Of a stretch of 45,562 nucleotides of DNA, positions 1 through 45,562 are shown piece by piece. Both the position numbers and the translations under genes were made by a program. Location of the stretch: the IMG/VR virus record IMGVR_UViG_3300015184_000033, one strand, 5' to 3'. Below the pieces are notes generated by a model. That model was not told the origin of the DNA and did not search any database. It saw only the letters and a program-made list of their open reading frames with translations. Numbering within the stretch: the stretch's first letter is position 1; the number at the start of each line of letters is the position of its first letter. The DNA comes from a virus (Duplodnaviria > Heunggongvirae > Uroviricota > Caudoviricetes).

Positions 1-27
1 TGTTTACCGTTTCCTGTAAACCGAGGT
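1..27. repeat. Terminal inverted repeat, left copy (27 bp); exact reverse complement of 45536-45562
   Basis: Direct comparison of window ends: TGTTTACCGTTTCCTGTAAACCGAGGT at 1-27 equals the reverse complement of the last 27 nt. Confidence 0.95.
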
Positions 28-1363
28 ATTCGATAACGGCGGCAACGGTCGATTTCGCAAGAATATCCCGCCCGACTTTTGTCAGAGTTGCCAGGCTGGC
101 GACATCATTCCCCGTAAAATACGGAAACCTGTCTGCCGCAGTAGCAAGCCCGGCCAGCGCCGTCAGGGTGGCATCTTTCGGTTGCTTACCCGCAAGCGCG
201 TTAGTCATGGTGGTCGCAAAATTCGGGTCGTTGCCCAACGCCGCAGCCAGCTCGTTCAGCGTATTCAGTGCGTCAGGCGACGAGTCCACGAGGGCAGCGA
301 TCGCAGCCATAACATAAGCCGTGCTTGCGATCTGAGTATTGTTAGTACCTTTTGGCGCAGTTGGTGTTGTTGGTGTTCCGGTCAGCGCCGGACTGTTCAG
401 GGGCGCTTTCTTGTTCGTTTCATCCATTACCACCTTTACAGCTTTCGATGTCGCGGCCAGTGTTTCAGACGTGCTGTTGGTGGCACTACTGAGCTGAGTT
501 ATTCCCCTTACAGTCAGTGAAGCTACAGGCACATTTGTTATCTGCTCCCACGAATGCGTGTGATTGGACGGAGCCTTTCCGGCCGCAAGATCATACGCTG
601 CCTTAACAGCCTTTGGTGTTGCTGCTAGCGTTTCAGACGTGCTGTTGGTGGCACTACTGAGCTGAACAATCCCTTTTCGCGCTGTGGTAGCGTCCTGTGC
701 GGTGTATTTAGCGTTAGCAAGGTCATATGCTGCCTTAACAGCCTTAGGCGTCGCAGCAAGCGTTTCAGACACGCTATTGGTGGCGCTGCTAAGTTGAACA
801 AAGCCTTTTGAGGTTAAAGTTGCATCAGGATGATTACGTGATTGTTCATGTTTCACAATGGATTGCTTAAGCCGCTTTGCTGAAACAGCAAGGGAATCAT
901 CTGTACCGTCATCAATTTCTTGTTCATTGGCAAATCTTGCTACCCCAACAACAGTTTCGGTTGCGGGAGGATTAATAAACTCAATATCACCAAATGTAAT
1001 ATTTTTAGTATCAAGAGTCTTGATTGCTATGTCACTTGATATTAAAGCAATAGTAGATGATGCTTTATTTATTATTGCTTGTTCTTGCGAGTATACAGCA
1101 AACAACGTTCCCTTATTTGTATACAATCCTATTGTATGGACAACATACTCATCTTTACTATCATCCTTCGCCGTCACATGAATTGTATCAGGGGAAACAA
1201 CTTTGCCACCTATTGTGGTAAGTCGTTTTATTTCGTCTGTTATATTTGTTTGTGAGGTTGACGTGACATAATATCTACTACCTAAACCAACAGACACAAT
1301 CTCAACTTTATTTGTTCCTGTTTTGTTGGCATTAACCAACTCCTGACGCCCGGCGTCAGTCAT
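1..1363 (-). CDS. Tail fibre protein, N-terminal constant part; 3' end partial, ORF runs off the window through the gix-like site
   Basis: Hand translation from ATG at 1363-1361 is open to position 1 (MTDAGRQELVNANKTGTNKVEIVSVGLG ... VAAVIEYLGLQETVN); repeated QLSSATNS-SETLAAT-KAVKAAYDLA units typical of P2 H / Mu S-type fibres; not in ORF track because no stop lies in the window. Confidence 0.8.
   Translation of the reverse strand, partial: MTDAGRQELVNANKTGTNKVEIVSVGLGSRYYVTSTSQTNITDEIKRLTTIGGKVVSPDTIHVTAKDDSKDEYVVHTIGLYTNKGTLFAVYSQEQAIINKASSTIALISSDIAIKTLDTKNITFGDIEFINPPATETVVGVARFANEQEIDDGTDDSLAVSAKRLKQSIVKHEQSRNHPDATLTSKGFVQLSSATNSVSETLAATPKAVKAAYDLANAKYTAQDATTARKGIVQLSSATNSTSETLAATPKAVKAAYDLAAGKAPSNHTHSWEQITNVPVASLTVRGITQLSSATNSTSETLAATSKAVKVVMDETNKKAPLNSPALTGTPTTPTAPKGTNNTQIASTAYVMAAIAALVDSSPDALNTLNELAAALGNDPNFATTMTNALAGKQPKDATLTALAGLATAADRFPYFTGNDVASLATLTKVGRDILAKSTVAAVIEYLGLQETVN
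11..36. other. gix/hix-like serine-invertase crossover site (left), TTCCTGTAAACCGAGGTATTCGATAA
   Basis: Close match to remembered Mu gixL (TTCCTGTAAACCGAGGTTTTGGATAA); lies inside the 3' end of the tail-fibre ORF; a Hin/Gin-family invertase gene sits next to the right copy. Confidence 0.6.
440..830. repeat. Three tandem intragenic repeats inside the tail-fibre gene
   Basis: Near-identical DNA blocks around 461-497, 630-667 and 760-800 (gtttcagacgtgctgttggtggcactactgagctga and variants) encoding G-I/F-V-QLSSATNSxSETLAAT-KAVKAAYDLA three times. Confidence 0.8.
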
Positions 1364-1414
1364 CGTAAATAATAATTTACTCACGCTTAATTCCTTGAAT
1401 TAACAAATTGCGAA

Positions 1415-1996
1415 TTAGCACTCGCCAATTAATCGTACATAGGACACAGGCTGACAAGCACCAACAATACCAACACCACCAGAAACATTGGCAGCTTGCG
1501 AAAATGTAAATAATGTTCTTGCCGACTTTGCGCTCTTGATACTTCTTAACGTATCTTCCAACATCTCTTTCGAAGGAACGGCACCATCAAAAGAGTTAAT
1601 CGAAGCAACAATTGAGGCTGTATATGGTTCGCCAGGTGGTGATGTTTCAAACCATTCTGTTATGTTTACCTCTCCACCCAAGCTATTTACTACATCTTCA
1701 ACCGCTGCCCTTGTACCCTTTATTCGCTTTGTTCGTATTATTGATTTAAAAACAGAACGCTTTAACGATATAGGCCAACTATCCCTCCATGTATCAGCAT
1801 TCCATTGCCAGGCTAAATGATCGAGAACAACTGAGTCCAGGTTATCAACAACGCTATATATTTCTGTCTTATATATTAAATTGTTAATTGCTTGTAGTTC
1901 ATTATCGATAGCTTTCGACATAGCTATCACGTTGGGATCTCTAGCTAAGTTAGGAGGTAAAACATCCAACAAGCTAACATTAAAGATATCAGCCAT
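1415..1996 (-). CDS. Baseplate/tail protein, P2 gpI-like
   Basis: 193-aa ORF between J-like gene and tail fibre; N-terminus MADIFNVSLLDVLPPNLA resembles phage tail protein I family; 8-nt overlap with upstream gene. Confidence 0.55.
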   Translation of the reverse strand: MADIFNVSLLDVLPPNLARDPNVIAMSKAIDNELQAINNLIYKTEIYSVVDNLDSVVLDHLAWQWNADTWRDSWPISLKRSVFKSIIRTKRIKGTRAAVEDVVNSLGGEVNITEWFETSPPGEPYTASIVASINSFDGAVPSKEMLEDTLRSIKSAKSARTLFTFSQAANVSGGVGIVGACQPVSYVRLIGEC

Positions 1997-3113
1997 CCTC
2001 TAACCCCGCATACTGGCAATTTATATTTCTCTCTCTGGCGACCTGCGTCTCTCCAACAACAGTAAATACAGGACTTGATATTTCTAATCTTTTAGCCCCG
2101 GCATTTTTTAAACGTTGAATAATTTCATCTGGATTTATATCTCTTCCCATAACCGAACGTTGCCATTGTTTATACTCATCAATAGCTTTCTCAACCTCAC
2201 TTTGAATTAATGTTGTTCTGTTTTTGTCCGATGAGTTAATCCAGTATTTAATTATTATATCGTATTCAATGCTCTCTGGTTTCTTAACAAGAACTTTATC
2301 TGTGAATGGTCGAATATTAGTTGCAGAGAGAACGCTATTTATCTGCTCCAATAGTTCATCAGAAGGTATATCTCCGTTCTCTAACAAAGAACGGATTTCT
2401 ACAGTTCCGGGCGATGGTGTATATACATTCACATCTTTTATATTCTGATTGGCTGTCCTTGTCCAATATTTATAAGAATCCTCCGGCCCTGCTGTAGACA
2501 GTTTTTCCGGCGACAGTTTTATTCTTTCAGCATAATTATCATCTGACTCTGTATCAGCACCAGAATTAGATGTTGTTAGATTCCTTACGCTGGAAACATA
2601 CGGCAACGGGGTCACCAACTCGTTTATTTGCCCAGGTAAAAAGCCATTCCCCGATAAGCCAGGTATAACGGCATATCCTGAGACTGTACCAACTGTTTTC
2701 CCAGCTGGTATTTCCAACAAAACATCTGTTTGGAAAATAACACTATTTCCAGTTGAAATTTGAGTGCCAGCAGGTATTGTATATATCCCCGATAATTTTG
2801 TTGACAGATTAAACTCAAATGTAGTCAAGGCAGATTGAGCTTCCAGCCTAGGCGTATCCGTCAGATAGCCTATATGGTCGAGATATTCACCCCCACCATA
2901 TGTAAGAAGGTTTTGTTTTGCAGAAAAATCGATAGCTTTTCTTTGCTGTATAATAATCTCACACAATGACAAGATGAATAATCTACGTGGATCAGCAGGT
3001 GCTAATGTTTCACCTGTTATACTCTCAAAAGCCCTGATTGAACGAGTTGTTATATCAGTCGGGTTAGAATCTGCGAAAGTAATATCTGGCAAACCACCGC
3101 GCGGCAACGTCAT
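1989..3113 (-). CDS. Baseplate J-like protein
   Basis: 374-aa ORF in W-J-I-fibre order typical of P2/Mu baseplate modules; overlapping stop/start with neighbours. Confidence 0.6.
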   Translation of the reverse strand: MTLPRGGLPDITFADSNPTDITTRSIRAFESITGETLAPADPRRLFILSLCEIIIQQRKAIDFSAKQNLLTYGGGEYLDHIGYLTDTPRLEAQSALTTFEFNLSTKLSGIYTIPAGTQISTGNSVIFQTDVLLEIPAGKTVGTVSGYAVIPGLSGNGFLPGQINELVTPLPYVSSVRNLTTSNSGADTESDDNYAERIKLSPEKLSTAGPEDSYKYWTRTANQNIKDVNVYTPSPGTVEIRSLLENGDIPSDELLEQINSVLSATNIRPFTDKVLVKKPESIEYDIIIKYWINSSDKNRTTLIQSEVEKAIDEYKQWQRSVMGRDINPDEIIQRLKNAGAKRLEISSPVFTVVGETQVARERNINCQYAGLEDG

Positions 3114-3430
3114 TCTCTAACTCCTATCACAAGTTTTGGCCTAATAAAACCATCAGAAACGTCCGTTCTTTCAAAAGTAACAGAATGGATAATCGCTCTA
3201 GGCTCAAACTCACTAATTTTTTGAATTATTTCTCGTGTTGCTGTAGCAATAAAAATTGGGCTGGGGCTATCAACAAGACTTGAATTAACTCCTAATTTTC
3301 TGGCATATGGTACAGTGCCAATCTGAGTATTAATAATAGTAGAGACATTTTGCAAAACTTCTTCTACAACTGTTTTGGGCGACCAATCAATCGAGTAAGA
3401 AGGTGATGATATGGTAAACGTATTATTCAT
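3110..3430 (-). CDS. Baseplate wedge protein gpW/gp25-like
   Basis: 106-aa ORF; size and position (just upstream of J-like gene) match GPW/gp25 family. Confidence 0.6.
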   Translation of the reverse strand: MNNTFTISSPSYSIDWSPKTVVEEVLQNVSTIINTQIGTVPYARKLGVNSSLVDSPSPIFIATATREIIQKISEFEPRAIIHSVTFERTDVSDGFIRPKLVIGVRE

Positions 3431-3894
3431 AATAATTTACCTAACGCACTTCTAGTTTTTGACTCTATATTGCCAGCAATATCAACTAATGCTTCTTTCA
3501 GAGAGGTCTGTCCGACTTCCTGTAATTTAATGCCGACGATAATCACTCGTGGATTCCCAGTTGGTCCGAAATAAGTCCATGATTCCTCTATATCTGTAAT
3601 TATAAAATTACCAAAATACTGAATACCAATTACAACAGGATTTACTTCCTGAATTGATTGCATTGTCCTAAGTAATGAAAGCGCAGCCAATGGAACAATG
3701 CCAAGTGTTGTATCCAACCGCATATTAAAACTAACTTCATCCAGATCTGGACCTATATCCTCCAGAACAGGTTTAAGCCCAATAACATCATGGCGCGCTA
3801 CACGACGCTTTGACGTCCTTTTAAAATTGTTGAACGTATTCACCACTATTGATGAGGCAACAAAAGGCATTGTACCAAGCATACCCACAATCAT
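3427..3894 (-). CDS. Tail/baseplate-associated protein (function unknown)
   Basis: 155-aa ORF translationally coupled between gpV-like and gpW-like genes; assignment by position only. Confidence 0.4.
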   Translation of the reverse strand: MIVGMLGTMPFVASSIVVNTFNNFKRTSKRRVARHDVIGLKPVLEDIGPDLDEVSFNMRLDTTLGIVPLAALSLLRTMQSIQEVNPVVIGIQYFGNFIITDIEESWTYFGPTGNPRVIIVGIKLQEVGQTSLKEALVDIAGNIESKTRSALGKLL

Positions 3895-4511
3895 GCCTGA
3901 GCCTCCGTTGTCGGAGCGTATTCCCCCTGAGCTGTGTGATGGTGGCCTTTAGATTTAATCCCATCAACATCTATATCACCACCAACAACCTTAACATCCC
4001 CAGAAATTGTAGCTGCAACACCTCCAGCAGAAGAGCCTTTCATTCCACCTTTGAAGGTTAGTAATCCTTCAACTGTAGCATTTCCGGTAATGATGGTTTC
4101 TGGAGCATCAATAGTTACGGTTCCTGTAGCCTTAACGGTTACATCTCCGACAGCATCAACAAGGAGTAAATTAGATTCTCTGTCTACCTCAATACGAGTT
4201 CCGTTATTAAATCTAATGACGCGTTTATTAACAGTATTAGATGGCGGCTTCTGTGTTTCATCATAAAAACTACCAAGAATAAAACCTTGTTGCGGCCCTG
4301 CGGGATGAAAGATACACAAAACTTGCTCACCAATATCTGGCATCCAGTAATCAGCATTCTTATCCGTATTTTTCACAATAACTGATAACTTTGCCGAAGT
4401 GACGTTATCCTGATCATCGAAAGTAACTCTTGCTGTAACATCACCATCATCAATATCAGAAACAACGCCAACTCTTATAGTCTGACGCAATAATGTTTCT
4501 AAATCATTCAT
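3891..4511 (-). CDS. Baseplate spike/assembly protein gpV-like
   Basis: 206-aa ORF; N-terminal OB-fold-like region followed by Gly-rich repeats (TVKATGTVTIDAPETIITGNATVEG) as in P2 V / Mu gp45 spikes. Confidence 0.6.
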   Translation of the reverse strand: MNDLETLLRQTIRVGVVSDIDDGDVTARVTFDDQDNVTSAKLSVIVKNTDKNADYWMPDIGEQVLCIFHPAGPQQGFILGSFYDETQKPPSNTVNKRVIRFNNGTRIEVDRESNLLLVDAVGDVTVKATGTVTIDAPETIITGNATVEGLLTFKGGMKGSSAGGVAATISGDVKVVGGDIDVDGIKSKGHHHTAQGEYAPTTEAQA

Positions 4512-4513
4512 AA

Positions 4514-5515
4514 TTAATACCCATTAATTACTCTTCGGACATCAATCGAGGTGGTATAACCACTAGCCCCAATTGAATGCACAGCTTTCGATATAAGATA
4601 TTTTCCAGAAAATGAACCGAATCCGTCCAGATTTATAGTTACACCAGCTACCAATCTGGTGTCTCCAACCAATACTAAAGATCCTGTATTTTGATATCTA
4701 TTTTTAAGCCGCAAAGCAGCCTTTGCCTTACGTTTTGCTTCATCTAAATTAGCTACCAGTTTTCTTATCTTAAGATTCGACCCTTCTTCTACGGATGGAT
4801 CTACCCAAGTATACGAAAGCGACTTTCTTTTTTTAGGTACGCGATATTTGCACGTGCAACTTTTATACAAATCTGTAGATTGTGTGCTAAAGCTATATCT
4901 GATTATCTCATCAATACCTAACGTAAGCGTAGCGATAGGATCTTTTTGCTCAAACATCTCTTGAGCAAATATTATTAATTGGCTATCAGTGACCTTTAAC
5001 GACAACCCTTCATCCTGGCAAAGTCGATGGAGAAATTTTAAATCGCTTTCCTCCATTTGATCTTCACGCGCATAATATGGATTACTATCACCATCAATAA
5101 GAAACAACAGTTCAAGGTTAGCTAATTTAGCTATAGAAGTTGCTATATCTTTAAGAGTTGTTTTTTCCCATGCATTACTTTTTAAATCACGTCTAATGCC
5201 TGATGAAACAGGAACAGAAACAGCAGTTACCTCAACAACAGAAGGTGGTCCAGAGCAAGTTATGCCATCTACCTGGAATTTCCCGCACTCAAGGACGATT
5301 TGATTTATAGGCTTAAAGCTCAAATCAATAAAATCACCCTTTTTAGGTGTCCAATCTCCAGACCATTTCCCATCATCATTTTTTAATATAATAGAAATAT
5401 CATCGACCTGACCATCTTCATTATCTGTATAAGACATTGACAAAACATCAGGTGACATATGAGCGGTAATATTTACATTCTGATATATAACATCAAAAAG
5501 CGTTTTACGTAACAC
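4514..5515 (-). CDS. Tail protein, P2 gpD-like (late control D / baseplate hub family)
   Basis: 333-aa ORF directly after tape measure and X-like gene; size and position fit gpD-like tail proteins. Confidence 0.45.
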   Translation of the reverse strand: MLRKTLFDVIYQNVNITAHMSPDVLSMSYTDNEDGQVDDISIILKNDDGKWSGDWTPKKGDFIDLSFKPINQIVLECGKFQVDGITCSGPPSVVEVTAVSVPVSSGIRRDLKSNAWEKTTLKDIATSIAKLANLELLFLIDGDSNPYYAREDQMEESDLKFLHRLCQDEGLSLKVTDSQLIIFAQEMFEQKDPIATLTLGIDEIIRYSFSTQSTDLYKSCTCKYRVPKKRKSLSYTWVDPSVEEGSNLKIRKLVANLDEAKRKAKAALRLKNRYQNTGSLVLVGDTRLVAGVTINLDGFGSFSGKYLISKAVHSIGASGYTTSIDVRRVINGY

Positions 5516-5723
5516 TATTGCGTCTCCACGGAGGCAAATTGTTTACTGATATTGGCATAACCGGAGCATCAGGAACTTTAAGAATAATTCCCGCAGAAAA
5601 AAGCACCGTAAAGCGGTGCTCAGTATTAGCATCAATAAGAAGATAAGACAGGTACTCATTACCATACAACTTTAACGCGATACTATCCCATGAGTCCCCT
5701 TGAACCGTTCTATAATCATCCAA
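5505..5723 (-). CDS. Tail protein X-like (LysM-like)
   Basis: 72-aa ORF MDDYRTVQGDSWDSIALKLYGNEYLSYLLIDAN...; pattern TxxQGDxxDxIAxxxYG...LLxAN matches P2 gpX family. Confidence 0.55.
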   Translation of the reverse strand: MDDYRTVQGDSWDSIALKLYGNEYLSYLLIDANTEHRFTVLFSAGIILKVPDAPVMPISVNNLPPWRRNSVT

Positions 5724-8508
5724 AACTTAATCTCCGTTGTTGGAACATATGAGCACTCAATTTCTTCTCAAAATCAGAATATCCCGCATCTAATGCTCTT
5801 TTAGCTGCCGCCTCAGTTTCCTTTGGTGAACCAGCCGGAAGATTGATTACAGGCGAATAGGTTATTCCACCAGTCACAGCGTTAACGTTCTGGCGAGGTC
5901 CAGAAGTCCCGGCGGCAGATATCCCGTGAGGTGATAAATTTGATTGCCCGAACTTTGTTGCTATTGCATTCTGTAAGCTGTTATTCCTGCTAACACCTGA
6001 TGCCAGAGTAGTCATTATTGCACCACCTGACTTTGTTAGCTGCGAGAATGGACCTTTTTTCGCGTCAGAGAACGGTAAATACTCACGTACAGAAGAAAAA
6101 ACGCCTTTCACTTCATTAATTAAAGCATTTGCTTTTGATTTTATCCCAGTGATTAACGTCTCAATTATTTTTGCACCTGACTCACTCCAGTTTATTCCAG
6201 ATAAATAAGCCGTTACAGATTGGAATGCTCTTATAAAGAGTCCAACTGGTGAAAAACGCATAAAAACAGACACCAGTGTATCTATGATTTTCTTTCCTGT
6301 TTCGCTCCAGTTAATGCCAGAAAGGTAATTTGTTGTAAGTTTAAATGCTTTAATTAAGAACGGAAGCGGAGACATCCATTTAAAAGCACTAATTAATGTA
6401 CTGTAAATTCTTACTCCTGCCGAACTCCAGTTTATGTTGGAAAGATAATCCCATGCTTTACCAAACATAGATATAATCCATCCATTGAGATCAAAGTTTA
6501 AGATAAAGTTTTTTATAGCTTCAAACGATTTAACTGTATATTCCTTAACAGAAGGCCAAACTCTGACAGCATAATCTCTGATCTTATCCCAGTTCTGATA
6601 GAGCAATATTCCTGCGGCAACCAGCGCAGATATAGCCATCTGAATCCACCCGAAGGGTGTTAGCTTTGTCGCTACAGATAAAGCCAGCATAGCTACCCTA
6701 CACGCTATAACCACACTTTTCATGGTTAGAAACGCACCTGCCGCCATCACAATCTGAGACACAAAATTGGGGTTGTTAGCTACAAATTCACTAATTTTTG
6801 TAATCAGCGGAACCAAAACACTAAGCGCGGCATTCAAAGCAGGTTGCAAGGCCTGACCAAAACTTAATGATGCATTGCTAGCCTGAATACGTAATTGTTT
6901 CAATCGCTCCGCATTGTCTTTCGTTATGTTGGCAAAATCGCGGTCAATAACAGCACTTCCAGCACCAAGAGATGTTGCTTTGATTCTCTGGTATTCCTTC
7001 CAGTTTTGAATCATCGGACGAACAAAGTTCTGAACCTGCATATCGCCAAATAGCTCACCAAGTAACTTCTGATCTCCGTTCTTAGTCATTTTCATGACAG
7101 AATGCATTGCAGCTTCGAATGGATTCTTCCCTTTTTTCTGCGCTGTTGTGACAATTTTATATAAATCTACACCGAAATTTTTCTTTGCTTTTTTTAGCGT
7201 TTCAGGGGAAAGTATTTTCGCCAAAAAGTTGTTCATATTATTAGCAGCCTCATCCGAAGTTGCAGCACCTTTGCGAGCTATCTGCAAAGCTGCCCCCATC
7301 GTCGCGGCGGCTTCTTTACCTCCCATTTTTAATGCCTGGAACTGGGCACCAAGCACAGGAAGATTTTTGGCCATATCTTTAAATTCAAAGTTTCCCTCTT
7401 TCCCTGCCTGAACCAGAATCCCCATTGCAGACTTCATTTGAGATGGATCAATCTTCAATGAGTCACTTAATGTAAATGATGCTTTCGAGACATCGAGGAT
7501 ATCAGAGCCAGTAGCTGTAGCTGTTCGCCCAATAGTTAGTAGATTCGCCTGAGCCTCTTTATAATCCTGCCCAGCAGCGACGAGAAAACCCTGAGCGGCC
7601 TGAATATCAGATGCAAACTGGTTGGTAGCCGTTCCGGTAACAAGCATCGCCTGCCCCATCGCCTGAACTTCTTCCGGCTTCATATCTGCCGTAAGACCAA
7701 TCATTTTGTTTTCACGATTGAAATTTGCTGCATTGTTAGCAGCAGCAAATGCACCAGCCGCTACAGCACCAGTTTGTAATCCTGACCTTACAAGTTGACT
7801 CTTTGCCTCACCAAGATGCTCTCGCTTCAATTCACGCTGCCTTTCCAACGCGCGGTTTAACTCCTCCTGAGCACGTTTTACTGCAAGAACATTTTTCCGT
7901 GCTTCAGCCAACGCATTTTTATAGCTGTTAATTTTATCAATACGTTGTTTTTCTAATGCCCGGTTAAGTTCCTCCTGCTGTTTTTTCACTTGCTGAACAT
8001 TTGCTCTGGCTAAAGCCAAAGCCGTTCTGTAGCGGTTAACCTGCTCAACGCTACGGGCCTGAGCCTCACGATTACGATCAATGCTGGCTTTAAGTTCTTT
8101 CTCTCTTGAGGCCAAAGCTCTGGCAGATGTATCAGCTCCCTGATAGGCAGACTTTAAAGCGGCCAGTTCTTCACGCTGAGAACGTAGTGATGCTCGTAAA
8201 TTCGATGAATGTGTTTTTGCCTTCTCAAAGTCACGAAGCATCGCTCTGGTTGGATTGGCCGTGTTTTTTATTTGCTTCTGTAACTCTTCAACGCGAGCGG
8301 CAGCTTTATGATATTCGAGGGCAGTCTGTCCAACCTTTACTTTTACAGATTGTAGCTTTTGAATTTCCCCATGTTCTTTCGTTAATCCAGCAAGCTCGGC
8401 ATTTAATTTAGCAACAGCCTGATTAGCTGTAGTAAAACTTTTGGGGAGAGAGGCGGCAACTTTGCCGCCAATTTCAAAAGCCAGCTTAAAGTTCTTATTG
8501 CTGGCCAT
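5716..8508 (-). CDS. Tail tape measure protein
   Basis: 930-aa ORF, long alpha-helical/coiled N-terminal half with repeated LNRALE motifs, hydrophobic central segments; follows frameshifted chaperone pair. Confidence 0.85.
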   Translation of the reverse strand: MASNKNFKLAFEIGGKVAASLPKSFTTANQAVAKLNAELAGLTKEHGEIQKLQSVKVKVGQTALEYHKAAARVEELQKQIKNTANPTRAMLRDFEKAKTHSSNLRASLRSQREELAALKSAYQGADTSARALASREKELKASIDRNREAQARSVEQVNRYRTALALARANVQQVKKQQEELNRALEKQRIDKINSYKNALAEARKNVLAVKRAQEELNRALERQRELKREHLGEAKSQLVRSGLQTGAVAAGAFAAANNAANFNRENKMIGLTADMKPEEVQAMGQAMLVTGTATNQFASDIQAAQGFLVAAGQDYKEAQANLLTIGRTATATGSDILDVSKASFTLSDSLKIDPSQMKSAMGILVQAGKEGNFEFKDMAKNLPVLGAQFQALKMGGKEAAATMGAALQIARKGAATSDEAANNMNNFLAKILSPETLKKAKKNFGVDLYKIVTTAQKKGKNPFEAAMHSVMKMTKNGDQKLLGELFGDMQVQNFVRPMIQNWKEYQRIKATSLGAGSAVIDRDFANITKDNAERLKQLRIQASNASLSFGQALQPALNAALSVLVPLITKISEFVANNPNFVSQIVMAAGAFLTMKSVVIACRVAMLALSVATKLTPFGWIQMAISALVAAGILLYQNWDKIRDYAVRVWPSVKEYTVKSFEAIKNFILNFDLNGWIISMFGKAWDYLSNINWSSAGVRIYSTLISAFKWMSPLPFLIKAFKLTTNYLSGINWSETGKKIIDTLVSVFMRFSPVGLFIRAFQSVTAYLSGINWSESGAKIIETLITGIKSKANALINEVKGVFSSVREYLPFSDAKKGPFSQLTKSGGAIMTTLASGVSRNNSLQNAIATKFGQSNLSPHGISAAGTSGPRQNVNAVTGGITYSPVINLPAGSPKETEAAAKRALDAGYSDFEKKLSAHMFQQRRLSFG

Positions 8509-8513
8509 TAGTA

Positions 8514-8696
8514 TTAATCCTCATTAAACACATCAATCCATGCGACAATTCGCCTCAACCGAAGCGAAAGCCAGTAGGATATAGGTGTTGATTGAGATGA
8601 TTGAGATAGAGAACTCGCGGCCCTCATTATTTGCTTATCAATAGGTTTTTGCTCATCAAAACCTACGAGAGCAAAAAATTCTGTACCTTTTGGCAA
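8514..8696 (-). CDS. Tail assembly chaperone, -1 frame extension (E'-like part)
   Basis: 60-aa ORF overlapping upstream chaperone ORF by 34 nt in the -1 frame; slippery TTTTTTG in overlap. Confidence 0.5.
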   Translation of the reverse strand: MPKGTEFFALVGFDEQKPIDKQIMRAASSLSQSSQSTPISYWLSLRLRRIVAWIDVFNED

Positions 8697-8944
8697 ACTT
8701 TAACAAAGTCTTTCGCTGGCAATCCATTCAGATACTCTATCGGACGGCCAATACAGCGAGCAGCCAGAGCAACGTGGACTTTATGATCAAGTGATGTTTG
8801 AACTGTAACATGCCCTTGAGATTGCAGTAAGTCCGATACTTCTAAAATATCGCTGCCTTTTAGGTTGTCTAAATCAAGGTTGAGTTCAGTCACCGGCTCG
8901 AAGTCTTCAAAACGATACTCTTTACTTAATTTAACGGTTTCCAT
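8663..8944 (-). CDS. Tail assembly chaperone (E-like)
   Basis: 93-aa acidic ORF between tail tube and tape measure, canonical position for frameshifting chaperones. Confidence 0.55.
   Translation of the reverse strand: METVKLSKEYRFEDFEPVTELNLDLDNLKGSDILEVSDLLQSQGHVTVQTSLDHKVHVALAARCIGRPIEYLNGLPAKDFVKVCQKVQNFLLS
8672..8678 (-). other. Candidate -1 programmed frameshift slippery heptamer T-TTT-TTG
   Basis: Minus-strand sequence cag aat ttt ttg ctc in the 0 frame; -1 shift enters the downstream ORF frame (gaa ttt ttt gct). Confidence 0.5.
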
Positions 8945-8953
8945 TTTGTCACC

Positions 8954-9475
8954 TTATAAACCTAAATCATCACGAACGCTTTTTAATATATCTTCACCAT
9001 CGAAGATACAAATAAAGTTCAATTTATCAATTTCCAGGACTTCTTTTCCATCAATAAATAATTTTATATAGAGAACTTCAAATTCATTCTCTGAATCAGT
9101 AGCCTTTGCCACCTGTAGCGAACCTAAATCCAGTTTTTTAGGGTTTAGCTTCATTGAAGCCCGAATGGGAACCGTTTTATATTTTCCTGTTCCGGCATCA
9201 TAAACCTGCTGGCTACCACGAAAATCTACCTGATGCGATGAGGATAGAAATAATTTTGTACCAGCAGAGGTTAGGGTTCGCCATTTAAGAGAGACGGTCA
9301 TTGGTTTGAAATGCCCCAGCGTTCCGCTCTCAAGCTCTCCAGCAATACCTGCACCACTAACTGTCTCTGTCATCATCTCGATTGATGGCAGCTTTGCGTC
9401 AGCAACACCGATAATACGGTTTCCCTCACCGTATACTGTAAAGTTAATAAGTCTCTCAGGAATTTGATTGCTCAA
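8954..9475 (-). CDS. Tail tube protein
   Basis: 173-aa ORF immediately downstream of sheath gene, standard myovirus order. Confidence 0.65.
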   Translation of the reverse strand: MSNQIPERLINFTVYGEGNRIIGVADAKLPSIEMMTETVSGAGIAGELESGTLGHFKPMTVSLKWRTLTSAGTKLFLSSSHQVDFRGSQQVYDAGTGKYKTVPIRASMKLNPKKLDLGSLQVAKATDSENEFEVLYIKLFIDGKEVLEIDKLNFICIFDGEDILKSVRDDLGL

Positions 9476-9491
9476 AGCAACCTCCTATTAT

Positions 9492-10955
9492 TTATTCAGA
9501 AAACAAGTTCAGCAGATAATCAGGATTATATTCCATGACGAACTCTATATCTCTGGCAGGTGAGAATGGTGTCATTTTTACATGGAATTTAACAATCCCG
9601 TCCATCAATGACGTAATCGTGTTTTCAGACTGATCAAAGGTAACAACACCACCTGCAATATCCTGATTACCTGTGAGGCCGTTAAGCCAAATATTCGCAC
9701 TTGTAACAATCGATTCAATTAATCGACGGTTTGCAGGATTGTCTATTTTTGACCAATGCGAAAGAATTAACGTATTACCCACCCAGTTAAACATACGTCG
9801 GCAAACACGAAATGCGTCTTTGGGGTCTGTAGATGTTGGATAAATAGCATTACGGTTTCCCCATGATTTCCAACCATCAAAATTAAGGCTTGTTACAATC
9901 CCCTGTCCATTTAAGTAGTTTGCCTGGCTAATGTTAAGCCATACTTCACTGCCATCTTTACGTACAGCACCGTCCATCTGTAGTTTTATATTTGACGGAG
10001 AACGTGATGGAATATCACCATACTGACTATCCAGCAAGCATGTTGCGGCCGCTAAATGGGTTGAGTGATGGTAAATATTGTCACCAAGTTTCACCATCGG
10101 CCAGCACACTGTCTGGTTAGCGGCCATGTGATTATTGTTCTGTTTCCATTCAGGAACAGCCGAGTAATCACTGATAGTAGATTTATCGGTCGGCGCATCC
10201 GTTATAGCTTCTGCTTTGAACAATTCACTAATCAGCGCGGCTTTAGCCGCCATTAGCTGACCAACTTCACTATCAGAACTAAATCCAGGTGCAATCACTT
10301 GTCCAGGAACTAACTTGAAGCGGGGATACACATCTGACAGTAACTCAAGCCCTGTATTGGCTTTAGTGTTGGAATCCACACCACCGATAATGTCATTTTT
10401 AGTTACGGCACCGGGATCAAGATGCGTATAACTAACCTTAAGAGTAGCGTCTTTTTCGGTAATTTTTCCTCCGCTAATAGCTGTAATGACCGTATAGCCA
10501 TTATCATCCAGCGCCAGCACATAATCGGTATCAACCGTTAACCCAGGCGAATCACCATCTGCTTTTTTCACAACAACAGATTTATATAAGACACCATCGT
10601 TAGAGAGCGTACCTTTCCCGCCAGAAAGTTTTACTAACTCATCAGTAACGTCTTTCTTATGCTTTGCTGGATCAAGCACATTGATAAATACAACTGGCGC
10701 AACACCATATATTCCAAATGCGACTTTAATTACTTCGCTTAAAGTATATTTCTCGAAGTTTGTGCTATATCCTATTTTAGATACGGCCTCTGCGTATGTA
10801 TAAGCAATGATAGGTTTATTTACCGCTGAGGCTGGATCTTCTAACTGATTAACAGGAGCCGTACCAAATGCGACAATCAACCCAGCACTAACTTGCACTG
10901 GAGGAGTTATAGATGTAGCCAGCTCAGATATATAAATACCGTGGCGATATCCCAT
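9492..10955 (-). CDS. Contractile tail sheath protein
   Basis: 487-aa ORF, size and position upstream of tube gene; N-terminus MGYRHGIYISELATS typical of sheath proteins. Confidence 0.8.
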   Translation of the reverse strand: MGYRHGIYISELATSITPPVQVSAGLIVAFGTAPVNQLEDPASAVNKPIIAYTYAEAVSKIGYSTNFEKYTLSEVIKVAFGIYGVAPVVFINVLDPAKHKKDVTDELVKLSGGKGTLSNDGVLYKSVVVKKADGDSPGLTVDTDYVLALDDNGYTVITAISGGKITEKDATLKVSYTHLDPGAVTKNDIIGGVDSNTKANTGLELLSDVYPRFKLVPGQVIAPGFSSDSEVGQLMAAKAALISELFKAEAITDAPTDKSTISDYSAVPEWKQNNNHMAANQTVCWPMVKLGDNIYHHSTHLAAATCLLDSQYGDIPSRSPSNIKLQMDGAVRKDGSEVWLNISQANYLNGQGIVTSLNFDGWKSWGNRNAIYPTSTDPKDAFRVCRRMFNWVGNTLILSHWSKIDNPANRRLIESIVTSANIWLNGLTGNQDIAGGVVTFDQSENTITSLMDGIVKFHVKMTPFSPARDIEFVMEYNPDYLLNLFSE

Positions 10956-11245
10956 TATTTAATCTCCATGATAGAAGAAGAAACTCTAGAGTACATTACA
11001 TACTCGACACTGGTTTTATCAGAAAGTCTTTTCTCTGCATCTGCAAAATCACTGGTTGCCACAAACAAACACTTTGCACCAGGAATATGTGATATTAATT
11101 TTTTACACTCTGGAGATAAGCCATTCTTAAATAGTTTATGCTTCAAAATTGAGAGTTGAGGGATTGTTGGTCCTATATATACAAATGTTTGAGCAACATC
11201 TTCCTTCTTTTCTATATCTTCTTTACTACTTTTCTTATTAGCCAT
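10955..11245 (-). CDS. Hypothetical protein (neck region)
   Basis: 96-aa ORF between head-completion genes and sheath; no recognised motif. Confidence 0.4.
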   Translation of the reverse strand: MANKKSSKEDIEKKEDVAQTFVYIGPTIPQLSILKHKLFKNGLSPECKKLISHIPGAKCLFVATSDFADAEKRLSDKTSVEYVMYSRVSSSIMEIK

Positions 11246-11731
11246 TTAGATAAACTCCTGAGACTGAATATTCTGAGGCTTTAATACTAGCCACGTTCCA
11301 GTTGCTTCCGTTATCCAATATGGATACGGTTGATCATCAAACATTCGCCATCTGATATCGCCCTGAAAAAGAAATTTATCTTCAAGTAAAGGCTTCTCCT
11401 GAAAATGAAACATCATCCTTTCAAGAAGAGCCATTACCCATTCATATCCAGTATGGTCCTCACAAAAACCACCTAGAAGAAACTTAACCTTAACTTCATC
11501 CGTTTCAGGCTGCATTCCTCCTTCCGTGGGCCTGATAATCACATGAGGAAATTCTGGCGGTTTATCTGGAGATGGTTGTGATTTAGGAGGCAAGTACCCT
11601 TTAAATATTGTTGGAACAAACAATTTAATATCGCTGTCTGTTTCATCATAAGGAGGCCCCTGCACTAATAAATCATGGAAAACCTCATGTTCCAACCGAT
11701 TTTTTATTGCATCTATCAAAAGATTAATCAA
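11246..11731 (-). CDS. Putative tail-completion/neck protein
   Basis: 161-aa ORF, position-based call within head-tail joining module. Confidence 0.4.
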   Translation of the reverse strand: MINLLIDAIKNRLEHEVFHDLLVQGPPYDETDSDIKLFVPTIFKGYLPPKSQPSPDKPPEFPHVIIRPTEGGMQPETDEVKVKFLLGGFCEDHTGYEWVMALLERMMFHFQEKPLLEDKFLFQGDIRWRMFDDQPYPYWITEATGTWLVLKPQNIQSQEFI

Positions 11732-12072
11732 ATCGGCATTCCTCTGTTAGTATTAACAGTGAGAGTTATTTCCAATACACCAACATTATCTGATACTTCA
11801 TCAACAATATAATTTTTACCGTTGATTTTCATTGACTGGTCTTTGACTGGGAGAACAGGAAAATCTTTTCTTGAAACAAACAATATTATTTGCCCCTGAT
11901 TTATTCCCTCTGCAAACTCAGCATATGAGCGTTTATTCCGCTCATGAATAAGGTCTGTATCAATAACGGCAAGGATATCCTTGCCGTCTATGTTATATGT
12001 ATCGGCAAACTCTTTTTCATTGAGGAATATTGCAGAAATATCTTGCGCTATAACCTCTTTGAAGGAGTTCAT
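11728..12072 (-). CDS. Putative head-tail connector (FII-like position)
   Basis: 114-aa ORF translationally coupled to neighbours downstream of capsid gene. Confidence 0.4.
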   Translation of the reverse strand: MNSFKEVIAQDISAIFLNEKEFADTYNIDGKDILAVIDTDLIHERNKRSYAEFAEGINQGQIILFVSRKDFPVLPVKDQSMKINGKNYIVDEVSDNVGVLEITLTVNTNRGMPI

Positions 12073-12464
12073 TACTTCTTATTACCTTTTTTTTGCGTTG
12101 ATTTTTTCGCATTACTGGTATCAGAAGTAGCTACAGATTCAGATGAATCATCAGCAACCGTTTCCTCATTGCCGCCATCATCCTCAAACTCAACCTCGAA
12201 TACACAGCTACCCGCCTCCGTTCGCGTAATCAACCCCGCGTCCACAGCATCATTAACAGCAGATGCGTATCCATGCTCAAAAGCTAACTTAGCAGCATCA
12301 TAGCCCCCGGCCGATGCCAAATCCCCATCCTCTTCGGTGGCAATAGCATGTCCTGACGCAATCAGTTCAGCAATTCTGGAGTTATCCATTAGCCCATTAA
12401 GCAAACGGCCCGCTTTTAGCGAGCCGTGGCTTATCGTATCAATATTTTTAATCAGTCTGGCCAT
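12072..12464 (-). CDS. Putative head completion/DNA-packaging accessory protein (FI-like position)
   Basis: 130-aa acidic ORF directly after major capsid gene; basic C-terminal tail KKSTQKKGNKK. Confidence 0.4.
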   Translation of the reverse strand: MARLIKNIDTISHGSLKAGRLLNGLMDNSRIAELIASGHAIATEEDGDLASAGGYDAAKLAFEHGYASAVNDAVDAGLITRTEAGSCVFEVEFEDDGGNEETVADDSSESVATSDTSNAKKSTQKKGNKK

Positions 12465-13508
12465 TTAAACCACCTTAGCCACCAGATAGGCATCAGCCAC
12501 ACCTGGATTAGGCAGTGGAGATGACTTCATGGCAACATAACGGCCAGCCGGCTTACGAGTTACCCAGGTGTCTGGAACTCGTGGCGACTCAACAATCGTT
12601 AGAGTCTTTTCGGCGTCATCTACAAGCTCTACAGCACCATACAGCATCGTTCCTCGACCAGGAGAGCCAAAGAGGATCTTATCTTCCGGTACTAATGGTT
12701 CTGGTTTTCCTGTTTTATCATTGCGAATAAGTTCGTCGTAACCATAAAAATCGACACCTTCAAGATTGCCATAATGAGTTACGCCTTCTTCTAACTCCTT
12801 AGGCTCAATATACCCAAGCTCTTTTCGGCGATTATCAAGATATTTAGTTACTGCTTCATTTTTAACGAAGGCATCAACAACTTTTGCGCCCATTACGGCA
12901 ACACGAGGTGTAAAACCTGAAGTTAGTGATACCCGACGTTTCCAGTTGCGAACATTGACCAACGGATCTGATTTTGCTGCACTCCATAAATCATCACCTG
13001 TCAGTTCAAGATATGGTTTATCTCCTTCCTCTTCAGGCCAAAAATAAACTGTGTCATCCACTCCTTCACCAACAATATCAACCTGCCCCGTAAACAAGAC
13101 TTGTGCACACATCCATTCTTCACGGCGGTTAACCATTTCATCAAGCTCAAGCAAATCTTTACCTAATTGCTCGGCGGCTCGTTCTGCTGGCGATTTTGCG
13201 TTGTAAATATTCTCACCCGGAAGCCTGTTTAAAAGCAGCTCGGCTGTTGTTACCAAATCAGGTGCAACAAGTGGTGGCTCCAGAGTTCTCGTTACAAAGC
13301 CGCGTCGCTCAACGGTTTTTGAGCCAAAACCTTTACCAACAAACGGAGCCATAGTACGGCCACCGCGAACAAAATCCAGATCAACTTTCTTTGTATTAAA
13401 GGTCTGAACACCAGGAAAAAAGGTACGAAGAAGAAAACGACGAGCCTTGAAATTCTGAATAACAGGCTCAAGCATTGTACGTCGTTCAAAAATATCAATA
13501 TTCGGCAT
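12465..13508 (-). CDS. Major capsid protein, lambda gpE family
   Basis: 347-aa ORF; size and placement after decoration protein; sequence pattern similar to remembered lambda E. Confidence 0.8.
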   Translation of the reverse strand: MPNIDIFERRTMLEPVIQNFKARRFLLRTFFPGVQTFNTKKVDLDFVRGGRTMAPFVGKGFGSKTVERRGFVTRTLEPPLVAPDLVTTAELLLNRLPGENIYNAKSPAERAAEQLGKDLLELDEMVNRREEWMCAQVLFTGQVDIVGEGVDDTVYFWPEEEGDKPYLELTGDDLWSAAKSDPLVNVRNWKRRVSLTSGFTPRVAVMGAKVVDAFVKNEAVTKYLDNRRKELGYIEPKELEEGVTHYGNLEGVDFYGYDELIRNDKTGKPEPLVPEDKILFGSPGRGTMLYGAVELVDDAEKTLTIVESPRVPDTWVTRKPAGRYVAMKSSPLPNPGVADAYLVAKVV

Positions 13509-13528
13509 AAAAATACGACCTCTTTATA

Positions 13529-13912
13529 TTATGCAGATGGATTTTGTTGTGCGGTATTAAGGAATATCCCAACCTTCCGGCAAGCCAGATATACATCGGC
13601 AATCTTTGCTGATTCAGGAAGGATAACCGCATGTGCATTGAACATTCCGGTCAGCCATGCTGTTCCAACTTGCGCTGAATCAGTCGCATCAATACTATGT
13701 TGAGCGATACAATACGGTTCTTTTGCCACCCCCTCACCAGAGAGATTTATTGGTGCCACAGTGACAACATTTGTTGTCTGATCAATACTGACAAAAGCAA
13801 GCAACTCACCTCGATTTACTTTACCGCTGGCAAGTTTAATACTTGTTGTAATTGCTGGCATACCACCAGAAATAATCAGATTATCTGGTTCAAATGAAAA
13901 AGACTCTCGCAT
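13529..13912 (-). CDS. Head decoration protein (lambda gpD-like)
   Basis: 127-aa ORF between protease/scaffold and major capsid gene, as in lambda C-Nu3-D-E order. Confidence 0.6.
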   Translation of the reverse strand: MRESFSFEPDNLIISGGMPAITTSIKLASGKVNRGELLAFVSIDQTTNVVTVAPINLSGEGVAKEPYCIAQHSIDATDSAQVGTAWLTGMFNAHAVILPESAKIADVYLACRKVGIFLNTAQQNPSA

Positions 13913-13921
13913 AAACTCACC

Positions 13922-15010
13922 TTAATTATTATCGCGGTTTTTAAATACTGACCCAATAACATTTTTTACTACTTCAGCTTGTTTATCGCCGTTGTTTTCT
14001 GGTTGATTAACATCAACTGAATCATTCACCTCATTTGCGTCTTCTTGCCGTTGATTAAGAAAGTTTTTGTTACGCGCTCGCTCTGCATTCATAATTTCCA
14101 AAGCAAGTTCAGCCGCAGAAATTCCCGTTTTAAATTTTGCATTCTTAACCAAGTCGTCATGACCTGGAATTACGCTATTCTCGATTGTTTCAATGCGCTC
14201 GCGTTCTGATTTAACGCCCTCGTCTTTACCAGCATTAAAAACCTGATTGTATAATTCTGGATGTTTATTTTTTAATTCATCAAGAGTCACAACATCGTCC
14301 TCATTTTGTTCATTTAATTCAGTAGATAATTCATTTTTATTTTGTGGCAACTTTGCGAGCGAATCAGGTAATTTTGAAAACCTTGATGCTTCAAAAGTTA
14401 TTCCATTGAGCGAAAGCATCCCTTCCTTTATAGAAGCGGATAAGCGCATTGGTTTTTCAACTTCGTCAGCAAATCCAAGCTCTACAGCCTCTTCTGCATT
14501 TAGCCATGTTTCCTGATCCATTAGTTCAATTAATTTATCCTCAGAAAGCCCTGTTTTCTCCTTATATGCAGATAAAATACTATCTCGTATCTTATCCATC
14601 ATCTCAGCAATATCACGTAGTTCATCCGCATCACCAGCAGCAAATGTCCACGGATTATGGATCATCATCATAGCATTAGATGGGATAACAACTTTATCAC
14701 CTGCCATTGCAATAATGGTTGCAGCCGATGCAGCAATACCATCAATATAAACAGTAATATTAGCCTTATGACGTTTTAATGAAGAAAGAATAGCTTGAGC
14801 AGTAAAAACAGAACCACCATAACTATTAATTTTTACGTTGATAGCATTTGATGATATATCCTTTAATTTATTAACTATGTCAGAAGAAGAAACCTCATCA
14901 AATTCGCCAATATATCCGTAGATTAAAAGTTCAGCCGGAGAGTCATCTTCACCCGTGCTATTTTTTATTTCCCACCAATTAGGCATCATCTGTCTCCATA
15001 TTTTGTTCAT
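13922..15010 (-). CDS. Head maturation protease (S49/ClpP-like) with C-terminal scaffold-like region
   Basis: 362-aa ORF; N-terminal peptidase region (YGGSVFTAQAI, IDGIAASAATIIAMAGDK) followed by acidic helical C-terminus; follows portal. Confidence 0.75.
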   Translation of the reverse strand: MNKIWRQMMPNWWEIKNSTGEDDSPAELLIYGYIGEFDEVSSSDIVNKLKDISSNAINVKINSYGGSVFTAQAILSSLKRHKANITVYIDGIAASAATIIAMAGDKVVIPSNAMMMIHNPWTFAAGDADELRDIAEMMDKIRDSILSAYKEKTGLSEDKLIELMDQETWLNAEEAVELGFADEVEKPMRLSASIKEGMLSLNGITFEASRFSKLPDSLAKLPQNKNELSTELNEQNEDDVVTLDELKNKHPELYNQVFNAGKDEGVKSERERIETIENSVIPGHDDLVKNAKFKTGISAAELALEIMNAERARNKNFLNQRQEDANEVNDSVDVNQPENNGDKQAEVVKNVIGSVFKNRDNN

Positions 15011-16553
15011 TTACCTCAGAAACAGGAGGCGTAATCAGCCCAAACTCACGGCGAGCATTCTCTTCTCTGCCACAAATTTGTGCGGTTTCTTCCCAGTTAA
15101 GACCTGACATTTCAGCCGCTTCCTTTTCACGGGTAGAGAATGTTTCCTCAACACGCAGTTTTGCAGCTTTGACTTCTTTAAGGGGATCTAATTGGCCTTG
15201 TGATGGGCCATACCATTGAGCGCCACTCCATGCAGCGCGATATTCAGGCCCATAAAAAAAACCAGGGGCAATAACACGACCTTTAGCAACGGCTTCGGCC
15301 AACCATTCCTCATAGATCGGTTGGCAAAATGACTGAACCATCCAGTCACGTCGCATACGGAACATTTTCCAGGCTTCAAGTAATGCGGCCCTGCTTGCGC
15401 TATAACTTGCTGTAAAATGCTTTACCAAAAGTTCGTAAGGGAGTTCTAAAGCAGCCCCAATTTGACGGCATATGGCGACAACAAAACCATCAAATGCCGT
15501 ATTTGGTCGCCCGGGATTTGCTGTATCTATCGACTCACCTTCACCCAAACTTACTATGGAGCCATTCCCCATTTCTTGGGTGTTATCATCATGGTTATCG
15601 ATCTGCTCGTACTGAGGGATACCCGATTCACCGACTGGTCCATCAGGAGCGTCTGTTTTAATAAAGACAGTAAACATCCCTGACACAACCGCAGCAACCA
15701 ATTCAGCATCGGTGTATCGTCCTAACTGCTTCAATGCTTCAATTACAGGAGCAAGGACAGGAACGCCACGGCGTTGCCCAGGCCTTTCAAAATCCTGCAT
15801 GACATGCAGAATATTTCTTCTTCCTGTTTTACTCCCATATGCGGGAATACGTTCCCACTTGCGGGTTACAAAACCAGAAGTCCCGGCTGGGTGATGTTTT
15901 GCAACCCAGTACGCCACAGGCTCGCTAAATTCACCAACCTCTACGCCACCGTAAAGATTTGGTATAAAACGATCCTCTGGATTGCAAACACGATCACCTT
16001 CAATTAAATAGACGCACAAATCATATATAACACCCTTACGCTTAATAACTGGTAGCGCAGCAAATATATCGCCAGATGTTAAAGCAGATATTTGAACCAA
16101 TGATTGCAATTGTCCAAAAGTACACATTCTTGATGCATCACAATTTGGAGAATCAGCCCATAATCTAAACTCACGCTCAACATGCTTTTCCCATGCTCGC
16201 GCTTCTTCCTGCGTCATCCCCAAGAAATCGGCATCAATGTTCGCATTTAGTTTTAAACCGGAACCAACAACGTTTGTCCTGATAGTTTTTATTGCGCCAA
16301 CCGATAGCGGGTTTCCCATGAAGAGATCACGAGAACGCTCACGCAATTTATCTATATTTTTAACAATATCATCATCAGGAGAACCAGCTTTACTAAACCA
16401 ACCCCTTAATGATTTTTTATGAGTGCTTGCACCATGACGTGAATATCCAAGGTTATTAATACCTTCAAGTGCTTCTAACCGTTTTCTTGCCAAAGCTCGA
16501 TTTAATGCCCTCTGAGGTGAAAACGGCGCAATAACTCGATCAAGAATATTCAT
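14979..16553 (-). CDS. Portal protein (lambda gpB family)
   Basis: 524-aa ORF between gpW-like gene and protease; size and order match lambda B. Confidence 0.8.
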   Translation of the reverse strand: MNILDRVIAPFSPQRALNRALARKRLEALEGINNLGYSRHGASTHKKSLRGWFSKAGSPDDDIVKNIDKLRERSRDLFMGNPLSVGAIKTIRTNVVGSGLKLNANIDADFLGMTQEEARAWEKHVEREFRLWADSPNCDASRMCTFGQLQSLVQISALTSGDIFAALPVIKRKGVIYDLCVYLIEGDRVCNPEDRFIPNLYGGVEVGEFSEPVAYWVAKHHPAGTSGFVTRKWERIPAYGSKTGRRNILHVMQDFERPGQRRGVPVLAPVIEALKQLGRYTDAELVAAVVSGMFTVFIKTDAPDGPVGESGIPQYEQIDNHDDNTQEMGNGSIVSLGEGESIDTANPGRPNTAFDGFVVAICRQIGAALELPYELLVKHFTASYSASRAALLEAWKMFRMRRDWMVQSFCQPIYEEWLAEAVAKGRVIAPGFFYGPEYRAAWSGAQWYGPSQGQLDPLKEVKAAKLRVEETFSTREKEAAEMSGLNWEETAQICGREENARREFGLITPPVSEVNEQNMETDDA

Positions 16554-16789
16554 AAATCTCTTATCACCACTCGTTTAATTCGTGGGCCTCGGCGTATACC
16601 TGCTGATAATCTTTCTACTTCATTACGCCAGTAATCCATCTCTTTTCTGACTTCTGATAAATCCGCACGAGTTAACTGCCGCGTACCAAATTTATATGAC
16701 TGACCGCCAATAGCAATAGCGCGATATGCTTCCCGCCAGACAGATAACATCTCTCTGGCTTCACTCAGAGATAATGCTTCATTGTTCAT
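16550..16789 (-). CDS. Head-to-tail joining protein gpW-like
   Basis: 79-aa ORF between terminase large subunit and portal; C-terminal RRGPRIK resembles lambda W. Confidence 0.55.
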   Translation of the reverse strand: MNNEALSLSEAREMLSVWREAYRAIAIGGQSYKFGTRQLTRADLSEVRKEMDYWRNEVERLSAGIRRGPRIKRVVIRDL

Positions 16790-16800
16790 TTATATTTCCT

Positions 16801-18657
16801 CTATATGGTTACGCCTTTACTTATAACTCTACGGCGTCTTCTACGTATACCTGACGAGTTCTGCACATACACATTACCTCGCATTTCCTGTTCGGCAAGC
16901 CAGTTAAAATTAGGGTTCAGAATTTCCATCGCGGCAGTTGCATAGTTACGGCAATCAAGAGGCTCGTTACGCTCGTAGACTTTCACCCATTTTTCTTTTG
17001 TCTGCCCATTTTTATATTCAAATATTTTTTTCTCTGATAATAATCCTTTAAAGTATTCGGTATCATATCCTCTGTCAGAATCTAATGGGAAATGCATATA
17101 ACCAGGACCAGGATCATGCAGTTTAATTCTTGCCATGATGGTCCCTTTACCATCATCAACCCCCAAATTAAACAACATAGCACCCACACGGTTATTATTA
17201 CTTGGCTTTCCTATAAATGGTAAACCTACCCCACCACGCCCCCTGATAGAGTATATTCGCCTTGATTCTCTCGGCTTAGTAAAGCGATATACCTCTGTCG
17301 TAAAATGCCCACCAGAGTCAATACAAACGGAAGAAATCTGTAATTTTCGACCGTCACGGAATGACCAGCTACGAAGTAAGTATTCATCAAGTTGTTTCCA
17401 GACAACATCTTGTGCGGGATCACCTGGGAATATTTTATATTCTATCCCCCATGACTCCTTACCTTTTCCCCAACCGACCAATTCACAAACTAAATACGTG
17501 TCCTGTACGTCAACACCAGCACTTAACAATAAAACATCATCTGGTAAAAACTCTTCAAACCTTATTCTGCGTTGCAACAAGTATTCAGGATCGATATCGT
17601 CTTTAGCATCCTCTTTCCATGGCTCACCCAGCTTAAGGTTAATAAACTCCATTAATCCATTTTTATCGCGGTTTCTGGTTGCTTCCGTAAATTCTTCAAC
17701 CAGCTCTGACAATGCAACCCACGGGGAGTAAAGACTGTTAATATGAAAACCAACAATACCTTTAACTCCAGTATGTTCAGCTACCCATACCCCCTTCGCC
17801 AACCAATCAACGTCTGGTTTACCAGATCCGCGCATAATCCCGCCGCACTCACAGCACTCATATCTGGCCGTTTCCGGTAACGCCTCACCTGAATCGCTCT
17901 TATCCCATCTGACTTGCGACCATTTCATCACCTGCATGGTGCCACAACATGGGCAAGGAACATGGTAGTAACGCTGATCGGAGAGCTTAAACCACTTGTG
18001 GATTTTGCTCGTTTCCTCCAAAACAGGAGTAGAAACAAAAACTTTCTTACGATTATGAAAGTTGGTAGTACGCTGAATACCTAGTTTTAGTGGGTCGCCC
18101 TCCTGCGTCACACCGTAACGATCAATCTCATCAGCTAACAGTATTCGAATTGGCCTGGATGCAAGACCTGCTGGGGAATTAGCACCAACAAGTGCTATAT
18201 ATCCACCAGCGTAATGCTTCATACGTATAGTCGTGCTGGACTTTTTGGCTGCACCGCGCCCCTCTTTCCCTTCATGCAGCTTGTGTTTCAAACCAGGGGA
18301 ATATTTGAACGTCGGATCAATACGCTCTTTTGAAAAAGCCTCAGCCGCCTCTACCGTTGGATAAATCATCAACTGAGGAGATGGCTCCTGATCTGCAAAG
18401 TAACCCATAACATTTAGCTGTAATTCGGATTTACCAATTTGCGAGCTACATTGCATCACTACTGTTTCTGTATCAGCGTCACCAATAACATCCATTGGTT
18501 CACGCAAATATGGCACTCGGCTTGTACGCCACGGCCCTGGCTCTGGAGACGTTCCCGGCGCTACATGACGATACTTATCAGCCCATTCGGAAACAGTTAG
18601 CCGTGATTTAGGGCGAAGCGCACGGAAAAAAGCGGTGCTCCATACTGTTTCGCCCAT
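16801..18657 (-). CDS. Terminase large subunit (lambda gpA-like)
   Basis: 618-aa ORF; N-terminal ATPase region and C-terminal nuclease-size domain; flanked by TerS and gpW-like genes. Confidence 0.9.
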   Translation of the reverse strand: MGETVWSTAFFRALRPKSRLTVSEWADKYRHVAPGTSPEPGPWRTSRVPYLREPMDVIGDADTETVVMQCSSQIGKSELQLNVMGYFADQEPSPQLMIYPTVEAAEAFSKERIDPTFKYSPGLKHKLHEGKEGRGAAKKSSTTIRMKHYAGGYIALVGANSPAGLASRPIRILLADEIDRYGVTQEGDPLKLGIQRTTNFHNRKKVFVSTPVLEETSKIHKWFKLSDQRYYHVPCPCCGTMQVMKWSQVRWDKSDSGEALPETARYECCECGGIMRGSGKPDVDWLAKGVWVAEHTGVKGIVGFHINSLYSPWVALSELVEEFTEATRNRDKNGLMEFINLKLGEPWKEDAKDDIDPEYLLQRRIRFEEFLPDDVLLLSAGVDVQDTYLVCELVGWGKGKESWGIEYKIFPGDPAQDVVWKQLDEYLLRSWSFRDGRKLQISSVCIDSGGHFTTEVYRFTKPRESRRIYSIRGRGGVGLPFIGKPSNNNRVGAMLFNLGVDDGKGTIMARIKLHDPGPGYMHFPLDSDRGYDTEYFKGLLSEKKIFEYKNGQTKEKWVKVYERNEPLDCRNYATAAMEILNPNFNWLAEQEMRGNVYVQNSSGIRRRRRRVISKGVTI

Positions 18658-18662
18658 GAGGT

Positions 18663-19223
18663 TTATTCTTCCTGCTTAATAAATCGGGATTCCTGGAGCG
18701 CCTGAAGCGCAAAATTAATCTCGTCTTCAATAATGCGTTCGATCTCCCTGGCTGTTTTGCCTTCACAACGGGGAGCTGCTCTTGGAGCAATACTAAATAA
18801 GCGGCTACGCAATTCATTAGCTGCCAGAAATGCATCATCCCTGACCGCATCTTTAGCGATGAGAGAGCCTTCCTTTTCTTCAAATTCAAGGCGTTTCAGC
18901 TTTGCCTGATAAATTTTTTCTGCGGTCTTAGCCTTGTTGAATTGCACCGCAACACCGGAAGTACCACCAGCTAATCCGGCATCATCAGCGGGTAACTCTG
19001 GTTGTTCCGAAGATATCCCATGCCCTCTTTTTCCGTTTTCAGCAGATACCTCACGACCAACCTGTCGGCTCGCTTCATAAGCCGCACTTGCTTTATCAAA
19101 ATCCAGCTTGCCGCTTTTCAGCACTGGAATGCGACCGGAACGACAGAGCTTCGTAACCATTGCCGGAGAAATACCTTTCCGGCGGGCAAACTCTGACTTA
19201 CTGACGATGGCCATTACTTGCAA
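18663..19223 (-). CDS. Terminase small subunit
   Basis: 186-aa ORF immediately upstream of TerL; N-terminal HTH-like segment SKSEFARRKGISPAMVTKLCRSGRIPV. Confidence 0.6.
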   Translation of the reverse strand: MQVMAIVSKSEFARRKGISPAMVTKLCRSGRIPVLKSGKLDFDKASAAYEASRQVGREVSAENGKRGHGISSEQPELPADDAGLAGGTSGVAVQFNKAKTAEKIYQAKLKRLEFEEKEGSLIAKDAVRDDAFLAANELRSRLFSIAPRAAPRCEGKTAREIERIIEDEINFALQALQESRFIKQEE

Positions 19224-19804
19224 CCATTAGCAAGATACTGAACAAATCCCTCATGCGTTTCATGCGCGTCGTGGTACTGACGATAAACATCCAGCAACAA
19301 TGCAATTTCCATATCCGTCGCGGGAATACGTTCTTTATCAATAGCCAGGTACTTAATTTGAACAACAGGGGAAGAATTATCGTCTTCTTCCTGCGGCTGT
19401 TCATCGCTTAACATTTCGTCAAGCTCTGCATCATTAAACCCAAGCAGATCAATATCAAAATCATCATCCATTAACTCTTTGACTTCTTCGGCCAGAAGCT
19501 GCATATCCCAGCCAGCATTTAAGGCCAGCTTGTTATCTGCAATCCTGTAAGCCTTCTTCTGTTTTTCAGAAAGGTTACTCAACCGAATCGCCGGAACTTT
19601 ATCCATTTCCAGAATTTCGGCTGCTGCAAGCCGACCATGCCCCGCAATCAGTTCATTCTTTTCATCGATCAGCACAGGATTAGTGAAACCGAACTCACGG
19701 ATACTGTTCACCAACTGTTCAACTTGCTCATCTGAATGAGTCCGTGAATTTTTGGCATATCTGAGCAGCTTACCGACTGGTAAATATTCGATTTTTAGAG
19801 CCAT
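19214..19804 (-). CDS. ParB-like nuclease domain protein
   Basis: 196-aa ORF with ParB N-terminal motif NPVLIDEKNELIAGHGRLAAA; common partner of terminase genes. Confidence 0.75.
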   Translation of the reverse strand: MALKIEYLPVGKLLRYAKNSRTHSDEQVEQLVNSIREFGFTNPVLIDEKNELIAGHGRLAAAEILEMDKVPAIRLSNLSEKQKKAYRIADNKLALNAGWDMQLLAEEVKELMDDDFDIDLLGFNDAELDEMLSDEQPQEEDDNSSPVVQIKYLAIDKERIPATDMEIALLLDVYRQYHDAHETHEGFVQYLANGCK

Positions 19805-20361
19805 TTTTTAACCGCCATAACACAACAGGTTAAAGAAAACTGTTTAACTTATTGATACTAAAAGAGAAAAATGACGATCTTTTTACTCATAAAAAATCAC
19901 ACAAACCAGCATAATTATCTGATTTTATTAAGTTTTTATAAGTAAAAAGGATCTTGCGATGGTGTTTTGGTTAAAAGATTGGATGTATTTGCATGATTTA
20001 TAACGATTTTTATCAGAACAACATCACATTGGTTAAAGATCTGCGCGTATCTTGATGATCTAAAAGAAAATTTTCTACTTTCTTTTTACCAGCACAAATA
20101 CAGCAAAAAATCACGTTTTCCCGATATTTTTCAATGAGATGAGTAAATTTCTTTTACCGCAACTTTTAACCTAACTTTTTTCACGTTTAGCTAGCCGAAC
20201 ATCGGGGTTCGAATGACCCGCATCCAACGCTTTTGGCCAGAAGGACCCAATTCTGCCGGACGATGAAACGATGCTCGTGCTCCCCCACAGACAGCCAGCG
20301 AGCGACGCTACAGAACACAGTGAATACACTCTGCATAACAACACCATCAACCACACGATGA
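19805..20361. promoter_or_regulatory. AT-rich, ORF-poor region upstream of the packaging operon (candidate late promoter and/or cos region)
   Basis: About 550 bp with only weak overlapping ORFs; lies upstream of ParB-TerS-TerL; no cohesive-end site can be identified by eye. Confidence 0.3.
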
Positions 20362-21081
20362 TTAACGAGAGAAGGTCTTAGAAAGAATGTCATCAATAGC
20401 CTTTGTGACTTCATCAGCAAACGCATCCTCACCAGCACGCAGCGCCACGCCATGCCAATCAAGACGCTGCGAATAGTTAGGTTGCTGGATAAACGTAAGG
20501 ATCAACGTAGGACGCCGCCCAACGCGCTGCCAGACGCCTGGTTGAAGCGGGTTACTTGTACCAGGTCGAACAACAAAAAACTCCGTAGGCTTGCCCTGAC
20601 GGCGATTTTGATGCGCATCTCGCTGAACTCTTAGGCCAGATAAGACCTGCTGTAATTGCCCCCGCGAAATATTCCCATATTTGTCCAGCTTTGCGCCGGG
20701 ACCAGGAGCAAGCTGCCAGCCGTTAGGCAAATATCCACCAGCCCTTAGCGCCCCTTCTGAGCGTTTGTACTGTCGTTGGCCACCTTCGATTTGCGGGGTC
20801 AACGTTACAGGGGCTGGCGTTCCTCCCCATTCACGAGCATACACAATGGCTGTAGGATCGCTCTTCTTTGCGGCCAAAACGTAAGTAGAGTTCTGAATCC
20901 ACGGCGTGGGCCTGTCAAATACCCGATTAATTTCATTCTTAATCGCAGCCTGAGAAGCCTTTGCCGTTCTGGTTGCCGCAAGCGCCATTGCGAACGGCAA
21001 TTCGCGTTCTTCAAGGCGCTGGAGTTGTCGTTGAATATCCTGAGAAGAAAAATCCATCTTTATCTCAATTCTGTCAGCCAC
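20362..21081 (-). CDS. Hypothetical protein
   Basis: 239-aa ORF downstream of ParB-methyltransferase gene; no recognised motif. Confidence 0.5.
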   Translation of the reverse strand: MADRIEIKMDFSSQDIQRQLQRLEERELPFAMALAATRTAKASQAAIKNEINRVFDRPTPWIQNSTYVLAAKKSDPTAIVYAREWGGTPAPVTLTPQIEGGQRQYKRSEGALRAGGYLPNGWQLAPGPGAKLDKYGNISRGQLQQVLSGLRVQRDAHQNRRQGKPTEFFVVRPGTSNPLQPGVWQRVGRRPTLILTFIQQPNYSQRLDWHGVALRAGEDAFADEVTKAIDDILSKTFSR

Positions 21082-21097
21082 CAGCGCCTCCTACAGA

Positions 21098-22477
21098 CTA
21101 CTTAATCAACGGCCGGAAAGCCGCCAGCACATCATCAGATCGTCCGATTGTTGAACCACCAGGCAACGGCAACTCAAACTCAAAACGAACAGCTTTCTCC
21201 AGACTCGCCCAACTAAGGGAATCATCGTTAATGACGTGCAAATACCAGCTCTTACAGTTGAATATTGACCGCTTAATCCTGAAACCATGTACACGGCACA
21301 ACTGCTTCACTTCATCATCAGAGTGAAACTTCTGGTAAAACCAGTGCCCCTTCCGGTACAACGCGGTAAAACCGTTATGATCAATAAAATAAAGCCGGCT
21401 TTTGGAACTCGCCGCTTGTGTTTGCTTCAGGACTGTTTCCAGCTCTCCACGGCTACGACCAGAAAAGAATATTGACCCACCAGCTTTACACAGGCCTTTC
21501 AGAACCGTCAGAACGGACCATTCAGCCTCGACACTATCGACCGAGTTCAAAACGCTATCGCAAATCACGTAGTCGTAACGCCCTCGCGTTTTTAAGTCGT
21601 CCACCAGCGTATCAATCATCCGGTTTGTTGCGGTCCTATCCAGAGTGTTTCCAGCGCCCTTACGGCGAAAAAGCTCGAGATCATGCAGGTTATATCCCTT
21701 TGCCCTGAGCATTCGCGCGTAGTCTCCCTGCCCCGAACCAAAATCAATTCCTCTTGGCGTCTTGGCAATGATCGGGAGGATCAACGACTCATACAGATTT
21801 GATTTCAGGCTGCCACCATTACGCAACCGCATAAGCTGCGCATACGTCTGGATATATGTTGTTTTCTCCAGATGAGAATACTCAAATACACCATAAGTTT
21901 TATTCAGATAACTTTGGTATTTTTCCTTCTCAACATCAGGGATCACAAACACCGTTAGCGGTGTGCGCGTCATTTTCGCTGCTAATGCATACTGAGCACA
22001 GTGAATAACCTCACCAGACTGAGTAGCAACACAACCACCCCACGGACCATACTTGATAACCAGTTCCGCTATGTTCTTTCGAACATATGCCATTTTCGCG
22101 CGCATATTGCCTGAGATCTGGCTTGCCGATACCTGAACAAAACCATGCTTATCTTCCAGACCGGACACCCTGCAACGCTCATCTCCGCTATCAAAATCCG
22201 TTCCGTTATGCAGTTGGTTAAACCGTACTTCATCGTATACCGTCGTTTCACAGGGCAACACATACACCGCAGCACGCGTTATTCCCAACTTACGTAGCGC
22301 CTTCGTCCTTTGGTGTCCCGCCACCAGCAAATCGCCGCGCACTATCAATGGCTTCACAAGCCCCAGCTCCCTGACGCTTTCCGCCAGCCTCGCAAGATCA
22401 TCCTCACCGATAAAACGCGGGTTATATTCCGCGCCGCGTAGGTGCGTTATGTCGTAATTCAGGTGAAGCATCAGCAC
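21098..22477 (-). CDS. ParB-N domain fused to SAM-dependent methyltransferase (putative DNA methyltransferase)
   Basis: 459-aa ORF; N-terminal ParB-like segment (KPLIVRGDLLVAGHQRTKALRKLG) and C-terminal motif-I-like IDFGSGQGDY. Confidence 0.6.
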   Translation of the reverse strand: MLMLHLNYDITHLRGAEYNPRFIGEDDLARLAESVRELGLVKPLIVRGDLLVAGHQRTKALRKLGITRAAVYVLPCETTVYDEVRFNQLHNGTDFDSGDERCRVSGLEDKHGFVQVSASQISGNMRAKMAYVRKNIAELVIKYGPWGGCVATQSGEVIHCAQYALAAKMTRTPLTVFVIPDVEKEKYQSYLNKTYGVFEYSHLEKTTYIQTYAQLMRLRNGGSLKSNLYESLILPIIAKTPRGIDFGSGQGDYARMLRAKGYNLHDLELFRRKGAGNTLDRTATNRMIDTLVDDLKTRGRYDYVICDSVLNSVDSVEAEWSVLTVLKGLCKAGGSIFFSGRSRGELETVLKQTQAASSKSRLYFIDHNGFTALYRKGHWFYQKFHSDDEVKQLCRVHGFRIKRSIFNCKSWYLHVINDDSLSWASLEKAVRFEFELPLPGGSTIGRSDDVLAAFRPLIK

Positions 22478-23094
22478 ACCTCCCCAGCCAGCAATGCGGA
22501 TACAAATCCGATATAGCTGCCATTATCATCAACATAACGAGACACCGCGCAGTCAAAACGATCCGCTTCCTCATCCGTTGCCGGGATTTTATGACCTCCA
22601 AATGACAGGTACTGAACTTTTACGCCTGATTTGGCCTCATCCTTCTCAAATGGGATATCCATACCCTCTGTGTCATCGTAGACCGCCGCACTCAATAAGT
22701 TATCCAGTTCGCGCTGAGTAAAACCAATTGAGTCCAGAGCAAAATCATCGGCCGCAAGATCTGCAAGCTCCGCGCTTAACAACTCTTCATCCCAACCAGC
22801 ATTCAGCGGAATACGGTTGTCGGCCAGACGATATGCCTTCTTCTGATTCTCCGTTAGCCCTTCCAGAACAATGCAGGGAACCTCATCCATCCCCAACTGA
22901 GTGGCCGCAGCAATTCGACCATGACCAGCAATTACAACGTTGTTCTCGTCTATCAGGATCGGATTAGTCCATCCGTACTCCTGTATGCTGGCAACAATCT
23001 GATCTACCTGCTCCACGGAGTGTGTGCGAGCGTTCTTTTCATAACCAATCAACACAGAAAGTGGTAAAGAAACCACATTAAGATGTTTTGTCAT
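22471..23094 (-). CDS. ParB-like nuclease domain protein (paralogue of 19214-19804)
   Basis: 207-aa ORF; NPILIDENNVVIAGHGRIAAA and NQKKAYRLADN closely parallel the other ParB-like protein. Confidence 0.75.
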   Translation of the reverse strand: MTKHLNVVSLPLSVLIGYEKNARTHSVEQVDQIVASIQEYGWTNPILIDENNVVIAGHGRIAAATQLGMDEVPCIVLEGLTENQKKAYRLADNRIPLNAGWDEELLSAELADLAADDFALDSIGFTQRELDNLLSAAVYDDTEGMDIPFEKDEAKSGVKVQYLSFGGHKIPATDEEADRFDCAVSRYVDDNGSYIGFVSALLAGEVC

Positions 23095-23328
23095 GCCGTT
23101 TATCCGCTAAAATCCCCTCGCTTGTGCAAGCAAGTGGGCCTCGGTTTGTATCCACGGCACCCTGTGGGTATGAATGACTGTCGTCAGGTCGCAACTGACG
23201 GCGGTCGCCCACCTTCCAGTAATAAAAAAGCCACCAGCATTAACTCCACAGCGAGCTGGAGTTAATGAGGCAGCTTTGGTTTGCGCATTATCGCAGCCCC
23301 TGATAAGCACAAGAGCTGCTGTAATGCG

Positions 23329-23739
23329 TTACGCAGGGATCAAACGGATGCGGCCGTTATTTACCTCAATACGAGAGTATTCCGGCTTACCATCAACGAT
23401 TCCGGTAATGACAAGTTCGCCATCAGACGAGCATTCTTCTTTGTCGTCTTCAAGTACCGCGCCTTCTGGCAAATCAACACAGGCAAAAACAGGGCAGCCT
23501 GGATAACGATCATCTTCCATCGCAATCAACATCGATTCACCGAACCACTCTGTGGTAGCACGACCATCAGCCGCCTGATAGTGAATCAAATACTGGTTTT
23601 CGCCATTTGCATACTGAGCACGGGCTTGAACTTCTCCCCACTCTTCACTGATACGCATTGTTACCAGTTGAGATAATTCAAACTTAAACGGAACAGACTC
23701 TGCACCAATGGCAATCGGTTTATCTTCTTTCTTTTCCAT
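23329..23739 (-). CDS. Hypothetical protein
   Basis: 136-aa acidic ORF with SD-like AGGTGA upstream; no recognised motif. Confidence 0.5.
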   Translation of the reverse strand: MEKKEDKPIAIGAESVPFKFELSQLVTMRISEEWGEVQARAQYANGENQYLIHYQAADGRATTEWFGESMLIAMEDDRYPGCPVFACVDLPEGAVLEDDKEECSSDGELVITGIVDGKPEYSRIEVNNGRIRLIPA

Positions 23740-23744
23740 AACAT

Positions 23745-23780
23745 CACCTGAAAATAAAAGCCCCGCGACACCGCGAGGCT
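23745..23780 (-). terminator. Putative intrinsic terminator/attenuator
   Basis: Minus-strand hairpin (cctcgcgg gtgt cgcgggg) followed by CTTTTATTTT, between small ORF and gene 23329-23739. Confidence 0.45.
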
Positions 23781-23787
23781 GTAAGAG

Positions 23788-23940
23788 TTACTTTCGATAG
23801 AAATCAAGGCGCATTTGCTCCCGCTTAAGCCGAAAAGCTCTCTGCGCCACTAAGATGCGCCACAGGACACCAGCAATAACCACCAGCGAGATACAAAAAC
23901 ACACGGCCACAATCATCAGAAAAATGCCAAGACCATTCAT
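23788..23940 (-). CDS. Small hydrophobic protein (50 aa), below ORF-track cutoff
   Basis: Hand translation MNGLGIFLMIVAVCFCISLVVIAGVLWRIL...; ATGA overlap with upstream gene stop. Confidence 0.35.
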   Translation of the reverse strand: MNGLGIFLMIVAVCFCISLVVIAGVLWRILVAQRAFRLKREQMRLDFYRK

Positions 23941-24143
23941 GAAACTATCCATTTTTCAATGAATACCTCCAGTAATATCAAGAGATACGCCGTACCCAGC
24001 GCGGTTCCTACCGATATAGCTAAGACAAACCTCAAAGATAACGAGGTGTCTTTCGCTTTTCTCCAGACGTAAGCGCCAGCCAGAAATACCAACAAATCTC
24101 TTATTGGAAGCGGAAACCAGAACAAATCACTCGGCAAGTCCAC
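23937..24143 (-). CDS. Small membrane protein
   Basis: 68-aa ORF with two hydrophobic segments. Confidence 0.45.
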   Translation of the reverse strand: MDLPSDLFWFPLPIRDLLVFLAGAYVWRKAKDTSLSLRFVLAISVGTALGTAYLLILLEVFIEKWIVS

Positions 24144-24145
24144 GG

Positions 24146-24601
24146 TTATATCCTTCCATTCATTTTTATCGGATGACCAGATAGCCTTACGCAGTTGAGC
24201 TGTAAAGCTCCGGTATCAACTAACTGATCAACTAACATGATTAGAGCTTCATATTCAGACTGATATCTAACCTGATGCATTCGACCGCTGTTGTTCTCCA
24301 GAATGTCGGCCACCTTTGCAGCCAACTCGCTTAGACAGGAGAACTTATTCCCATATATCGTTTTATACTCGCGCTTCTGGCATTCTTCGGCTTGCGGCTG
24401 GTTATCGAGAGCTATCAGCGACCGATGGCTATCAAGGAAGTCCACAATCTCATTCAGGCACTCTTTGGCTGCCTCATCGTGACTTTTTCCGTATGCTTCA
24501 TGGAGGACTTTCATCCTCATCATTGCTCCGTCACATATAGTCGAAAGCGCGTAAAGCACATCACTAACCGCCATTTCTTTTTTGGTGCTTGTCGAAGGCA
24601 T
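24146..24601 (-). CDS. Hypothetical protein
   Basis: 151-aa ORF; no recognised motif. Confidence 0.5.
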   Translation of the reverse strand: MPSTSTKKEMAVSDVLYALSTICDGAMMRMKVLHEAYGKSHDEAAKECLNEIVDFLDSHRSLIALDNQPQAEECQKREYKTIYGNKFSCLSELAAKVADILENNSGRMHQVRYQSEYEALIMLVDQLVDTGALQLNCVRLSGHPIKMNGRI

Positions 24602-24675
24602 CCCATGTTCTCCTTTGTCTGGATGTAAAAAAGCCCCGGCAATTGCCGAGGCTTGTTGTTCGTTATCGTTACGGT

Positions 24676-24876
24676 TTAATGCTCGCGTCGTCCGGCGACA
24701 ACTTCGGATTTGTATTTCAGGTCGCCCAGCAAGAATTGCAGTTTAAGCATCTTTGCCGCCGTGTAGTTCCCTGATTCCACAACCTCTTTCATGAAGTCAT
24801 AAACGGCCGCAACATCATCAGCCAGGAACTCTTTGCGTTGCTGCTCAGTCGCACGTTTGAAGGAAATACGCATCAC
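24676..24876 (-). CDS. Hypothetical protein
   Basis: 66-aa ORF overlapping upstream gene by 4 nt. Confidence 0.4.
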   Translation of the reverse strand: MMRISFKRATEQQRKEFLADDVAAVYDFMKEVVESGNYTAAKMLKLQFLLGDLKYKSEVVAGRREH

Positions 24877-25142
24877 TCATCATCTCCTGCCGCACATACA
24901 ACCTCACAAAAAACATCAGCGGAATGTTTCTTTTTGAATGAATGGCGCTCAAAACCGCACTCAATATCAGGCGCAAAAACATCCACCACATACGGTCTTT
25001 CAGAATGTTTGTTTTCCCAACGATAAACCGTAGTGACGTTGAAATGTTTTAACGCTTCACGGAACTCAACGCTGCCCGTCAGGTTTTTTGAGGTCAGGTA
25101 TTGCAGGAGTTTTTTTACTACTTCACGGTCTTGTACTTTCAT
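24873..25142 (-). CDS. Hypothetical protein, first gene after promoter/leader cassette copy 1
   Basis: 89-aa ORF; ATG preceded by conserved GGAGATAACCCG leader. Confidence 0.5.
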   Translation of the reverse strand: MKVQDREVVKKLLQYLTSKNLTGSVEFREALKHFNVTTVYRWENKHSERPYVVDVFAPDIECGFERHSFKKKHSADVFCEVVCAAGDDE

Positions 25143-25256
25143 CGGGTTATCTCCGGTTTAACCAGGGCGGGTATCGCTCGGTTTCGGGTATAACCATAGG
25201 AAATTTTTTCCCACCTGTAAAGCACTTTTTATATAAATATATAATTATATAATTCT
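25143..25256 (-). promoter_or_regulatory. Conserved promoter/leader cassette, copy 1
   Basis: About 105 bp almost identical to 32094-32200 and 41478-41587; candidate -35 TTTACA, 17-bp spacer, -10 TATGGT, conserved 5' leader and SD GGAGA. Confidence 0.55.
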
Positions 25257-25842
25257 ATGACACTTGCCAGAGAGCATCATGCAACTGGATACCTCCGTTG
25301 CACTGGTTGCCCCAGCCATGCCAGCCATCAGGTAAATCACCGCGAGCAAACAGCTCAATACGAGGAACATCGCCTAACAGCTTTACCAGCTTGTCACGGA
25401 CCACATCAGGCTTCCGAGAATGCTCCAGACGAGGCGATGTAAACGACTGAATGATCCCCGCATCAAGACGTGTCGGTAGTTTGCCTTTCACTGCAAACAA
25501 GCAATCTTCACTGTTTGCACGAGTCATATGCCCCATCCCCATCACCAGCTTATCTGGTTGTCGGCTACCACATTTGTTCCATGTGAAGCCCTTCATGGTC
25601 ATCAGCCTGAATCCCCATGCTTTCACCACCAGCAACGCTTCTTCTGGCTGAGTCGGAACCCACCACATGGCCAACAAACACGATTCAGGATTAGCAAGCT
25701 GCCAGACAGGAATACGAGCAATATCCTCAGCTTTCATCGTTGGATACTTAAAACCAGCGCCACGATTCCCATCCTTACACTTGTCTTTGTATTCCCAGGG
25801 GGGATCTGCATAAATCAGATTAAACAATGCAATTGCCTCCAT
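25255..25842 (-). CDS. MT-A70 family N6-adenine DNA methyltransferase
   Basis: 195-aa ORF with diagnostic DPPW motif (IYADPPWEYK). Confidence 0.8.
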   Translation of the reverse strand: MEAIALFNLIYADPPWEYKDKCKDGNRGAGFKYPTMKAEDIARIPVWQLANPESCLLAMWWVPTQPEEALLVVKAWGFRLMTMKGFTWNKCGSRQPDKLVMGMGHMTRANSEDCLFAVKGKLPTRLDAGIIQSFTSPRLEHSRKPDVVRDKLVKLLGDVPRIELFARGDLPDGWHGWGNQCNGGIQLHDALWQVS

Positions 25843-26150
25843 GTTAGTTGTGTCTCCGGCGCTTATCTCCGGCAGTCATAACGCTGGCCAGCTCTACAGC
25901 AAACACAACGAAAAGGGCACTAACCAGACTGATTAATGCCCTTGCCTGTTGTGTGCCGGATATCGCCCGACAACGCTGTTTTGGTAACACGGCTACAGTT
26001 CCGTGCCGCTCCAGCTTTTACCCCTTTGCGGATAACAGGCCCTGCCTGTAACTTAGCCCCACGTTCGCCCGAAATGCGCACCAGGCACGCATAAAGATGA
26101 GCACGAAGGAAGTAACTCCACCGCGCTTATCTTTATGTGTGAGAGTGAAT

Positions 26151-26226
26151 TGGTGGCCCCTACCGGATTTGAACCGATGACCGTGCGATTATGAGTCGCC
26201 TGCTCTAACCACTGAGCTAAGGGGCC
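26151..26226 (-). tRNA. tRNA with CAU anticodon (tRNA-Ile2/lysidine type more likely than tRNA-Met), CCA encoded
   Basis: Hand-folded cloverleaf: acceptor GGCCCCU/AGGGGCC, D-arm GCUC-AGUGGUUA-GAGC, anticodon loop CUCAUAA, T-arm AUCGG-UUCAAAU-CCGGU; 5' half matches remembered enterobacterial ileX. Confidence 0.8.
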
Positions 26227-26236
26227 ATATTTGATT

Positions 26237-26310
26237 TGTTTGTCTGGTGTGGCGCCGCGCACGAAAATCCCAGCCAATAAATTCAGGATTTTTGGGCGCG
26301 GCGGCATATC
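26237..26310. repeat. Long imperfect palindrome next to the tRNA
   Basis: gtttgtctg...cgccgcgcacgaaaatcc / ggatttttgggcgcggcg...cagacaaac, arms of about 30 bp around a 15-bp centre. Confidence 0.6.
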
Positions 26311-26395
26311 AGACAAACATGGTTGATGCGTGCGCCCATGAGAAAAGCGCATAGAATGTTGTAACTATATATTTATATAATTATAGAAATATATA

Positions 26396-26605
26396 TTACT
26401 TTGGACAGTTGATTTCCCATGCCCTGTTATGAGCCAGAATATCTTTCTTTGTCTGGCGGTCCATAACATCGATGTCGTGATCAGTCAGGTAGATGGGCTT
26501 TACCCAATCACAGGCGGTATCAACCACCACCGGGACGCTTCCACGACTCCCGCAGCTCGCGATCAACATCGTCATCAGCCATATGGTTAACACTCTGCTG
26601 TACAT
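26396..26605 (-). CDS. o-spanin-like outer-membrane lipoprotein (Rz1-like)
   Basis: 69-aa ORF with signal peptide and lipobox LIASC; start embedded in the 3' end of the i-spanin-like gene in another frame. Confidence 0.55.
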   Translation of the reverse strand: MYSRVLTIWLMTMLIASCGSRGSVPVVVDTACDWVKPIYLTDHDIDVMDRQTKKDILAHNRAWEINCPK

Positions 26606-26798
26606 TCCCCACCTCTTTTGTCACTTCTATACGCCGCTCCGCAGTGGCTTTTACGGCGGCTGCATTCTCATTAATGCGCTGCTTTTCAGCTTCATCTTCG
26701 GCCTTTTCTCGCCCCTTCATACGACCAAAACCAAACGCGCCAAATGCAACCAATATAATTGTGCCAATAAATGACAAAACGGCCTTCAAACCAGTCAT
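26520..26798 (-). CDS. i-spanin-like protein (Rz-like)
   Basis: 92-aa ORF with N-terminal transmembrane helix followed by charged coiled region; downstream of endolysin. Confidence 0.55.
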   Translation of the reverse strand: MTGLKAVLSFIGTIILVAFGAFGFGRMKGREKAEDEAEKQRINENAAAVKATAERRIEVTKEVGNVQQSVNHMADDDVDRELRESWKRPGGG

Positions 26799-27337
26799 AC
26801 CACCACTCGCTCTTTCATCCAGCCGTAGACAAACGACTCATTAGCCTCGCGCTTCTCCGCCAACTCCAGATAGCGTTCGCCCTGCGTACAGTTCAGCGAC
26901 GTCAGCATCACCCGTTCGCCGTCTTTTCCCCGATTCCCAAGATAAGCACGCAGCGCATTAATGGTACGTGGACCGATTCGTCCGTCTGCATCCAAATCGG
27001 GATACAGCTTCCCGCGCAGGTTGAACACATTCAGCCAGCGTTGAAGCATTTTTGACGCCACTGTTGGCCCCATGTTCACCCCCGTGTCACACAGCTCTGC
27101 GGCAATATCAGAGGATAATGCGGCCACCTGATCAAAGCGTGGTCCGTACCAGTAATCAGCCTCAAGGATTTCCAGTGCCTGTTCGCGGGTTAAATCGCGC
27201 ATATCGCCACGGTATCCATGAGCACGGGCAGTGTTCTGAGTAATGCCCCACTTTGTTGGGCCTCCCTTGTCGTCAGGGTGATCCACATAGCCGCCCTCTT
27301 TTCCAAGAACGCTGTTAAAAATCTCATCTTTGGTCAT
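26795..27337 (-). CDS. Endolysin, GH108 N-terminal domain with peptidoglycan-binding C-terminal domain
   Basis: 180-aa ORF with EGGYVDHPDDKGGPTKWGIT motif characteristic of GH108-type lysins. Confidence 0.7.
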   Translation of the reverse strand: MTKDEIFNSVLGKEGGYVDHPDDKGGPTKWGITQNTARAHGYRGDMRDLTREQALEILEADYWYGPRFDQVAALSSDIAAELCDTGVNMGPTVASKMLQRWLNVFNLRGKLYPDLDADGRIGPRTINALRAYLGNRGKDGERVMLTSLNCTQGERYLELAEKREANESFVYGWMKERVVV

Positions 27338-27656
27338 GATTAAACCCTAATGCGTCAACTATCCGCGCCAGATTGCCCCTGAAATACAGAACAACGATGC
27401 AGATAATCAGATTTCCAATAACCACCAGCCAGTGTGATTCTTGATAAAGACCGAACACATAACGGAAGGGAACATTGGCGTATACAATGACGTAGATATA
27501 AGCCAGAAAGGAAACAAATGGACGATGCCTGGAGTCTTTCCGTCGATAAAGCATCAGCGCCATTACTATTACTGTGCAAAGCACCGCATTAATCAGTGCT
27601 GACGGGTCACTGCTTACCATTTGAACCCCCTCCACGTAAGCGGGAAAGCATTCCAA
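27324..27656 (-). CDS. Membrane protein (holin/antiholin-like); start uncertain
   Basis: 110-aa ORF with three hydrophobic segments immediately upstream of endolysin; 50-nt overlap with preceding ORF suggests an internal start. Confidence 0.45.
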   Translation of the reverse strand: MECFPAYVEGVQMVSSDPSALINAVLCTVIVMALMLYRRKDSRHRPFVSFLAYIYVIVYANVPFRYVFGLYQESHWLVVIGNLIICIVVLYFRGNLARIVDALGFNHDQR

Positions 27657-28002
27657 AGATGCTACCGAGATCCTGGCTGTTTACGAACGTGAGGATTTTA
27701 ATGGTCAATGCAGCCACAATAACCGCACCAAGCGCATCCAGAGGACGATCGTTGTAGCTGGTCCATTTGGCAAGAAATGAGCCAACTAACGGCGCTCCAA
27801 TCACTCCAACAATGAACGATGTAAAGAAATAGCCAATCAGCTTGAGACGGCTAATATTCACCGCTGTAGCAACATAGAAAACAGCGCCAGCAAATGCCCC
27901 GAATACAACGCCGTAATCAATACCAGTTGCAATACCAAAAACGCTGGCACCCATCAGGCCACCAGCAGCAACGGCCGTACCGGAAATTGGTTCTGCTGAC
28001 AT
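27607..28002 (-). CDS. Holin-like membrane protein
   Basis: Start moved to internal ATG at 28002 (SD GAGGA upstream) because the first 16 codons of the tracked ORF overlap a terminator hairpin; multiple Gly/Ala-rich hydrophobic segments. Confidence 0.5.
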   Translation of the reverse strand: MSAEPISGTAVAAGGLMGASVFGIATGIDYGVVFGAFAGAVFYVATAVNISRLKLIGYFFTSFIVGVIGAPLVGSFLAKWTSYNDRPLDALGAVIVAALTIKILTFVNSQDLGSIFGMLSRLRGGGSNGKQ

Positions 28003-28015
28003 TGAAATCCTCGTT

Positions 28016-28048
28016 AAAAAAAAAGCCCCGCCGAAAAGGCAGGGCTTC
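28016..28048 (-). terminator. Intrinsic terminator immediately upstream of the lysis cassette (tR'-like position)
   Basis: Minus-strand hairpin AAGCCCTGCC-TTTTC-GGCGGGGCTT followed by a run of about 9 T. Confidence 0.55.
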
Positions 28049-28380
28049 ATAAAGCAACAAATTACGCGGTAATCGCTTAACGCAGTTTTACTACGTTAAA
28101 TGAAACACTACACCCAGTTACCACCTAAAACAAGGTTTTCCCATAAAAAAACCTTCATATCGTGGTTAATCGATCAATAAAAAAGCAATGTTCAACTTTT
28201 TACCAACCGAACATCCCGACCAGGACTTCCATAATATTCGCCGATATGCCACTGCTTAAGTTGAGTAATCTTCTCCAACTTAACTCCCATAGAGTCCAGT
28301 TTCTGCCATGTTTTCGGTTGTATGTGCTTCATTACCCGCTCTGAATATCTGAATAGTGCTCGTAAGCGCATGGTTTCTCA

Positions 28381-28563
28381 CTACAGCTTATATAAGTGGT
28401 TTTTCCAGCGGTTTTGCGCCGCGCTGGGCTTTTTGCAAAAACCACAATCCATCATCCCGTAATATTTCATCAACCCCATCCGTCGGTTGCTGAGTCTCAC
28501 CCACTGCCAGACGCCAGGAGCGTTTCTACGAACTAACAGAATCTTTGCTTTACGGTTTTTCAT
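28381..28563 (-). CDS. Hypothetical small protein
   Basis: 60-aa ORF; weak coding evidence. Confidence 0.3.
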   Translation of the reverse strand: MKNRKAKILLVRRNAPGVWQWVRLSNRRMGLMKYYGMMDCGFCKKPSAAQNRWKNHLYKL

Positions 28564-28732
28564 CGTTCTGCTCTCCTGCGTTTCTTTGCTGCTCGTCGTG
28601 CAGCTGCAATACCTGTGCGCCGTTTCGCTAATGGGTAGCGCATGTCATAAGTAAAAACATGCGGCTTTGCGATTACCGGTAAATCCCAAAACCGCATCGG
28701 GAATGGTAATAAACCGACAAATACCACACGCA

Positions 28733-29275
28733 TTACTCACCTCCTTTGATGCGAATGCCAGCGGCGCGTGGCACATTAACTTCCACGATGCGCACAGTTG
28801 GTTTGTACATCTCAATTGCTGTCAGCCAGTCAGCGCCAGTCATACGCTTTTCTGCATCGCCATTAGTCCACTTAACCGGTACACCAATAGCCTTCATAGC
28901 GATTTCTATTTCCCCGGCAATGGCGCTTTTTCCGCAACCAGTAAAACCAGAAACAACGACAAGAACTTCACCTTTGGCTGGTTTTATTTCCCGTGCTTCC
29001 AGCTCTGCAATGCGTTTGCTTTGTGCTTCCCGTTCATTCAGCAACGCCTGCACTACTTCTGGGTTGAAAGCTGCGATATAACGAGCGTTGTTCTCTGCGT
29101 TTTTCTGTCCGTCAAAGCCGGTCCATTTGATAACGTCTTCACATCGTTTATCACCGGGTGTATGCACCGCATATGTACCAGTACCCGACGAAATAAATGC
29201 GACCCATTCGCCTTGTGTTGCCTGTTTTGCTATCTCACGTAGCGCCTGATAATTAATTGCTGTGATGTTAGTCAT
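28733..29275 (-). CDS. Ead/Ea22-like protein; start at internal ATG 29275
   Basis: N-terminus MTNITAINYQALREIAKQATQGEW resembles Ea22-like early proteins; ATG overlaps stop of upstream ORF (ATGACTAA); the tracked 286-aa ORF has an implausible N-terminal extension. Confidence 0.45.
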   Translation of the reverse strand: MTNITAINYQALREIAKQATQGEWVAFISSGTGTYAVHTPGDKRCEDVIKWTGFDGQKNAENNARYIAAFNPEVVQALLNEREAQSKRIAELEAREIKPAKGEVLVVVSGFTGCGKSAIAGEIEIAMKAIGVPVKWTNGDAEKRMTGADWLTAIEMYKPTVRIVEVNVPRAAGIRIKGGE

Positions 29276-29609
29276 TCCAAGACTCCAGCTCTGTTTCAAT
29301 TTCTTTATCGATCTCATCGTTTGTGGCTTCTTCATCCAGATGGTCACGAGCCTCTTTACGATACTTTTCTCTATGCGCTTCATACCAGTTAGAAAACTCA
29401 GGCGACCAGCCAGTGTCCTTGCCGTCGTAGTCAAACTTGGCATTTTTCTCAGCCATGCTTTCAACCATGTTTTCAGCCGTAATAAGCCCCAATTCACGCA
29501 TCCCACGCAAAAAACTCTTACGCATGTGAGGACTAACTTTCGAATCACAAATAGGCTTAAATTTGATTTCCCAACGGCGAATACAACGTGCATTAAGTGA
29601 TTTGTTCAT
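29268..29609 (-). CDS. Hypothetical acidic protein
   Basis: 113-aa ORF with acidic C-terminus. Confidence 0.45.
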   Translation of the reverse strand: MNKSLNARCIRRWEIKFKPICDSKVSPHMRKSFLRGMRELGLITAENMVESMAEKNAKFDYDGKDTGWSPEFSNWYEAHREKYRKEARDHLDEEATNDEIDKEIETELESWND

Positions 29610-29611
29610 AG

Positions 29612-30295
29612 TTATGCTTCCTGAATACGCTTAAACTCAATTACCCATACCCACGGGTTAGATAGCCAGTTCTCTTGCCCGTAAATACCGCGCCAGATAT
29701 CACCAAAGCCAACGCGATAAACAGCTTCCGGCGGTGTAATCTTGTACGTCGCCGGAGATGCGCCTTCCGCTTTAGCATCTGCCTCGCTCATGTCATGCAG
29801 CCGTTCCACACGCACGTCGGTAATTTCCAGCAAAATACGCGAAGCCCAGCGCGGCATGTGAATTGATGGACGCCACCCACCATCAAACTTTTCATTCACA
29901 GTGTGAGGCTTCCAGTCGGCATCATCGGGTATCGACCATAAGCCATAATCCCCCGGTTTTTGCTCACAACTGGCCCGATAAATCCTTGCTGCGTTCTTCT
30001 CATCGCCACGACAAAGGTTGTCGTTCCAGTCCACACTGCAACCATCCTCATTGCCTAATATCGCCCACGCTTCACGGACCCATATGCGATCACCAACGTT
30101 ACCGAACGGGCATAAACCATATTCAGGTGCATCCATAACGTGGGTATAGACACCATTGCGTTTCTTTGTCGGTTTACGGATAACCAGGCAGTTATCGGCC
30201 CTGACATTTTTTACAGGTCGGCGAGTCTGCGTCTTCCTGCCTTCGAGGATGGCCCTGACCATCGCATCATTAAAAATCATGCCGCGCTCTTTCAT
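29612..30295 (-). CDS. ASCH-domain-like protein; start uncertain
   Basis: Motif MIFNDAMVRAILEGRKTQTRRP resembles ASCH GxKxxExR signature; start placed at ATG 30295 to avoid overlap with upstream gene. Confidence 0.45.
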   Translation of the reverse strand: MKERGMIFNDAMVRAILEGRKTQTRRPVKNVRADNCLVIRKPTKKRNGVYTHVMDAPEYGLCPFGNVGDRIWVREAWAILGNEDGCSVDWNDNLCRGDEKNAARIYRASCEQKPGDYGLWSIPDDADWKPHTVNEKFDGGWRPSIHMPRWASRILLEITDVRVERLHDMSEADAKAEGASPATYKITPPEAVYRVGFGDIWRGIYGQENWLSNPWVWVIEFKRIQEA

Positions 30296-30300
30296 CTTGC

Positions 30301-30666
30301 TCACTTCAACTCCTCCCGACGACGTTCCTGAAGCTCTAGCATTGCGGCTCGGAAATCCTGCCACCATTCCTCATCTGCAACGGGGGTGTTCCGCTCCAGC
30401 ACCTTGTCCGCATCGGCGATCAGGTTTGCCAGACTCTTGTCTGAAATCTTCGTTACCGGAGTCGTTGGTTGCTCAACCTGCCCGATAGGTTTTATCGTGC
30501 TCAAAAGGAGGCGACGGCGGGAAAGTGGTGCCCCACAACGACGGCCATCTTCCTTGCGATATGTTTCTTTCGGACCAACACACCAGGTTGTCGGCGTTTC
30601 GCGCAACTTCACTCTTTTCTCGCCATCATTGGTAATGATTATTCCGGTATGGGTTTTGATGCTCAT
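30301..30666 (-). CDS. Hypothetical protein
   Basis: 121-aa ORF; no recognised motif. Confidence 0.45.
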   Translation of the reverse strand: MSIKTHTGIIITNDGEKRVKLRETPTTWCVGPKETYRKEDGRRCGAPLSRRRLLLSTIKPIGQVEQPTTPVTKISDKSLANLIADADKVLERNTPVADEEWWQDFRAAMLELQERRREELK

Positions 30667-30965
30667 GCCACAGCCCCTCTCAACGGCTTAACTTTGGCTA
30701 ATAAGGTGTTAAACAACATGGAGTTAGGATTCATGCCAAATGGCAATTCCGGTTTAGCGGAGTAGTACAGGCAACCATTTATTTTCCTGGTTGTTATCTG
30801 TCCTTCGGCAACCATGCTTCTCAGTCTGCAACGCATAGAGTTCTGCGACACACCAATGTGCTCCGCGATTACGTCCACTTTTGAACATGGGTGATCGGTC
30901 AGGAAATTAATCACATCTTGGGGGTTAATAATTTTGCGTTTCATTGTCGAGGCGTCCTTATACAT
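30663..30965 (-). CDS. Winged-helix regulator, FaeA/PapI-like; true start may be Met8 (30944)
   Basis: Pattern KIINPQDVINFLTDHP...VDVIAEHIGVSQNSMRCRLRSMVAEGQI resembles FaeA-like wHTH proteins; annotated start overlaps the AT-rich motif. Confidence 0.45.
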   Translation of the reverse strand: MYKDASTMKRKIINPQDVINFLTDHPCSKVDVIAEHIGVSQNSMRCRLRSMVAEGQITTRKINGCLYYSAKPELPFGMNPNSMLFNTLLAKVKPLRGAVA

Positions 30966-31021
30966 TTATATAAATATATAATTCTATATACGGCGGGAGA
31001 CATCCCGCCGTAGGCTTACTG

Positions 31022-32089
31022 TCAGGCTTTCAATAGCGATTCTTTCAGATATCGGGCATCAGCCAGGGCGTTTGGAGTAATCTTGCGAACCCATGCATTA
31101 CGGGTTGGACTCCACTTAAAGGCGCGTGATTTAAGCAGCGAACGAATGTTTGCCTCTGGTTTGCCAGGGAAATAAAACAGGATGCGGTTATCCTCTGGAT
31201 CTATCTCCATAGAAAAGCCGTCGTATTCTTCGCACTGTGCTCCTGTTACAGACTTGACCGATTCAAGCTCCTTAATACGGCTCTGTAGTCGTTTGATTTC
31301 GGCCTTATTGTTGCTCAGTGCGTATGAAGGGAATCCGATGTGCCCACAGAAATCTCCGGACAGTAACTCTTTGGCTTCGCTTTCTGTAAACCTGAGATCG
31401 ATTAATGCAGAAAGCTGCTGTAATTGGTCTTTTTTGTATTTGCGAATGGCCTTATTTGCGGCCTTCATTTTGACGTGTGACTTCATGCAGCCTTGCAGCT
31501 TACGAAGCAACTTAAATAGCGCATCAGGATCATCAGACGAAATTCCATTACGACCAACACCTGCGGCTTTGCTCTCGTAGTGTGATGCTCTACTTTCGCA
31601 TTCAACAAACGCTTTTCTGAATAACGCATCAGCTTTAGACAAACGGCGGCGATGGCCTTTCGCGCTATAATGGTCAACTAAAATCGGCTGGCCTAACGGG
31701 ATCACATCCAACAGGTCATGCGCTCGCTTATGCGCTACCGCACCTTCTTTTCTGGCTTTTTCTGCACGAGCAATATATCGGGCAAGACGCGCGTTCTGGC
31801 GTTCCTGATAGGTGTTTACGTAATCATCTCCGCGCTGCTGCTGTTCAAGCCATGCTTTACGAAGATCTTCTGTTACGTCCACCAGCTCCGCAGGGATACA
31901 ACCAGTTTGGGCTTCATAAGAGTAACCATCCTCATAGATACGCCCATCGTCTTCAACAAAGAAAAAGGTTTCGTGCTCATCGCTTTTGACCATACGACCA
32001 TTAACATGGCGTAATAGGTAGCCAGTATCAGTGCTTAACAGGCTGTTAGGGTTGTTGATCCAGTCAGAAATAATTACTTGTTTATTCAT
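31022..32089 (-). CDS. DUF3560-like protein (function unknown), first gene after cassette copy 2
   Basis: 355-aa ORF; C-terminal LLKSRAFKWSPTRNAWVRK recalled as DUF3560-type; ATG preceded by conserved leader. Confidence 0.45.
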   Translation of the reverse strand: MNKQVIISDWINNPNSLLSTDTGYLLRHVNGRMVKSDEHETFFFVEDDGRIYEDGYSYEAQTGCIPAELVDVTEDLRKAWLEQQQRGDDYVNTYQERQNARLARYIARAEKARKEGAVAHKRAHDLLDVIPLGQPILVDHYSAKGHRRRLSKADALFRKAFVECESRASHYESKAAGVGRNGISSDDPDALFKLLRKLQGCMKSHVKMKAANKAIRKYKKDQLQQLSALIDLRFTESEAKELLSGDFCGHIGFPSYALSNNKAEIKRLQSRIKELESVKSVTGAQCEEYDGFSMEIDPEDNRILFYFPGKPEANIRSLLKSRAFKWSPTRNAWVRKITPNALADARYLKESLLKA

Positions 32090-32215
32090 CAGATTTCTCC
32101 GGTTTAACCAGGGCGGGTATCGCTCGGTTTCGGGTATAACCTTAGGAAATTTTTTCCCACCTGTAAAGCACTTTTTATATAAATCTATAATTATATATTT
32201 ATAGATTTTCGATGT
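32090..32215 (-). promoter_or_regulatory. Conserved promoter/leader cassette, copy 2
   Basis: Identical to copy 3 from tctccggtttaacc through ttatataaatctataattatata; candidate -35 TTTACA and -10 TAAGGT; immediately downstream of Q-like gene. Confidence 0.55.
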
Positions 32216-32258
32216 TCACGATGTCTACACACCATCAAAACAGCTCAAAATGACACTT

Positions 32259-32636
32259 TTACTCTCTTCGCTTTTTCAAATAGTCGACAACATACGCCCT
32301 GGCTTTTGCCAGCTTCCGGCGATACTGTCTGAGACTAAGAGAAAGGGCGTGGGCTTTATCAATATGCGGTGCATTTATGTCGAGGCCCCGAATCTCCCAC
32401 GCCCCGTATTCAATTCGGACAACCAGCGCCGCAGTCTCATCAACTACCGTGAGGGCCGTCACCGCTCCCTCGATACTGGTTTCCAGTGAGTCATTTGGTG
32501 CGCCGCCCCCTCCGGTAAACTGGCAACGCGTAACCATCATCATTTCTAACATCGACGCGAAACCGCTACGGGCGTTGCAGCCATTGCGCACCCACAGCGC
32601 CCATAGCTCAAACAAGCTATCCAGATCGCGTCTCAC
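32259..32636 (-). CDS. Possible Q-like antiterminator (QuuD/Q21-like), tentative
   Basis: 125-aa ORF; N-terminal MRRDLDSLFELWALWVRNG resembles remembered QuuD start; position at end of nin-like block before a promoter cassette. Confidence 0.35.
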   Translation of the reverse strand: MRRDLDSLFELWALWVRNGCNARSGFASMLEMMMVTRCQFTGGGGAPNDSLETSIEGAVTALTVVDETAALVVRIEYGAWEIRGLDINAPHIDKAHALSLSLRQYRRKLAKARAYVVDYLKKRRE

Positions 32637-32639
32637 TGT

Positions 32640-32972
32640 TCAGATCTCCCGTATCGTGACGGGATAAAGCGCCTCTACCTGCTTTTTCTTCATGATGTAG
32701 ACGTCTGTTCGCACACCTTTAGTGTCGACACAATCAATCGTCCCATCGTCATAAAACACCATGAAATCAAGTTTATAAACGACACCACCAGGCAGATGAA
32801 AAGGCACCTGCATAAGAAACGTCACAACGCGGCCAGCTTTTCTCAGTAGCTTCAGTTCGCAGTAGTAATCAGCCTCTTTTTTGCTATCAAAAGCGATATC
32901 ATCGACAACAGTTTTTTTATTGCCGTATTTGCTTTTCCTGGTCGCTGGTTTGCGAAAGCCGGTATATCTCAT
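32640..32972 (-). CDS. DUF1064-like phage protein
   Basis: 110-aa ORF with KYGNKKTVVDDIAFDSKKEADYY motif typical of DUF1064. Confidence 0.55.
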   Translation of the reverse strand: MRYTGFRKPATRKSKYGNKKTVVDDIAFDSKKEADYYCELKLLRKAGRVVTFLMQVPFHLPGGVVYKLDFMVFYDDGTIDCVDTKGVRTDVYIMKKKQVEALYPVTIREI

Positions 32973-33373
32973 TTGGTATCCCCTGGTACTTCACCAAGAC
33001 TAAGATCAAACCCAATTTCGTCTTTAACTGACTGCGGCAACAGCTCCCACGTCTGCGCACACAAAAATTCATCGGTGCCATAACGCTCAACAAAGCGAGC
33101 ACAATTACTCAGGGGAGGGTGACGAACGGCAATATGCGGAGGCACGCGCCCACCACCAGGCACAACACCGCGATGATGTGGTGCGCACAACCCAAAGCTA
33201 TGGAAGTGGCAATTCTCATCAACGCTGCCGTAATCAGGATCGTGATGTAGCTCCGTCCACAGCTCTGGATTCTCAATTTCACGGCCATCAATAATGCAAG
33301 CTATGCAACCCACGTGAGTGAGCACCGCTTGTATATAAAGTTTCTCTTTCTTCGTTGGTGTACGTCCGTTCAT
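32969..33373 (-). CDS. Cys/His-rich protein (possible zinc-binding nuclease-like)
   Basis: 134-aa ORF with CIACI, HHDPDYG, CHFHSFGLCAPHH clusters. Confidence 0.4.
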   Translation of the reverse strand: MNGRTPTKKEKLYIQAVLTHVGCIACIIDGREIENPELWTELHHDPDYGSVDENCHFHSFGLCAPHHRGVVPGGGRVPPHIAVRHPPLSNCARFVERYGTDEFLCAQTWELLPQSVKDEIGFDLSLGEVPGDTK

Positions 33374-33606
33374 CAGCGCCCCTTACCATTGATAAAGAGG
33401 TTGAACTCGTTGATTAACTGGACATACATGCTTCTGGCCGCGTAGTTCTTTGCCAGCTCTTTACGGGATGAGATCCCGCAAAACTCACGCAGAATCACAG
33501 AGGCCTCAGAACTGTTTGAAACGTTCTTCCCTGTTTTACTGGTCAGAAAGCGCCAGAATTGGGGATTCTGGCAATGCATCGCAGCACCGCGAACATAACT
33601 ACTCAT
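33373..33606 (-). CDS. Hypothetical protein
   Basis: 77-aa ORF, start overlaps stop of upstream gene. Confidence 0.35.
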   Translation of the reverse strand: MSSYVRGAAMHCQNPQFWRFLTSKTGKNVSNSSEASVILREFCGISSRKELAKNYAARSMYVQLINEFNLFINGKGR

Positions 33607-34118
33607 TGATGGCCCCCGTCATTTCTGGTGCTTTTCACCGTGCGGCTTCTTAAAAACCTGCCATCACGAACAACAGACACTTCTCGTTTACCCAACCTCA
33701 TTTCACGGCGGTAACATTCAGAAAATGCCTCGTCCGGCATCATATAAATGCGACGCTTCGCCTCCGTATCCAGAAGGGAACGGCTTGGGGTTACATATAA
33801 AAACGACTCATCAATAGGGACAAAACCACGAGCAAGAATTACTGGCAGAATGCCAGGAAGAACGCAGAAAACAGCTCCACGATGCAGCAACATCTGGTAC
33901 TCCATGACCTCCGTTATCCCCGTGACTACTGTTACGGTGTCACGTCTGTTACGGCTGGCAACCAGTCGCTGCACACGTCCAATTTTCTGATCTACAGATA
34001 GATGTTTGCTATCGTTATCAATATGATCGATAACAAATCCTTTAATCGTTTGATCAAGGTAGTGCACCACCTTCGATTGAATCTGGTGATTATCACCAAA
34101 GAAGGCCAGAATCATCAT
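33603..34118 (-). CDS. Hypothetical protein (nin-like region)
   Basis: 171-aa ORF translationally coupled to the Cro-like gene. Confidence 0.45.
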   Translation of the reverse strand: MMILAFFGDNHQIQSKVVHYLDQTIKGFVIDHIDNDSKHLSVDQKIGRVQRLVASRNRRDTVTVVTGITEVMEYQMLLHRGAVFCVLPGILPVILARGFVPIDESFLYVTPSRSLLDTEAKRRIYMMPDEAFSECYRREMRLGKREVSVVRDGRFLRSRTVKSTRNDGGHQ

Positions 34119-34609
34119 TCCTCAAGCCTCCCAAGTGCTGAACGCCGGGCGTTGCTAATCTCCTTATGAATCAGCTCGATATCGCTGGAATCTTTATTCT
34201 TAAGCTCCAGCACGGTAATCGCATCACGAACCTCTGAAACGGTTACGTGTGAGTGTTTCCAGCGAGCAATGAATCGCGGACCGCGTAGATTGCAACGCTC
34301 CGCAGGCATCCCCAGCTCAGAGAAAACCGCTTTCAGCCTTGATAAGCAGTTAACAGGGAGATTCCCTTTGATCTTGTTCTGCCGAACCGATGTGCCATCG
34401 CTACGCTGGCGCTGACGTTCGGCAAAATCTGCCGCCCATTGCTGGACGTTAATCCGGCCTTCCGAATACGCCACCAGCAGCGTCAGGTTATCCGCACGAG
34501 GGAATCTCTCGAAGCGATACCAGGCACCAATCAGTGATGACGTAAAGCCAAACTTTCTGGCAACACCAATTTGGCCTCCATTTTCGTCAACCCACTCCTG
34601 AAAGGTCAT
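34115..34609 (-). CDS. Cro/YdaS-like HTH regulator, divergent from cI-like gene
   Basis: 164-aa ORF; N-terminal GGQIGVARKFGFTSSLIGAWYR resembles YdaS/Cro-type HTH. Confidence 0.5.
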   Translation of the reverse strand: MTFQEWVDENGGQIGVARKFGFTSSLIGAWYRFERFPRADNLTLLVAYSEGRINVQQWAADFAERQRQRSDGTSVRQNKIKGNLPVNCLSRLKAVFSELGMPAERCNLRGPRFIARWKHSHVTVSEVRDAITVLELKNKDSSDIELIHKEISNARRSALGRLEE

Positions 34610-34628
34610 TTAACGAACTCCAGTTAAA

Positions 34629-34746
34629 ACCACGATATGTGGTATTAAAACCACATATCGTGAGTTTTTCAATGGGCGAAACAAAAAATAACCTTCTATT
34701 TGTGGTCCACCTCTCGTCTTACCATGTGAAAACCACTAAATGTGGT
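34629..34746. promoter_or_regulatory. Operator cluster between divergent Cro-like and cI-like genes (ACCAC-N5-GTGGT sites)
   Basis: ACCACGATATGTGGT at 34629-34643, ACCACATATCGTGAG at 34650-34664, ACCACTAAATGTGGT at 34732-34746, plus GTGGTCCAC at about 34702. Confidence 0.6.
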
Positions 34747-34783
34747 AATGTATAAAGAACCCACCATTCACGATTGATGAGAC

Positions 34784-35440
34784 ATGAAAAGCAACGACGA
34801 GAACATCAAGAAAGAAATAGGTCTGCGCATTCAGACTCTACGGAAACAATCCGGCATGACTGCCGGAGATCTCCAGCAAGTCACTGGAATAGGCTTAAGC
34901 ACCTTGCAGAACTATGAGGCCGGATTAAGACAACCATCTATACCTGCCATCAAGAAAATCGCGCACGCCCTGAAAGCATCAGCGCCTTATATCGCGTGCT
35001 TAACAGATAACCCGTTCCCACCCCAGAATACTAACGCTCCTGTTATTCCTGGGCTTGTAGCTATAAAAAATGACATAGCATCGCACGCCGGAGAAAAGCC
35101 AGTGCTGGCGATAGAACAGGAGATTCTACGAAGCAAGAACATCAACCCATCGTCTCTGTCAGTTCTCCAGAGCAACGATGAGTTAATGTCACCAACAATA
35201 TCCCCTGGCTCCCAAGTCCTGATTAATACAGACGATACAGAGATTCATGAGGGGATCTATGCCCTTGAAGACAGAAATGGCCTGGTTGTTTTGAGGCACT
35301 GTAGAGTCATACCGGGTGACAATGCTGTTATGCTGTCAACCGAAAGGGATGCTGAAATGAACACTAAGCATCTGAATAACGAGGAATTTAAGCGTTATAA
35401 AGTTCTTGGCCGCGTAGTTAGTGTTGTCAACTGGTTATGA
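34784..35440 (+). CDS. cI-like repressor (HTH_XRE plus LexA-type S24 autopeptidase domain)
   Basis: 218-aa ORF; N-terminal HTH (LRKQSGMTAGDLQQVTGIGLSTLQNYEAG), C-terminal domain with MSPTISPG serine motif and a downstream Lys. Confidence 0.8.
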   Translation: MKSNDENIKKEIGLRIQTLRKQSGMTAGDLQQVTGIGLSTLQNYEAGLRQPSIPAIKKIAHALKASAPYIACLTDNPFPPQNTNAPVIPGLVAIKNDIASHAGEKPVLAIEQEILRSKNINPSSLSVLQSNDELMSPTISPGSQVLINTDDTEIHEGIYALEDRNGLVVLRHCRVIPGDNAVMLSTERDAEMNTKHLNNEEFKRYKVLGRVVSVVNWL

Positions 35441-35482
35441 TACACAGCACGGCGAAAGCCGTGCATTTCTACGCTCAAAAAA

Positions 35483-35497
35483 ACCACATTTTGTGGT
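35483..35497. promoter_or_regulatory. Operator-like palindrome ACCACATTTTGTGGT downstream of cI-like gene
   Basis: Same dyad as the immunity-region operators; also a hairpin. Confidence 0.45.
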
Positions 35498-35532
35498 TTT
35501 GACAACATGTAAAAGTATAAAAGAGGCTACGC

Positions 35533-35907
35533 ATGGAATTACATACAGCCAATAAAAACGAAACTCTGATCACTGCTGGAATCGAAATCCAAGCGTTGAA
35601 CATAGCGATTGAGTGTATGTTATGCCAAATCATTGATAATGAGAAAGATATCGACTGGATAGAATCTATCCTTCATCTGGCATCAGAACAAAAAGTCTGC
35701 CTCAAAACGGCCTTACAATACGATGTGCCAGCGGTATCGAAGCTGTGCCAGCCATTGATGGCATATAACAGGGCTATTATTTCTGTATGCCTCATGATTC
35801 TTGATGAAAACACCCCTCTTAGCGACCGCTCAGAAGCTGCTCTAACCCTCTCACGTAAACAGCGACAGCTAGCAAATCAACTGATATCAACGATAGCTGA
35901 CCTCTGA
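35533..35907 (+). CDS. Hypothetical protein
   Basis: 124-aa ORF downstream of cI-like gene; followed by hairpin. Confidence 0.5.
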   Translation: MELHTANKNETLITAGIEIQALNIAIECMLCQIIDNEKDIDWIESILHLASEQKVCLKTALQYDVPAVSKLCQPLMAYNRAIISVCLMILDENTPLSDRSEAALTLSRKQRQLANQLISTIADL

Positions 35908-35911
35908 CTGC

Positions 35912-35931
35912 AAGCGGGCTAACGCCCGCTT
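35912..35931 (+). terminator. Putative terminator hairpin
   Basis: AAGCGGGC-TAAC-GCCCGCTT followed by A/T-rich tract. Confidence 0.45.
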
Positions 35932-36036
35932 ATATGATTATAGATTTATATAATTATATAAAACGCTTTTCATCCGCCAAAAAGTTGGTTATGCTTACCT
36001 CGTTCTATAAATATAGATTTATAGAATTATATAACC
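35929..36036. repeat. Two copies of the AT-rich ATAGATTTATATAA-type motif upstream of parF (candidate centromere/operator)
   Basis: gattatagatttatataattatataaaa (35929-35966) and ctataaatatagatttatagaattatataa (36003-36036); third copy at 36709-36743. Confidence 0.5.
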
Positions 36037-36057
36037 AAACACATGGAGTCTCGACAA

Positions 36058-36711
36058 ATGACTATCTCTGTAGGTATTTTCAACGGAAAAGGCGGCGTAA
36101 CCAAATCAACAATTGCCCGTGCTTTAGCAGTTGCTTATGCAAAGGCCGGCTGGAATGTATGCCTGATCGATATGGATGTGCTTAACGGAACGGTAACGCG
36201 TTGGGTACAACGCAGAATGGCCAACAATATCGAACCAGCAATCGCGGCACAGCCGTGCGGCACACCATCACAAGTCCAGAAAATCATCGAATCAGAAGTA
36301 TACGACCTGGTTATCGTAGATGGCGGTGCCTACGCATCTGAATCAGTACCGAAGCTCTCTGAATTTCTGGATATGGTTATTTTGCCAACCAGATTCTCTA
36401 CCGATGACCTGGAAACCACCGTTAACACAGCTCACGGCATCGTTAAAAAGGGTGTACCAATCAAGAAAATTTGCATGGTGTTTTCCGGCGCGGCTGAAAA
36501 CGAAGCTGACTATATTGAAGCCCAAGAGTACCTGGCTAATACGCCATACTTTGTTGTCGATAAGTACATTCCCCACAAGCCAGCTCTGAGCAAAGCTCAG
36601 GATAAGGGCTTAAGCCTCATTGAGTGCTCATACGTTGCGCCACGCAAAAAGGCAGACGACGTTATTCAGGGGATTATCAACCAGCTTGAGGCTCTGACTA
36701 CTGCCGCGTAA
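36058..36711 (+). CDS. ParA/ParF-type partition ATPase
   Basis: Deviant Walker A GKGGVTKST near N-terminus; start placed at ATG 36058 with GGAG 9 nt upstream; about 217 aa as for small type-Ib ParA. Confidence 0.85.
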   Translation: MTISVGIFNGKGGVTKSTIARALAVAYAKAGWNVCLIDMDVLNGTVTRWVQRRMANNIEPAIAAQPCGTPSQVQKIIESEVYDLVIVDGGAYASESVPKLSEFLDMVILPTRFSTDDLETTVNTAHGIVKKGVPIKKICMVFSGAAENEADYIEAQEYLANTPYFVVDKYIPHKPALSKAQDKGLSLIECSYVAPRKKADDVIQGIINQLEALTTAA

Positions 36712-36754
36712 TATATAATTATAGTTTTATAGATTTATATAAGAGGGGATACAC

Positions 36755-37003
36755 ATGGCCGCACCATCAAAACCACCAAAGAAGAACAGCAAAGGCGTAC
36801 CGCCATCGATCGAACAACCGCAAGTTTTCGACCCGACTGAAACGCCAGCCAGAACCAAATCAGGTGGGGCACAAATGGCGTTTAACGTCGACCCTGAATT
36901 TAAACGCGAGTACAAAACGTTCGCCAGCTCAATGGATATGTCATTGAAAGAAGTGCTGACAAAATCTTTTGAGTTACTCAAGGCTCAATACAACCAGAAG
37001 TAA
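36755..37003 (+). CDS. ParG-like ribbon-helix-helix partition/centromere-binding protein
   Basis: 82-aa ORF directly after ParA; C-terminus AFNVDPEFKREYKTFASSMDMSLKEVLTKSFELLK parallels remembered ParG RHH region. Confidence 0.6.
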   Translation: MAAPSKPPKKNSKGVPPSIEQPQVFDPTETPARTKSGGAQMAFNVDPEFKREYKTFASSMDMSLKEVLTKSFELLKAQYNQK

Positions 37004-37065
37004 GAGAAGGTGACGGCCTCCAGCGCCAACTGTTGGCCGTCGCGACACAACAAGGGGAATTTGTT

Positions 37066-37215
37066 ATGTCCGAGCAACAATATACACGGTTACTGAAAAC
37101 TCGTCTAACCGACCTCAAACGGCTGCAAGCTGGTCGCTTATTTGCCCTGCTATCCACCAGGCCAGAATGGGTACGTGAAGCAGTTCTAAAAGGCTTAATG
37201 CGCTCCAGCGTTTAA
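37066..37215 (+). CDS. Hypothetical small protein
   Basis: 49-aa ORF from ATG 37066 with AAGGGGAA upstream. Confidence 0.35.
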   Translation: MSEQQYTRLLKTRLTDLKRLQAGRLFALLSTRPEWVREAVLKGLMRSSV

Positions 37216-37230
37216 ATTCAACCATAAAAA

Positions 37231-37248
37231 AGGCCCCCGAAGGGGCCT
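37231..37248 (-). terminator. Intrinsic terminator hairpin
   Basis: AGGCCCC-CGAA-GGGGCCT; on the minus strand followed by TTTTTATGG. Confidence 0.55.
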
Positions 37249-37253
37249 AATCG

Positions 37254-37376
37254 CTACTTGCTGCTAATGTTTATCGTCACATTCAGAGCGTTATCAGTAA
37301 TCTTCCAACCCTCCCCATGTGGCGTAAACAAAGCTCCAGTAACAACGATAAAAATACACATACAGTATTTTTTCAT
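37254..37376 (-). CDS. Small hydrophobic peptide (40 aa), candidate type-I toxin
   Basis: MKKYCMCIFIVVTGALFTPHGEGW...; SD-like AAGGG 5 nt upstream of ATG 37376; terminator immediately downstream. Confidence 0.35.
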   Translation of the reverse strand: MKKYCMCIFIVVTGALFTPHGEGWKITDNALNVTINISSK

Positions 37377-37440
37377 TGTGTGGCCCTTACAGGCCGTTTC
37401 ACGGCATCCCCACCGACGAAAATGACGCGAGAGCAAGCAC

Positions 37441-37460
37441 GCTGTTTGTGCCTGCGTGGT
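37441..37460. repeat. 20-bp direct repeat, copy 1 (GCTGTTTGTGCCTGCGTGGT)
   Basis: Matches 37691-37710 at 19 of 20 positions; lies 65 nt upstream of the small peptide ATG. Confidence 0.85.
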
Positions 37461-37690
37461 ACGGCAAGTGGATAATCCTTTCCTGAAAGTCAGTGCCCGG
37501 GTGCGAATCGGCGGAAAGGCCCCAAGCCATATTACACGTCATACCCTTCATAATGAAGGAATAAAAAACGCTTTTATTACATAAGATTACACGTAAATAA
37601 GTTAAAAACCTTCATTTTGCATGAGCTAATGAGCTAAATTTTTTTATATGAATAGTGGACTATTCACCTCAGTTGGGTAAGAATGTAGTT

Positions 37691-37710
37691 GCTGTTTGTG
37701 CTTGCGTGGT
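37691..37710. repeat. 20-bp direct repeat, copy 2 (GCTGTTTGTGCTTGCGTGGT)
   Basis: See copy 1; lies about 60 nt upstream of a plus-strand terminator. Confidence 0.85.
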
Positions 37711-37768
37711 TGTATTAGTACAACGACGTTATGCTGAAAGGACCGCGAATCCGATCAGCACGAAAGAA

Positions 37769-37793
37769 CCGTCCTCAAAAGGACGGTTTTTTT
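37769..37793 (+). terminator. Intrinsic terminator (bidirectional hairpin)
   Basis: CCGTCCT-CAAAA-AGGACGG followed by TTTTTTT on plus strand; also overlaps the stop codon of the minus-strand HTH gene. Confidence 0.5.
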
Positions 37794-38347
37794 GTTTCTC
37801 CCCCTTCCTTCCCAAATGATTCAAATGTTAATGAGAGAGAATCATTTGATATGTTCGATTTAGCGCCGTTATCGACCCAATTTCTGTATGCTTCATCACA
37901 ACAGTACCTTACAGCAGTTGGAATAACAGGAGAGCCGCCCAGAAATGAAAATCCCATTGAGCTTATGCTAATTCTTTCGAATGGCCTATTTCTCAATGCT
38001 TCAAATCCCTTGCTGTTGAAGTAACTCAGCATCAGAGGTAAAAGGTTATCCTCATCTTGACTGATTGTTCCCGGGAAAAAGTAGTAACCATGGCGATTAA
38101 ATTCGGGAATCAGTTTTTCTACCAACAACATGAAATTCATTGGGGTAATATTAAGGGCAGAGCAAGCACCAAAAAGAGCATCAACCGTTAATACAGACTG
38201 TCCGTTCTCTATCTTTGTCCATGCGTTTGGTGTTTTTCCAGCAGCTTGAGCCAGCACTCCTTGATGCACACCTCTTTCTAGCCTAAGTTCTTTTATGATC
38301 ATTAGGTGGATTGTTGAAAAACATGAGTTTTTTGACGTTTCAGTCAT
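37775..38347 (-). CDS. XRE-family HTH regulator (second repressor-like protein)
   Basis: Start placed at ATG 38347 (GGGGA upstream); HTH segment IKELRLERGVHQGVLAQAAGKTPNAWTKIENGQ. Confidence 0.55.
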   Translation of the reverse strand: MTETSKNSCFSTIHLMIIKELRLERGVHQGVLAQAAGKTPNAWTKIENGQSVLTVDALFGACSALNITPMNFMLLVEKLIPEFNRHGYYFFPGTISQDEDNLLPLMLSYFNSKGFEALRNRPFERISISSMGFSFLGGSPVIPTAVRYCCDEAYRNWVDNGAKSNISNDSLSLTFESFGKEGGETKKPSF

Positions 38348-38485
38348 TTTTTTATCCCCATATTGAATTTTTTCCTTGTTCCCAACTTTAACAAAACACC
38401 ACAACCCAGGATTGAGTCATTCCTTACAGGAACTATACATTCCCGTCTTTGGTATATCAAGAAAATTAAAAGCTCGGCATTCAAA

Positions 38486-38500
38486 CCCACACTATGTGGT
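38486..38500. promoter_or_regulatory. Operator-like dyad CCCACACTATGTGGT between HTH gene and antirepressor operon
   Basis: Matches ACCAC-N5-GTGGT family at 9 of 10 half-site positions. Confidence 0.45.
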
Positions 38501-38612
38501 TTAGTCTGTTAAAATCCGCCGTATTGACATGAATGCGCCATTGGTGGACACTTTCCGAGCCGTAGCAAAATCTACGGTCGGGATTGGAACCCCGATAATC
38601 ATCATGGCGCAT

Positions 38613-38635
38613 ACCGCGTTAGCGGTTTTTTTATG
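38613..38635 (+). terminator. Attenuator-like hairpin with T-run in the antirepressor leader
   Basis: ACCGC-GTTA-GCGGT followed by TTTTTTTAT; outer arms GCGCATA/TATGCG allow an alternative pairing. Confidence 0.4.
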
Positions 38636-38797
38636 CGTAAAGCACTGCTACACCCAAATTATGGTGGGGCGTGCGGGGGAGTCGTTAGACTCGCCGGATT
38701 CCATGGTGACCGGTAGTTCCAACCCTGTACGTCTCACCACCCAATGATTGGAACCAGACGGTGGTGAGTATCCTTAACCTTTAAGGGAACTATCACC

Positions 38798-38989
38798 ATG
38801 ACAAACTTACCCCATGACTATTACGTCAACCTCGTAAAGATCCTTCTCAAGAAAGCCTCATACGCCGATAAATTACGCCTGGCTGAAATCATCGAGCGCG
38901 AAGCTATGCGCATCGCCAGCAACGATAACGCTGTTTCTGACGCAAAAATCTCCCTCGTAACCAAAGTAGTTATGGGAGGTGCAAAATGA
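38798..38989 (+). CDS. Small protein preceding antirepressor (Icd-like position)
   Basis: 63-aa ORF with SD AAGGGAA; stop overlaps the antirepressor ATG (ATGA). Confidence 0.45.
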   Translation: MTNLPHDYYVNLVKILLKKASYADKLRLAEIIEREAMRIASNDNAVSDAKISLVTKVVMGGAK

Positions 38990-40155
38990 AAACGCTTCCG
39001 ACCGTTAACACCCTACAGCCTATCCTGCATAACCAGATCCCCGTTATCACTACTGAACTTTTGGCGCAGTTTTACGGCACCGAGATCAACAATATCAAAG
39101 TCAATTACACCCGTAATGCTGAAAGGTTTGTTGAGGGAAAACACTTTTTCAAAGTTGGTGGCGATGCCCTGAAAAATTTGCGGGTTACTTTAAGTAACTC
39201 ACAAAATTTGCAACCATCTTTAAGAGGGTTACAAATTTCCCCGAAAGCCCGCTCCCTCATTCTCTGGACAGAACGCGGGGCTGCACGTCACGCTAAAATG
39301 CTCGAAACCGATCAGGCGTGGGATGTATTCGAACGGCTGGAAGACTGCTATTTCAACCAGAACGCGCAAACGGCCGCGACCGTAACCGTCTCGCCAAACA
39401 ATGCTCGTGAGGTTGTCGATACGCTCAACGCCAAACCGATGTTTTACATTAAGGTGTGCAATAACGAGCCACTCACAACCTCAGCCGATGTTGCCCAGGC
39501 ATTCAGCACCACAAACAATTCCATCGTTATGGCCATCGATGCGTTACGCATTCCTCGCACAGCTGCGGCGCGTCATTTCTTTAAAGAGCAACGACCGTTG
39601 GAAGGAAGCGACCGCGAAATAACAATCTATCGCATGACAAAAGACGGATTTACCTTGCTCATGGAAAGTATCGACGGTCCAGGCGTGAAGGATATCAAGC
39701 TGGCCTACATTGAAGCCTTTAACGCTATCAGCAGCGTGTTAAAAACACAGTACGAGCGCGATCTGGCTAAACGACTGTACCAGGAAAAAACGATTATCCG
39801 CGCGGCAACAGAGCATAATCGGCTATTAACGGAACCGAACTACAGGAAGGAACTAATCAAGGAGTTTGACAAGGCAACAGGGAAAACCAAAGCGGCGCTA
39901 AATCTGCCAGCAATGACTCAGGAAAATGTGATATCAGCCTTACTTCTTGATCTGCTCAGAAACGCCAGAGCACTGATCAGCTTTGACGAAAACCTGAATC
40001 CTCAGCTCAAGCTACTACCACCGACAGGCAAAGTAGTCGACCAGGCAGATCACAACAGCATACTCAGCGTACTGGATGCAAACCTGCCAGCCAGGACACT
40101 ACAGGAGCTGATAAAAACATGTGCTGATAAGCTCGCACAGAAAAGCAGACCATAA
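38986..40155 (+). CDS. Antirepressor (AntA-like N-terminal domain)
   Basis: 389-aa ORF; N-terminus HNQIPVITTELLAQFYGTEINNIKVNYTRNAERFVEGKHFFKV matches the phage antirepressor N-terminal signature. Confidence 0.8.
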   Translation: MKTLPTVNTLQPILHNQIPVITTELLAQFYGTEINNIKVNYTRNAERFVEGKHFFKVGGDALKNLRVTLSNSQNLQPSLRGLQISPKARSLILWTERGAARHAKMLETDQAWDVFERLEDCYFNQNAQTAATVTVSPNNAREVVDTLNAKPMFYIKVCNNEPLTTSADVAQAFSTTNNSIVMAIDALRIPRTAAARHFFKEQRPLEGSDREITIYRMTKDGFTLLMESIDGPGVKDIKLAYIEAFNAISSVLKTQYERDLAKRLYQEKTIIRAATEHNRLLTEPNYRKELIKEFDKATGKTKAALNLPAMTQENVISALLLDLLRNARALISFDENLNPQLKLLPPTGKVVDQADHNSILSVLDANLPARTLQELIKTCADKLAQKSRP

Positions 40156-40687
40156 CAACAAAGGGGCTACGGCCCCTTTAAGACACACCCCCCCTCCCCC
40201 CATACAGGGTGCCCTTTACCGGAGTTCCGGCCCCTTCTCAAAAGCATCAAAAAAAGCTCGAGATAGAGTACCGGAACTCATGCCACCAGATAGCTCCACA
40301 TCGTTTCCAATGCTTCGCCGCCGTGTGCGCCCTGTGGCCCACAATCATGCCATTGGTCGTCTGATATACCTTCTTCTGCTCATAGAGCACAGGCGAGTTG
40401 TCGCACTCCTGCCTTTCTCAGACTCGACTTAGTTTAGATCGCTGTTCCTGGCTTGCGTCAGCACACTTTCCCCTTGTACGCATACCCGCGCGCCACTTCG
40501 CCCAAAAACACCGAACCCAACGAAGTGGCAAAGACAACGACGCGAGCGTGAGTCTGAAATGGGCACCAGTAAAAAAGGGGTTGCAGGCGCAAAAAGATTT
40601 GATTATCTTTAGACGCAAGAAAGCCGCCCCAATCAAGAGGTGTCTTTTTAAATCCAGCCTACCAAGCAAGATTTAAATTTCAGACTG

Positions 40688-40714
40688 AAAACCGCCCGGC
40701 AAGGCGGTTTTTGT
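40688..40714 (+). terminator. Intrinsic terminator
   Basis: AAAACCGCC-CGGCAA-GGCGGTTTT followed by TGTCTTTCT on plus strand. Confidence 0.55.
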
Positions 40715-40760
40715 CTTTCTGGCGCTTACATTACACCACCATAAAACGATCCGTAAAGGA

Positions 40761-41066
40761 TCATTTGATCCCTTGTTCCAATTCTGCCGACACTTTAACC
40801 TTTTCCCATACAAGGGTTTGCAGCCTTAACAGAATCGCATCTTTATCAAGGTGTGAAAGATCCTTCACCATATCGTCAAACGACAGAACGCGAATGGCCA
40901 TCTCAATGACCCTCGGCGGCTCCCCCTTCTCATATCGCTTATATGTAGCCAACGATATCCCAAATTCTTCGGCGGCTCGCTCCTGCGTCCAGTTCATCCC
41001 ACGACGCCATAATTTCAATTCATAACCCGTCATAGCACCCTCCTCGCACAATATTAACACTCGCAA
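40761..41066 (-). CDS. XRE-family HTH protein
   Basis: HTH segment WTQERAAEEFGISLATYKRYEKGE; probable start at internal Met (MTGYELK). Confidence 0.5.
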   Translation of the reverse strand: MRVLILCEEGAMTGYELKLWRRGMNWTQERAAEEFGISLATYKRYEKGEPPRVIEMAIRVLSFDDMVKDLSHLDKDAILLRLQTLVWEKVKVSAELEQGIK

Positions 41067-41096
41067 AGTGTCAAAATGACACTTTGCGCATTGTGT

Positions 41097-41477
41097 TTAC
41101 TTAACGAGGAATAAAAATGGTTTATTGTTCGGCGGTGTAATCGGGGCTGGCTCGCTTTTGCTCATGCGATCAGTGTACCAGGCCAACTCCTTGTCAAAGT
41201 AAGCCTGATTAAAATAGGCCATGAATGTAGTTTCAAATCCATAACGACCGCTAATACGCAGCATCTGATTGCCGTTCTCTGTTTCCAGATATACCTGGGC
41301 ACGTTCCTGATTCTCCTTCAGCCAGGTTAAAGCCTCATCGCATGAGGACACACGATACTCATCATCGTAGCAGTCATCGATGCGGCTTGAGGAAGAACGG
41401 CAAATCACGCCAACAGAACCAGCCAGGATAGTTTGAATTTTAAGGAAAGCGTTTTTGCGGATTTTAATCATGCTCAT
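41097..41477 (-). CDS. Hypothetical protein, first gene after cassette copy 3
   Basis: 126-aa ORF; ATG preceded by conserved GGAGATAACCCG leader. Confidence 0.5.
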   Translation of the reverse strand: MSMIKIRKNAFLKIQTILAGSVGVICRSSSSRIDDCYDDEYRVSSCDEALTWLKENQERAQVYLETENGNQMLRISGRYGFETTFMAYFNQAYFDKELAWYTDRMSKSEPAPITPPNNKPFLFLVK

Positions 41478-41590
41478 CGGGTTATCTCCGGTTTAACCAG
41501 GGCGGGTATCGCTCGGTTTCGGGTATAACCTTAGGAAATTTTTTCCCACCTGTAAAGCACTTTTTATATAAATCTATAATTATATAAGCA
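41478..41590 (-). promoter_or_regulatory. Conserved promoter/leader cassette, copy 3
   Basis: Near-identical to copies at 25143-25256 and 32090-32215. Confidence 0.55.
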
Positions 41591-41591
41591 C

Positions 41592-41617
41592 AAAAAAGCC
41601 CCTTTGCAACAGGGGCT
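41592..41617 (-). terminator. Intrinsic terminator after the HigA-like gene
   Basis: Hairpin AGCCCCT-GTTGCAA-AGGGGCT on minus strand followed by TTTTTT. Confidence 0.55.
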
Positions 41618-41632
41618 TATCATTCGTTCTGA

Positions 41633-41932
41633 TCAGATGTTAAACGCTATTCGTTTTCCTGTGGGAAGCTCAACATCCAGGCTTAATTTGCCTCCCATAG
41701 CTTCAACGTAACGCTTTAATGTCGCCAGCTTTAAATCATTTCCGCGCTGCTCCAGCTTTGTTACTGCTGGCTGGCTTATACCCATCGCCTCAGCAACCTG
41801 TTTTTGTGATAACTGGAGTTCTTCACGCATCATCTGCAAGCCGACCTCAAGAATCATCTCATCTGCCATTTCTTTAATTCGCGCCTGGCTTTCCGGTGAA
41901 CGGCTGGCAATCGCCTCATCTAATGTTCTCAT
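41633..41932 (-). CDS. HigA-like HTH antitoxin
   Basis: 99-aa ORF with XRE-type HTH (LQLSQKQVAEAMGISQPAVTKLEQ); immediately downstream of toxin-like ORF. Confidence 0.65.
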   Translation of the reverse strand: MRTLDEAIASRSPESQARIKEMADEMILEVGLQMMREELQLSQKQVAEAMGISQPAVTKLEQRGNDLKLATLKRYVEAMGGKLSLDVELPTGKRIAFNI

Positions 41933-42279
41933 TACTTGCTCTCCAGTGTGTTCAGATGTGCTGCAAACTCATCCTCAGCTATACGCACCAGTTTTTCATA
42001 AAACCGCTTATCGTTACTTTTGTCTCCTGCACAAAGAACGATGGCCCGGCGAATCGGATCGAACGCATAAAAGGCTCTTATCGGACGGCCAGAAAACTGA
42101 ACGCGAAGCTCTTTCATATTTTTGTACCGAGAACCTTTTACGGTATCGGCATATGGCCTGGGTAACTCAGGTCCGTAAACCTGTAGCTTTTTCAAATCAG
42201 CCAAAACCTTTTCCTGAAGAGCGTCTTCTTGCTCATTTAGCCAGTCGTCAAATCGCTGGCTAAAAAGTACCGTCCACAT
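41932..42279 (-). CDS. HigB/RelE-superfamily toxin-like protein (Gp49-like)
   Basis: About 115 aa from ATG 42279 (AGGA upstream); motifs KELRVQFSGRPIRAFYAF and VLCAGDKSND typical of HigB-like killer proteins; toxin-first order. Confidence 0.6.
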   Translation of the reverse strand: MWTVLFSQRFDDWLNEQEDALQEKVLADLKKLQVYGPELPRPYADTVKGSRYKNMKELRVQFSGRPIRAFYAFDPIRRAIVLCAGDKSNDKRFYEKLVRIAEDEFAAHLNTLESK

Positions 42280-42523
42280 GCTCAATCCTATAACCTGTAG
42301 TTTATATCACTAACTATATAACCTGTGAGTTATAATTTCAAGAAAAACGGGGCTATTTAACATAATGGACGTTATCGGCACCACCGGATCACCGTTCATT
42401 GTCGGATCTAAAAAATCCGCTCAAAAGATCATGTTTTCCTGGGCGTTTTCCACCGTTTTTTATGTTGCTTATTTGTTAATGAAATCTCGTTTTCAGTTTC
42501 GCCTCATTTTCGACGCGAAAGCC

Positions 42524-42814
42524 CTATTTTTGTGACTTTACTCCTGGCATATGGACTTCCCAGCGACGAATCCCCATAGCTGCGCAAAAATCAGCCACAT
42601 AATTCAATCCCGCCCATTCGCGGATACCACCACGGGCTTTTTCAATGAAAACGGCAATCCCTTTTTTATTGAGAGCAAAAAGCCGCCAGCTTTTTGTCAC
42701 TTCGTCCTGGGTAGCCACAACACAAGTGAAAGCTCCCATGCGATACAGGTCCAAGAACTCTTTGCGTGTTTTGCGTACAAGTTCCATAACAAACCTCATA
42801 TTTGCATGTTTCAA
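42524..42814 (-). CDS. Hypothetical protein
   Basis: 96-aa ORF translationally coupled to upstream small gene. Confidence 0.4.
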   Translation of the reverse strand: MKHANMRFVMELVRKTRKEFLDLYRMGAFTCVVATQDEVTKSWRLFALNKKGIAVFIEKARGGIREWAGLNYVADFCAAMGIRRWEVHMPGVKSQK

Positions 42815-43110
42815 ACATCTGTTTTGTTATCAATGAAGATTAACCCTAACCCAGCGAAGTAACACAGCAGCGCCCAGGCTGCATACGGAATGCTGGATCT
42901 GGATGTGGACTCCTTTAACATCTGCCAGTTGCGAACATTGCGACTATCTTTTAAGCCTAGTTTTTTTGCCAACTGCGAGCCACTCATTCCGGTCAGGCCA
43001 ATGACTGCCCGAACTTCTCCACATGTAGGAGATTCCCATTCATCCGCTTTTTTTAAACAAGCCGGATTCAACATTTTTAAAACAGTATCTTTATCCATAA
43101 CCATCTCCAT
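42811..43110 (-). CDS. Hypothetical protein with HTH-like segment
   Basis: 99-aa ORF; segment GMSGSQLAKKLGLKDSRNVRNWQ. Confidence 0.4.
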   Translation of the reverse strand: MEMVMDKDTVLKMLNPACLKKADEWESPTCGEVRAVIGLTGMSGSQLAKKLGLKDSRNVRNWQMLKESTSRSSIPYAAWALLCYFAGLGLIFIDNKTDV

Positions 43111-43290
43111 TTATTATATCTACGATGGTAGGAAATCTTTTCCTATGTGGCAATAGAAATTTACTACATTGCGTATAAGACAAGTTTTCTATGTCTAATA
43201 GGAAATGATGTTTCTTACGTTTTATCGCGTTCTGATGGCTACTGTGTGCGTATTTATCGAAGTTTATCGATAAGGCTCGCCCCTTCCTCC

Positions 43291-43449
43291 TGCAAAGCCC
43301 GGCCGTAGGCCTTATTTCGGCCTTATATAAATTGATTTTGTATAGTTCGAAACGTGCCGTTTCGAAAAGGATGATCAGGCTGCTCCATGCCTCCGGCAAG
43401 TGCCGGAGGAGGTATATATTTGAGCGTAGCGACTCGAACCGGCGCGAGC
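43291..43449. repeat. Cluster of short palindromes/hairpins downstream of the origin region
   Basis: AGGCC-TTATTTC-GGCCT (43297-43313), TTCGAAACG-TG-CCGTTTCGAA (43336-43355), CCTCCGGCA-AG-TGCCGGAGG (43380-43399), GCGAGC-TTTA-GCTCGC (43434-43449). Confidence 0.6.
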
Positions 43450-43499
43450 TTTAGCTCGCTGCAAGGGCGAACATATTCACAGGCAAAGCCTGCGTAAGT

Positions 43500-43700
43500 T
43501 AAATAAAGAAAGTCTTAATAAAAGAAAGTGATTTTGCATTTATTTGTTTAGTGCATCTATTATAAAAAACCATTTGCATATACATATCAAAACTGTGGAT
43601 AACTTTATTAGCCGATGCCTGTGAAGGCGATATTTTTGCTGTGTTCAGGTTTAGAGAAAATTAATTTAGATTGTTTTTTGAACAGACATTTTATTGCGAC
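43500..43700. other. Candidate plasmid-type origin (oriR-like): AT-rich region with DnaA box downstream of repA
   Basis: Strongly AT-rich block; TGTGGATAA (complement of TTATCCACA) at 43584-43592; position matches IncFII oriR arrangement. Confidence 0.5.
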
Positions 43701-43743
43701 GTAGATAATCCTCCGGTAAAACCGGATTCATCATTAAGGTGGG

Positions 43744-44592
43744 TTAATGTTGGAGTGATTTCCAGGTCTTTCTTAACCTGTTATAACGCTGCTCAACGAG
43801 GGATCGTAAATATGCAAGGTCAGCTCCAGGATACATGCCATCAGCAAATTCCTGGCTAACCTCTCTAGTGATTTGATGACGAAGTTCGGCCTCTCCCTTT
43901 TCCCGAACAAGACGCGCAGCTCTCTCCGCTGCTTTCTGTTTTGCCTTTATCTCTCTGGCCGTCTTCCTCTGACGCCATACATTCTCCATCTGCTCCTGAA
44001 TAACAATACGCTTATAATCAGCCTCCGTTATCGCTTTTTTAAGCCGTTCGCTATTCTTCGCATTGAAGTAATTAAGTTTCTGGCTAACCGCACGTCTCCA
44101 TGCTTGTTCAGTAATACCAACGGTTTCCAGCAGTTGATCACGAATCTCTATTTTCGCTGGCCAATACTGTTTATTCACCCGATCCCAGCGACGTTCATAA
44201 TCAATAAAACCTAACTCTTTCAGTTGCGACAACGCCCTTGTACAGCGCGTTATAGACTTGTTCCCAGCTTCGGATACGGTAGACAGGCCGCAAAAATCAG
44301 CCAACGCCTCAGCACTGGCCAGAACCCGCTTAGAAATGATGTTTACATGGTGCAAAATCGCAGCAATCACAGCATTAATTGCCCGACGACGATGCTCGTT
44401 TATCCGGCGTTTCCGCTCTGACGGTTGATTAACGTAGAACGCAACCTCACACGTAAGATCACGACCATTAATGCGCTGTAAAGCATCAGATAACACCAGC
44501 GGCAGCTTGTGCGTATGGTGCTTTGGAGGCTGGAACTCCGGCGACAAATTACAAACGTAAGCTGAACGTAGAGACGGCATTGGTCTATCCAT
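43744..44592 (-). CDS. repA: Replication initiator RepA (IncFII RepA1 family)
   Basis: Block SITRCTRALSQLKELGFIDYE aligns with remembered R100 RepA1 SITRATRALTFLSELGLITYQ; start set at ATG 44592 because the tracked ORF starts at GTG 44736 and its first codons overlap an antisense-strand terminator hairpin. Confidence 0.75.
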   Translation of the reverse strand: MDRPMPSLRSAYVCNLSPEFQPPKHHTHKLPLVLSDALQRINGRDLTCEVAFYVNQPSERKRRINEHRRRAINAVIAAILHHVNIISKRVLASAEALADFCGLSTVSEAGNKSITRCTRALSQLKELGFIDYERRWDRVNKQYWPAKIEIRDQLLETVGITEQAWRRAVSQKLNYFNAKNSERLKKAITEADYKRIVIQEQMENVWRQRKTAREIKAKQKAAERAARLVREKGEAELRHQITREVSQEFADGMYPGADLAYLRSLVEQRYNRLRKTWKSLQH

Positions 44593-44690
44593 ATGTTCGC
44601 TCTTGCGTCCACGGAAAACCAACGTATAATGGGAGTTGTCGAGGCGCCCATGGTTAGTTGTTGGTTTTCCTTTCCGTGGATGTCGCAAGA

Positions 44691-44722
44691 AGCCCGCAGA
44701 TTTATCTGCGGGCTTTTTGTTT
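44691..44722 (+). terminator. Hairpin plus T-run antisense to the repA leader (candidate CopA-like antisense RNA terminator)
   Basis: GCCCGCAGA-TTTA-TCTGCGGGC followed by TTTTTGTTT on the plus strand. Confidence 0.45.
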
Positions 44723-44762
44723 CCATATCTGGTCACTTTTCAACCAGACACCCACAATCATA

Positions 44763-44777
44763 ACCACGTTACGTGGT
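44763..44777. promoter_or_regulatory. Operator-like dyad ACCACGTTACGTGGT upstream of the repA leader
   Basis: Perfect ACCAC-N5-GTGGT dyad, same family as immunity-region operators. Confidence 0.5.
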
Positions 44778-44907
44778 TTTAAGAGAACTCTACCACAACA
44801 CTTTCGGTCATGCACGAAGTCTCTCACTGATCGAACGATAATCCACCAGTAAAAGGATCTAAATTGGATCTCGTTTTGCGAGCATCATACTACTGGCCTA
44901 ACTCCAG

Positions 44908-45462
44908 TCAATGATTCCCAGCCGGAAACCTGCGGTAAAGCGTGGATAAGGTAACATCGAAGATAATCGCTATCCGCTTACGTGAAACACCATTCGCAAT
45001 AAGCCTTCCGATCTGTTCCCATTGCTCTGGTGCCAATTTTGAGCGGCGTCCTCCTATCCTGCCGTTAGCCCTTGCCACCGCCAATCCTGCACGCGTTCTT
45101 TCAATCATATTTTCCCGCTCCATCTCTGCGACTGCACTCAGCATCGTGTAGGCAAAGCGGCCAATTGAAGTGCTAATTTTTATCCCTTCCGTAATCGAAA
45201 TAAACTCAATGTTGTTTGATAAAAAATGGTTAAGTAAATCAACAAGATGAATCAGAGAACGCCCCATTCGGTCCAGCTTCCAGACAATAACCGTATCGCC
45301 CGGCCGTAACACCTTCAGTAGCTTATCAAGTCCTGGTCGTTTTGATTTAGCACCGGATATTTTATCTTCAAAAATCCGGTCACATCCTGAACTCCTGAGC
45401 GCCTCCAGTTGTAATTCCAAATTCTGGTCAAAAGTTGACACCCTCGCATAACCATATTGCAT
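44908..45462 (-). CDS. Serine recombinase, DNA invertase of the Hin/Gin/Cin/Pin family
   Basis: 184-aa ORF; MQYGYARVSTFDQNLELQ...GDTVIVWKLDRMGRS...RIAIIFDVTLSTLYRRFPAGNH parallels remembered Hin sequence including catalytic Ser region and C-terminal HTH. Confidence 0.9.
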   Translation of the reverse strand: MQYGYARVSTFDQNLELQLEALRSSGCDRIFEDKISGAKSKRPGLDKLLKVLRPGDTVIVWKLDRMGRSLIHLVDLLNHFLSNNIEFISITEGIKISTSIGRFAYTMLSAVAEMERENMIERTRAGLAVARANGRIGGRRSKLAPEQWEQIGRLIANGVSRKRIAIIFDVTLSTLYRRFPAGNH

Positions 45463-45526
45463 ACTTTCTAAACCGCGATTGTTGCTAAAAGCGGGAAAAA
45501 ATATCGTTCAGACGACACAGAGGCAA

Positions 45527-45552
45527 TTCGCAAAAACCTCGGTTTACAGGAA
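45527..45552. other. gix/hix-like invertase crossover site (right), TTCGCAAAAACCTCGGTTTACAGGAA
   Basis: Inverted relative to site at 11-36; close to remembered gix (TTATCCAAAACCTCGGTTTACAGGAA); 65 bp from invertase gene start. Confidence 0.6.
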
Positions 45553-45562
45553 ACGGTAAACA
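45536..45562. repeat. Terminal inverted repeat, right copy (27 bp)
   Basis: Exact reverse complement of positions 1-27. Confidence 0.95.

What the first reader, a model, noticed from the sequence alone, without database searches (positions are those of the whole stretch)
37254..37797. Candidate type-I toxin/antisense-RNA locus: small hydrophobic peptide gene with a 20-bp repeat in its 5' region and a second copy in a divergent terminator-bounded segment
A 40-aa peptide ORF (MKKYCMCIFIVVTGALF...) on the minus strand is followed by a strong terminator. A 20-bp sequence 65 nt upstream of its ATG (37441-37460) recurs at 37691-37710, about 60 nt before a plus-strand terminator (37769-37793). A plus-strand RNA covering the second copy would be complementary over 20 nt (one G-U pair) to the minus-strand 5' UTR of the peptide mRNA, the geometry seen in trans-acting type-I systems such as zor-orz or tisB-istR. 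A 7-bp inverted repeat GAATAGT-GG-ACTATTC (37652-37667) lies just upstream of the putative sRNA.
Basis: inference. Interest (0 to 1): 0.6.

Follow-up and report, generated by a model that had tools for sequence, protein, structure and literature searches.

The report
Phage-plasmid copy of timP/TimR toxin-antitoxin

Summary
A 40-codon minus-strand ORF (37254-37376) is followed by a terminator. A 20-nt sequence (37441-37460) recurs 19/20 at 37691-37710, upstream of a plus-strand terminator. Shuffled sequence never exceeded 16/20.

The minus strand 37226-37524 matches Rfam ryfA (RF00126) at 131 bits against a threshold of 80. ryfA is the timP toxin mRNA of the timPR type I toxin-antitoxin system studied in Salmonella.

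- **Peptide:** 39% identical to E. coli TimP, with the same length and layout.
- **Plus-strand RNA:** a TimR homologue by sequence and structure. It has an unpaired 5' seed, a short hairpin, a conserved core hairpin with two compensatory pairs, and a terminator.
- **Seed pairing:** the seed pairs with stem-loop 2 of the timP leader (21 contiguous bp), as in Salmonella.
- **Covariation:** the two copies co-vary across three plasmid haplotypes and across chromosomal loci.
- **Leader switch:** the published pseudoknot (sites 1-3) and the site 2-4 interaction are conserved, with compensatory changes.
- **Host element:** a myovirus-type phage-plasmid, also isolated as Yersinia phages. The locus lies between the partition and immunity genes.
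- **Specificity:** the pair is orthogonal to chromosomal E. coli timPR.

Verdict: a new member of a known kind. Expression and toxicity are untested.

The parts
37226..37524 (-). timP toxin mRNA (Rfam ryfA homologue), about 299 nt. The start site is inferred near 37523.
   Evidence: cmscan RF00126, 131 bits (gathering score 80), E 2e-33, model positions 1-296. About 70% identical to annotated chromosomal E. coli timP.
37254..37376 (-). timP ORF: 40 aa, N-terminal Lys-Lys followed by a hydrophobic stretch, polar C-terminus ending SSK.
   Evidence: 16/41 identical to E. coli K-12 TimP, with the same hydropathy layout. NCBIfam NF040796 toxic_TimP, E 7e-5, 23 bits, positions 1-40 of 40, below the cut-off of 45. 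The AUG lies at +149, against +145 in Salmonella (PMC7667032). A variant plasmid carries an in-frame 3-nt deletion.
37231..37248 (-). Intrinsic terminator of timP.
   Evidence: It aligns to the terminator of the ryfA model.
37384..37388 (-). Shine-Dalgarno AAGGG, partly sequestered in a short stem-loop 4 (GGCCU/GGGCC).
   Evidence: Stem-loop 4 has 4 G-C pairs plus 1 G-U pair here, against 6 pairs in chromosomal timP (sequences).
37441..37460 (-). TimR-binding site: the 5' arm and loop of stem-loop 2 of the timP 5' UTR (RNA positions 65-84).
   Evidence: 21-bp helix if U37690 is transcribed, -39.7 kcal/mol. The position matches the Salmonella site in stem-loop 2 (PMC11228461).
37489..37495 (-). 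Pseudoknot site 1 (CACUGAC, upper stem-loop 1).
   Evidence: 7 pairs with site 3. There are compensatory changes relative to chromosomal CGCUGGC/GCCAGUG.
37411..37417 (-). Pseudoknot site 3 (GUCGGUG, loop of stem-loop 3).
   Evidence: The pseudoknot mechanism is described in PMC11228461.
37461..37465 (-). Site 2 (GCCGU), which pairs with site 4 to free the Shine-Dalgarno sequence.
   Evidence: 5 of 6 pairs. The mechanism is described in PMC13000454.
37393..37397 (-). Site 4 (ACGGC, 5' flank of stem-loop 4).
37529..37534 (-). Inferred -10 box of the timP promoter (TAATAT on the minus strand).
   Evidence: TAAnAT is conserved in all three otherwise unrelated intergenic versions. It was not found by the consensus scan. 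Inference.
37656..37684 (+). Inferred TimR promoter: -35 TGGACT (37656-37661), 17-nt spacer, -10 AAGAAT (37679-37684).
   Evidence: TGGAC and TTG.GTAA.AAT are invariant columns in an otherwise hypervariable spacer. At 8/12 matches it falls below the 9/12 threshold. Inference.
37650..37665 (.). Inverted repeat GAATAGT-GG-ACTATTC centred on the TimR -35 box.
   Evidence: K-12 has an inverted repeat around the -35 TTGACA of its TimR gene. Function unknown.
37691..37793 (+). TimR-like antitoxin sRNA, about 103 nt: 5' seed, hairpin 1, conserved core hairpin, terminator.
   Evidence: the core TGCTGAAAGGACCGCGAATCCGATCAGCA resembles chromosomal TGCTGGAAAGGCCGCGAACCGGACCAGCA. Two compensatory G-C to A-U pairs. 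Fold z-score -7.3.
37691..37710 (+). TimR seed, complementary to the timP leader.
37760..37795 (+). TimR terminator. It overlaps the 3' end of the convergent XRE-family gene (37775-38347, minus strand).

Best explanation
This is a timP/TimR type I toxin-antitoxin module carried by a phage-plasmid.

How it most likely works:
- The minus strand makes a roughly 300-nt timP mRNA. Its 148-nt leader folds into stem-loops SL1 to SL4. It encodes a 40-aa inner-membrane toxin with an uncleaved signal-like N-terminus.
- Translation needs the active leader fold. That fold has a pseudoknot between SL1 and SL3 (sites 1-3) and pairing of site 2 with the 5' flank of SL4, which frees the Shine-Dalgarno sequence.
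- The divergently transcribed, roughly 100-nt TimR RNA uses its unpaired 5' end to form a 20-21 bp duplex with the 5' arm and loop of SL2. This opens SL2, disrupts the pseudoknot and blocks translation initiation.
- Because the seed differs from those of chromosomal E. coli TimR RNAs, the pair is insulated from the host's own timPR.

On a low-copy phage-plasmid, next to parA, the most likely role is post-segregational killing (plasmid addiction). [quoted passage not shown]

Shown here: homology, anatomy, conserved pairings, covariation and orthogonality. Taken from the literature on Salmonella: toxicity, repression and the structural-switch mechanism. Inferred: transcription start sites, promoters and the addiction role.

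The confidence of 0.85 is for the identification as a functional timPR homologue. The addiction role alone I would put at about 0.4.
For: - **timP mRNA:** Rfam ryfA, 131 bits against a gathering score of 80, full-length.
- **Relatives:** all phage-plasmid relatives score 134-145 bits and chromosomal loci score 227-317 bits, so this is a distinct subfamily.
- **Peptide:** NCBIfam toxic_TimP E 7e-5 over the full length. It is 39% identical to K-12 TimP with the same hydropathy layout.
- **DNA match:** the window is about 70% identical to annotated chromosomal timP.
- **TimR homology:** shared core sequence and a consensus structure with compensatory pairs at columns 48/66 and 53/61.
- **Seed-target duplex:** 21 bp if U37690 is included, -39.7 kcal/mol, at RNA positions 65-85 in SL2. 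This is the same location as in Salmonella.
- **Covariation among plasmids:** three plasmid haplotypes change both copies together.
- **Covariation across loci:** over 8 loci, cognate pairs form 18-20 of 20 pairs and non-cognate pairs average 13.4. Plasmid x chromosomal combinations average 10.8 with a maximum of 13. Fifteen positions show double-sided changes.
- **Leader switch:** the pseudoknot keeps 7/7 pairs with compensatory changes, and site 2-4 keeps 5/6. The mechanism is published.
- **Coding signal:** an in-frame 3-nt indel and a retained Shine-Dalgarno sequence in a variant.
- **Host element:** phage-plasmid context with RepA, ParA and a full myovirus module, also isolated as Yersinia phages.
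Against: - There are no expression data for this locus.
- Neither promoter reaches the 9/12 threshold of the consensus scan.
- The peptide scores 23 bits, below NCBIfam's curated cut-off of 45.
- SL4 is shorter than in chromosomal timP (4 G-C pairs plus 1 G-U pair, against 6 pairs), so the switch may be tuned differently.
- The site 1-2 'locking' interaction is only 4 bp here.
- In Salmonella, derepressed native timP does not inhibit growth and no phenotype was found. Killing at native expression from a low-copy plasmid is therefore unproven.
- The element also carries a Gp49/HigB-like type II toxin-antitoxin pair, which could already provide addiction.
- Identical direct repeats could be kept alike partly by gene conversion rather than selection on pairing.
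Confidence: 0.85

Rival explanations
1. The ryfA-like RNA acts mainly as a non-coding regulatory sRNA. This has been proposed for RyfA in Shigella, UPEC and APEC, where it affects stress resistance, biofilm and virulence. The small ORF and the antisense RNA would then be secondary.
For: Papers report RyfA phenotypes in UPEC and APEC and describe it as an sRNA (PMC8205139, PMC10664665, PMC13188913). The RNA is highly structured and conserved.
Against: - In Salmonella, toxicity requires the AUG of the ORF.
- Here the ORF is intact in all variants, is kept in frame across an indel, and retains its Shine-Dalgarno sequence.
- The peptide is homologous to TimP.
- The two roles are not mutually exclusive.
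Confidence: 0.08
2. The locus is a decaying, non-functional remnant of a chromosomal timPR that hitch-hiked onto the phage-plasmid.
For: - The ryfA score is lower than for chromosomal copies (131 against 227-317 bits).
- The peptide scores below the NCBIfam cut-off.
- Both promoters are weak by consensus.
- Decayed copies do exist elsewhere, such as the timP-TimR fusion in S. enterica arizonae.
Against: - Both RNAs are more than 95% conserved across about 60 plasmids, 3 phages and 8 IMG/VR contigs, while the spacer between them is replaced wholesale.
- The ORF is intact everywhere.
- All long-range pairings are kept, with compensatory changes.
- The seed and target co-vary.
Confidence: 0.05
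3. The two 20-bp copies are DNA-level protein-binding repeats, such as a partition site, iterons or an operator near parA, and not an RNA-RNA pairing pair.
For: The locus lies directly downstream of parA and a small ORF. Palindromes are present in the intergenic region.
Against: - There are only two copies.
- Each lies inside a structured, terminator-bounded transcript that is homologous to timP or TimR.
- The same arrangement occurs in chromosomal loci with no partition genes.
- A G-U-compatible substitution is tolerated, which fits RNA pairing better than DNA recognition.
Confidence: 0.02

Closest known systems
timP/TimR (ryfA / STnc2070, RyfB) type I toxin-antitoxin system of Salmonella and E. 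coli (Andresen et al. 2020, PMC7667032; Eleftheraki and Holmqvist 2024, PMC11228461; Eleftheraki et al. 2026, PMC13000454)
   Same: - A roughly 300-nt mRNA with leader stem-loops SL1 to SL4.
- A roughly 40-aa toxin ORF at +145 to +149.
- A divergent, non-overlapping sRNA whose 5' end pairs with SL2.
- A pseudoknot between SL1 and SL3, and a site 2-4 interaction.
- Rho-independent terminators on both genes.
- A homologous TimR core hairpin.
   Different: - It is carried on a phage-plasmid rather than in the sseA-sseB chromosomal region.
- DNA identity is about 70% and peptide identity about 39%, and the peptide scores below the NCBIfam cut-off.
- The seed sequence is different and orthogonal.
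- SL4 is shorter and the site 1-2 lock is weaker.
- The intergenic region is longer (about 165 nt, against about 75 nt in K-12) and is hypervariable.
- Nothing has been tested experimentally.
hok/sok of plasmid R1 (type I toxin-antitoxin, post-segregational killing)
   Same: A plasmid-borne small membrane toxin is silenced by a labile antisense RNA. The proposed role is plasmid addiction.
   Different: hok/sok is a cis-overlapping pair. It needs 3' processing of the mRNA and translational coupling to mok. timPR is divergent and non-overlapping, and it uses a structural switch without processing. There is no sequence homology.
tisB/istR-1, zorO/orzO, shoB/ohsC (divergent trans-acting type I systems of E. 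coli)
   Same: Divergent gene arrangement. A short (18-21 nt) region of complementarity lies far upstream of the ribosome-binding site.
   Different: These are different toxin families. They use a standby-site or processing-dependent mechanism. Rfam OrzO-P and ohsC models do not match the window at their thresholds.
Plasmid-borne timP in Yersinia and Serratia plasmids (for example NC_011759, where timP is annotated)
   Same: A timP homologue on an extrachromosomal replicon.
   Different: Those are larger plasmids (60-118 kb), and I did not examine whether they carry phage genes. Their sequence is closer to the chromosomal type, and at least one is recognised by NCBI annotation. The window's subfamily is not annotated in any record examined.

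Membership tests
timPR type I toxin-antitoxin (toxin mRNA = Rfam RF00126 ryfA) | The mRNA matches the ryfA covariance model above the gathering score. | tested here: met
   131 bits against 80, E 2e-33, full model length.
timPR type I toxin-antitoxin | A conserved small ORF of about 38-41 codons starting near +145, encoding a protein with an N-terminal signal-like hydrophobic segment. | tested here: met
   AUG at +149, 40 aa. Mean Kyte-Doolittle hydropathy over residues 4-17 is 2.36, against 2.34 in K-12 TimP. 16/41 residues are identical.
TimP protein subfamily (NCBIfam NF040796 toxic_TimP) | HMM score at or above the curated cut-off of 45 bits. | tested here: not met
   23 bits, E 7e-5, aligned over positions 1-40 of 40. 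The peptide is a significant but divergent relative. This explains why the gene is not annotated in any record seen.
timPR type I toxin-antitoxin | A divergent, non-overlapping sRNA upstream of timP whose 5' end is complementary to SL2 of the 5' UTR and which ends in an intrinsic terminator. | tested here: met
   20-21 bp helix between 37690/37691-37710 and RNA positions 65-85. Terminator at 37760-37795. The location agrees.
timPR type I toxin-antitoxin | The sRNA is homologous to TimR beyond the seed. | tested here: met
   Shared core hairpin and architecture, with 2 compensatory pairs between the plasmid and chromosomal types. No Rfam model for TimR matched the window or the K-12 locus L001.
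timPR type I toxin-antitoxin | A pseudoknot (sites 1-3) and a site 2-4 long-range interaction in the leader. | tested here: met
   7/7 and 5/6 pairs, with compensatory substitutions relative to chromosomal homologues. This is an in silico result only.
timPR type I toxin-antitoxin | The site 1-2 interaction that locks the inactive conformation. | tested here: inconclusive
   Only 4 bp (GGCA/UGCC, -6.5 kcal/mol) in the window type.
timPR type I toxin-antitoxin | The toxin is growth-inhibitory and membrane-damaging, and the sRNA rescues by blocking translation. | not testable with these tools
   Shown only for Salmonella timPR.
Plasmid addiction (post-segregational killing) module | The antitoxin is less stable than the toxin mRNA, and loss of the plasmid kills or arrests segregants. 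| not testable with these tools
   Stability data exist only for Salmonella. The context next to parA on a phage-plasmid is suggestive.

The most novel reading that the evidence does not exclude
A mobile, seed-swapped timPR acts as an orthogonal addiction or superinfection-exclusion module of a P1-immunity-type phage-plasmid. Its expression is wired to the element's state through the hypervariable, palindrome-bearing promoter region between partition and immI. That would give timPR, whose biological role is still unknown, its first natural function. The three natural seed haplotypes would act as incompatibility or specificity determinants.
Probability: 0.3. Interest if true: 0.5.

Novelty: new member of a known kind. 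Interest (0 to 1): 0.3.

Why it matters
The biological function of timPR is an open question. Its discoverers found no phenotype for the chromosomal locus (PMC7667032).

A conserved copy on a low-copy phage-plasmid, insulated from the host's copy, points to a testable role in plasmid or prophage maintenance, or in phage exclusion.

The divergent copy is also an independent natural test of the published structural-switch model. The pseudoknot, the site 2-4 pairing and the seed-SL2 pairing are all kept through compensatory changes, while SL4 and the site 1-2 lock are weaker.

In practical terms, the gene pair is missing from the annotation of about 60 plasmids and 3 phage genomes, including the widely used quality-control strain E. 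coli ATCC 25922.

Tried and rejected
- **Full-length duplex prediction.** RNAduplex of the whole TimR against the whole timP was uninformative (z -1.4 against shuffles, giant internal loops). I replaced it with a contiguous-helix search and short-segment energies.
- **First collection pattern.** AAAGGNCCGCGAAYCNGAYYAGCA was mis-registered against the chromosomal type. It found nothing in GTDB representative genomes and only the phage-plasmid family in IMG/VR. A corrected pattern found 10 chromosomal loci.
- **Promoter and terminator scan.** The scan found no sigma-70 promoter at its 9/12 threshold and missed the TimR terminator. Promoters are therefore inferred from phylogenetic footprints.
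- **Weak RNAI hit.** The Rfam RNAI match on the sRNA (28 bits against a gathering score of 47) was rejected as chance resemblance of a multi-hairpin antisense RNA.
- **Pfam.** No hit for the peptide.
- **Leader alignment.** The MAFFT alignment A2 of the leaders mis-registers the 3' arm of SL1 by 1 nt, so I did not use the count of structure pairs on it. Pairs were counted per sequence with anchored regular expressions instead. A first version of the seed table used the wrong anchor and was discarded.
- **Literature.** Searches found no paper linking ryfA or timPR to phage-plasmids. This covers only the held library.
- **Not run.** I did not run the large protein searches or structure prediction. 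A 40-aa membrane peptide with clear RNA-level homology did not justify the cost.

Full report
**Observation**

A 40-codon ORF on the minus strand runs from the ATG at 37376 to the stop at 37254. It is followed by a G+C-rich hairpin with a T-tail at 37248-37231.

A 20-nt sequence at 37441-37460 recurs 19/20 at 37691-37710. In 40 dinucleotide-preserving shuffles of 37100-38000, the best 20-mer direct match was 14-16/20.

A strong hairpin and T-run lie at 37760-37795 on the plus strand.

The small inverted repeat is real but sits at 37650-37665, two bases from the stated position.

**Identity of the minus-strand RNA**

A scan of the whole window against Rfam gave a full-length match of 37524-37226 (minus strand) to ryfA, RF00126. 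The score is 131 bits against a gathering score of 80, with E 2e-33.

ryfA was first listed as a non-coding RNA. It is now known to be the mRNA of TimP, a 38-aa toxic inner-membrane protein of Salmonella. Its translation is repressed by the divergently encoded sRNA TimR, through an 18-nt duplex between the TimR 5' end and the timP 5' UTR (PMC7667032).

The window is about 70% identical to annotated chromosomal timP in roughly 2000 complete E. coli genomes.

The peptide matches NCBIfam NF040796 (toxic_TimP) end to end at E 7e-5. Its 23 bits fall below the curated cut-off of 45. It has no Pfam hit.

A global alignment with K-12 TimP gives 16/41 identities: MK..C.CI..IV.GAL.T ... DN.L.V..N..SSK. 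Length and hydropathy layout are the same.

The AUG lies at +149 of the RNA, against +145 in Salmonella.

**Identity of the plus-strand RNA**

I read the K-12 locus (L001) and chromosomal loci from Shigella, Escherichia spp. and Kluyvera. All TimR genes share one architecture: a roughly 20-nt 5' segment identical to part of the local timP leader, then a short hairpin, then a conserved core hairpin, then a terminator.

The window's RNA has the same architecture. Its core is TGCTGAAAGGACCGCGAATCCGATCAGCA, against chromosomal TGCTGGAAAGGCCGCGAACCGGACCAGCA.

The RNAalifold consensus of ten TimR sequences leaves the seed unpaired. It shows two G-C to A-U compensatory pairs that separate the plasmid type from the chromosomal type, at columns 48/66 and 53/61.

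The window sRNA folds far better than shuffles (z -7.3).

**Pairing and covariation**

The window seed and its target form 21 contiguous pairs (2 G-U) at -39.7 kcal/mol, counting U37690, which lies one base upstream of the inferred start site. The helix covers RNA positions 65-85, which are the 5' arm and loop of stem-loop 2. This is where TimR binds in Salmonella.

Among twelve phage-plasmid variants, both copies change together in three haplotypes: GCTGT/GCTGT, CCGC/CCGC and GCTGC/GCTGC.

Across eight loci, cognate pairs form 18-20 of 20 pairs. Non-cognate combinations average 13.4. Plasmid x chromosomal combinations average 10.8, with a maximum of 13. Fifteen positions show double-sided changes.

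In a register-free search, the window TimR forms at most a 10-bp helix (5 G-U) with K-12 timP. K-12 TimR copy B forms at most 7 bp with the window's timP. The plasmid pair should therefore be insulated from the host's chromosomal system.

**Leader mechanism**

The published model requires a pseudoknot between SL1 (site 1) and the SL3 loop (site 3). It also requires pairing of site 2 with the 5' flank of SL4 (site 4) to expose the Shine-Dalgarno sequence. A site 1-2 interaction locks the inactive state (PMC11228461, PMC13000454).

| Interaction | Window | Chromosomal type | Pairs in window |
|---|---|---|---|
| Site 1 / site 3 | CACUGAC / GUCGGUG | CGCUGGC / GCCAGUG | 7 of 7, two positions changed on both sides |
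| Site 2 / site 4 | GCCGU / ACGGC | GGCCGU or GACCGU / GCGGUC | 5 of 6 |
| Site 1 / site 2 | GGCA / UGCC | varies | 4 bp only |

SL4 is shorter here, with 4 G-C pairs plus 1 G-U pair, against 6 pairs in the chromosomal type. The Shine-Dalgarno AAGGG lies half in its loop. The switch is thus conserved in outline but may be set differently.

**Promoters (inferred)**

The 165-nt spacer between the two genes exists in at least three unrelated versions among plasmids whose timP and TimR are more than 95% identical.

Three short blocks are conserved across those versions:
- TGGAC, read as the TimR -35 box (TGGACT at 37656-37661).
- TTG.GTAA.AAT, read as the TimR -10 box (AAGAAT at 37679-37684, 17-nt spacer). 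This places the start site at about G37691, the first base of the seed.
- TAAnAT on the minus strand at 37529-37534, six to seven bases before the 5' end of the ryfA model.

The consensus scan found no promoter at its threshold.

**Context and distribution**

The same locus, at 83-99.7% identity, occurs in the following places:
- About 60 non-mobilisable Escherichia (one Klebsiella) plasmids of roughly 46-52 kb.
- 70 of 5426 complete E. coli genomes.
- Three Yersinia phages isolated on Y. pestis.
- Eight IMG/VR contigs, in seven of which the timP RNA lies with isrK and C4 RNAs; the eighth (L016) is cut off before timP.

The E. coli ATCC 25922 plasmid encodes RepA, ParA, a full myovirus structural and lysis module, and a RelE/ParE-type toxin-antitoxin pair. 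The element is therefore a phage-plasmid.

In the window the locus lies between parA (36043-36711) with two small ORFs on one side, and an XRE-family gene plus a P1-type immI region on the other. The immI region comprises isrK, C4 RNA and an ORF6N/Rha antirepressor.

No record examined annotates either gene.

Other timP-like hits exist on Yersinia and Serratia plasmids, and one of these is annotated as timP. No paper in the held library links timPR or ryfA to phage-plasmids.

**Verdict**

The locus is a member of the known timPR family and forms a divergent, mobile, unannotated subfamily.

The mechanism is carried over from Salmonella by homology and conserved pairings. Expression, toxicity and the proposed addiction role are untested.

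Novelty: a new member of a known kind. Interest is modest (0.3). Its value lies in suggesting a natural function for timPR and in giving an independent comparative test of the structural-switch model.

Noticed in passing
window 38559-38744 (+), 38798-40155 (+): isrK (70 bits) and C4 antisense RNA (84 bits) are followed by a 63-aa ORF and an ORF6N/Phage_pRha protein. This is a P1-type immI immunity region directly downstream of the toxin-antitoxin locus. It is conserved in all IMG/VR relatives.
   Followed up: partly
window 37525-37690: The timP-TimR intergenic region exists in at least three unrelated sequence versions among plasmids whose flanking RNAs are nearly identical. Only short promoter-like blocks are shared. 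The pattern looks like cassette-like replacement of the regulatory region.
   Followed up: partly
window 37545-37559 and 37609-37615: A perfect palindrome CCTTCATAATGAAGG overlaps the putative -35 box of the timP promoter, and the half-site CCTTCAT recurs 64 nt away. It may be an operator. It is present in 7 of 12 variants.
   Followed up: no
window 37775-38347 (-): An XRE-family HTH gene has its 3' end overlapping the TimR terminator. The gene is present in some relatives and absent in others, where TimR is followed almost directly by isrK/C4.
   Followed up: partly
window 41633-42285 (-): A Gp49/HigB-like toxin (117 aa, PF05973) overlaps a downstream HTH_3 protein (99 aa). This is a type II toxin-antitoxin pair, so the element carries at least two toxin-antitoxin systems.
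   Followed up: partly
L026 (Salmonella enterica subsp. arizonae CCUG 6322T), 1180-1458: The first roughly 65 nt of timP and both promoters are missing. The timP body is fused to TimR exactly at the shared repeat, as expected from recombination between the two direct copies.
   Followed up: partly
L001 (E. coli K-12) 975-1075 and 1296-1400: K-12 has two TimR-like genes. The one adjacent to timP pairs poorly with K-12 timP (11-bp helix) but perfectly with Shigella timP (17 bp). The distal copy pairs with K-12 timP (20 bp, 3 G-U). A fragment of the timP 5' end lies between them.
   Followed up: partly
window 26154-26226 (-): A tRNA gene (67 bits) lies within the phage-plasmid.
   Followed up: no
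plasmids NC_011759 (Y. pseudotuberculosis), NZ_CP074148 / NZ_CP074138 (Serratia), NZ_CP007231 (Y. similis): timP-like sequences closer to the chromosomal type occur on other, larger plasmids, five of them typed as conjugative. Four 'plasmid' records of 1.4-4.9 Mb in PLSDB look like mislabelled chromosomes.
   Followed up: no

What the first reader, a model, noticed from the sequence alone, without database searches (positions are those of the whole stretch)
38486..40155. Antirepressor operon with operator, attenuator-like leader hairpins and a small upstream ORF (immI-like organisation)
Upstream of the AntA-like gene there is an operator-like dyad (38486-38500), a leader containing a short hairpin plus T-run (38613-38635) with alternative outer pairing (GCGCATA/TATGCG), a 9-bp stem (38733-38741 with 38760-38768) just before the SD, and a 63-aa ORF translationally coupled to ant. 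This matches the logic of P1/P7 immI and N15 immA, where RNA-mediated premature termination controls ant expression.
Basis: partly seen in the sequence, partly recalled or inferred. Interest (0 to 1): 0.5.

Follow-up and report, generated by a model that had tools for sequence, protein, structure and literature searches.

The report
P1-type antisense-RNA brake on antirepressor
This stretch of an E. coli phage-plasmid is an ordinary member of the known P1 immI / N15 immA system, in which a small antisense RNA (C4) cut from the operon's own leader keeps a phage antirepressor gene switched off.

Summary
The leader holds two Rfam RNA families: isrK (38559-38632, 70 bits) and C4 antisense RNA (38657-38744, 84 bits). 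The hairpin plus T-run is the isrK terminator. The 9-bp stem is the 3' arm of C4 pairing with a downstream element, and it covaries across relatives. C4's two unpaired segments match sites in the upstream leader (a1, b1) and sites downstream (a2, b2). Site b2 covers the AUG of the 63-codon ORF, whose stop overlaps the ant start (ATGA). In 50 of 50 leader variants from other phages, b2 lies within -21 to +8 of the start codon, and the sites change together with the C4 loops. The dyad is one of six copies of AACCAC-N5-GTGGTT. Three copies flank a CI-like repressor gene, so it is a credible operator. P1 and N15 carry homologous leaders in the same order, but the 63-aa protein and Ant (ORF6N + Rha domains, not AntA) are unrelated to P1 or N15 proteins. 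Verdict: a new member of a known kind, with its own RNA specificity. Low interest. The mechanism is inferred by homology and was not tested.

The parts
38484..38502 (.). Operator-like palindrome AACCCAC-ACTAT-GTGGTTT (dyad core 38487-38499), upstream of the ant leader promoters
   Evidence: It is one of six copies of AACCAC-N5-GTGGTT in the window; the motif gives 8 hits against 1.5 expected, with 0 of 100 shuffles reaching 8. Three copies lie in the divergent region beside the CI-like repressor gene. Homology with sister plasmids that lack the neighbouring HTH gene begins exactly here. Binding by the repressor is inferred.
38507..38515 (+). Candidate repressor-controlled promoter: extended -10 TGTTAAAAT, with its -35 region lying under the operator (analogous to P1 P2c4/P51a)
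   Evidence: Read directly from the sequence. The position mirrors P1, where Oc4 overlaps the -35 of P2c4. The consensus scan did not detect it because the -35 is poor. Inferred.
38524..38552 (+). Leader promoter: TTGACA (38524-29), 17-nt spacer, GACACT (38547-52); predicted start near 38559 (equivalent to P1 P1c4/P51b)
   Evidence: The same TTGAnn-17-TAnAnT arrangement sits 6-8 nt before the first leader hairpin in more than 50 distinct relatives and in P1's annotated P1c4. The isrK model starts at 38559.
38559..38632 (+). IsrK-like leader RNA: hairpin 1 (38559-78), hairpin 2 (38579-94) with site a1 in its loop, single-stranded site b1, and an intrinsic terminator (stem 38613-26 followed by seven U)
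   Evidence: Rfam isrK RF01394 scores 70.2 bits against a gathering score of 50. The terminator scan finds it. Hairpin 1 has 5 of 7 pairs with changes on both sides. c4-a1b1 RF03163 scores 38.2 bits, below its gathering score of 46.7.
38582..38590 (+). Site a1 (GAUUGGAAC), complementary to the C4 a' segment
   Evidence: The duplex with a' scores -14.0 kcal/mol over 38579-38591. The cognate a'/upstream duplex is the best in its row for 11 of 13 a' types.
38599..38607 (+). Site b1 (UCAUCAUGG), complementary to the C4 b' loop (one G-U pair)
   Evidence: The duplex scores -12.2 kcal/mol. The cognate duplex is the best in its row for 25 of 32 b' types.
38607..38638 (+). Outer helix GCGCAU (38607-12) / AUGCGU (38633-38) that encloses the terminator hairpin and its U-run; it can form only in read-through transcripts
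   Evidence: Predicted by folding. It is present with compensatory changes in 45 distinct terminator variants, including P1-type and N15.
38657..38744 (+). C4 antisense RNA gene. The predicted mature RNA is 38663-38741 (79 nt), by homology with P1 C4. It has a 16-17-bp closing stem, hairpin 1 (38679-92), and hairpin 2 (38693-714) with b' in its loop (38701-09); a' (38715-25, core 38716-22) is unpaired
   Evidence: Rfam C4 RF01695 scores 84 bits against a gathering score of 45 and matches the full-length model. The fold gives -44.3 kcal/mol, z -4.9. The P1 c4 feature (L003 2543-2619) starts at the homologous G and ends at the homologous CCACC. All 5 pairs of hairpin 1 change on both sides.
38748..38754 (+). 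Site a2 (UUGGAAC), 7 nt after the predicted C4 3' end; complementary to a'
   Evidence: The duplex scores -8.8 kcal/mol. The best a' match starts 3-11 nt after the C4 3' end in 46 of 50 leader variants.
38760..38768 (+). GGUGGUGAG, the downstream partner of the C4 3' arm (38733-41).
   Evidence: It covaries as CUCAC:GUGAG, CCUGC:GCAGG (P1-type), GCUAC:GUAGC (N15) and CACCGC:GCGGUG (Salmonella plasmid). It is part of the unconstrained minimum-energy fold of the read-through leader.
38767..38791 (+). Local hairpin that sequesters the Shine-Dalgarno sequence AAGGGA (38783-88) of the 63-codon ORF
   Evidence: The inverted repeat I14 is 82% complementary, and the hairpin appears in the folds. It is specific to this lineage and was not tested by covariation.
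38793..38800 (+). Site b2 (UCACCAUG), complementary to the C4 b' loop; it includes the AUG (38798-800) of the 63-codon ORF
   Evidence: The duplex scores -12.5 kcal/mol, and 8 of 500 shuffled targets do as well. The b2 site lies within -21 to +8 of the start codon in 50 of 50 leader variants. The cognate duplex is the best in its row for 27 of 32 b' types.
38798..38989 (+). 63-codon ORF in the position of P1 icd; its stop codon overlaps the ant start codon (ATGA)
   Evidence: It matches phrog_7886 over its full length at 158 bits. It is intact in 60 of 61 plasmids of this family. Against the Salmonella copy there are 10 synonymous and 7 non-synonymous codon differences. It has no similarity to P1 Icd or to N15 gp31/gp32.
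38986..40155 (+). Putative antirepressor gene (389 aa): an N-terminal ORF6N domain and a central Phage_pRha domain. Its own SD, GGGAGG, lies 38974-79
   Evidence: Pfam gives ORF6N at 2.9e-19 and Phage_pRha at 4e-12. PHROG anti-repressor families match. It is not similar to P1 Ant1 or N15 gp30. Antirepressor activity is inferred from these family names.
40159..40180 (.). G+C-rich hairpin just after the ant stop codon; the probable end of the operon and of the convergent gene
   Evidence: The terminator scan flags it on the minus strand. On the plus strand no T-run follows it.

Best explanation
The region is a P1-immI-type anti-immunity operon controlled by a C4 antisense RNA that is made from the operon's own leader.

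Shown by sequence and comparison:
- A family-conserved promoter (TTGACA-17-GACACT) starts transcription near 38559.
- The first 74 nt form an IsrK-like RNA. It carries sites a1 and b1 and ends in a short intrinsic terminator.
- Read-through transcripts contain the C4 RNA.
- C4's hairpin-2 loop (b') and its unpaired segment (a') are complementary to a1/b1 upstream and to a2/b2 downstream.
- Site b2 covers the AUG of a 63-codon ORF, and that ORF's stop overlaps the ant start.

Inferred from P1 (established knowledge):
- C4 is released by RNase P and 3' trimming as an RNA of about 79 nt.
- It binds a2 and b2, which blocks ribosome entry at the 63-codon ORF.
- Because ant depends on upstream translation, Ant is not made. 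The dependence would come from ATGA coupling, a weak hairpin over ant's SD, and a C-rich, G-poor stretch at 38780-38880 that could load Rho.

Second layer, inferred from N15/P4 and Gifsy-1:
- Pairing of C4 with a1/b1, either on nascent leaders or on the released short RNA, tunes termination at 38613-32.
- Conversely, the short RNA can titrate C4.
- The read-through leader can adopt two nearly isoenergetic folds. One is C4-folded. The other is locked in cis, with a1 paired to a', b1 paired to b', and the 9-bp stem formed.

Operator (inferred):
- The upstream palindrome probably binds the element's CI-like repressor and shuts an extra promoter (extended -10 at 38507-15) in the lysogen.
- Ant is therefore made only when transcription outruns C4.
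For: - Rfam gives C4 at 84 bits and isrK at 70 bits.
- P1's annotated immI has the same order of parts, and its leader is homologous. N15's immA leader is also homologous.
- Complementarity in the window: a'/a1 -14.0, b'/b1 -12.2, a'/a2 -8.8 and b'/b2 -12.5 kcal/mol.
- Among 96 distinct leaders from viral contigs there are 13 a' types and 32 b' types in 40 combinations.
- Cognate duplexes are far stronger than non-cognate ones. For b'/downstream the means are -12.9 against -7.2 kcal/mol, and the cognate is best for 27 of 32 types.
- Site b2 lies in the ribosome-binding region in 50 of 50 variants.
- A sister plasmid with 94% identity changed a1, a' and a2 together, and changed b' and b2 together.
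- Helix covariation supports the RNA structures.
- The two conformers fold at -101.5 and -99.5 kcal/mol, like structures A and B reported for Gifsy-1 isrK (PMC4825925).
- The operator motif recurs beside the CI-like repressor gene.
- The promoter is conserved in position across the family.
- The P1 mechanism is summarised in PMC12197685 and in the P1 record's notes.
Against: - Nothing here is experimental. No transcript ends, processing or repression were measured for this element.
- The -10 hexamer GACACT matches the consensus at only 3 of 6 positions, and the consensus scan did not call the promoter.
- The a'/a2 core is only 7 bp. An equally good a' match (GGAACUA, 38786-92) lies next to b2 and is not conserved in the sister plasmid.
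- ant has a strong SD of its own, so its dependence on translation of the 63-codon ORF is assumed, not shown.
- The 63-aa protein and Ant are unrelated to P1 Icd and Ant, so protein-level functions cannot be transferred.
- Loop-loop pairing cannot be modelled by the cofold used.
Confidence: 0.72

Rival explanations
1. N15/P4-type control dominates. C4 acts mainly on the nascent leader: it pairs with a1 and b1 just upstream of the weak intrinsic terminator (38613-32) and makes termination efficient there. Few transcripts then reach ORF63 and ant, and the a2/b2 sites are only a back-up.
For: - Complementarity of a1/b1 to C4 is maintained as tightly as that of a2/b2: the cognate is best for 11 of 13 a' types and 25 of 32 b' types.
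- In the window, a'/a1 is the strongest duplex at -14.0 kcal/mol.
- The terminator has a stem of only 5 bp and is conserved in every relative.
- N15 has the same isrK terminator between a1/b1 and its C4 homologue.
- P4 CI RNA is reported to cause termination by pairing with seqA and seqC (PMC4825925 discussion; PMC3632133).
- From memory, the N15 paper (Ravin et al. 1999) reports termination that depends on CA RNA. That paper could not be read here.
Against: - No competing antiterminator structure was found that C4 binding would remove. The growing transcript folds straight into the terminator.
- This model does not explain why b2 sits on the ribosome-binding site in 50 of 50 variants.
- It is compatible with the best explanation rather than exclusive of it.
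Confidence: 0.35
2. Gifsy-1 IsrK-type activation. The short terminated leader RNA (38559-38632) is the active regulator. It acts in trans on the read-through transcript, which is locked in a translationally silent cis-paired fold, opens it and switches on ORF63 and ant.
For: - The isrK model matches at 70 bits.
- The unconstrained fold of the read-through leader is the cis-paired form, and it lies within 2 kcal/mol of the C4-folded form. This parallels structures A and B in PMC4825925.
- The 9-bp stem of that cis fold covaries.
Against: - In Gifsy-1 the coupled ORF (orf45) starts inside the C4-like segment, at nt 107 of the transcript, and runs into anrP.
- Here that frame stops at 38745-47, 51 nt before ORF63, so that arrangement is absent.
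- The short RNA carries the same sites (a1, b1) as the mRNA (a2, b2). It therefore cannot pair with a2/b2 or the ORF63 ribosome-binding site, only with the C4 segment. A decoy for C4 is the simpler reading.
Confidence: 0.2
3. A purely cis-acting attenuator. The leader hairpins switch between terminator and antiterminator forms in response to a protein, a metabolite or leader-peptide translation, and no trans-acting RNA is involved.
Against: - The alternative pairings are accounted for by the C4 and isrK structures.
- No alternative helix overlaps the terminator stem.
- Four short sites covary with the C4 loops across 40 specificity types, which a cis attenuator does not require.
Confidence: 0.03
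4. The leader encodes a protein. The 72-codon ORF 38529-38747 is an 'Ash family' protein, as NCBI annotates in sister plasmids, and the RNA-family matches are incidental.
For: - Its translation matches Pfam Phage_ASH PF10554 at 37.9 bits, above the cutoff of 26.
- Sister plasmids carry 'ash family protein' annotations here.
- In many lambdoid relatives this frame is open across the whole leader.
- Gifsy-1 orf45 is reported to be translated from the AUG inside the C4-like segment.
Against: - The ORF starts at 38529, between the -35 and -10 of the conserved promoter, so it lies upstream of the predicted transcript start. No SD precedes any in-frame AUG.
- The frame is interrupted at different places in this lineage and in P1-type leaders.
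- In the sister plasmid the 'Ash' CDS is a different stretch, which starts in the C4 loop and runs into the ORF63 frame.
- Substitutions preserve base pairs, not codons.
Confidence: 0.03

Closest known systems
Phage P1/P7 immI operon (Oc4 operator, P2c4/P1c4 promoters, a1, b1, c4 RNA, a2, b2, icd, ant1/ant2)
   Same: - The order of all parts is the same.
- The leader and C4 RNA are homologous: blastn identity is 80-82% over the C4 5' part, and the C4 model matches.
- The mature ends align with P1's annotated c4.
- A repressor operator lies just upstream of tandem promoters.
- Two pairs of target sites are present, and the second downstream site lies on the ribosome-binding site of a small ORF.
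- The small ORF overlaps the ant start codon.
- The same alternative helix forms between the C4 3' arm and a downstream element.
   Different: - The a and b sequences differ, giving a different immunity specificity.
- Site b2 covers the AUG (-6 to +3) rather than the SD (-19 to -8).
- The small ORF is unrelated to Icd.
- Ant here has ORF6N + Rha domains, whereas P1 Ant1 has a KilAC domain.
- The operator is a palindrome for a CI-like HTH repressor, not the asymmetric C1 site.
- The host element is a circular phage-plasmid of about 48 kb with an IncFII-type RepA, not a P1-like genome.
Phage-plasmid N15 immA (anti-immunity) locus with CA RNA
   Same: - The N15 leader gives isrK (62 bits) and C4 (79 bits), plus a sub-threshold c4-a1b1 match (42.4 bits, gathering score 46.7), in the same order.
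- An intrinsic terminator lies between a1/b1 and the C4 homologue.
- The alternative helix is present with its own covarying sequence, GCUACCACC/GGUGGUAGC.
- Both elements are plasmid prophages.
   Different: - N15 has three downstream genes (gp32, gp31, gp30), none similar to ORF63 or Ant.
- N15 gp30 is a Bro-N protein.
- The primary N15 paper could not be read, so its termination mechanism is cited from memory only.
Gifsy-1 isrK-orf45-anrP locus of Salmonella (Hershko-Shalev et al. 2016, PMC4825925)
   Same: - It has the same isrK RNA family with a leaky terminator.
- A processed C4-like RNA (STnc1160) lies downstream.
- The read-through transcript has two alternative folds.
- A small ORF is translationally coupled to an antirepressor.
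   Different: - In Gifsy-1 the coupled ORF begins inside the C4-like segment. Here that frame is closed, and a separate ORF follows C4, as in P1.
- The published model makes IsrK an activator that acts on the mRNA. Here the site geometry favours C4 as repressor and the short RNA as a decoy.
Satellite phage P4 immunity (seqA, CI RNA with seqB, seqC)
   Same: According to PMC3632133 and PMC4825925, seqA is a structural homologue of IsrK and CI RNA of C4. A processed RNA pairs with sites before and after itself.
   Different: - P4 controls replication genes, not an antirepressor, and is reported to act by premature termination.
- The P4 sequence was not compared here.
Phage P22 immI (mnt, arc, ant, sar RNA)
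   Same: It is an antirepressor operon under extra negative control that includes an antisense RNA.
   Different: - From established knowledge, P22 uses the protein repressors Mnt and Arc, plus a cis-encoded antisense RNA (sar) transcribed from the opposite strand.
- Here no minus-strand promoter-like site lies in 38600-39000, and the RNA is encoded in the sense orientation within the leader.
- The two systems are not related.

Membership tests
Rfam RF01695 C4 antisense RNA | Covariance-model score at or above the gathering score (45 bits) over the full model | tested here: met
   84.0 bits, E 3.3e-15, model positions 1-87 of 87, at 38657-38744 on the plus strand.
Rfam RF01695 C4 antisense RNA | Long closing stem enclosing two hairpins, with the second loop and the following segment left unpaired | tested here: met
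   The minimum-energy fold gives this structure at -44.3 kcal/mol, z -4.9. Hairpin 1 covaries at all 5 pairs across 41 leaders.
Rfam RF01394 isrK | Score at or above the gathering score (50 bits); two hairpins followed by an intrinsic terminator | tested here: met
   70.2 bits over model positions 1-77 of 77, at 38559-38632. The terminator is also found by the consensus scan.
Rfam RF03163 c4-a1b1 | Score at or above the gathering score (46.7 bits) | tested here: not met
   38.2 bits, E 4e-08, at 38546-38598. This is a significant match but below the curated threshold. N15 also falls just below it at 42.4 bits.
P1/P7-type immI operon | C4 loop sequences complementary to two sites on the mRNA, one of which lies on the ribosome-binding site of the first ORF | tested here: met
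   b'/b2 is 8 bp and covers the AUG; a'/a2 is 7 bp and lies 7 nt after C4. The pattern holds in 50 of 50 variants.
P1/P7-type immI operon | A second copy of both target sites (a1, b1) upstream of C4 | tested here: met
   a1 is at 38582-90 and b1 at 38599-607.
P1/P7-type immI operon | A small ORF translationally coupled to ant | tested here: met
   There is an ATGA overlap at 38986-89. Functional coupling was not tested.
P1/P7-type immI operon | The small ORF is an Icd homologue and the antirepressor is an Ant1/Ant2 (KilAC) homologue | tested here: not met
   BLASTP finds no alignment to Icd and only E above 5 to Ant1. The Pfam domains differ.
P1/P7-type immI operon | An operator for the primary repressor at the operon promoter | tested here: inconclusive
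   A palindrome shared with five other sites, three of them beside the CI-like repressor gene, lies directly upstream of an extended -10. Binding was not tested, and the repressor is not C1.
P1/P7-type immI operon | C4 is released from the leader by RNase P and represses ant in trans | not testable with these tools
   This needs RNA mapping and genetics.
N15 immA / P4-type termination control | The small RNA increases termination at a leader terminator by pairing with upstream sites | not testable with these tools
   The anatomy is compatible: a1/b1 lie directly before a weak terminator. No computation here can show an effect on termination.
Gifsy-1 isrK-orf45-anrP arrangement | The coupled ORF starts at the AUG inside the C4-like segment and runs to the antirepressor start | tested here: not met
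   The frame from AUG 38661 stops at 38745-47, and ORF63 starts at 38798 in another frame.
   Pfam reports only ORF6N and Phage_pRha at E up to 0.01.

The most novel reading that the evidence does not exclude
The leader may be a conserved bistable RNA switch, not just a precursor.

- In one fold, C4 forms its tRNA-like shape and can be matured into the repressor.
C4 is then not an RNase P substrate, and a2 is displayed in a loop.
- The balance between these folds would decide when the antirepressor escapes. It would be shifted by the short terminated RNA acting as a C4 decoy and by extra transcripts from the repressor-controlled upstream promoter.
- This logic would be shared by P1, N15 and lambdoid phages.
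- The modular mixing of a and b sites (40 combinations in 96 leaders) would then be a combinatorial immunity code.
Probability: 0.25. Interest if true: 0.45.

Novelty: new member of a known kind. Interest (0 to 1): 0.2.

Why it matters
Practical value:
- It gives a correct annotation for a region that public records leave as 'hypothetical protein' or 'ash family protein'.
- It identifies the immunity determinant of a common family of E. coli phage-plasmids of about 48 kb.
- It predicts which members are hetero-immune. Sixteen plasmids share this exact C4 loop region, while sister plasmids carry others.

Conceptual value:
- It adds one more case in which the portable IsrK-C4 RNA cassette has been joined to unrelated antirepressor cargo.
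- It does not change what is known about the system.

Tried and rejected
- Column-based covariation for the intermolecular sites was abandoned. The a and b sites shift position and length between lineages, and MAFFT misaligns P1-type rows. Cognate versus non-cognate duplex energies and site positions were used instead.
- RNAcofold of mature C4 with the mRNA or with the short RNA gave no interaction, because loop-loop (pseudoknot-type) pairing is outside its model. This was not taken as evidence against pairing.
- The divergent HTH gene 37775-38350(-) was considered as the dedicated regulator and rejected. Sister plasmids lack it yet keep the operator and the leader.
- Homology of ORF63 to Icd or N15 gp31/gp32, and of Ant to P1 Ant1 or N15 gp30, was tested and was negative.
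- A separate promoter for C4 between the terminator and C4 was looked for by eye. The only -10-like hexamer (AATTAT, 38657-62) would start transcription inside C4.
- A LexA box near the promoters was looked for by eye and none was found (CTGT-N8-GCCG at 38505-20).
- A P22-style antisense promoter was not found.
- The 9-nt perfect complement 38533-41/38604-12 has a chance expectation of about one per 800-nt region, and its conservation cannot be assessed.
- Three primary papers could not be read: Ravin et al. 1999 on N15, Sabbattini et al. 1995 on P4 and Mardanov & Ravin 2007. Statements about their mechanisms rest on secondary sources and on memory.


Full report
**What the window is.** The region 38300-40200 is 92-97% identical to circular E. 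coli, E. albertii, E. fergusonii and Klebsiella plasmids of about 47-52 kb. All are typed non-mobilizable. It is equally close to Yersinia phages vB_YpM_39/41/44. The window is therefore part of a phage-plasmid. The finding lies between a ParA-type partition gene and a HigBA module.

**Checking the observation.** All four features are present.

- *Dyad.* CCACA-CTA-TGTGG lies at 38487-99. As an RNA hairpin it is no better than shuffles (z -0.46). As a DNA motif it recurs. AACCAC-N5-GTGGTT with up to two mismatches occurs 8 times against 1.5 expected, and 0 of 100 shuffles reach 8.
- *Where the motif copies lie.* Six hits form a coherent set. Three lie in the 175-bp divergent region next to a 218-aa HTH protein that matches CI-like repressor PHROGs (34628, 34649, 34731). 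One lies just downstream of that gene, in front of the next ORF (35482). One lies upstream of an IncFII-type repA gene (44762). The same sites recur in sister plasmids.
- *Module boundary.* Many sister plasmids lack the divergent HTH gene at 37775-38350. Their homology to the window begins exactly at the first base of the palindrome. The palindrome therefore belongs to the ant module.
- *Hairpin plus T-run.* The stem is at 38613-26 and is followed by seven T. The terminator scan finds it. It is kept, with compensatory changes, in 45 distinct variants of this terminator from other phages, including P1-type and N15.
- *The 9-bp stem.* 38733-41/38760-68 is perfectly complementary.
- *The small ORF.* The 63-codon ORF (38798-38989) overlaps the ant start as ATGA.

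A scan of the whole window against Rfam gives two adjacent plus-strand matches in the leader. One is isrK (RF01394) at 38559-38632, 70.2 bits against a gathering score of 50. The other is C4 antisense RNA (RF01695) at 38657-38744, 84 bits against 45. Both cover their full models. A more permissive scan adds c4-a1b1 (RF03163) at 38546-98. It scores 38.2 bits, which is significant but below its gathering score of 46.7. The hairpin plus T-run is the isrK terminator.

**Target sites.** C4 has two unpaired segments. One is the loop of its second hairpin (b', 38701-09, CCAUGGUGA). The other is the stretch before the 3' arm (a', core GUUCCAA, 38716-22).

| Site | Coordinates | Sequence | Pairs with | Duplex (kcal/mol) | Note |
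|---|---|---|---|---|---|
| a1 | 38582-90 | GAUUGGAAC | a' | -14.0 | In the loop of isrK hairpin 2 |
| b1 | 38599-607 | UCAUCAUGG | b' | -12.2 | Single-stranded, just before the terminator |
| a2 | 38748-54 | UUGGAAC | a' | -8.8 | 7 nt after the C4 3' end |
| b2 | 38793-800 | UCACCAUG | b' | -12.5 | Includes the AUG of the 63-codon ORF |

This is the a1-b1-c4-a2-b2 layout annotated in the P1 genome record. There the order is Oc4 operator, P2c4 and P1c4 promoters, a1, b1, c4, a2, b2, icd, ant1/ant2, and icd overlaps ant1. By alignment with P1's annotated 77-nt c4 RNA, the mature RNA here should be 38663-38741.

**Comparative test.**

- *Breadth.* A blastn search with the leader finds homologous leaders in 166 phage records. 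These include P1, D6, SJ46, ST64B, phiP27, APSE-2 and many Stx phages.
- *Sample.* An exact 15-mer from the C4 5' arm retrieved 120 viral contigs. They yielded 96 distinct leaders, with 13 a' types and 32 b' types in 40 combinations.
- *Specificity.* Each C4 segment pairs far better with its own flanks than with the flanks of other types. For b' against downstream sequence, the cognate mean is -12.9 and the non-cognate mean -7.2 kcal/mol, and the cognate is best for 27 of 32 types. For b' against upstream sequence the cognate is best for 25 of 32. For a' the figures are 11 of 13 upstream and 8 of 13 downstream.
- *Position.* In 50 of 50 distinct variants, the best b' match downstream lies between -21 and +8 of the start codon. 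It usually lies on the Shine-Dalgarno sequence. In this lineage and a few others it lies on the AUG.
- *Sister plasmid.* A plasmid with 94% identity has changed a1, a' and a2 together (to GAUUGGCGUC / UUACGCCAA). It has also changed b' and b2 together.
- *Intramolecular helices.* On 41 leaders, 94% of cells are paired against 82% in shuffles and 25-47% when the partners are slid. Fourteen pairs change on both sides.

**The 9-bp stem.** It is conserved and covaries: CUCAC:GUGAG here, CCUGC:GCAGG in P1-type leaders, GCUAC:GUAGC in N15 and CACCGC:GCGGUG in a Salmonella plasmid. The C4 5' arm is G-rich and pairs with all of these 3' arms through G-U pairs. The downstream element tracks the 3' arm by Watson-Crick complementarity, so it is not merely a copy of the 5' arm.

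Folding the read-through leader (38559-38830) gives a minimum-energy structure of -101.5 kcal/mol. In it a1 pairs with a', b1 pairs with b', and the 9-bp stem forms. Forcing the canonical C4 fold costs only 2 kcal/mol (-99.5). The Gifsy-1 isrK study reports the same kind of two-state leader, with structures A and B (PMC4825925). The stem is thus part of an alternative precursor fold, not an attenuator hairpin in front of the SD.

**Promoters and operator.** TTGACA (38524-29), a 17-nt spacer and GACACT (38547-52) end seven bases before the isrK start. The consensus scan missed this promoter because the -10 matches at only 3 of 6 positions. The same TTGAnn-17-TAnAnT arrangement sits at the same distance from hairpin 1 in more than 50 distinct relatives, and it corresponds to P1's annotated P1c4.

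Directly after the palindrome there is an extended -10, TGTTAAAAT (38507-15), whose -35 region lies under the palindrome. That mirrors P1, where the C1 operator Oc4 overlaps the -35 of the upstream promoter P2c4 and the downstream promoter is not overlapped by the operator. Binding by the repressor and promoter activity are both inferred.

**Proteins.**

- *The 63-aa product.* It matches only phrog_7886, of unknown function. It is confined to this plasmid family: 61 records, 60 of them full-length. Against a Salmonella copy it differs by 10 synonymous and 7 non-synonymous codons, which suggests it is translated. It is unrelated to P1 Icd and to N15 gp31/gp32.
- *The 389-aa product.* It has ORF6N and Phage_pRha domains and matches several anti-repressor PHROGs. 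It is not an AntA-family protein. It is unrelated to P1 Ant1 (KilAC domain) and to N15 gp30 (Bro-N domain).

Only the RNA cassette and the architecture are shared with P1 and N15.

**How it most likely works.**

Shown here:
- the RNA genes;
- the complementary sites and their covariation;
- the position of b2 on the start codon;
- the ATGA overlap.

Inferred from P1 (record notes; review PMC12197685):
- C4 is cut from the leader.
- It pairs with a2 and b2 and blocks ribosome binding at the small ORF.
- ant stays silent because it depends on upstream translation. Three features are compatible with that dependence. The first is the ATGA overlap. The second is a C-rich, G-poor stretch at 38780-38880 (C/G ratio 2.3-2.5). 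The third is a weak hairpin over the ant SD.

The upstream sites are kept as complementary to C4 as the downstream ones, so they must also function. Three roles are possible and cannot be separated here:
- C4-stimulated termination at the weak 5-bp terminator, as reported for P4 and, from memory, for N15;
- decoy action of the short RNA;
- the cis-locked precursor fold.

The Gifsy-1 arrangement has the coupled ORF starting inside the C4-like segment. It is absent here because that frame closes at 38745-47.

**Rival reading as a protein.** The translation of 38529-38747 matches Pfam Phage_ASH (37.9 bits), and NCBI annotates 'ash family protein' at this locus in sister plasmids. Four points argue against a protein product here:
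- The ORF starts inside the promoter.
- It lacks an SD.
- It is interrupted at different places in related leaders.
- It evolves by pair-preserving substitutions.

**Verdict.** The hairpins are re-assigned to a trans-acting RNA system, and the AntA label is dropped. The IsrK-C4 pairing in P4, P1, P7, N15 and lambdoid prophages is already described (PMC3632133; PMC4825925). This is a new member with its own specificity and unrelated protein cargo. Sixteen plasmids share the identical C4 loop region. Interest is low, and no experiment supports the mechanism in this element.

Noticed in passing
window 34626-34749, 35479-35501, 44760-44780: Besides the copy at ant, there are five more copies of the palindrome AACCAC-N5-GTGGTT. 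Three lie in the divergent region between a leftward operon and a 218-aa CI-like HTH gene (34784-35440). One lies in front of the next gene (35533-35907). One lies upstream of an IncFII-type repA (43744-44736, minus strand). This looks like a small repressor regulon that ties lytic genes, ant and plasmid replication together. Pfam finds no Peptidase_S24 domain in the repressor, which would fit induction through an antirepressor.
   Followed up: partly
window 37226-37524 (-): There is a full-length Rfam ryfA match (131 bits against a gathering score of 80) between the partition genes and the HTH gene. It overlaps a small hydrophobic ORF (37254-37436, minus strand, internal start MKKYCMCIFIVV...). 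From memory, ryfA encodes the TimP small toxin with the TimR antisense RNA, so this may be a type I toxin-antitoxin module carried on a phage-plasmid.
   Followed up: no
window 38529-38747; relatives L004 and others: Pfam Phage_ASH (PF10554) matches the conceptual translation of the isrK-C4 RNA region. NCBI annotates 'ash family protein' at this locus in sister plasmids, over C4 and the downstream ORF. In 49 of 96 related leaders, mostly lambdoid, the frame through the C4 AUG is open across the whole extracted 440 nt and continues into the downstream gene. Either the Pfam family is built largely on translated RNA genes, or the segment is both RNA and coding in some phages, as reported for Gifsy-1 orf45.
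   Followed up: partly
viral contig loci L010-L127 (leaders in /scratch/leaders.fa): The a and b specificity sites assort independently. There are 13 a' types and 32 b' types in 40 combinations among 96 distinct leaders. The same a' (for example UAGUUCCAACC) occurs with five different b' loops. This suggests recombination or modular diversification of RNA-based immunity.
   Followed up: partly
window 37775-38483: The divergent HTH gene (191-209 aa, XRE-type) and its promoter-like site (38460 to 38432, minus strand) are an accessory insertion. Many sister plasmids replace this segment with unrelated sequence that ends in a terminator, and the junction falls at the first base of the ant operator.
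   Followed up: partly
window 38533-38541 and 38604-38612: There is a perfect 9-nt complement (AUGCGCCAU / AUGGCGCAU) between the spacer of the leader promoter and the b1/outer-stem region. It would be transcribed only from the upstream (operator-controlled) promoter, and it could then alter access to b1. It is at chance level for a region of this size, and its conservation cannot be assessed among near-identical relatives.
   Followed up: no
window 38785-38793: In this element only, the a' segment of C4 also matches GGAACUA, immediately 5' of b2 (-9.6 kcal/mol). C4 could therefore pair almost continuously with 38786-38800, which spans the SD to the AUG. The sister plasmid keeps GGAACUA but has a different a', so this may be coincidence.
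   Followed up: partly
window 26151-26226 (-): A tRNA gene with anticodon CAU (called tRNA-Met by ARAGORN; Rfam tRNA 67 bits) is carried by the phage-plasmid.
   Followed up: no
window 41633-42285 (-): A RelE/ParE-family toxin gene (117 aa) and an HTH antitoxin gene (99 aa) form a pair. The equivalent pair is annotated as higB2 / HTH in relatives. N15 carries a similar pair (gene 48/49).
   Followed up: no

What the first reader, a model, noticed from the sequence alone, without database searches (positions are those of the whole stretch)
43500..44780. IncFII-like replication control region: hairpin terminator antisense to the repA leader, internal true start, and oriR-like AT-rich region with DnaA box
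The tracked RepA ORF starts at GTG 44736 and its first codons overlap a strong plus-strand hairpin plus T-run (44691-44722), the expected signature of a CopA-like antisense RNA terminator over the repA leader. An ATG at 44592 gives a protein of IncFII RepA1 length. Downstream of repA lies an AT-rich block with TGTGGATAA at 43584-43592, as in R1/R100 oriR. Upstream, a phage operator-like dyad replaces the usual copB gene.
Basis: partly seen in the sequence, partly recalled or inferred. Interest (0 to 1): 0.5.

Follow-up and report, generated by a model that had tools for sequence, protein, structure and literature searches.

The report
Phage-plasmid replicon with antisense control
This stretch is the plasmid-type replication module (initiator gene, small antisense control RNA, replication origin) of a ~48-kb E. 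coli phage that lives as a plasmid. It is a diverged relative of the classic IncFII / IncL-M replicons, and it carries the phage's own operator motif where IncFII plasmids have the CopB repressor.

Summary
The window is a ~48-kb E. coli phage-plasmid found in 71 of 5,426 complete genomes, always as a plasmid.

repA (minus strand) belongs to the broad RepA_IncFII_LM family but fails the strict IncFII model.

A conserved plus-strand promoter (TTGCGT-16-TATAAT, 44603-44630) and the hairpin plus T-run (44692-44722) define a ~87-nt countertranscript. Promoter and terminator are present in all 12 loci examined from 59-99% RepA relatives, with compensatory changes in the terminator stem.

The upstream in-frame extension of repA is non-coding. 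Relatives read it in other frames or interrupt it. The real start is internal: ATG 44580 (conserved) or ATG 44592.

Downstream lies an oriR-like origin, collinear with IncFII oriR: DnaA box, three ATGCA repeats, AT-rich repeats and covarying stem-loops.

The dyad at 44762-44778 is one of five copies of an operator motif. Two others flank the promoter region of the CI-like repressor gene.

The replicon is not a member of the CopA, PK-repBA or strict IncFII families. It is a new variant of a known kind, of moderate interest.

The parts
43744..44592 (-). repA, the replication initiator. It is 282 aa from ATG 44592. The Met conserved in relatives is ATG 44580 (278 aa). The ORF stays open in frame up to GTG 44736, but that extension is judged non-coding.
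   Evidence: Pfam PF02387, 7e-44, from residue 57 of the 330-aa ORF. NF040977 RepA_IncFII_LM, 233 bits against a cut-off of 70. Relatives start at the position of ATG 44580. Met1 of IncFII RepA aligns to that Met.
44603..44630 (+). Promoter of the countertranscript: -35 TTGCGT (44603-44608), 16-nt spacer, -10 TATAAT (44625-44630).
   Evidence: The sequence itself. TATAAT is invariant and the -35 is TTGCGT or TTGCAT in 11 of the 12 loci (L006 keeps the TATAAT but not that -35). The simple promoter scan did not call it, because the -35 matches only 3 of 6.
44636..44722 (+). Predicted ~87-nt countertranscript (ctRNA). It has a conserved 5' end (GGAGUUGUCGAGGC lies at 44632-44645 and the start is inferred within it), a variable stem-loop I (about 44643-44684) and a terminator stem-loop (44685-44722).
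   Evidence: Fold of -40.6 kcal/mol, z = -5.8. In RNAalifold on 8 distinct sequences, the terminator has 15 pairs, 5 of them with compensatory changes. The transcript ends are inferred, not mapped.
44692..44722 (+). Intrinsic terminator of the ctRNA: stem GCCCGCAGAT/ATCTGCGGGC followed by TTTTTGTTT.
   Evidence: L005 and L017 carry an A:T to G:C double change in the stem.
44602..44689 (-). Long-range stem-loop of the repA leader mRNA. The 5' arm is 44689-44660 and the 3' arm is 44623-44602. The loop holds the complement of the ctRNA 5' end and the ctRNA -10 box.
   Evidence: Fold of -35.2 kcal/mol, z = -5.1. The same architecture is found with quite different arm sequences in the 60% group, and compensatory changes occur within the 81-99% group.
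44762..44778 (.). Operator dyad AACCACGTTACGTGGTT, placed at about +3 to +19 of promoter P2.
   Evidence: Five dyads of AACCAC-N5-GTGGT occur in the window (34628, 34731, 35482, 38485, 44762), giving 11 strand-wise hits against 0.52 expected and 0 of 100 shuffles. The arms are conserved and the centre is variable in relatives.
44787..44815 (-). Promoter P2 of repA (predicted): GTGCAT, 17-nt spacer, extended -10 TGGTAGAGT (44795-44787). Transcription would start near 44780.
   Evidence: TGnTAGAGT and GTGCA(T/C) keep the same spacing in the 81-99% group and in most loci of the 60% group examined (L007, L008, L009, L019). This is a prediction only.
44884..44911 (-). Upstream promoter P1 (predicted): TTGACT, 16-nt spacer, TATGAT. 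It overlaps the stop codon of the invertase gene.
   Evidence: The promoter scan gives 10 of 12 matches. The hexamers are conserved with a variable spacer in L004 and L005, including L005, which has no invertase gene. In L017 the -35 is not conserved.
43594..43602 (-). DnaA box, TTATCCACA on the repA-sense strand.
   Evidence: It is the only exact match in the window. It sits at the same position in 7 of 7 relatives (4 exact, 3 with one change) and in the IncFII locus L003.
43530..43579 (-). Three ATGCA(A/C) repeats (43570-43579, 43547-43556, 43530-43539). They are candidate RepA-binding sites.
   Evidence: They are invariant cores in the 7-sequence alignment. The same triplet lies next to a DnaA box and a 29%-identical RepA in 'Ca. 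Erwinia haradaeae' pBioThi plasmids. Binding is inferred.
43499..43529 (-). Two AT-rich direct repeats, ACTTTCTTT(T)ATT(T)AA. This is the candidate DNA-unwinding element.
   Evidence: Direct-repeat family D1. GC is 25-30% here. The position corresponds to the AT-rich TTTAAA-type repeats of IncFII oriR in L003.
43435..43494 (-). Two conserved stem-loops just beyond the AT-rich block (43478-43494 and 43435-43469). They may be a single-strand initiation or primase site.
   Evidence: RNAalifold on 7 sequences gives 23 pairs, 7 with compensatory changes. G:T pairs favour the repA-sense strand. The function is inferred by analogy only.
43712..43726 (-). Hairpin TCCGG-N5-CCGGA directly after the repA stop. 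It is shared with IncFII.
   Evidence: The alignment that includes IncFII locus L003.

Best explanation
The region 43435-44911 is the theta-type basic replicon of a ~48-kb phage-plasmid.

The initiator: RepA is the initiator. It is a diverged member of the RepA_IncFII_LM family, translated from an internal start (ATG 44580 or 44592).

Transcription of repA (inferred): repA is transcribed on the minus strand from two predicted promoters. P1 (44911-44884) has no operator. P2 (44815-44787) has a start site covered by a 17-bp operator. That operator has the same sequence type as four other operators in the phage's immunity and early regions. It is therefore probably bound by the phage's CI-like repressor (34784-35440). 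The repressor would take the place of CopB of plasmid R1.

The control RNA: a ~87-nt countertranscript is made from the opposite strand (44636-44722). It is fully complementary to the leader, and it is inferred to hold RepA synthesis, and so copy number, down.

How it may inhibit (inferred): in the free mRNA, a long covarying stem-loop holds the 3' arm (44623-44602) and leaves ATG 44580 single-stranded. When the countertranscript pairs with the 5' arm and loop, the freed 3' arm is predicted to pair with the start-codon region.

The origin (inferred): RepA then acts in cis at the origin just downstream (43435-43602). That origin has a DnaA box, three ATGCA repeats, AT-rich repeats and stem-loops.

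Shown here: homology, conservation, covariation and motif enrichment. Inferred: transcript ends, which protein binds the operator, the refolding mechanism and origin function.
For: Family: PF02387 at 7e-44. NF040977 at 233 bits against a cut-off of 70. 32% identity to a true IncFII RepA, E = 1e-21.

Extrachromosomal state: 71 of 5,426 complete E. coli genomes carry the region. All 82 places are on plasmids of ~47-52 kb and none is on a chromosome. The same element occurs in 63 plasmid records in the plasmid collection, and as three isolated Yersinia phages. No other replication initiator, helicase or primase is annotated in the 48.5-kb relative.

ctRNA: the promoter and terminator module is present in all 12 loci from 59-99% RepA relatives. 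The terminator has 15 pairs, 5 with compensatory changes. The fold z-score is -5.8.

Internal start:
- Relatives' RepA are 277-284 aa and begin at or next to the position of ATG 44580.
- The conserved leader nucleotides are read in different frames in L005 and L017, and are interrupted by a stop in L004 and L015.
- Two alleles within the 99% group differ by indels that change the frame of the extension.

Long stem: z = -5.1. The arms covary.

Refolding: when the ctRNA target is masked, the predicted unpaired probability of ATG 44580 falls from 0.94 to 0.04. The same direction is seen in L001, L005 and L017.

Operator: 5 dyads against ~0.5 hits expected by chance. Two of them lie in the intergenic region in front of the HTH_3 + S24 repressor gene. 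The 82% relative L042 has the motif both at P2 and three more times 7-8 kb away.

Origin: a conserved block collinear with IncFII oriR. Its stem-loops covary.

Literature for the analogies: R1 PcopB/PrepA/CopB (PMC5717011); R1 oriR DnaA box with RepA binding next to it (PMC5883639).
Against: - No transcript, protein-binding or replication data exist for this element.
- The ctRNA -35 matches the consensus in only 3 of 6 positions. Neither the ctRNA promoter nor the terminator was listed by the simple scan.
- Rfam CopA, PK-repBA and PK-repZ do not match the window, even at E <= 10 on 241 nt.
- The refolding model is thermodynamic prediction only, and it is not uniform. The Shine-Dalgarno-like AAGAG before ATG 44592 is paired in the free mRNA (unpaired probability 0.09) and becomes more open when the target is masked (0.50). 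In L004 the repA ATG does not change.
- In L004, L005 and L017 the ATG that has a Shine-Dalgarno sequence is out of frame with repA. How RepA is initiated there is unclear.
- The identity of the operator-binding protein is untested.
- The 14-nt ctRNA 5' end is invariant across groups, which is odd for a specificity determinant.
Confidence: 0.75

Rival explanations
1. Control by a leader ORF, as in IncFII (tap) or IncL/M and the I-complex (repB/repY plus a pseudoknot). Ribosomes would start upstream of the ctRNA target, at GTG 44736 (in frame) or ATG 44726 (+1 frame). They would translate through the 5' arm and open the long stem that buries AAGAG, so activating initiation at 44592 or 44580. 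The ctRNA would work by blocking that upstream translation. In this window the 'leader' would happen to be fused in frame to repA, so some 330-aa RepA would be made.
For: - The Shine-Dalgarno-like AAGAG is paired in the base of the long stem in the free mRNA.
- The 3' end of the ctRNA target abuts the candidate starts at 44726 and 44736.
- In six relatives (L005, L017, L006, L008, L007, L018) an ORF ends in a TGA that overlaps the repA start codon (ATGA in five; GTGA in L006).
- The leader of the 63% relative L006 passes the Rfam gathering score for PK-repBA, 49.3 against 45.
- The mechanism is described for pMU604 in PMC8125031.
Against: - No upstream start codon or reading frame is conserved across the ctRNA target in the 81-99% group. 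What is conserved just 5' of the target is a hairpin, not a start.
- There is no good Shine-Dalgarno sequence before 44736 or 44726.
- PK-repBA and PK-repZ do not match the window.
- No complementarity suited to a pseudoknot was found conserved.
Confidence: 0.2
2. The annotated long form is the real initiator. That is 330 aa from GTG 44736 here, or 326 aa from the ATG in the ATCC 25922 allele as NCBI's annotation pipeline (PGAP) calls it. The hairpin would then be only an intragenic structure.
For: The ORF is open in frame in both alleles of the 99% group, and PGAP annotates 326 aa.
Against: - The two alleles reach repA through different frames, giving unrelated peptides.
- L004 and L015 have an in-frame stop, and L017 has no in-frame start upstream.
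- All family profiles and the IncFII alignment start at the internal Met codons.
- One submitter annotated the 282-aa form (AP019710).
- The conservation pattern is that of promoter boxes and paired arms, not of codons.
Confidence: 0.05
3. The dyad at 44762-44778 is bound by a regulator other than the CI-like repressor. Candidates are the 72-aa regulator at 38529-38747, or RepA itself in autoregulation. Alternatively it has no regulatory role at repA.
For: Binding was not tested. Several helix-turn-helix proteins are encoded in the window. One of the five sites (38485) lies in front of the small regulator gene.
Against: - The motif is absent from the origin, where RepA must bind.
- Two sites lie in the intergenic region in front of the CI-like gene, the classical autoregulatory layout.
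- The arms are conserved while the centre varies in relatives.
- The 60% group has a different dyad (CTAC-N5-GTAG) at the same place.
Confidence: 0.2
4. The ctRNA acts by transcription attenuation, as in pT181 or pIP501, rather than on translation.
For: The leader has alternative hairpins. The only Rfam similarities are to attenuator-type leaders such as Thr_leader, at 34.6 bits against a gathering score of 55, and on the ctRNA strand.
Against: On the mRNA strand no hairpin followed by a U-run lies between the target and repA. The Thr_leader match lies on the plus strand and only reflects 'hairpin plus terminator'.
Confidence: 0.03

Closest known systems
IncFII basic replicon of R1/R100 (copB-copA-tap-repA-oriR)
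   Same: - The RepA is homologous: 32% identity, E = 1e-21.
- A ~90-nt countertranscript is made against the repA leader.
- There are two tandem repA promoters, and the downstream one has an operator (the R1 layout is described in PMC5717011).
- The origin lies downstream of repA, with a hairpin after the stop codon, a DnaA box on the repA-proximal side, then initiator sites and AT-rich repeats (PMC5883639).
   Different: - The strict IncFII RepA model fails, 82 bits against a cut-off of 447.
- Rfam CopA does not match, although it scores 96.6 bits on the IncFII control locus.
- There is no copB gene and no separate 24-codon tap ORF.
- The ctRNA promoter sits inside the loop of a long leader stem.
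- The initiator-binding region is about half as long and uses ATGCA repeats.
- The operator motif is shared with the phage immunity region.
IncL/M (pMU604/pCTX-M3 repCBA) and I-complex (IncI1/B/K/Z repYZ) replicons
   Same: - They belong to the same RepA superfamily (NF040977 'RepA_IncFII_LM').
- An antisense RNA of ~70-77 nt targets the leader.
- A leader ORF is coupled to repA through an ATGA overlap in the 59-63% relatives.
- The leader of relative L006 passes the Rfam PK-repBA threshold.
- The mechanism is summarised in PMC8125031.
   Different: - The window itself does not match PK-repBA or PK-repZ.
- It has no separate leader ORF ending at the repA start.
- No pseudoknot partner was identified.
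Prophage-repressor control of a plasmid-prophage replication gene (N15 CB repressor at repA; P1 C1 at the lytic replicon repL). This comparison rests on my own knowledge and was not checked in the paper library.
   Same: The logic is the same: an operator for the phage's immunity repressor sits on the promoter of a replication gene. Loss of repressor, on induction or in a newly infected cell, would raise replication.
   Different: The initiators are unrelated (the N15 RepA is a primase-helicase type, and P1 uses RepL). In those systems no IncFII-type countertranscript acts on the same gene. Here repressor binding is only inferred from motif sharing.

Membership tests
RepA_IncFII_LM superfamily (Pfam PF02387 / NCBIfam NF040977) | The initiator protein scores above the curated cut-off of the family model. 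| tested here: met
   PF02387 at 150.7 bits against a cut-off of 22.9. NF040977 at 233.1 bits against 70.
IncFII replicon sensu stricto (R1/R100) | RepA meets the IncFII equivalog model TIGR03474. | tested here: not met
   82.3 bits against a cut-off of 446.9. Identity to an IncFII RepA is 32%.
IncFII replicon sensu stricto (R1/R100) | A CopA antisense RNA (Rfam RF00042) lies opposite the repA leader. | tested here: not met
   There is no CopA match at E <= 10 on 44560-44800 or at E <= 1 on 3.5 kb. The control IncFII locus L003 scores 96.6 bits against a gathering score of 60. A countertranscript of similar size and position is nevertheless predicted.
IncFII replicon sensu stricto (R1/R100) | A copB repressor gene lies between the upstream promoter and PrepA. 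| tested here: not met
   Only ~100 nt lie between P1 and P2, with no conserved ORF. The IncFII control has copB at L003 1698-1946.
IncFII replicon sensu stricto (R1/R100) | A short tap leader peptide has a stop codon overlapping the repA start. | tested here: not met
   In the window the ATG with a Shine-Dalgarno sequence (44592) is in frame with repA, and no ORF ends at the start. Overlapping stops (ATGA; GTGA in L006) occur in six relatives: L005, L017, L006, L008, L007 and L018.
IncFII replicon sensu stricto (R1/R100) | oriR lies downstream of repA, with a DnaA box followed by initiator sites and AT-rich repeats. | tested here: met
   The layout is collinear with IncFII locus L003 and conserved in 7 relatives. 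Origin activity itself cannot be tested here.
IncL/M and I-complex pseudoknot-dependent replicons | The leader matches Rfam PK-repBA (RF01089) or PK-repZ (RF01087). | tested here: not met
   The window gives no match. The 63% relative L006 matches PK-repBA at 49.3 bits against a gathering score of 45.
Antisense-RNA (countertranscript) controlled theta replicons in general | A constitutive promoter and an intrinsic terminator on the strand opposite the rep leader give a small, fully complementary RNA. | tested here: met
   By sequence, conservation and covariation only. The transcript was not observed.
Phage-plasmid replication gene under the immunity repressor (N15/P1-like logic) | The repressor protein binds the operator at the rep promoter. 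| not testable with these tools
   Only motif sharing is shown: 5 dyads, 2 of them at the CI-like gene, and the same pattern in relative L042.

The most novel reading that the evidence does not exclude
A single IncFII/L-M-type, countertranscript-limited replicon serves both plasmid maintenance and lytic amplification of a tailed phage. The phage's SOS-cleavable CI-like repressor has taken over the CopB role at the second repA promoter. Induction, or entry into a naive cell, would then release a burst of repA mRNA that outruns the antisense RNA. The control region would work through a leader architecture not described for R1, pMU604 or ColIb-P9: the ctRNA promoter lies inside the loop of a long stem whose freed 3' arm buries the start codon.
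Probability: 0.4. Interest if true: 0.55.

Novelty: new variant of a known kind. Interest (0 to 1): 0.4.

Why it matters
This ~48-kb myovirus-type phage-plasmid is carried by about 1.3% of complete E. coli genomes, including the reference strain ATCC 25922. It has also been isolated as a phage on Yersinia pestis.

The plasmid-typing tool (MOB-suite) did not type its replicon, and PGAP over-extends its initiator by ~45 codons.

Defining the real start, the control RNA and the origin has practical uses:
- It gives a usable minimal replicon.
- It gives an incompatibility determinant for typing.
- It corrects the annotation.

If the shared operator is really bound by the phage repressor, the element shows how a phage can plug a plasmid copy-control circuit into its lysis-lysogeny switch. 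That is a simple, testable case of module exchange between plasmids and phages.

Tried and rejected
- Rfam on the window and on the 241-nt leader gave only sub-threshold matches to terminator-containing leaders (Thr_leader, 34.6 bits against 55). I reject these as generic.
- The protein-pattern scan of GTDB species genomes found no relative. The origin-pattern scan there found mostly chance hits, plus two Erwinia haradaeae plasmids.
- I considered a simple 'ctRNA hides the Shine-Dalgarno sequence' model. In the prediction, AAGAG before ATG 44592 is already paired in the free mRNA and becomes more open when the target is masked, so I dropped that version. Only the conserved ATG 44580 behaves as a negative switch would require.
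- I looked for a conserved upstream leader ORF across the ctRNA target. Frames and starts are not conserved in the 81-99% group.
- I looked for a pseudoknot partner of the conserved loop. Two hexamers inside repA codons 14-20 are complementary to the loop, but they are absent from L004, so I treat them as chance.
- A second -10 candidate (TATGAT, 44763-44758) overlaps the operator. I ranked it below TGnTAGAGT because it degrades to TAAGAA in L005.
- The one-mismatch DnaA box at 44941-44949 lies inside the invertase gene, which L005 lacks, so it is not part of the replicon.
- Literature searches found no paper on this element or its replicon. The accession numbers appear only in unrelated contexts.
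Full report
WHAT THE WINDOW IS

The 1.7 kb around the finding is 95-99% identical to 60 of 63 matching PLSDB plasmids of ~47-52 kb (the other three match at 60-80%). Most are from E. coli, and they include the unnamed 48,488-bp plasmid of E. coli ATCC 25922. It is also 98% identical to three isolated Yersinia phages, vB_YpM_39, vB_YpM_41 and vB_YpM_44.

In complete E. coli genomes it occurs in 71 of 5,426. All 82 places are on plasmids and none is on a chromosome. The annotated relative carries terminase, portal, capsid, contractile-tail and tail-fibre genes, ParA, a toxin-antitoxin pair and this repA. No other recognisable replication gene is annotated. The element is therefore a phage-plasmid, and the finding lies in what appears to be its only replicon.

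CHECK OF THE OBSERVATION

- The longest repA ORF is 43744..44736 on the minus strand (330 aa, GTG start).
- The plus-strand hairpin is real. It is a perfect 10-bp stem with a 2-nt loop, GCCCGCAGAT/ATCTGCGGGC (9 bp with a 4-nt loop as folded), at 44692-44713, followed by TTTTTGTTT to 44722.
- ATG 44592 is in frame and gives 282 aa.
- The dyad AACCACGTTACGTGGTT is at 44762-44778.
- GC drops to 25-31% between 43480 and 43720.
- The one error is the DnaA box. The exact TGTGGATAA is at 43594-43602, ten bases to the right of the stated position.

THE INITIATOR AND ITS START

RepA matches Pfam IncFII_repA (7e-44), but the match begins only at residue 57 of the 330-aa ORF. NCBIfam places it in RepA_IncFII_LM (233 bits, cut-off 70). 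It fails the strict IncFII equivalog (82 bits against 447). Against the RepA of a true IncFII replicon (L003; copB, tap, repA annotated) it is 32% identical over 208 residues. Met1 of that protein aligns to the Met encoded at 44580.

Homologues at 81-85% and 58-63% identity are 274-284 aa. They begin at, or a few codons from, the position of ATG 44580.

Three observations show that the upstream extension is not coding:
- The conserved leader nucleotides are read in a different frame relative to repA in L005 and L017. In L004 and L015 they are cut by an in-frame stop.
- Within the 99% group there are two leader alleles that differ by indels. The 'extension' is VTRYGNKKPADKS... in the window and METKSPQINLRAS... 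in the ATCC 25922 type.
- The pattern of conservation follows promoter hexamers and paired arms, not codons.

The Met conserved across relatives is ATG 44580. ATG 44592 has the only Shine-Dalgarno-like sequence (AAGAG, 7 nt upstream). However, the equivalent ATG is out of frame with repA in L004, L005 and L017. I cannot decide between the two codons, which lie four codons apart.

THE COUNTERTRANSCRIPT

On the plus strand, TTGCGT (44603-44608), a 16-nt spacer and TATAAT (44625-44630) lie ~85 nt upstream of the terminator. In all 12 loci examined (59-99% RepA identity) the same module is found. It consists of an invariant TATAAT, a TTGCGT or TTGCAT -35 (not kept in L006), and 75-90 nt later a G+C-rich hairpin with a T-run.

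RNAalifold on the eight distinct sequences predicts the terminator with 15 pairs, 5 of which show compensatory double changes. One pair has three different pair types. The predicted 89-nt RNA folds into a 5' tail, a variable stem-loop and the terminator (-40.6 kcal/mol, z = -5.8). The first 14 nt (GGAGUUGUCGAGGC) are invariant in all eight.

The RNA is not a member of Rfam CopA. There is no match even at E <= 10 on 241 nt, whereas the IncFII control scores 96.6 bits. The simple promoter and terminator scan did not list either element, so the case rests on conservation and covariation. The transcript itself has not been seen.

THE LEADER

On the mRNA strand a long stem-loop forms (5' arm 44689-44660, 3' arm 44623-44602; -35.2 kcal/mol, z = -5.1). 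Its loop holds the complement of the ctRNA 5' end and the ctRNA -10 box.

The same architecture is found in the 60% group with unrelated arm sequences (CATTGTCAGC/GCTGACAATG). Within the 81-99% group there are compensatory changes, G:C to A:U and A:U to U:A.

I masked the ctRNA target to mimic duplex formation. The 3' arm is then predicted to pair with the start region. The unpaired probability of ATG 44580 falls from 0.94 to 0.04 in the window, and falls in L001, L005 and L017, but not in L004.

The picture is not clean. AAGAG before ATG 44592 is paired in the free mRNA and is more open when the target is masked.

In the more distant relatives a leader ORF ends in an ATGA overlap with repA. 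It is 33 codons in L008 and 162 codons in L007 and L018. The leader of L006 passes the Rfam threshold for the IncL/M pseudoknot element PK-repBA. The lineage therefore descends from the leader-peptide type of control described for pMU604 (PMC8125031), and the window's version is a derived form. I rank a leader-ORF mechanism as the main rival.

PROMOTERS AND OPERATOR

Two minus-strand promoters are predicted.
- P1 is TTGACT, a 16-nt spacer, then TATGAT (44911-44884), with 10 of 12 matches. The hexamers are conserved around a variable spacer in L004 and in L005, although L005 lacks the invertase gene. The -35 is not conserved in L017.
- P2 is GTGCAT, a 17-nt spacer, then an extended -10, TGGTAGAGT (44815-44787). 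It is conserved with the same spacing in the 81-99% group and in most loci of the 60% group examined (L007, L008, L009, L019).

The dyad lies at about +3 to +19 of P2. No ORF lies between P1 and P2.

The motif AACCAC-N5-GTGGT occurs at five places in the window. That gives 11 strand-wise hits with at most one mismatch, against 0.52 expected and 0 of 100 shuffles. The places are:
- 34628 and 34731, in the 174-bp region between a divergent gene and a 218-aa HTH_3 + Peptidase_S24 repressor-like gene (34784-35440);
- 35482, just after that gene and before the ParA region;
- 38485, before a small regulator gene followed by a Rha/ORF6N antirepressor-like gene;
- 44762, at repA.

In relatives the half-sites are kept while the central five bases vary. 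The 82% relative L042 has the motif at P2 and three more times 7-8 kb away. The 60% group has a different dyad (CTAC-N5-GTAG) at the same position.

The layout parallels R1, where a constitutive PcopB and a CopB-repressed PrepA both feed repA (PMC5717011). Here the repressor gene is missing and the operator is of the phage's own type. Binding by the CI-like protein is an inference.

THE ORIGIN

The 170 bp from the DnaA box onward are the best-conserved non-coding block among seven relatives. On the repA-sense strand it contains:
- TTATCCACA (43602-43594; exact in 4, one change in 3);
- three ATGCA(A/C) repeats (43579-43530);
- two AT-rich direct repeats (43529-43499);
- two stem-loops (43494-43435) with 7 of 23 pairs showing compensatory changes.

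When the IncFII locus is added to the alignment, the order is the same: a hairpin TCCGG..CCGGAGG right after the stop, an A-run, the DnaA box, the initiator region, the AT-rich repeats, then a CCTGTG hairpin. In R1 the DnaA box lies in the 188-bp oriR, and DnaA binds only when RepA is bound immediately downstream (PMC5883639).

The same DnaA-box plus triple-ATGCA core lies next to a 29%-identical RepA on plasmids of the aphid symbiont 'Ca. Erwinia haradaeae'. The core is therefore old and probably the RepA site.

VERDICT

This is a functional-looking, diverged IncFII/L-M-superfamily replicon with a countertranscript, an internal repA start and an oriR-like origin.

It is not a member of the IncFII family in the strict sense, nor of the Rfam CopA or PK-repBA families.

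Its distinctive points are:
- the operator type shared with the immunity region, in place of copB;
- the leader architecture, with the ctRNA promoter inside a covarying long stem;
- the loss or fusion of the leader ORF.

None of this overturns known principles. I rate it a new variant of a known kind, with interest 0.4.

Noticed in passing
window 45527-45552 and 44908-45462 (minus strand): A gix/hix-type crossover site, TTCGCAAAAACCTCGGTTTACAGGAA, lies just upstream of a Gin/Hin-type serine invertase gene (Resolvase + HTH_7). In relatives, opposed tail-fibre assembly genes follow it. This is an invertible host-range segment that runs off the window end.
   Followed up: partly
L007 2016-2504, L009 2016-2504; also L018, L019: In some ~60% relatives the 'leader' ORF coupled to repA by an ATGA overlap is 162 aa. 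It gives a weak IncFII_repA hit in L007 and reads like a copy of the RepA N-terminal domain. In the sister locus L008 the ORF is only 33 aa.
   Followed up: partly
window 44632-44645 (plus strand): The first 14 nt of the predicted ctRNA (GGAGUUGUCGAGGC) are invariant across replicons whose RepA is only 59% identical, while the rest of the RNA body diverges. This is unexpected for an incompatibility determinant and is unexplained.
   Followed up: no
window 44640-44685 compared with L001: The 99% group has two leader alleles: the window and L010, against the ATCC 25922 type and the Yersinia phage. They differ by indels in the variable loop of the ctRNA and in the 5' arm of the leader stem. They may represent different incompatibility specificities.
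   Followed up: partly
window 44856-44870: A pair of GATC (Dam) sites ~11 nt apart lies between P1 and P2. It is conserved in L004, L005 and L017, and is similar in L006. Its function is unknown.
   Followed up: no
window 41633-42285 (minus strand): A HigB/RelE-like toxin (Gp49 family, 117 aa) with an overlapping HTH_3 antitoxin-like gene lies ~1.3 kb from the origin. It is a likely plasmid-addiction module.
   Followed up: no
L024 2185-2300 and L027 5460-5570 ('Ca. Erwinia haradaeae' pBioThi plasmids): These plasmids carry the same origin core (TTATCCACA in L024, degenerate TTATACGCA in L027, then ATGCAAATGGTT..ATGCA..ATGCAA) downstream of a 29%-identical RepA. The origin core is therefore shared with insect-symbiont plasmids.
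   Followed up: partly
window 35482-35498 and 36043-36711: One operator copy sits between the CI-like gene and a small gene followed by a ParA-type ATPase. Partition genes may therefore be under the same repressor.
   Followed up: no
window 44727-44752 (minus strand): A hairpin at the 5' side of the ctRNA target (GUCUGGUU..GACCAGAU) has counterparts with different sequences in L004, L005 and L017, judged by eye. It may be a stabilising structure at the 5' end of the mRNA.
   Followed up: no
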